The translations under genes and the position numbers were made by a program. A stretch of DNA of 25,413 nucleotides, taken from the IMG/VR virus record IMGVR_UViG_3300027845_000048, positions 1 to 25,413 of that record; one strand, given 5' to 3'. Shown here in pieces: positions 1 through 25,413 of this stretch. Under the pieces are notes generated by a model, which did not search any database, was not told where the DNA came from, and was given only the letters and a program-made list of their open reading frames with translations. Each line of letters begins with the position of its first letter. Positions within the stretch are counted from its first letter, which is position 1. Origin of the DNA: a virus. Lineage: Duplodnaviria; Caudoviricetes.

Positions 1-1
1 T

Positions 2-360
2 ACTGGCGTACAAGCGACAAGTGCAGTTGGTTCAGTAAGTGTCACTGCGATAGAGAACGTCACGGTTCAGCCTACTGGCGTACAAGCGACAAGTGCAGTA
101 GGTACGGTAACCGCTACAGCGATAGAGAACGTCACGGTTCAGCCTACTGGTGTTTCCGCCACAGCTAACATAGGCAACGTAACTGCCACAGGCTCGGCGC
201 TACTCAACCTGACCGGCGTTTCTTCTACAGGCCAAGTTGGGTCTGCTACTATCATTGGTGCGGGTACCACAACTCCGTCTGGGATCGAGGCTACAAGCGG
301 AGTTGGTACTGTAGCTATCACAGGCTCGGCGCTACTCAACCTGACCGGCGTTTCTTCTAC
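2..360 (+). repeat. Near-exact intragenic DNA duplications within the repeat protein
   Basis: actggcgtacaagcgacaagtgcagt occurs at 2 and 74 (72-nt period). acaggctcggcgctactcaacctgaccggcgtttcttctac occurs at about 188 and 320 (132 nt = two 22-aa units). Confidence 0.85.
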
Positions 361-1300
361 CGGCGCTATCGGTACTGTTAGTACCACGGGAACCGCAGAA
401 GTAAACCCGACAGGCCTTGAAGCCGCCGGAGCAGTAGGCTCAGTAACAGTTGCCGCAGATGCCCTAGTCCAGCCTACCGGCCTTGAAGCCACAGGTGCAG
501 TAGGTTCAGTAAGTGTCGCTGAGGGCACTGGAGTATTCCCGACGGGTGTAGAAGCGGCTGGCGATACCGGAATCGTTACAGTAATAGAGGGCGCGGGCGT
601 AAATGTGCCCGTATCAGGCCTTGAAGCCACAGGTGCAGTAGGCGATGCCGAAGTAACTGGAACCGCTGAAGTACAACCGTCAGGCATAGAAGCCACCAGC
701 GCAGTAGGTTCAGTAGATGTAGCAGCTGACGCTTTGATACCCGTGACCGGCGTAGGCGCATCTGGAGAGCTTGGCGAGGTTACTGTAACGTCGGATGCGA
801 CAGTTCAGCCCACAGGCCTACAAGTTGTCGGCACAATAGGTAACGTAACCGTCGTTGCCCGTGCAAACGTACAGCCTACAGGGCTTGAAGCCACAACCGC
901 AGCAGGCTCGGTAAACGTAGCCGCCTCCGCGGTTGTGGTACCGACAGGAGTGTCGGCCGCAGGTGAGTTAGGTGATGCAAATGTAACCGCATCTGGTAAC
1001 GTGTTACCTACTGGACTTAGCGCTTCGGGGCAGGTAAACTCGGTAACAATTCAGACTGTAACGCGAGTAAATCCGACAGGAGTCAGCGGAACCACTGCGT
1101 TAGGGTCAGTTACAGTCGTAGCCAGAGCTACCATAACCCCCATAGGGGTTGCTGCAACAGGGCAAACAGGCTCCCCCAATATATGGAGCTTAGTAGATGA
1201 TGAGCAAACGCCAAACTGGGTAGATGTTGAAGACGGCCAAACGGCTGACTGGACAAACGTATCGGATTCTCAGTCGCCAGACTGGGTAGACGTAGCATAG
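2..1300 (+). CDS. 5'-truncated virion repeat protein (22-24 aa TG-V-x-A-T-x-x-V-G-x-V repeats), probable fibre/whisker
   Basis: Frame 2 is open from base 2 to TAG at 1298-1300 (432 aa visible: TGVQATSAVGSVSVTAIENVTVQPTGVQATSAVG...). The track's 605 start is only an internal GTG. The C-terminus has 11-aa W-x-x-V-x-D-x-Q repeats. Confidence 0.85.
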   Translation, partial: TGVQATSAVGSVSVTAIENVTVQPTGVQATSAVGTVTATAIENVTVQPTGVSATANIGNVTATGSALLNLTGVSSTGQVGSATIIGAGTTTPSGIEATSGVGTVAITGSALLNLTGVSSTGAIGTVSTTGTAEVNPTGLEAAGAVGSVTVAADALVQPTGLEATGAVGSVSVAEGTGVFPTGVEAAGDTGIVTVIEGAGVNVPVSGLEATGAVGDAEVTGTAEVQPSGIEATSAVGSVDVAADALIPVTGVGASGELGEVTVTSDATVQPTGLQVVGTIGNVTVVARANVQPTGLEATTAAGSVNVAASAVVVPTGVSAAGELGDANVTASGNVLPTGLSASGQVNSVTIQTVTRVNPTGVSGTTALGSVTVVARATITPIGVAATGQTGSPNIWSLVDDEQTPNWVDVEDGQTADWTNVSDSQSPDWVDVA

Positions 1301-1311
1301 AGGTTTAACAA

Positions 1312-2175
1312 ATGGCAACTGGATATACAAACATTCTCAAACTAGCGCTCCCCGTATCGGGAGAGCTTGTTGGTACGTGGGGTGACACGGTAAACGACGA
1401 AATCACCCAGATGGTAGAGCAGGCTGTCGCTGGACGTGCAGTAATAGATACGTGGTCAGCTAACTCGCACACGCTCACCACAGCTAACGGGGCTACCTCA
1501 GAATCTCGCTGCGCGATTATCTACATGAGCGACACTGGTAATCAGCTGACCGGTGCCGGCACGTGTATTTGCCCTGCTGCATCTAAGATTTACGTAGTAA
1601 CTAACGCTACTGGCGAGACCATCACGTTCAAGACCGCTTCTGGTACTGGGGTGGCAATCGCGGACGACGCTACCGATGTGGTATTTTGTGACGGCACTAA
1701 TGTTTTGTCGGCAACCCCCGATACTGGCATATCCGCGGTAGTAGATGACACTAGCCCACAGCTAGGTGGCGATCTAGAAGTCAACGGCAACGACATAGTC
1801 AGTGCTTCTAATGGCAATATAGACATAGTGCCTAATGGCACAGGCGCTATAAACTTGACAGCAGACAACACCGCTTTTGGTGGCGGCGTAACTGAGACCG
1901 TGTATAGCCTATCAGGTACTGTCTTACTGCCTAGTAACGGCACGATCCAAACTAAAACACTTACCGGCAACACTACGTTGACAGACTCGCTTTCCGCCGG
2001 CCAGTTTATAACGCTCCTAGTTGACGATGGGGCAGCTTTTACCATAACGTGGCCTACTATAACGTGGGTAACTGATAGTGGCACTGCGCCTACGTTGAAC
2101 ACGTCTGGGTACACCACTATACAGCTGTGGAAAGTTGGTAGTACTCTGTATGGAGCCCGAGTGGGGGACGCCTAA
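1312..2175 (+). CDS. Tail fibre / fibre adaptor protein
   Basis: RBS AGAGG upstream. The N-terminal MATGYTNILKLALP..GTWG anchor, the DTSPQLGGDLEVNG fibre motif and the C-terminal TITWP...APTL...LWKVGSTLYG module are all typical of phage fibres. Confidence 0.75.
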   Translation: MATGYTNILKLALPVSGELVGTWGDTVNDEITQMVEQAVAGRAVIDTWSANSHTLTTANGATSESRCAIIYMSDTGNQLTGAGTCICPAASKIYVVTNATGETITFKTASGTGVAIADDATDVVFCDGTNVLSATPDTGISAVVDDTSPQLGGDLEVNGNDIVSASNGNIDIVPNGTGAINLTADNTAFGGGVTETVYSLSGTVLLPSNGTIQTKTLTGNTTLTDSLSAGQFITLLVDDGAAFTITWPTITWVTDSGTAPTLNTSGYTTIQLWKVGSTLYGARVGDA

Positions 2176-5100
2176 TGCTTCCAGACAAACTACGTGCCGC
2201 TTCTGTCCCATCCGAACCTAACGCGTGGGAGCTAGCTTTCGCTACGTATACGGGCGACGACCAAGCTACAGCCTACCTCGACATATATGGTACGGGGCCG
2301 GTAACTAGTGATCTTGTATACGCGACAATGAACTCCGCTGGGACTAAAGTGCTTGCCCTTAGAAACACGGGCATAATGTCTATAACATTATCTACTGCAT
2401 GGGATGGGGATACCTCAGTCCAATCTAGCGGACGCACCGTGGCGGAGGTTTCTAGCCTACAAGGGATAGCCGCTAAACCCGACGGCACTAAAGTATACGT
2501 GGTGGGGGGTAGTCCAGCTGCCATAGCACAATATGATTTAAGTACCGCATGGGAAATAGGTTCTGCTAGCTACGCAAACACTTTTTCGGTAGCTTCGCAG
2601 ACAAGCGACCCAGTCGGCGTAGCCTTTAAGTCCGACGGGACTAAAATGTACGTTCTTGGCGGTACTTCAGTGTATGAGTACGGCCTTAGCACCGCATGGG
2701 ACACTAGTACTGCTAGTTATTCGCAAAGCTATTCAGTAGCTGGGCAAGCAGCTACGTTCAGAAATATCTTGCTAAGCTCTGACGACACTAAAATGTACGT
2801 TTTTGGTGGCGGAGTCACTGGCGATATTTATCAGTATGCCCTAAGTACAGCTGGGGATGTAAGCACTGCATCGTTTTCTAAGCAGGCCAACATATACCCC
2901 GGATATGTCTACAACGTATTCTTTGTCTCTGATGGGAGTGAAATTTATATTAACCCTCAGAATGACTTCCAATCAATATATTTATACCCTATGGAGTTAA
3001 ACACTGCGTGGGATTTTGGTGGTTTAGAGGCAGATTTAAATTATTTGTCCGCCTCGATAAATATCATGGCGGGCATAGCTTTTAAATCTGATGGTACAAG
3101 GGTATACACCGTACAATATAACAGCACCGCGATAAAAGAGTACACTTTAAGCACAGCGTGGGATCTCGGCACGGCAACTTATGTCGGGTTTAGGACTATG
3201 ACCGCAGATTCTTCGTTATTCGGTATTACGTTCAAGCCCGACGGTACTAAAGCATATTTAGTTGGACGCTCAACTCCCGGGGTATACGAGTGTAATCTCA
3301 GCACCGCGTGGGATTTGTCTACGCTAAGTTATTCGCAGGTGTTGCTGACATCTGCGCAGGACACTGGCCCAATGGCGGTGGCGTTTAAGCCTGACGGTAC
3401 AAAACTATACGTGACGGGATCTACTGCGGATGCTATTTACGAATACGACCTTAGTACCGCGTGGGATGTGTCCACTGCTAGCTTTCAACAATCATTGTCT
3501 GTGTCCAGTGCTACTACTACGCCAGCAGGGCTAGTGTTTAAGCCAGACGGCACTACGATGCTGCTGTTGGGTAGGGAAAGTGCTTCCACTGACTACGACA
3601 AAGTAATAGAGTATGGCCTTAGCACGGCATGGGATGTATCTACTGCTACGGTAACTCAAACCAGCGGGACTTTTTCTTACTTGATAACCTCTTTTGGTAT
3701 GGCCGCATCTTCTGATGGCACTCAGTTATTTATCCAATCTAACTCAACAAAGAATGTCTCTGGCTTAGAAGTAGATAGTGTCTATAGTGTACAGACAATT
3801 GAGTTGGACAATGCTTGGGAGGTAGATCGACCTGCGCTACTCCCAAGATTATCCGGCGATGGGCCGTTCACTACCTATGCCGCAGGCCCGACATTCCTAG
3901 CGATAAAGTCAGACGGCACTGAGCTATACGCGAAATCGGCTAACCCCGCCTTCATATACACCTATGCTTTAAGCACAGCAGGAGACATATCTACTGGCAC
4001 GTTAGTTAGTATTGCAGAACTGGATGTAGCCGGTGTTGGTTTTGCTTTTAAGTCTGACGGCACTAAACTGTACCTTGGGTACCAAGCTGGCGCAGACTCC
4101 GTGCGAGAATACAACCTTAGTACCGCATGGGATGTATCTACCGCGACTTTATTTCAGTCTGAGGATTTATCCGCAAACGTAACCCGCATACAGGGGCTGA
4201 CGTTTAAGCCTGATGGCACTAAAATGTTTGTGACAGATGACGCAGAGGACGTTGTACTAGAGTACACTTTAAGTACTGCATGGGATGTATCTACCGCGAC
4301 TTTTGTGCGTAAAGTAGACGTTACAACATCCGGGCATGCTACGCCGAAGGATATAGCATTTACTTCCTCGGGGACGACGTTACTTTTGGCAGATACACAA
4401 TCCCCAGCACTCCTTTATTTTTCTTTGGGGGAGGCGTGGAATTTAGGTACGATGTCTTTTGTTGGCGATGTACCTTTGTACGTTTTCTCTAATCCAGCGG
4501 GCGTCGTTTTCAACGCTGATTCTTCCCAGCTCTATACTTCCGCAAGAACCAATCTCAGCACTTGGAACATTGTACAGTCTATAGACATCCCGACTCCGGG
4601 CGATGTCACTTCTATACAGGGCAGGCAGCTGTCGCTATCGGGCATAGAAGCTAATCCGCAGGGTGTGTACGTCAAACCGGATGGCACTAAACTCTACGCG
4701 GTGGGCAGTAGCCTAGACTCCGTGCGAGAATACGACCTCAGCACCGCGTGGGATATAAGCACCGCTAGTTTTGTTCAGAGCTTCTCCGTTCTCACCCAAG
4801 ATAACAACCCAAGAGACATATTTTTTAAGCCTGATGGCAATAAAATGTATATCTGCGGGGATCAAAACGACGATGTATATGAGTACGATTTAAGTACTTC
4901 GTGGGATATAAGCACCGCTAGTTTCCTACAGTCCGCGGATATAGTTAGTTCTTGTGGAGGCCTTTACATAAAGCCGGACGGCACTAAGTTGTATATTTCG
5001 CGGCTTGACGACGTTTACGAGTACACACTAAGTACGGCATGGGACGTATCCACGTTGACGTACACTACATTTGAACCTGATAGCGACTGGGCTAATTTAA

Positions 5101-5321
5101 GCGCCCTATCCTTTAAGCCTGATGGCACTAAGATGTACGTCTCAGGTAATCCCACCAATCTTACCGAATACGACCTAAGTACAGCGTGGGACTTAACTAC
5201 GTTAACAAAAGTCTATGATTATGGAAGTAATTGTGTCGGCCTATCTTTCAGGTCAACCGGCTTAACATTTATTATCGTAGACGGTGGAATTGATTCATTA
5301 ATACAGTTAGACATAACATAG
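2175..5321 (+). CDS. Large beta-propeller repeat protein (20 x FKPDGTK...YxLSTAWD), putative receptor-binding protein
   Basis: 1048 aa, coupled to the fibre gene by a TAATG overlap. About 50-aa repeats with K[PS]DGTK and LSTAWD motifs, 20 counted. Confidence 0.8.
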   Translation: MLPDKLRAASVPSEPNAWELAFATYTGDDQATAYLDIYGTGPVTSDLVYATMNSAGTKVLALRNTGIMSITLSTAWDGDTSVQSSGRTVAEVSSLQGIAAKPDGTKVYVVGGSPAAIAQYDLSTAWEIGSASYANTFSVASQTSDPVGVAFKSDGTKMYVLGGTSVYEYGLSTAWDTSTASYSQSYSVAGQAATFRNILLSSDDTKMYVFGGGVTGDIYQYALSTAGDVSTASFSKQANIYPGYVYNVFFVSDGSEIYINPQNDFQSIYLYPMELNTAWDFGGLEADLNYLSASINIMAGIAFKSDGTRVYTVQYNSTAIKEYTLSTAWDLGTATYVGFRTMTADSSLFGITFKPDGTKAYLVGRSTPGVYECNLSTAWDLSTLSYSQVLLTSAQDTGPMAVAFKPDGTKLYVTGSTADAIYEYDLSTAWDVSTASFQQSLSVSSATTTPAGLVFKPDGTTMLLLGRESASTDYDKVIEYGLSTAWDVSTATVTQTSGTFSYLITSFGMAASSDGTQLFIQSNSTKNVSGLEVDSVYSVQTIELDNAWEVDRPALLPRLSGDGPFTTYAAGPTFLAIKSDGTELYAKSANPAFIYTYALSTAGDISTGTLVSIAELDVAGVGFAFKSDGTKLYLGYQAGADSVREYNLSTAWDVSTATLFQSEDLSANVTRIQGLTFKPDGTKMFVTDDAEDVVLEYTLSTAWDVSTATFVRKVDVTTSGHATPKDIAFTSSGTTLLLADTQSPALLYFSLGEAWNLGTMSFVGDVPLYVFSNPAGVVFNADSSQLYTSARTNLSTWNIVQSIDIPTPGDVTSIQGRQLSLSGIEANPQGVYVKPDGTKLYAVGSSLDSVREYDLSTAWDISTASFVQSFSVLTQDNNPRDIFFKPDGNKMYICGDQNDDVYEYDLSTSWDISTASFLQSADIVSSCGGLYIKPDGTKLYISRLDDVYEYTLSTAWDVSTLTYTTFEPDSDWANLSALSFKPDGTKMYVSGNPTNLTEYDLSTAWDLTTLTKVYDYGSNCVGLSFRSTGLTFIIVDGGIDSLIQLDIT

Positions 5322-5331
5322 TGGAGTTATC

Positions 5332-5763
5332 ATGTATATAAAACTGTCTGGCAACCAGATAACTAATTTTCCGTACTCACTAGGGGATCTGCAGCTGGAA
5401 CATGCCAATGTTTCCTTCCCAAAACCTGTACCCGAAGCTGTGCTGGCCGAATACGGGGTATATAAAGTACACTCTACTCCCGCACCTTCATTTGATGCTT
5501 ATGTGGAGACCCTACGACAGGCTTTACCCGAGCTGCAGGTGGGTCGGTGGGAACAGTCTTGGCGTGTCACTAGGCTAGAGCAGTCTGTAGCAGAGCGTAA
5601 TGTACGCGCTAGACGAGACGGCTTGTTGTCTGACTCAGACTGGACTCAGGTAGCTGATGCGCCGGTCGATCAAGCTGCGTGGGCCGTATACCGCCAAGCA
5701 CTGCGAGACATTACCGATCAGGAAGGATTCCCCTATTCAGTTAACTGGCCTACGGCCCCGTAA
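5332..5763 (+). CDS. Tail fibre assembly chaperone (Phage_tail_APC-like)
   Basis: RBS GGAG. C-terminal VRARRDGLLSDSDWTQ...WAVYRQALRDI..Q.GFP..V.WP..P is the family signature. Confidence 0.85.
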   Translation: MYIKLSGNQITNFPYSLGDLQLEHANVSFPKPVPEAVLAEYGVYKVHSTPAPSFDAYVETLRQALPELQVGRWEQSWRVTRLEQSVAERNVRARRDGLLSDSDWTQVADAPVDQAAWAVYRQALRDITDQEGFPYSVNWPTAP

Positions 5764-5779
5764 TAAGTAAGGATACACC

Positions 5780-6115
5780 ATGCCCGCAACTGAAATACAG
5801 CTGGCCCAACTCGAGAGCAAGCTCAACGCTACTGCTAACGATGTAAGCGACATTAAGGGTGTAATGAGCAGCATAGATAAGTCACTGCAAAAGCTCACCA
5901 TTCTTGAAGAGAGGCACGCTCAGACACGCCAAAGTTCAGAACGCGCGCACCAACGAATTGATGAGGTTGAAGACACACTCAAAGATGAGATTAAGGGGCA
6001 CGAGAAGCGCATTCAGAACTTAGAGCTGCACGATGCCAAGGGACTATGGGTTGAACGCGTTGTGTGGGTTGCGGTCGCGGGTATAATCGCCGCTATCATT
6101 AAGATGGGCCTATAA
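5780..6115 (+). CDS. Coiled-coil protein with C-terminal TM helix (XhlA-like lysis/holin accessory)
   Basis: RBS TAAGGA. Heptad-rich N-terminal region, single C-terminal hydrophobic helix VVWVAVAGIIAAII, directly before the holin. Confidence 0.6.
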   Translation: MPATEIQLAQLESKLNATANDVSDIKGVMSSIDKSLQKLTILEERHAQTRQSSERAHQRIDEVEDTLKDEIKGHEKRIQNLELHDAKGLWVERVVWVAVAGIIAAIIKMGL

Positions 6116-6116
6116 T

Positions 6117-6494
6117 ATGAACTTGTTATCACTGATTGACCCAATCTCTACGTTGCTGGATAAAGTAATCCCAGACAAAGATCAGCGCGATAAGCTAGCG
6201 CACGAAATAGCAACACTATCAACCAAGCAGGCACACGAAATTGCTTTACAGCAGATTGAAGTCAACAAAGCGGAGGCTCGCGGCAACTTTTGGCAGTCAG
6301 GCTGGCGACCGGCCACTGGCTGGGTTTGTGTGCTTGGCTTTGGGATCAATTTTCTTATCTCACCTATTGCTAGTGCTTTTGGTGTTCACATACCACAAGC
6401 TGACACTGGGGTGATGTTGCCCGTACTTATGGGCATGCTCGGTCTCGGCGCAATGCGCACTGTAGAAAAAACCAAAGGTGTAGCAAAACAATAA
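6117..6494 (+). CDS. Holin, 3-TM gene-transfer-agent holin family
   Basis: LLDKVIPDKD...QIEVNKAEA..WQSGWRPATGWVC signature, followed by hydrophobic helices and GMLGLGAMRTVEK. Confidence 0.85.
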   Translation: MNLLSLIDPISTLLDKVIPDKDQRDKLAHEIATLSTKQAHEIALQQIEVNKAEARGNFWQSGWRPATGWVCVLGFGINFLISPIASAFGVHIPQADTGVMLPVLMGMLGLGAMRTVEKTKGVAKQ

Positions 6495-6508
6495 ATGCAG
6501 GAGGCACC

Positions 6509-7687
6509 ATGCCTAGTAGATACGCAGCTCTCACGGAAGAGCATGTAAATTACTGCAACACTCAGAAACAAAAAGATCTAGTAAACGCATATCTTGAGTA
6601 TGGATCTGTGCGGAAGATCTCTAGGCAACTAGGGGTGGATACGTCTAATATATGTAGAGCCTTAAAGACGGTTCTAGCCCACGCAGCTCGTCAGGGGTAT
6701 GCACCGGACAACGACCTGAATCACCCCACGCCAGACGGCTATGCTGTCAAGGGCGTATCTACGTACTACAACGAAGATGGCAAAATAACCGGTCAGTGGG
6801 TTAAAACTCAGACCGACCAAGCGCGTCAGATCGAGATGCTCATTGAGCGACTGGAGACAGGCTCGACTAACTTCAAGGCGTTTAAGCCCACAAAGGCGCC
6901 TAAGACTACCGACAAGTCGCTACTCTCCCTGCTGACTATTACGGACTTTCACTTGGGTATGTACGCCTACGAGGCCGAGACAGGTGACAATTGGGACACT
7001 GACATCGCTCGACAAGTATTTCTCGATGCAATCCACCAGATGGTAGACGCAGCGCCCAAGGCACACTACGGCATGCTCAACCAGCTAGGAGACTTCCTGC
7101 ACTGGGACGGCATCCTTGCAGTGACACCTCAATCTGGCCACGTACTCGATGCGGACACGCGATATAGTAAGTTGGTTGAGCTTACTATGGACATCATGGT
7201 TGAGGCTATACGCATCATGCTGGCCAAGTTTGGAGAAGTATTTGTCGTACAGGCTGAGGGCAACCACGACATCAGTGGGTCTATCTGGCTACGCAAGCAT
7301 ATCAAGCACATGTTTAAGGATGAGCCACGCGTATCGGTAATAGACAACGACTTCCCGTTTTATGCCCACCTACACGGCAAGTGCATGCTCGGCTTTCACC
7401 ACGGCCACAAAGTCAAGATGCAGCAGTTACAGCGCGTGTTCTCTAGCGAACCTAGGTTTCGACGTATGTGGGGACAAGCCGACTATTCGTACATTCACTG
7501 CGGTCACTTTCACCACGAGCGCGTTGTCGAGGATGGCGGTGCCATAGTAGAACAGCACCCAAGCCTGTCAGGCCGTGACGCCTATGCAGCTAGGGGTGGC
7601 TGGGTATCGGCAAGAGGTGCTAAGATAATCACTTATCACGAGACCGATGGCGAAGTGCATAGAACAACTGTCCGTCCTAGACTATAA
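6509..7687 (+). CDS. Calcineurin-like metallophosphoesterase with N-terminal HTH
   Basis: RBS AGGAGG. All five motifs are present in order: DFH, GDFLHWD, GNHD, HHGH, GHFHH. N-terminal YGSVRKISRQLGVDTSNICRAL is HTH-like. Confidence 0.85.
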   Translation: MPSRYAALTEEHVNYCNTQKQKDLVNAYLEYGSVRKISRQLGVDTSNICRALKTVLAHAARQGYAPDNDLNHPTPDGYAVKGVSTYYNEDGKITGQWVKTQTDQARQIEMLIERLETGSTNFKAFKPTKAPKTTDKSLLSLLTITDFHLGMYAYEAETGDNWDTDIARQVFLDAIHQMVDAAPKAHYGMLNQLGDFLHWDGILAVTPQSGHVLDADTRYSKLVELTMDIMVEAIRIMLAKFGEVFVVQAEGNHDISGSIWLRKHIKHMFKDEPRVSVIDNDFPFYAHLHGKCMLGFHHGHKVKMQQLQRVFSSEPRFRRMWGQADYSYIHCGHFHHERVVEDGGAIVEQHPSLSGRDAYAARGGWVSARGAKIITYHETDGEVHRTTVRPRL

Positions 7688-7706
7688 TGTGTTAGAGTAA
7701 GATACC

Positions 7707-8114
7707 ATGATAACTGTAATGTTGGAGAAGCGCGGCTCTGACGATTTTGGGAGTGGCGAATTTGGCGCTTCTCGCGGAAGCCGGACGCATAAGGGGATAG
7801 ACTATACGGCACCTGCGGGTGCTGAATTGATATCCCCCGTAGACGGAGAGGTGACTAAACTTGGCTACCCATACGCTAGCGACTTATCTTTTAGGTACGT
7901 TGAGGTTACTGACACTGATGGTATTCGCCATCGTATGTTTTACGTTAGTCCTGACGTTGCCGTTGGTGATTCCGTTAGCCGACAAGATCCAATCGGCAAG
8001 GTGCAGGATATTGCCGGTAAGTACAACACTGACACACGAAAAATGAAGAACCACGTCCACTACGAGATTATCGTGTGGGGCGAATATGTAAACCCCGAGG
8101 AGTTTTGGGCATGA
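7707..8114 (+). CDS. M23 family Zn peptidase (LECT2-like), probable endolysin
   Basis: HKGID (HxxxD) and HVH (HxH) Zn ligands. Catalytic domain only, no signal peptide, located downstream of the holin. Confidence 0.85.
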   Translation: MITVMLEKRGSDDFGSGEFGASRGSRTHKGIDYTAPAGAELISPVDGEVTKLGYPYASDLSFRYVEVTDTDGIRHRMFYVSPDVAVGDSVSRQDPIGKVQDIAGKYNTDTRKMKNHVHYEIIVWGEYVNPEEFWA

Positions 8115-8320
8115 AAGTAAGTAACGAAGCTAAAAAAGTTGGCGGCACGATTATCCCTGAGCACGACATCGAGGTCGTGTGCTCTAACTGCGGATATGAT
8201 GTGGACGAAACAGAGCTGGACGCGGATACTTGCTCAGACTGTGGGCAGCCACTTAACCTACGCCAAAACGTCGCTATTCGTGTAACTACGCTGCCCCCGA
8301 TCCTTGGCGACACTATGTAA
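8111..8320 (+). CDS. Small Zn-ribbon protein (CxxC...CxxC), 69 aa
   Basis: The likely start is ATG 8111 (ATGA overlap with the M23 stop, GAGGAG RBS at 8098-8102) rather than 8075. Motifs CSNC and CSDC. Confidence 0.75.
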   Translation: MKVSNEAKKVGGTIIPEHDIEVVCSNCGYDVDETELDADTCSDCGQPLNLRQNVAIRVTTLPPILGDTM

Positions 8321-8329
8321 GGAGGCGGT

Positions 8330-10174
8330 ATGCCGCTCCAGAAACTCCAGATTAAGCCCGGAGTAAACCGAGAGAACACGCGCTATACCAACGAAGGTAG
8401 TTGGTATGACTGCGATAAAGTGCGTTTCCGCCAAGGCCTACCAGAGAAGATTGGTGGCTGGCAGCGTATCTCATCGGCTACATTTTTGGGTGTTTGTAGG
8501 TCTCTCTGGAGCTGGGTAACACTGGGTGACCTCTCGCTTACTGGTGTAGGCACTAACCTCAAGTTTTATCTGGCCAAAGGCGCACAGTACGAGGACATTA
8601 CCCCACTACGTGCAACTGAGAGCCTGACTAATCCATTTGAAACTACATCAGGATCTTCTATCGTCGAGGTTACCGATGCCGCTGGCGGCTTTAACGACGG
8701 CGATTTTGTTACGTTTTCTGGCGCTTCTGCTGTTGGCGGCGTGACTCCTGACGGCGAATACCAACTTACCCTAACAAGCCCAAGCACATACAGCATTGAC
8801 GTAGGGACTAACGCTACGTCGTCTGCTACGGGCGGAGGCTCAGTCACCGCAGCGTATCAAATAAACATAGGCGCTGCCGCGGCAATTCCAGAATCTGGCT
8901 GGGGGGCTGGCGCTTGGGATGATGGTGCTTTTGGTACGGGAGCCACTTCGGCTACAGTTATTCGTTTGTGGAGTCAGTCTAACTTTGGGGAAGATCTTAT
9001 CTTTGGCCCTCGTGGCGGCCCTATATACTATTGGGATAACAGTGATGGCGTTGATACCCGTGCCGTAGCTCTGTCTAGTCTTGATGGCGCGTCAGAAGTC
9101 CCCATCCAACAAAACCTCATTCTAGTTTCGGATATTAGCCGGTTTGTGTTTGCGTTCGGCACAAATGATGTATTTACTACTACAGTAGACTCGCTACTTA
9201 TCCGTTGGTCTGACCAAGAAAACCCCGTAGAGTGGAGCCCGTCAGCACTCAACCAAGCAGGTAGTATCCGCCTATCGCGCGGCAGTAAAATTGTCGCGGC
9301 CGTACAGTCGCGCCAAGAAGTCCTTGTGTGGACAGATTCTGCCTTGTACGCCTTGCAGTATGTGGGCGCGCCTATCGTATGGGCACCGCAACTTGTTGGT
9401 GAAAACATATCTATCGCATCACAAAACGCCGTGGGCTATGCCGGCGGTATAGCGTTCTGGATGGGCCGTGACAAGTTCTATATGTATGACGGTCGCACAC
9501 TGCCGCTACCCTGTGACGTACGTAGGTACGTATTTAACGATTTCAATATCGAGCAGTACGATCAAGTATTTGCCGGCACTAACGAAGGCTTCCACGAAGT
9601 GTGGTGGTTCTATTGCTCTGCTAACTCCAACACCATTGATCGCTACGTAGTATATAACTACGTAGAGCAGATCTGGTACTACGGCACTATGGCTCGCACC
9701 GCATGGCTGGACTCTGGCCTGCGAGAAAACCCCATAGCTGCTACTTACAGTAACAACATCGTAGAGCACGAGATAGGCAACGACTGTAACACTACCGAAC
9801 TATCACAACCTATAAACGCTTACGTATCGTCCGCACAGTTTGATATTGAGGACGGTGACAAGTTTATGTTTATCTGGCGCGTACTGCCGGATATTACGTT
9901 CGATGGCTCAGACAACGAGGCTCCCAACGCCACAATGACACTGTTACCGCTGGCTAATTCTGGTTCTGGGTATAACGACCCTGCTTCGGTAGCCGGGAAT
10001 AACTCGGCGGTTGTAACGCGAACCGCTACCCTGCCAGTGGAGCAGTTTACGGGCCAGATAAATACGCGCGTGCGTGGCAGACAGTTAGCTGTCAAGATTG
10101 AGTCCACTGATTTAGGCGTAAGCTGGCAGTTAGGTACCCCGCGTATCGACATGCGCCCAGACGGTAGACGCTGA
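8330..10174 (+). CDS. Tail hub/nozzle ('DNA stabilisation', P22 gp10-like) protein
   Basis: RBS TAAGGAGG. 614 aa, beta-rich. The MPLQKLQIKPGVNRE...KIGGW start, IRWSDQE motif and RIDMRPDGRR end resemble podovirus hub proteins of aquatic phages. Confidence 0.7.
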   Translation: MPLQKLQIKPGVNRENTRYTNEGSWYDCDKVRFRQGLPEKIGGWQRISSATFLGVCRSLWSWVTLGDLSLTGVGTNLKFYLAKGAQYEDITPLRATESLTNPFETTSGSSIVEVTDAAGGFNDGDFVTFSGASAVGGVTPDGEYQLTLTSPSTYSIDVGTNATSSATGGGSVTAAYQINIGAAAAIPESGWGAGAWDDGAFGTGATSATVIRLWSQSNFGEDLIFGPRGGPIYYWDNSDGVDTRAVALSSLDGASEVPIQQNLILVSDISRFVFAFGTNDVFTTTVDSLLIRWSDQENPVEWSPSALNQAGSIRLSRGSKIVAAVQSRQEVLVWTDSALYALQYVGAPIVWAPQLVGENISIASQNAVGYAGGIAFWMGRDKFYMYDGRTLPLPCDVRRYVFNDFNIEQYDQVFAGTNEGFHEVWWFYCSANSNTIDRYVVYNYVEQIWYYGTMARTAWLDSGLRENPIAATYSNNIVEHEIGNDCNTTELSQPINAYVSSAQFDIEDGDKFMFIWRVLPDITFDGSDNEAPNATMTLLPLANSGSGYNDPASVAGNNSAVVTRTATLPVEQFTGQINTRVRGRQLAVKIESTDLGVSWQLGTPRIDMRPDGRR

Positions 10175-11016
10175 TGCCCGGCGATAGCACTAGATATAAT
10201 GTGCCGTTTAAGGCTCCGGCACTGCCCTACGCCCCCTCGGAGTATAATCAGCAGGCGTTTGAGCAGTTTAATAACATTTTGCGGATATACTTCAACCAAC
10301 TAGATAACGCGCTGAGAAACGCTATGAGTTCAAGTAACAGCTACTATATGGACGTCGCCCAAGGGCTTGTAGCCGGCGCGACGGCAGTTAACATATTTGG
10401 GTTTAACCGTGATGTGGGTACGGCGTTCGAGACTATCTGGAACGACAGCACTACGTACTCATTCCCCTCTACGGCAGATACCCTAGACCTCGTCTCTACC
10501 TCTACGGCAGACACTATGGACGTGCTGATTACTGGGCTGGACTCTAGCTACGACGTACTCACTGAAACAGTTACCCTGACGGGAACTACGCCTGTATCTA
10601 CGACTAACACGTTTCTACGTATAAACAACGCGATTATCCTGTCGGGATCTAACGCCGGTGATATAACCATAGAGCACGATGGCACAGAGGTTGGACTTAT
10701 TGACGCGGGGTTAGGCACTACACAGCAGTGCGTCTACACTGTTCCACGGAACAAAACGCTGTATCTGCTGCGTATCGACCTGACTTCGGGCACAGTAAAC
10801 GGCAACCAATACCTGACATACCGCAATCACCTGCGAACCCCAGAGGGGCGCGTGCTACGGGTAGCGGAGGCCACATGGCAGGACGGCCAGCAGTCTTTTG
10901 ACCGACAGGTGCCGTTCCGCATCGCTGAAAAGACAGACTTTCAGTTTGAAGCCAAGGGCTCTAATGGCACTAATGAAGTTTCGATCTTTGTCGAAGCCAT
11001 ACTGTACGATAACTAG
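10174..11016 (+). CDS. Tail needle-like structural protein with C-terminal globular beta domain
   Basis: TGATG overlap with the hub gene. The N-terminal PALPYAPSEY...FNNILRIYFNQLD helix is followed by an IFGFNRDV..ETIW beta-rich domain. Confidence 0.55.
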   Translation: MPGDSTRYNVPFKAPALPYAPSEYNQQAFEQFNNILRIYFNQLDNALRNAMSSSNSYYMDVAQGLVAGATAVNIFGFNRDVGTAFETIWNDSTTYSFPSTADTLDLVSTSTADTMDVLITGLDSSYDVLTETVTLTGTTPVSTTNTFLRINNAIILSGSNAGDITIEHDGTEVGLIDAGLGTTQQCVYTVPRNKTLYLLRIDLTSGTVNGNQYLTYRNHLRTPEGRVLRVAEATWQDGQQSFDRQVPFRIAEKTDFQFEAKGSNGTNEVSIFVEAILYDN

Positions 11017-11025
11017 GGCACGACC

Positions 11026-14000
11026 ATGCCAGAATCATTGACGCCAGAAGAACAACTACGCCTTATCGAAGAGTTAGAGAAGGGCACTACGCCTACTCGC
11101 TCGGTTGCTCCTGAGCAAGATGTTCTGGATATACTACCTGCGCAAGATTTTATGCCGGACGATACAGTGCCGGAGGATCTCTTAAAGCCCATAGACATAC
11201 CAAAAGCTAAGACTGGGCCTGACTACGCCGTTGACCCGATTACTACGCAGAACGCAGTGAGTATTCCTGCAGAGGTGCCGGCTGTTGAGGTTGATCCGTA
11301 CGAGGCTTATTTTGCTGAGAACCCATACTTAGCGGAGTTAGATGTGGGATTTCAGCGGTATCTGTCGAGCCTATCATCAAACGAACAAGGTCGGTTTGAA
11401 AGCCTGTCGGACGCTGATTTTCAGGATTTGTACAGGCAATACTACACAGCTGAAGGCACCAGACAAGAGCTCCCAGACGCGCTATCAGAAGAGCAACTAG
11501 CGGCTATAGATGCGTACAACACCGCAGTTGAAGGTAGCTTGTACGATTCGTCCGACCGCAAAAGCGTTCTAGGGCGTACGGGCACTACGAACTCGTTTAC
11601 CCAAAACGATCTGAAGAAGATAACAGGGCAGGACGAGCGCAAAGACTTCGACGACTTTTTTGGTGATTTTGAAGACGACAATAAGCGCGACGCTAAGTAC
11701 CGCGGGCTAAGCAACAACGCCAAAGAACGCGCTATGATGTCTGATGCTCAAGTAGCGTATCAGGCGTACTTAGAGGACTACAACGCTAGGACACTAGACT
11801 TTGATGTTGATGGCTTTAAAGAAGAGTACGCCGCAGCTAACCCAGACGCATCCAGAACGGACATAAACACTGCCGCAGCTAAAGCCGCTATAGACGCCTA
11901 CAATGCGCAAGCGGCGAGCCGTGCCGGACTAGCTCCCGAGCAAATTTCCGCTTATGAGGCAGCAGCAGCAGAGAAAGCGCGCCTAGAAAATGCGGAGCTA
12001 AATACGTACGCTATAGACAGGGCCATACTAAATTCCAAGCGCGGTATAGACAACGTAGACGAAATAAACGAAAACTACTTGTGGGCGGAAACCGGTAGGC
12101 CGGCTCGTCCGAGGTTCGATGAAGCCGCCGCCGCTACCGCCAAGTACGACACCCCCCTCTACTCAGGACTAGAATACCAAGACATGCTACATAGGGCTGC
12201 CGGCAAGCCGAAAGAAGAGCAGCAGGAGTATATAGACGCGTGGAAAGGAGAGAAGCGCGCTGAGCGGGATGCTTATAATGAGAGTCTTCAAGAAGACTAC
12301 GCTAGCGTTATTGACCCATTTGTAGCTGCTGCATCTGCGGCGGGGGATGGTAGTTTTGAAATTAACTACGATTACGTCGGTGGCGGCTCTAAAGTAGGCC
12401 CGGATCTCTACCGACAATTTTTAGCAAACCCGCCGGAAAACTTAACTGTCGCAGACATCAATAAAGTCCGACAAGCAACGGGCGTTTCGGAGTATAGGGG
12501 CGGCGTGTCGTTGTCGGTTAGAGAGGAAGACTTACCCGCGTTTGAGGAAGAAGTAGGCGGCATTGTCACCAACTTGGAGAATATGCCTGAAAACGCCGAC
12601 ATTAACGATGTAACCGCAGCGTTTTCAGGGTATTTAGATCCTAACTATTCGCTATCCCTTGATGATTCTGACATCGTTACAGATCGTATGGAGAGTAAGT
12701 ACGGGATTGAGCTATCCGACGAAGAATACCAAGTCTATAACTCGTTGTTAAAGGGACTAGTGTCTGAGGACATCACACGCCGTACAGGATTAAGGTACGA
12801 GCTTGCCCTAGAGTACGCACTATACAAAAACCCGGCAGTTAAAGTGCTTAACAGCATGTTTGGGCTTGACCCAAATGCCGGCACGAGAAGTACGGGGGAC
12901 GGGTCTATGTATGTCTTAGATCCCCTGACTGGCCAAGAAGTACGTACGTTAGAAGTAAAAGACCCTAACTTTGGGCGCACACTATTCAAAACAGCCATGA
13001 TTGCCACAGCAGCTGCAGTTATCGGCCCTGCGGTGCAAAGCGCCATAATGGGCCCAGCTGCTGGTTCCGCTGCCGCTGGTTCCGCTGCCGCTGGAGCTGC
13101 CACTGCCGGTTCTACTGCCGCTACTACTGCCGCTACTACCGCTGCCACTGCCGGTTCTACTGCCGCTACTACTGCCGCTACTACCGCTGCCACTGCCGGT
13201 TCTACTGCCGCTACTACCGCTGCCACTGCTGGCGCCGCTGCGGCGGCTACTCCGACGCTACTTGGCACCGCTTTAACTACGCTAGGGCAAGTCTCTATAC
13301 AAACCGCGGTTCAGGGGCTAATGACCGAGGCTATGGGGGGCAATTTTTCTGACGTGCTTGATCCGGCTACTTTTGCCGTCAGACTAATTACGACGGGGCT
13401 CGATAACTACGCGGAAGGGATTAACACCGCCGCAGACAGCGCCTATGAAGCGCTAAACACACTTGAGATGCCGCCCCCCGGTGCGTTAGAGAATTACGCT
13501 GCACTAAACGCTCAAGCTAATCTGGTTAACTCCCTATCTACAGCAATAGACGCAGGTTATGCCATTGACTCCGGCAATTATTTATCCGCGGTTGGAGACT
13601 TGTTTGAGGTAGGTACTAGCGCGCTCAGTGGGTTTGAAGAGGCTGGATTAAACCTTACCGAATCTGCTAGTGACTTTATTGGCGCGCAGATAACTGAGTT
13701 TGCAGATGGCGCTACCGAAATAGCAGGCATGAACGTGGATGATATTATCCCCGCTGCTCAGAAGTTCGGTGTTAATTTACTGAAAGGTGAAAAGCCAGAA
13801 GACGCGTTGCGCGCTGCGTTTGGGGAATACATAGCTCAAGGCGGTAGCCTAGGCGATATTGGCGATGACATAAAAGACGTAGTTAAGTCTGTTGGTGGAG
13901 ACTTCTACAATGCGGTACTGAAACCTGTAGGGGATACGCTAAAAGAAGGCTACGACATAGCTAGCGCTGCGTATGAAGACATAGATTTTGGCACGCCCGA

Positions 14001-15006
14001 TGCTGTAAAAGCTGTAGAAGATAACCTAGAGGTTATTGTTAAGGATCGCGAAGTGCAGGGCGCTATCTTGGGTGGAGAAGACCGCGCAGCTATATTTGCT
14101 GCGGCTAACGCGATAGGTGACGGCGATTACCGCAAAGCGATTAGTGACAAGTTAACAGCTGCTGGCACTAATGGCGAGATTAATGGCATAAAAGTAGAAG
14201 ACCTACAGGCTAGCTTAGATAGAACGCTGGATCACTTGGAAGATGGTAAGAGCGTCGAGGAAGCGATAGGCTCCGGTGCCGGTGAAGCCACTAAGCGCAT
14301 ACTGCTACCCTACGTACAAGAGCTGTATGACGAGTACATATCTCCCGCAGCTGCCGGGGTACGTGAATTTGGCAGTGCATTTGAAGATCAGGTTCGGGAA
14401 TACGGGCGTTACATAGACGATAACTTCTTGCAGGAAGTTCGTGCGTTGCTTCCAGAGGGCATAGACTCCAGCACACCAGATGGCATCAAGGCCATTGAAG
14501 ACGCGTTCCGTACCGTGGGTAGCACCATAGATGATGCGGTAATTCAGCCTGTAGTTGACGCCGGGGAAGCTGTAGTTGACGCCGTGGCCGATGCAGGTAG
14601 CGCTGTTGATGACGCCGTTATACAGCCGGTGCGCGAAGCTGCCAAGGATGTAGACCTGCCCGATGTAGACCTGCCGGACGGCCCAGATATCAACCTGCCG
14701 GACGGCCCAGATATCAACCTGCCGGACGGCCCAGACATCGACTTACCAAGTGGCCCTAACTTGTCAGGACTTGACGATTTACTGATGGCGCTATTGAGTT
14801 TAGGTGGAACTGGAGGTAGACTTGTTAGTGGGCAACCACAAGCACCTGCAGAAGACGACTACGAGAAAGTCGATCTTGGGTACTTGTACGATTTTAGCAG
14901 CATTTTTGCCAATCCTGAGCAAGAAGCTAGATTTGGAAGGGCGACGGCACAACGTGAGCCCGAGAAGCGTGACATCACGCAAGAGATACTAAGCATATTA
15001 GGCTAG
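11026..15006 (+). CDS. Large acidic low-complexity protein, probable internal virion/ejection protein
   Basis: 1326-aa uninterrupted ORF, Asp/Glu/Ala-rich, with a central hydrophobic plus Ala/Thr tract and C-terminal LPDGPD repeats. It lies between the tail genes and the other ejection genes. Confidence 0.6.
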   Translation: MPESLTPEEQLRLIEELEKGTTPTRSVAPEQDVLDILPAQDFMPDDTVPEDLLKPIDIPKAKTGPDYAVDPITTQNAVSIPAEVPAVEVDPYEAYFAENPYLAELDVGFQRYLSSLSSNEQGRFESLSDADFQDLYRQYYTAEGTRQELPDALSEEQLAAIDAYNTAVEGSLYDSSDRKSVLGRTGTTNSFTQNDLKKITGQDERKDFDDFFGDFEDDNKRDAKYRGLSNNAKERAMMSDAQVAYQAYLEDYNARTLDFDVDGFKEEYAAANPDASRTDINTAAAKAAIDAYNAQAASRAGLAPEQISAYEAAAAEKARLENAELNTYAIDRAILNSKRGIDNVDEINENYLWAETGRPARPRFDEAAAATAKYDTPLYSGLEYQDMLHRAAGKPKEEQQEYIDAWKGEKRAERDAYNESLQEDYASVIDPFVAAASAAGDGSFEINYDYVGGGSKVGPDLYRQFLANPPENLTVADINKVRQATGVSEYRGGVSLSVREEDLPAFEEEVGGIVTNLENMPENADINDVTAAFSGYLDPNYSLSLDDSDIVTDRMESKYGIELSDEEYQVYNSLLKGLVSEDITRRTGLRYELALEYALYKNPAVKVLNSMFGLDPNAGTRSTGDGSMYVLDPLTGQEVRTLEVKDPNFGRTLFKTAMIATAAAVIGPAVQSAIMGPAAGSAAAGSAAAGAATAGSTAATTAATTAATAGSTAATTAATTAATAGSTAATTAATAGAAAAATPTLLGTALTTLGQVSIQTAVQGLMTEAMGGNFSDVLDPATFAVRLITTGLDNYAEGINTAADSAYEALNTLEMPPPGALENYAALNAQANLVNSLSTAIDAGYAIDSGNYLSAVGDLFEVGTSALSGFEEAGLNLTESASDFIGAQITEFADGATEIAGMNVDDIIPAAQKFGVNLLKGEKPEDALRAAFGEYIAQGGSLGDIGDDIKDVVKSVGGDFYNAVLKPVGDTLKEGYDIASAAYEDIDFGTPDAVKAVEDNLEVIVKDREVQGAILGGEDRAAIFAAANAIGDGDYRKAISDKLTAAGTNGEINGIKVEDLQASLDRTLDHLEDGKSVEEAIGSGAGEATKRILLPYVQELYDEYISPAAAGVREFGSAFEDQVREYGRYIDDNFLQEVRALLPEGIDSSTPDGIKAIEDAFRTVGSTIDDAVIQPVVDAGEAVVDAVADAGSAVDDAVIQPVREAAKDVDLPDVDLPDGPDINLPDGPDINLPDGPDIDLPSGPNLSGLDDLLMALLSLGGTGGRLVSGQPQAPAEDDYEKVDLGYLYDFSSIFANPEQEARFGRATAQREPEKRDITQEILSILG
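13057..13233 (+). repeat. In-frame tandem repeats (15-nt x2; 45-nt x2 exact plus partial third)
   Basis: gctgccactgccggttctactgccgctactactgccgctactacc at 13096-13140 and 13141-13185, partial copy from 13186. Encodes AATAGSTAATTAATT. Confidence 0.9.
14647..14760 (+). repeat. In-frame 24-nt tandem repeat (LPDGPDIN x3) preceded by DVDLP x2
   Basis: cctgccggacggcccagatatcaa units between 14670 and about 14740. Confidence 0.9.
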
Positions 15007-15015
15007 GAGGCAAGA

Positions 15016-16194
15016 ATGGGCTTACTGCAGGATGGAATAGATTGGGCAAAGGATACGTTCTTAGAGACCAATACGGACGCTGACGGCAACGAAACTACGG
15101 GTTTGAGTGGTTTAGGCGGCTTACTGTCGCTAGCAGCAGCTTATGGTCTTAGCGAGAGCGATCTGTTCGACGCAGACATCACCCCTACTGGCTACCAAGG
15201 CACAGTCAAAGATTACACGGCCGTACGTGATCGCGTACCTATGCAGTATGATCCCAACCGACGCCCCGGCCAAGGCGGCCAACGCTACTTTAGCGACATG
15301 CGTTACGCCACTGCCCCCGCATCAGCTCCGCCTACAGTAGAAGAAGCCCGTGCAGCTAGCCAAGCGCAAGCCCAGCAACTAGGCACGCAAAACTTTCGAC
15401 GCGGTGGCTTAGCTCGCTTATTTAACGACCCAGTAAGACAGCAAGCTATACGCAACCGGTTTAATACTGGCCGTGGGGGCAGTCGATTTGGCCGAATGCG
15501 TGATCAGCTAGGTAGTGGCCGTAACGCCATGCGTAGCGGGCTAGGTAGCATGTATTCGCAGCAGCAAGCGCAGCAAGCGCAGCAGCAAGCAATCCGCAAG
15601 TTTGGGCAGCCAATACAGCCTATAGACCAAGCAATGCCTGCTGCCCCTGTACAGGAGCCAGTAATCCGCAAGTTTGGGCAGCCCATAAACCAAAACAACC
15701 TGCAGAGTGCTGCACAAGCGCTGTATTCGCAGCGGGCAGCCCAGCCAACACAGCCCATAGGCCAAAACAATCTACAAAGCGCATATCAAGCTATGACTGA
15801 CGCGGTAATGCCTCAACCCGCTCCTAGTGGCGGTATTATGTCTGCACCCGACTTTATGCCCGGAGCCCCACCAACTGCTACAGAGCAGAAGCCCACCGCA
15901 GGTCGTGGCGTAGCGTCACTTATGGGCCAAGGATTTGCCGAAGGCGGCTACTTGAACGGCGCTACCGACGGCATGGCAGATGAAGTTCCTGCAACTATAG
16001 AAGGCCGCCAGCCCGCGCGTCTTAGCGACGGTGAGTTTGTTATCCCCGCAGATGTTGTCAGCCATTTAGGTAACGGCAACTCTGAAGCAGGTGCTAAAGT
16101 GCTACAAGAGATGATGTCCCGTGTACGCAAAGAGCGCACCGGTAACCCGAAACAGGGCAAGAAAATTAAGCCCGAGAAAGTCACCCCAAAGTGA
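15016..16194 (+). CDS. Internal virion protein with C-terminal FAEGG...DEVPA...LSDGEFVIPADVV domain
   Basis: RBS AGGAGG. Gln/Pro-rich linker with a duplicated IRKFGQPI. The C-terminal motif is of the type seen in tape-measure/internal proteins. Confidence 0.7.
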   Translation: MGLLQDGIDWAKDTFLETNTDADGNETTGLSGLGGLLSLAAAYGLSESDLFDADITPTGYQGTVKDYTAVRDRVPMQYDPNRRPGQGGQRYFSDMRYATAPASAPPTVEEARAASQAQAQQLGTQNFRRGGLARLFNDPVRQQAIRNRFNTGRGGSRFGRMRDQLGSGRNAMRSGLGSMYSQQQAQQAQQQAIRKFGQPIQPIDQAMPAAPVQEPVIRKFGQPINQNNLQSAAQALYSQRAAQPTQPIGQNNLQSAYQAMTDAVMPQPAPSGGIMSAPDFMPGAPPTATEQKPTAGRGVASLMGQGFAEGGYLNGATDGMADEVPATIEGRQPARLSDGEFVIPADVVSHLGNGNSEAGAKVLQEMMSRVRKERTGNPKQGKKIKPEKVTPK

Positions 16195-16202
16195 GATAGA
16201 TT

Positions 16203-17048
16203 ATGCCTGAAACAACACCGACTACTACTGGGCTAGATGCCACCGCCGACCCGATAACCGGACAGCAAACTGGCCAAGAGTCCTCGCTATCTACTTGGGC
16301 GGGCGACTATGTAACTGACATGATGGGTCGCGGTGCGGCTCTTGCAGACGAACCCTACTACGCCTACGAAGGCCCGCTTACTGCAGGAGCATCTGATGCC
16401 CAGCAAGCGGCTTTCAGTGGCGTGGCGGGCTTAACTCTCCCCACCGAAAATGTAGGCGAGTTCACTCCACAGTCGTTCACCGATGAAGGTGTAGCTGGGC
16501 AGTATATGAACCCCTACCTAATGGAGTCGTTAAACCCACAACTGCGTGAAGCGCAGCGCGCCGCAGATATACAGCGCCTACAAGACGCTAGCCGCCTGAC
16601 TAAAGCAGGTGCATACGGCGGATCACGCCAAGCGATTATGGAAGCCGAAGGCAATCGCAACTTGAGCCAATTGCTGTCAGATATTACCGGCAAGGGCTAT
16701 GCGCAAGCGTATGATACAGCGGCTGCTCAGTTCAACCGAGAGCAGATGATGGGCAAAGACGCCAACGCTGCCGCTAACCAGTACTTGTTTGATGTACTTA
16801 AAGCGCAGCGTGATCTGGGTGCAGTAGAGCGCAGCATCGAAGCAGAAGGTATCGCTGCGGATAAAGCCCAGTTTGAGGAAGAGCGAGACGATCCGTACAA
16901 AAAAGTACAGTATATGCAGTCACTTCTGCAGGGCATGCCCATCGAGTCTGTCAGCAATAATTACGCGGGGAACAGCGCGTTCGGGAACATAGCCGGTGGA
17001 TCTGCAGGCATAATGTCCCTCTTACAAGCCCTCGGCGTAATATCTTAA
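16203..17048 (+). CDS. DNA ejection/transfer protein
   Basis: YMNPY and GAYGGSRQAIMEAE motifs, helical Gln/Ala-rich body, Gly-rich hydrophobic C-terminus. Confidence 0.65.
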   Translation: MPETTPTTTGLDATADPITGQQTGQESSLSTWAGDYVTDMMGRGAALADEPYYAYEGPLTAGASDAQQAAFSGVAGLTLPTENVGEFTPQSFTDEGVAGQYMNPYLMESLNPQLREAQRAADIQRLQDASRLTKAGAYGGSRQAIMEAEGNRNLSQLLSDITGKGYAQAYDTAAAQFNREQMMGKDANAAANQYLFDVLKAQRDLGAVERSIEAEGIAADKAQFEEERDDPYKKVQYMQSLLQGMPIESVSNNYAGNSAFGNIAGGSAGIMSLLQALGVIS

Positions 17049-17065
17049 TTTTAGGAGCGTAACCA

Positions 17066-18991
17066 ATGCCCGGCATTGACCAACAAGTACAACAGACAGT
17101 AGATCAGTTTCGTGGTAACCCGCAAGGGCTACAGAAACGCTACCAACAGAACCAACAGCTACTAGACTTGTTGGCATTGCAACGCCTGAAATCTGAAAAA
17201 GATGCGGCAGCGCGTAATATGCAGCTGCAAATGCAAACTAGCCCGCAGACTATCAAGGATCAGCGCGAGCAAGAACTCCTGCAGCGAACCAAACAAGAGA
17301 TGGCGCAGCAAGTTGGCGGCGTCATGCAGCAGCAAGCACAGCAGCAACAGAAGCGCGCGCAAGCCGTTGGCCTAGGAGGGTTAGCCAGAGCCCCACAAGC
17401 CGGTATGCCAGCACCACGCCCACAAGGCGCTCCAGCCCCACAAGGCGGCGCCCCGATGCCTAAGATGGCCGCAGGTGGTATTGTTGCGTTAGCTAAAGGC
17501 GGTGCAGTAACCGACGAAGAACTATTGCAGCGCTTGCGGTTTACAAATAATTTGGGTTCAGACAGCACTATAGATAGAGGCATACTGCGTGCAGCTAACG
17601 GGCGCCTCTCGAAAGAGGATATAACCCCGGCTATGCGGCTAGAGTTTGCGTTGCAGCAAGCCGGCCCACAAGCACGACGCGCTATAGAAAACTACAAAAC
17701 CGAGGCTCCCCAACAAAAAGCTGAAGATGCGGCGCGTGAAGCACAAAGCGCTGCTAGGGAAGAGGCTGGGGCTCAAGAGTTCCTGTCTAGTATAGGCGTA
17801 GAGCCGACAGAGGCTACAGGCATAGCTACGGGAAGTTCCCCACAGCCCCCTGCAGGTGACGATACTGTAATGCCCCAACTCCTTGCAGGTGACGATACTG
17901 TAATGGCAGGTGACGATGCTGTAGTGCCCGATGCGCCCGTCCCTACAGCCGCTGGAGGTGGTACCGACGTGGTAATGCCTACAGCTGAAGGTAACCAAGG
18001 CCTTGCCGCACCTAAAATAGTTGCACAGGCACCAGACTATAGTAAGGTAGGTGAGTCGGCCGCCGCGCTGGCTACACAGTTGGGGCTGGACAACTTGCCC
18101 ACACGAGAATCTGCCCGCGATGCTGCTCGCACCGATGCGGAGCAGTACTTAGATATTCAAGGGGATCGTGCGGCGTACGACGCGTTAATAGCAGACCGTG
18201 AGCGCATCAACAAACAAATGTTTAACCCGACTAAAGACCGTAACAGTCAGCTCATAGCCATGTTGGCGGGCGCTGCAAACACGTCCTCACTTGGTGGCGC
18301 AGGTAGAGGCATGGCACAAGCCTCCCTAGCCGCACGAGATGCGCAAGACGCGGCGCGATACGCCCGTGAGATAGATCTGCTAGGTAAGAGAGAGGGCGGC
18401 CTAGACCGCCTCAAAGAAATGCGCACTACAGCATTCGGCGCCGGACAGACAGGGGCAGAAATAAACGCCAAGGAGCGCGCTGCCGCAGCTGGCCTATACG
18501 CCGAGCTAAACGCGTCTGAACGGCAGTCGGCTGATACTCTAGTTAAGAATGCTTTGAGCGCTGACATAGCCAACTTAGACGCATTCATAGCGCAAGCCAA
18601 GATAGAGAGCGATAACGCCTTACGTACAGCTATAGAAAATAAAGGCAATAAGCAGGCCTTAATCGCCCTTAAAGGGAACCTAGCCGAGAGCGAGGCGCAA
18701 TTTATTGCAGAGACACTGGCAGATGACCCGATCATGCAACAGATGGAATTGACGGGGCAATCAGACCCAGTTGCCGCCGCTGCGTATGCCAAAGCTAGAC
18801 AGGCAAAAGCCGCTAGCCTCCGTCAAAGCTACCGTAGGGACATGAAGGCCGCGTACGACCTCATAGATCAGGAGCTCCAAGCTCTAGGTGTAGTGAACCC
18901 AATGGGTAGTAGCGGCGGGGATCTAGATACCAGCAGCTTGAATGTAGATCCTACGGATTTGCGCGATTTGCTGGCCCAATATGGCAACTAA
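17066..18991 (+). CDS. Helical Gln/Ala-rich internal virion/ejection protein
   Basis: RBS AGGAG. 641 aa with an MAAGGIVALAKGG motif and a coiled-coil-like C-terminal half. Confidence 0.65.
   Translation: MPGIDQQVQQTVDQFRGNPQGLQKRYQQNQQLLDLLALQRLKSEKDAAARNMQLQMQTSPQTIKDQREQELLQRTKQEMAQQVGGVMQQQAQQQQKRAQAVGLGGLARAPQAGMPAPRPQGAPAPQGGAPMPKMAAGGIVALAKGGAVTDEELLQRLRFTNNLGSDSTIDRGILRAANGRLSKEDITPAMRLEFALQQAGPQARRAIENYKTEAPQQKAEDAAREAQSAAREEAGAQEFLSSIGVEPTEATGIATGSSPQPPAGDDTVMPQLLAGDDTVMAGDDAVVPDAPVPTAAGGGTDVVMPTAEGNQGLAAPKIVAQAPDYSKVGESAAALATQLGLDNLPTRESARDAARTDAEQYLDIQGDRAAYDALIADRERINKQMFNPTKDRNSQLIAMLAGAANTSSLGGAGRGMAQASLAARDAQDAARYAREIDLLGKREGGLDRLKEMRTTAFGAGQTGAEINAKERAAAAGLYAELNASERQSADTLVKNALSADIANLDAFIAQAKIESDNALRTAIENKGNKQALIALKGNLAESEAQFIAETLADDPIMQQMELTGQSDPVAAAAYAKARQAKAASLRQSYRRDMKAAYDLIDQELQALGVVNPMGSSGGDLDTSSLNVDPTDLRDLLAQYGN
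17852..17926 (+). repeat. 21-nt in-frame direct repeat x3 (AGDDTVM)
   Basis: gcaggtgacgatactgtaatg at 17852 and 17885, variant copy at 17906. Confidence 0.9.
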
Positions 18992-18995
18992 ATAG

Positions 18996-19024
18996 TGCTA
19001 TACTGCCCGCTTCTTAGTAAGGTG
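18996..19024 (+). promoter_or_regulatory. Putative extended -10 sigma70 promoter and RBS for the giant gene
   Basis: TG-c-TATACT at 18996-19004 in the 38-nt intergenic gap; TAAGGTG at 19018-19024 before ATG 19030. Confidence 0.5.
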
Positions 19025-19029
19025 CTTAC

Positions 19030-22000
19030 ATGGCTACAAGACAGGAAATAGAACGCGCGTTTATCCGCGCGCAGGAAGCGGGTGACACTAGGGCCACAGA
19101 GGTACTCGGTACCGCCCTTCGCGCCGCATACGAGCGAGACAAGGCCGCTGCACAGCAAGAAGATCCATACTTAGCTTACTTGCGCTCAATGCAGCCAGCC
19201 GAAGAAGAAGCTGGATTCTTTGAGAACATCGGTACCGGCTTCGGTGCAGGGTTTGTAGGCACTGCCGAGTCTGCTTCGTTGGGGGCAGCCACTCTCTTAG
19301 AAGAGGAAGAAGAGCTTCGCGCCCGCGAAAAGATCCAATCTGTAGCTGACCGCTTCATGCCAGAAGGCGGCGATCAAGACGCTATATCATACAAAGTAGC
19401 CTCCGGCTTAGGTAGCTTAGCAGGGTTTTTAGTTCCCGCCGCTGCTGGTGTTGCTGCAAGCACTCTTGGTGCCCCTGCCGCTGTTGCTAGTGGGATAGGC
19501 TTGCTAGGTGCAGGTGCCTTGGGTGTAGGTGCTGGTGCAGGTGAGGCTAGCGAACGTGCTCGTGCTTACGGTGCTACTGAAGAAGAGCGCAATATGGCTA
19601 CCTTGCGCGGTGCTGCTATTGGTAGCTTAGAAATACTACCGCTTGGCCGTATCCTGCGTATCCCCGGCGTATCTGAGCTGGGCAAACGTATTGGCGGCGA
19701 AACTATCGAAGAAGGCGGTAGCCGTATCCGCCGTGCATTTGCTACGGGCGGTGAAGAAGCGGCTCAAGAAGCAGCTGCTGGCTTCCTGCAGAACCTCAAC
19801 GAACTTGGCTATAACGCAGAAGCTGAGCTACTAAACTCTGGCCTGATTGACGAGGCCATAGCTGGTGGTGGTGCAGGTGCAATCCTCCAAGCAGTAGTAG
19901 ATACGTTCACTAAAGGCCGTATTCGCGCACAAGAGCGAGCCAAGAATGCGCCCGGGGCTGATCTCGGCGAAGTCGATACAGAAGCAGAAGCCGCTGCACG
20001 TGCTGCAGCGCAAGAAGAGCTTGGCGAAGAACAGCTAGACATGTTCCCAGAAGAAAAAGTCGAAGCCATACAAGGCATGGGCGAGATCTCTGATGACGAA
20101 TTAGCGCAGGCACAACAATACATACAAGATAACGATTTGCCACTCGACGGTGACACCGTCCGTAGTGTCGTAGCTCAACTACGTACGCAGACCCTAGATG
20201 TAGCACCAGAAGCCACTGCAGAAGCTGAGCAACCAGTGCAACGCGACTTAGTGGATGAGATAGACGAAGCTGAGACTGCCGACATAAACCAGATGTACGC
20301 AGAGGGAGCCGCCTCCAAAGTACCTACTCCAGACCCCGAGCTGCCCATCGCTGACCAGATAGAACAGGCTCGCGGCACAGTCAATATGCTGGAAGAGCAG
20401 GCCATCGAGGCCGAAACCGGTAGCCTAGAAGAAGCACAGCTGGTAGCTCAAGCAGAGCGAGCCAGACAAAACTTGGCCGAGATAGAGAGCCGCCGTCCCG
20501 CGAAGCAGGAAGAGACTCCTGTAAATCGCGAAGAGGCTGAACTGGCGGAAAACGTACGCGCTATTGACGATACCCGTGCCTTAGAGCAGCAGCGTACTAC
20601 GGCGGAAGGTCGCGCAGCTATCCTGCAGGAGACTATTGATACTTCTAACGCTACTGACTTTAACGTACTAGCCCGCGATTTTTCAGCCCGTCTAGCAGAA
20701 GCTGGGTACGGCAACACCAGACCCACCGCACGAGAACTTATTACTGCCCGTAGAGCTTTGGCTGTAAAAGCTGCGGAGCCTGCTGCACCTAAATTAGAGC
20801 CCGCTGTAGATGAGCCTGCAAACGTAGCGCCTATAGAAGCGCAGATACCTGAGAGGCAAGCACCGCAACGTGAGCCAGAGCAAGCCTCACTGCCCGGCAT
20901 GGGGCGTAAACGTCAACCAGCTCCTGCGCAAGCTCCTGCCCCTGAAGTTGCCCCAGAAGTCACGCCAGAAATTGTGACCGCAGAGATGCTAGATGGGTTC
21001 GGCGTTAGCCCAGCTGCCCCAGTGCGTAAGCGCGTAGTGGGTAAAGATATTGCCGCACCTGAAGTGCGAGAAGCATTGATTAAGTTTGCGAATAACCCTA
21101 AAGTAGCACAACAGACGCGCCAGAACGTAACCCGCAAATTAGAGGGTACACCGGACGCGCAGTTGGAACTGTTCCAGCCTACTAGAGGAAAAGCAAAAGA
21201 TGCACCACGAACTGCCACCGTCGAACCTACAGCTGCTGTCACGCCAGAACGTGGAGCAAGCCCTGAGCCTGCTGATGTCCCTGTGGGAGGAAGAGCGCCA
21301 GAACCTGTACGAGGACGAGATACCGAGCGACCTGCTGCACCTGACCGACAAAGAGTGGACGAGCCTAAACCTGATGCTCGAGCTGCTGATGCTAGAGAAA
21401 GCACAGAGCGAGATACACTAGAGGCTAAGCCCACTGAACAACCGAAAAAGCGAACCGCCGCAACGCCCGTCGTCTCCAAAGAGGCCACAGCACGTGTCCG
21501 TGCAGCCGCAAGTAAAGCAAAAGCCAAAACTCCGGCGAAGGCCGCCAAGAAACCGGCTGAAGCTAAACCGGCTGCCGTAAAAGACGCCGATAAGCCTACA
21601 CCTGCGGCCAAGAAACCGGCTGAAGCTAAACCCGCGGCCAAGAAACCGGCTGAAGCTAAACCGGTTGCCGTAAAAGACGCCAATAAGCCTATACCTGCAA
21701 AAGAGCGCGGTAAGGCAGCTAACGAAAAGCGCATAGCCGCGGCGATACGTAGCCAAGCTAAAATCACAAAACAATTCACTAATATGGCCCCCAAAGAGCG
21801 GGCTACTAACGAAGATAAAGCCAAGATAGCTGAAGCGACTAAACGCTTTGGTGACAGAGATGATCTAGGGAAAGCAATAAGCGCTTACCTAGGGCGCTCA
21901 CAGCGTGTCGTTGACGGCCTACTGCTGGCTGTACATGACTCGGTATTTAAGACGCCGACTTTCAGTATTCGTAAAGGCACTACCTATGCAGATGTGGCGC

Positions 22001-25000
22001 AGTATGCAGGTATGGACATGGAGGCAGCGAACGAGGTATTGACTTGGGCTCGTGAGAACTTGTCCCCAGAAGCTAACAAGTTTATACGCGAACAAAAAGC
22101 GCTTGCAATTGCCGAAGCTAACCGCATCCGCTTTGGCCGTAAATCTGCAAAAATCCTTGCGGCAGACGAAGCGAAAAACGACGCCATCGCCGAAAGCGAA
22201 GTTGACGCGGCTGCAGAAGCTACTATCGACGAGCTAGACCGCCGCACAAAACTGGCTAATGACTTGTTCGATGTGGACATGGATGCCGACCCCGATGCTG
22301 GCTTAGACAAGATACTCAGCGAGTTTGGCTTCGACCTTACTACTGACGCCGTGGCTGCTAGCAGCATACCCCTACATCCGGGCGTAGTTGCGGAGCTGGA
22401 GGCAGGTAACTTAAAGGCCGCCCTAGAGCTGTTGGGCGCAACTAATCCCAACAAGATGGTGCAGAACGCTGCTAAGAAACTAGCCGGTGTCGCAGGTACT
22501 ACTAAAGTAGAGGTAGTAACTGGCCTCAAAAATGACGCAGGGCAGTCCGTAGCTGGCTTGTTCGACCCCAAAACAAACACGGTCAAGATAGACGCCGTCG
22601 AGGGCAGAAACACTCACGCACTACTGCATGAAGTAACGCACGCTGCGGCATCTGCTACCCTAGCGAACAAGAGTCATCCGCTGACTAAGCAGCTCAACAA
22701 GTTATACAACGACGTCAAAGACAAGCTGGATACCGCATACGGTTCAGTTAACTTGGACGAGTTTGTATCTGAAGCGTTCAGCAACCCAGAGTTCCGTCAG
22801 AAGCTAGCCCGTATTAACGTAGAGAGTGACAAAGCCCTGCAGCGTTTTGTTAACGCCCTACGCAACTTTATGCGGCGCCTGATTGGCGCGCCGGCCAAGC
22901 CTGCTACGTCTGCGCTAGACAAAGCGGATGCGCTTATTGACAACATACTGCACCCAGCACCCGAGTCGCGCAGTGCAGAGCAGCTGCCCCTACTGAGTTC
23001 TCCGTTTAACACCACTGCGTTGGCAGAGGCCATAGGCAAAGTCCAGAAAGATATTCGCAATCTGCCTGAAGGTTCTACGCGCCGTAACGTCGCCAAAGGA
23101 TTCTTTGACCTGTATAACAAAGTGCAGGGTGGCTATCGTTGGGTAATTAACGGCCTTATGGATACGCTGATTGTAGGCCAAGTGGCTAAAAAGTTTGGCT
23201 TCGGTAATCTTGGCATCGACCTGCATGAGGCCATACGTAAGATGCGTGGTGCCATTGAGGTAGCAGATGACGCGTTCCGCGGTAAACTACAAGAAGTAGA
23301 GCGCTGGGTATCTTCCGTTGACGCAGAGACTTTCAAAGCACTCAACGAAGTTATCTACAGTGAAGAGTACGGCTCCACTGTGTACCAAGTAGACCCTACG
23401 CTAACTAAAGCTCAGGCTGAAAAGAAATACAAAGGCCAGACTGACGAGAGTGGTAACTTGCTGATGGATGTCTGGAACGCACAGCGTGCGGACTGGAACA
23501 AGCTAGGCCCAGAAGGCCAACGCATGTATAAACTGATGCAGTCTACCTACCAAGACATGTACGCTAAGCTGCGGGACTCTGTAGGCGAGCAGATTGATGA
23601 CGTGCTGGGTAAAGGTACTGACGCAGCTGTTCGTATGCGTAAAGACGTATTTGAAGAGATGTTCGGTAAAGGCAAGATGGAGATTTACTTCCCTCTGGTG
23701 CGTACTGGCGACTTCAAGTTAGAGTACTACGACAACGGCGAGCGGATCTACCGCAGCTTTGAAAGTAAATACGACCGTGACGCAGCGCGCGAGGCTATTG
23801 AAGGTCAAGACGGTGTATCTAGCGTAGTGGTGTACAACCAAGGCGTCGGCAAAGATTACGTCAAAAACATACCGTCTAACTCGTTCATGGGAGAACTACT
23901 GAAAGTCTTAGAGGCTAACAAGGTAGACCCCAGCGTCCAAGAGCAAATGGTGCGTATGTATGTAGAAGCGCTACCAGAGACCTCATTCGCTAAATCTCTG
24001 CAACGCCGTAAGGGCGTATTTGGTTATGAGAAGAACGCGCTAGAGTCCTTCCGCCGCAAAGGCTACGACATGACTCGCCAAACTGAGCGACTGCGTGGTA
24101 ACGCCCGAATACGCGCCATCATGGCAGACATAGACGCTGTTGAAGAGCCTACGGATGCTAAGAAGAAAGATGGCTTTAATGCCATCAAGCGCGAGATGGG
24201 CGAGCGTGCAAACTTTGCAGTAAGCGGCGCCAAGAACAAACAGCTTGAGGGTTGGGCACAACTAGCTAACCAAGTGGCTTTCGTATACACCATCGGTGCA
24301 AACACCGCCTCGGCGATAGTTAACTTGTCGCAGATACCCCTGTTTGTTATGCCCATGCTCATACCCACGTACGGCGGCAAAAACGTATCGTCTGCCATAC
24401 GAGAAGCCAGCAGTATCGTAATGGGTGCTGGCGTAGGCGAGACGGGTAAAAGTAAGGCCGTTAGGTTGTATCGCAGTGGGCTAGACAGCTACTACAAGCG
24501 CAACGATGACGGCTCCTATACTGTGCGCGACGACTTAGACCTTAGCCCAGAGTTGATTAAGGAGCTTAAAGAAATTGCTCCGCTGGTTAAGGAGGCTAAA
24601 GACCAAGCACAGCTAGGTAACTCACACCTGTTTGATGTGCTGGGCCTCGACGAAGGTTCTCGCGCACAACGCTCCGGTGCGGTGCGTCGCAAGCTAGATC
24701 AGGTTACTGCCTTATCTGCGGTTATGTTTAACTCAGCGGAACGCTACAACCGGCAGGTTACGCTTCTGGCTATCTACAAGCTAGAGATGGCCAAGCTAGC
24801 AGAGTCTAACCCCAACATGTCTTTGGCGGAGCGTCAGCAGAAAGCTATCGACGTGTCTATGCACAAGACCACAGAGTATAACGGTGGCTCGCATCTCGAG
24901 ACCGCCCCACGCTTATCGCAGCAGCACATCGGGCGTATCGCGTTTATGTATAAGAGCTACGGCTTGCGTATGTATGCCACCATGCTTAACACTGCCAAGA

Positions 25001-25413
25001 TAGCTATCCAGCGTACATACCCCGGCGACAGTAAAGAAGCTATAGCAGCACGCAAAGAGGCGCGTCAGCAGTTGGCAGGTATCCACGGTACCGCTCTGTT
25101 CTTCTCGGGCATGTATGGTTTGCCTCTGTACGGCGCTATGGAGGTGTTCTTTAACTTGTTCTTGCAGGACGAAGACGAGGGTGAAGAAGATTTCAATACC
25201 GTGGTACGCAAGGCTATTGGCGAGGGGTGGTTCAAAGGGCCACTAACTGAGTTTACTGGGCTAGACATCGGTAGCCGTATGCGCCTGTCTGGCTTGTTGA
25301 TCCAAGCTAACCGCTTCAACCCAGATGCTTCTCCTGAAGAGACGTTGGTGCACCATATAGGTGGCCCAGCATGGAGCGTGGGTAGCCGCATTGCACGAGG
25401 CTACGACGACATA
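19030..25413 (+). CDS. Giant polyvalent internal virion protein (3'-truncated, >2128 aa) with zincin metallopeptidase and PLxRFG-type domains
   Basis: Manually translated: frame 1 is open from ATG 19030 (MATRQEIERAF...) to the window end with no stop. LLHEVTH at 22621-22641 plus DEFVSEAFSNPEF at 22756; YFPLVRTGD at 23686; LPETSFAKSLQRRKGVFGY; NTASAIVNLSQ. It is absent from the ORF track because it has no stop in the window. Confidence 0.9.
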   Translation, partial: MATRQEIERAFIRAQEAGDTRATEVLGTALRAAYERDKAAAQQEDPYLAYLRSMQPAEEEAGFFENIGTGFGAGFVGTAESASLGAATLLEEEEELRAREKIQSVADRFMPEGGDQDAISYKVASGLGSLAGFLVPAAAGVAASTLGAPAAVASGIGLLGAGALGVGAGAGEASERARAYGATEEERNMATLRGAAIGSLEILPLGRILRIPGVSELGKRIGGETIEEGGSRIRRAFATGGEEAAQEAAAGFLQNLNELGYNAEAELLNSGLIDEAIAGGGAGAILQAVVDTFTKGRIRAQERAKNAPGADLGEVDTEAEAAARAAAQEELGEEQLDMFPEEKVEAIQGMGEISDDELAQAQQYIQDNDLPLDGDTVRSVVAQLRTQTLDVAPEATAEAEQPVQRDLVDEIDEAETADINQMYAEGAASKVPTPDPELPIADQIEQARGTVNMLEEQAIEAETGSLEEAQLVAQAERARQNLAEIESRRPAKQEETPVNREEAELAENVRAIDDTRALEQQRTTAEGRAAILQETIDTSNATDFNVLARDFSARLAEAGYGNTRPTARELITARRALAVKAAEPAAPKLEPAVDEPANVAPIEAQIPERQAPQREPEQASLPGMGRKRQPAPAQAPAPEVAPEVTPEIVTAEMLDGFGVSPAAPVRKRVVGKDIAAPEVREALIKFANNPKVAQQTRQNVTRKLEGTPDAQLELFQPTRGKAKDAPRTATVEPTAAVTPERGASPEPADVPVGGRAPEPVRGRDTERPAAPDRQRVDEPKPDARAADARESTERDTLEAKPTEQPKKRTAATPVVSKEATARVRAAASKAKAKTPAKAAKKPAEAKPAAVKDADKPTPAAKKPAEAKPAAKKPAEAKPVAVKDANKPIPAKERGKAANEKRIAAAIRSQAKITKQFTNMAPKERATNEDKAKIAEATKRFGDRDDLGKAISAYLGRSQRVVDGLLLAVHDSVFKTPTFSIRKGTTYADVAQYAGMDMEAANEVLTWARENLSPEANKFIREQKALAIAEANRIRFGRKSAKILAADEAKNDAIAESEVDAAAEATIDELDRRTKLANDLFDVDMDADPDAGLDKILSEFGFDLTTDAVAASSIPLHPGVVAELEAGNLKAALELLGATNPNKMVQNAAKKLAGVAGTTKVEVVTGLKNDAGQSVAGLFDPKTNTVKIDAVEGRNTHALLHEVTHAAASATLANKSHPLTKQLNKLYNDVKDKLDTAYGSVNLDEFVSEAFSNPEFRQKLARINVESDKALQRFVNALRNFMRRLIGAPAKPATSALDKADALIDNILHPAPESRSAEQLPLLSSPFNTTALAEAIGKVQKDIRNLPEGSTRRNVAKGFFDLYNKVQGGYRWVINGLMDTLIVGQVAKKFGFGNLGIDLHEAIRKMRGAIEVADDAFRGKLQEVERWVSSVDAETFKALNEVIYSEEYGSTVYQVDPTLTKAQAEKKYKGQTDESGNLLMDVWNAQRADWNKLGPEGQRMYKLMQSTYQDMYAKLRDSVGEQIDDVLGKGTDAAVRMRKDVFEEMFGKGKMEIYFPLVRTGDFKLEYYDNGERIYRSFESKYDRDAAREAIEGQDGVSSVVVYNQGVGKDYVKNIPSNSFMGELLKVLEANKVDPSVQEQMVRMYVEALPETSFAKSLQRRKGVFGYEKNALESFRRKGYDMTRQTERLRGNARIRAIMADIDAVEEPTDAKKKDGFNAIKREMGERANFAVSGAKNKQLEGWAQLANQVAFVYTIGANTASAIVNLSQIPLFVMPMLIPTYGGKNVSSAIREASSIVMGAGVGETGKSKAVRLYRSGLDSYYKRNDDGSYTVRDDLDLSPELIKELKEIAPLVKEAKDQAQLGNSHLFDVLGLDEGSRAQRSGAVRRKLDQVTALSAVMFNSAERYNRQVTLLAIYKLEMAKLAESNPNMSLAERQQKAIDVSMHKTTEYNGGSHLETAPRLSQQHIGRIAFMYKSYGLRMYATMLNTAKIAIQRTYPGDSKEAIAARKEARQQLAGIHGTALFFSGMYGLPLYGAMEVFFNLFLQDEDEGEEDFNTVVRKAIGEGWFKGPLTEFTGLDIGSRMRLSGLLIQANRFNPDASPEETLVHHIGGPAWSVGSRIARGYDDI
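21076..21104 (+). promoter_or_regulatory. Putative internal sigma70 promoter upstream of the nested gene
   Basis: TTGATT (21076-21081), 17-nt spacer, TAAAGT (21099-21104). Confidence 0.35.
21200..21421 (+). CDS. Nested (+1 frame) overprinted gene, 73-aa acidic Leu-rich helical protein
   Basis: ATG preceded by AGAGGA (21184-21189) and an A-rich spacer. Protein-like amphipathic sequence ending SEIH. The host-frame codons across this interval are anomalous (Arg CGA/AGA, Gly GGA). Confidence 0.65.
   Translation: MHHELPPSNLQLLSRQNVEQALSLLMSLWEEERQNLYEDEIPSDLLHLTDKEWTSLNLMLELLMLEKAQSEIH
21541..21699 (+). repeat. AAKKPAEAKP repeats (histone H1-like tract)
   Basis: gccaagaaaccggctgaagctaaacc at 21544, 21607 and 21637; gccgtaaaagacgcc occurs twice. 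Confidence 0.9.

Follow-up and report, generated by a model that had tools for sequence, protein, structure and literature searches.

A small gene nested in the +1 frame of a giant polyvalent phage gene is kept across uncultured aquatic phages and ends in a candidate Lon degron

Does an open reading frame of 73 codons, lying in the +1 frame of a giant phage gene, encode a protein of its own, and if it does, what could that protein do? The question is raised by a stretch of 25,413 nucleotides from a tailed phage (IMG/VR record IMGVR_UViG_3300027845_000048; hereafter, the window), which carries a structural module composed of tail and lysis genes, a P22-type stabilisation protein, several ejection-like genes and the giant open reading frame itself. 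The best DNA matches to the window are marine sediment metagenomes, and the nearest cultured phages as judged by other genes (DSL-LC04, CRP-901/902, HTVC023P and Rollin) are all distant. A contig from run X4 spans positions 21091-22431 with 0 letters different from the window, which speaks against an assembly error; it is not independent biology and may share the window's campaign. A low-depth variant contig from run X2 (record 3) corresponds to positions 21124-21396 with 38 letters different, and includes two small insertions, 3 bases in total, just 5′ of the nested start; both frames would survive. Elsewhere in the window, positions 2175-5321 encode a 1048-aa tail-region protein with beta-propeller-like repeats.

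The giant gene encodes a polyvalent protein of the DarB-like, PLxRFG type (Table 1). The protein matches a DarB-like PHROG (E = 2e-20) and has no match in Pfam, and no methylase or helicase domain was found in domain and PHROG searches. Its C-terminal half is 22-28% identical to proteins annotated as DarB-like or PLxRFG in 40 phage records. The residues expected of an MPTase domain, namely H, E, H and two Glu, are invariant in 70 sequences. Because the next long open reading frame lies on the opposite strand in 71 of 77 scored relatives, the giant gene ends the module; gene order thus suggests that its product is probably an ejection protein, encoded by the last structural-module gene in relatives.

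Several local features of the giant-gene frame (hereafter, the outer frame) surround the nested gene. A small conserved domain at about 20970-21175 precedes it in many carriers as well as non-carriers and is missing in the lineage of locus L002, and near-tandem Ala/Lys/Pro-rich repeats follow right after the nested stop (21530-21700). In 80 relatives, the part of the giant protein ahead of the nested gene has on average 1.4 motifs of the form Q-x-[DEGS]-[LM]-F and the part beyond HExxH has 0.01, and under a looser pattern such a motif often adjoins the nested start (35 of 80 relatives). The examples in the window, QLELF and QLDMF, resemble the beta-clamp-binding motif.

Table 1. Positions of the features discussed, in window coordinates unless a locus is named
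Feature	Position	Strand	Remarks
Giant polyvalent gene (DarB-like, PLxRFG-type)	19030..25413	+	at least 2128 aa; runs past window end
QLDMF motif	20032-20046	+	outer frame
Sigma-70 candidate TTGATT-N17-TAAAGT	21076..21104	+	95 nt upstream of nested open reading frame; chance level, not accepted
QLELF motif	21160..21174	+	outer frame, just 5′ of nested start
Shine-Dalgarno AGAGGA	21184..21189	+	10 nt before nested ATG
Nested gene	21200..21421	+	+1 frame of giant gene; 73 aa + TAG
C-terminal octapeptide of nested protein, candidate His-terminal Lon degron	21395..21418	+	family pattern E-[KQR]-x-x-S-x-[LVI]-H
HExxH zincin motif	22627..22641	+	giant protein residues 1200-1204; invariant Glu residues downstream
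PLxRxG motif	23692..23709	+	giant protein residue 1555 on
Second-family nested frame, Pavtok	L211:4623-4850
Second-family nested frame, PEp14	L222:401-628
Second-family nested frame, Stean	L223:401-628
Second-family nested frame, Parlo	L221:341-586
Second-family nested frame, ZX1	L226 near 8044-8343

The nested open reading frame overlaps giant-protein residues 724-798. The initial annotation had described a protein of 18 Leu, 14 Asp/Glu and 4 Arg/Lys behind an AGAGGA ribosome-binding site, and had pointed to a distortion of outer-frame codon usage; all three are present as described. Over 21181-21420, CGA or AGA makes up 11 of the 12 Arg codons of the outer frame, compared with 16 of 133 elsewhere in the giant gene, and GGA accounts for all five Gly codons, compared with 4 of 154. 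Within the strict overlap the skew is significant (Fisher p = 1e-7 for Arg and 5e-6 for Gly) and is unmatched by other 74-codon windows, the best of those that do not overlap reaching a skew of 0.5 versus 1.0 in the overlap. Of 20,000 re-codings of the outer peptide with the gene's own codon usage, 5.9% left the +1 frame open, and none gave as many as 14 Asp/Glu in that frame (mean 1.5).

Searches with the nested protein alone as query were unsuccessful. When orthologous giant genes were fetched by the peptidase region of the outer protein, two of eight held a clear +1-frame homologue in the same place, and a profile search from the first homologues gave 31 loci, all nested. Orthologues were then picked by two domains of the outer protein only, taking the best 80 of at least 508 confirmed relatives for one domain and the best 80 of 336 for the other. 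Thirty of these 160 loci ended short of the linker and were excluded. Using a profile iterated once on matches from the same loci (E under 0.001), the nested homologue was found in 115 of the 130 loci with an intact linker region and was absent in 15, a share that is not a clade-wide estimate since the locus set was ranked by likeness to the window and the seed alignments were mostly carriers. After clustering by outer-protein region, carriers account for 82 of the 94 clusters formed at 95% identity and for 48 of the 58 formed at 60%, and no cluster is mixed; the giant proteins are only about 30-60% alike. All 158 nested-gene matches are in the +1 frame of the giant gene. In 157 the match lies inside that gene, and in the other (locus L197) the giant gene is in two pieces (3858-6477 and 6448-10696) and the match is +1 relative to the first. 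The split results from a frame change downstream of the nested gene, which may be real or an assembly error. The check proposed in the initial annotation came out in favour of the gene: homologues in orthologous giant genes occupy the +1 frame and conserve the start, the stop and the terminal His.

Purifying selection acts on the nested frame, and within the overlap the outer frame is the less conserved of the two. Selection was judged by patterns of identity and codon position. In four bins of divergence the nested identity exceeded the outer-frame identity in 24 of 26, 96 of 100, 300 of 301 and 5464 of 5512 pairs, which are not independent of one another; the respective identities were 0.70 versus 0.55 for the 100 pairs at 70-90% outer identity, and 0.32 versus 0.18 for the 5512 distant pairs. 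For pairs at 70-90% outer identity, the differences at outer codon positions 1, 2 and 3 amount to 0.33, 0.24 and 0.17 in the overlap and to 0.18, 0.12 and 0.44 in the peptidase region, so that the third position is the most conserved inside the overlap and the least conserved outside it. Among 81 diverse members of the nested family P42 and W53 are invariant, and E19, A21, L45, L48, L60 and H73 are nearly so.

The start of the nested gene is conserved as well. From 120 distinct copies, four cut by contig ends were removed (the start is miscalled in about four loci), and in all 116 untruncated homologues a start codon lies before helix 1 (78 ATG, 32 GTG and 6 TTG). A Shine-Dalgarno match of at least 5 nt is found for 79% of homologues and for 7% of 3341 matched control windows, and one of at least 6 nt for 47% and 1%, respectively. 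Conserved start codons and Shine-Dalgarno enrichment together support independent initiation. The TTGATT-N17-TAAAGT element proposed as the gene's own sigma-70 promoter is present in the sequence, and the promoter role was rejected: the element has 8 of 12 consensus matches, below the threshold of a scan that returned 0 sites versus 3.3 expected, and its score is equalled or exceeded in 201 of 720 control windows. No enrichment was seen at homologous starts either (mean promoter score 6.96 for the regions 5′ of 80 starts, and 6.99 in 720 control windows). As the nested gene probably has no promoter of its own, its expression would follow that of the giant gene. With an open reading frame wholly inside a shifted-frame one, a conserved start of its own and purifying selection on the inner frame, we regard it as nearly certain that the nested 73-codon gene is real.

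The gene has nevertheless been lost in some lineages, and in this sense it is probably accessory. The 12 non-carrier representatives are scattered over an 81-member tree (FastTree) with 11 changes, of which at least eight are forced by well-supported branches, and in loci L071, L083 and L205 the outer sequence runs as in the carrier L002 up to the cassette and then continues without it. No copy was found elsewhere in 10 non-carrier records (2 of them at least 90% complete), while five of five carrier controls gave one match each, with no duplication. The gene is probably ancestral, and has been lost at least eight times without relocation. The initial annotation had considered it genetically locked to the polyvalent protein, which in the strict sense does not hold, given that 15 of 130 loci lack the cassette, all of them with HExxH retained. 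In the outer frame, the segment over the nested gene is tolerated as an insert and does not serve as a functional linker; what looks like a 'linker' is for the most part the shadow of the nested gene. Its description as a disordered linker, a convenient site for overprinting, therefore stands in part: the stretch is the less conserved of two frames and vanishes with the nested gene.

The nested protein is predicted to be a small, soluble and mostly acidic helical bundle of no known family. Helices are predicted for residues 15-30 and 50-72 with a short helical turn between them, and the median net charge among homologues is -5. The predicted structure was set against known small helical folds (homeodomain, TetR HTH and FF). 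No homology was found to LarA or to any Pfam, PHROG or NCBIfam family; among 81 members there was no match to the LarA Pfam family, presumably the one named DUF1150, and only weak matches to DUF2922 (8 of 81) and YolD (2 of 81). The family is without a family model because gene callers discard the nested gene wherever the giant gene is whole. None of the 116 homologues has a transmembrane or hydrophobic segment, the highest 19-residue hydropathy among them being 1.25, which argues against the membrane-based superinfection exclusion that had been suggested. An Rz1-type o-spanin was also considered and rejected, on the same hydropathy maximum and on the lack of Cys and of a lipoprotein signal in the window protein.

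A terminal His is found in 108 of the 116 homologues, against a background of 3.5%, and the remaining eight end in Gln or Asn. The penultimate residue is Leu, Ile or Val in 107, and a C-terminal [LIVM]-His occurs in 102, compared with 1.05% of 12,521 other +1 segments of the same genes. Further upstream in the tail, position -8 is Glu or Gln in all 116 and position -4 is Ser in 78. The base that fixes the His falls at a synonymous third codon position of the outer frame and is A in 115 of 116 homologues versus 28% elsewhere; since it is synonymous there, the terminal His is not explained by the outer frame.

Such a terminus calls to mind Lon. C-terminal degrons of the form x-L/I-L/I/V-H are described as Lon signals in which the His contributes most and the third-last residue matters, with variants (PMC11986505). 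LarA, a Lon substrate and Lon activator, relies for both roles on a V-H end that follows a helix, and its residues at -2 and -4 are both Val (PMC10665427). Judged by sequence, the tail of the nested protein appears to fit His-terminal Lon degrons in part only: the terminal His and the penultimate residue fit, whereas the third-last residue differs, being variable in the family and Glu in the window, and strict x-[LI]-[LIV]-H is matched by only 10 of 116. The idea of a His-ending Lon degron, already present in the initial annotation, has gained support from the frequency of the terminal His and its fixation at an outer-synonymous base, and we lean towards the tail acting as such a degron. A degron alone would mean turnover and is not proof that Lon is the functional target, and the core residues P42, W53, E19 and A21 might just as well make up an interface with some other partner.

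Among cultured phages, 13 giant genes were checked and no member of the window's nested family was found. Five of these phages (Pavtok, PEp14, Stean, Parlo and ZX1) have, within their DarB-like genes, another unannotated +1 family with products of about 70-80 aa (Table 1). It ends in Leu-His in all five, with GGAGG before the start in the three Erwinia phages. The two families are apparently unrelated (hhalign probability about 6%), and the giant genes that contain the second differ in domain content. Further acidic +1 open reading frames with a Shine-Dalgarno sequence are seen in giant genes of cultured phages at L211:7095 (Pavtok, 105 aa), L225:6523 (Atu_ph08, 102 aa), L224:9274 (Skulduggery, 129 aa), L226:9799 (ZX1, 129 aa) and L211:13050 (74 aa), of which the Pavtok/Atu_ph08 and Skulduggery/ZX1 pairs look homologous by eye.

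Embedded out-of-frame phage genes are already known, and it is the protein family that is new here. Rz1 inside Rz is one such gene and, like the nested gene of the window, is small, wholly inside another gene, in a shifted frame on the same strand and with its own start. Unlike Rz1, the nested protein is soluble and acidic without a lipoprotein signal or Cys, the outer gene encodes a polyvalent protein of 2,000 residues, conservation is on the side of the inner frame, which has been lost repeatedly, and a partnership with the outer protein is only hypothetical. The ShiLan insertion, by which a phage methylase conceals an out-of-frame HNH endonuclease (PMC11855218), resembles the present cassette in being stop-free in the outer frame, coding in another and present or cleanly absent among relatives; an engineered alternate-frame insertion is also described (10.1101/2024.11.07.622342). 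The window family differs from ShiLan in having no nuclease motif or homing sign, in a presence that looks ancestral with scattered losses, and in its length of 60-80 codons. With LarA, SulA and Y2853 (PMC10665427, PMC11986505) the nested protein shares small size, a C-terminal helix and a terminal His after a branched hydrophobic residue, but no homology to them was found, its third-last residue is mostly not Leu/Ile, it is phage-encoded and nested, and Lon binding is putative. The word 'phage' is absent from the main text on LarA (PMC10665427). The outer gene, for its part, resembles those of MPTase polyvalent proteins (PMC5512222) and P1 DarB in its HExxH with downstream Glu and its DarB-like/PLxRFG C-terminal part, whereas in P1 Ulx is a separate 17 kDa gene (PMC9024508). 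The main text of PMC5512222 has 0 occurrences of 'overlapping' or 'linker'. The literature covered yielded no report of a gene nested inside a polyvalent or DarB-like one.

What might the protein do? It is likely translated from the late structural mRNA via its own ribosome-binding site and start. The free [Leu/Val/Ile]-His C-terminus could then be read by host Lon, and the nested protein would serve as a substrate of Lon while also occupying or retuning it late in infection, in the manner of lambda CIII with FtsH or LarA with Lon; this engagement may allow the ejection proteins encoded on that mRNA, which are long and of low complexity, to persist until packaging. Our best guess, offered tentatively, is therefore a late Lon-engaging decoy or modulator that shields ejection proteins. 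T4 PinA and T7 gp4.5 act against Lon, and lambda CIII is both inhibitor and substrate of FtsH (PMC1838920). By analogy, the nested protein may work as they do, as a small phage protein engaging a host AAA+ protease; unlike it, those are free-standing genes, and no PHROG match ties the nested family to them. A wider picture is conceivable, though we think it doubtful: giant polyvalent ejection genes of tailed phages may host a hidden layer of small +1 genes, at least two unrelated families of which would have converged on Leu/Val/Ile-His to engage Lon, as a phage-encoded, LarA-like controller of Lon co-translated with the ejection protein that it would protect, and much annotated disordered linker would be their shadow.

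The main rival, in our view rather unlikely, is a cis-encoded partner of the giant protein, either a Ulx-like packaging aid or an inhibitor of the HExxH peptidase in the producer cell, possibly placing its terminal His on zinc, with Lon setting its lifetime only. A partner would suit the fixed position of the gene, which lies a median of 376 residues before HExxH and is never free-standing, but the same motif is kept in every cassette-less locus, and no column or region of the non-carrier giant proteins is specifically relaxed beyond multiple-testing noise. Cassette-less giant proteins do fit the family consensus less well (0.68 versus 0.77-0.81, on a consensus from carriers that biases the averages). 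P1 Ulx is listed as aiding DarB localization (PMC9024508), and MPTase domains are proposed to autoprocess polyvalent proteins (PMC5512222), both of which would favour a partner; a second Leu-His family in giants of different domain content would not.

Another host target, such as a defence system or the transcription or division machinery, is unlikely. The region would then merely be tolerant and timely transcribed, and the His tail would just shorten the lifetime of the protein. The gene has never moved in the non-carrier records and is not duplicated in the carriers that were searched, and its retention in most clusters at 95% identity, across giants so dissimilar, speaks against this reading. 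Such retention is more stable than that of typical counter-defence genes. The acidity of the protein makes DNA binding, in particular, unlikely.

Ribosomal frameshifting into the +1 frame, which would give a truncated giant protein ending in the helical domain and His tail, is very improbable. At many loci the open +1 frame does extend well 5′ of the start (by 19 codons in the window), yet 24 of 116 homologues have a +1 stop no more than 5 codons from the start and 7 have one directly before it, and such a fusion is thereby disfavoured. Slippery-like words occur in only 22 of 116, and the Shine-Dalgarno sequence and start position are conserved through exchanges among ATG, GTG and TTG. That the open reading frame is an unexpressed by-product of outer-frame composition is scarcely credible, since its low language-model recognition scores (1749 and 1923, under 2300) are by the tool's own account uninformative either way, and frame-inverted conservation, Shine-Dalgarno enrichment and a His fixed at an outer-synonymous position all stand against it.

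The nested family is thus kept across a broad clade of uncultured aquatic phages. The case shows that a supposed 'disordered linker' in a polyvalent protein can be one of two overlapping frames, and the less conserved of them, with consequences for how these giants are annotated and modelled. Since cultured phages such as Parlo carry the parallel Leu-His family, the question can be taken up in the laboratory, and the shared terminal His offers a concrete and cheap handle on the Lon question. If Lon is the target, the family would count among the few regulators of Lon, as one from the phage side, and provide a handle on host protein turnover.
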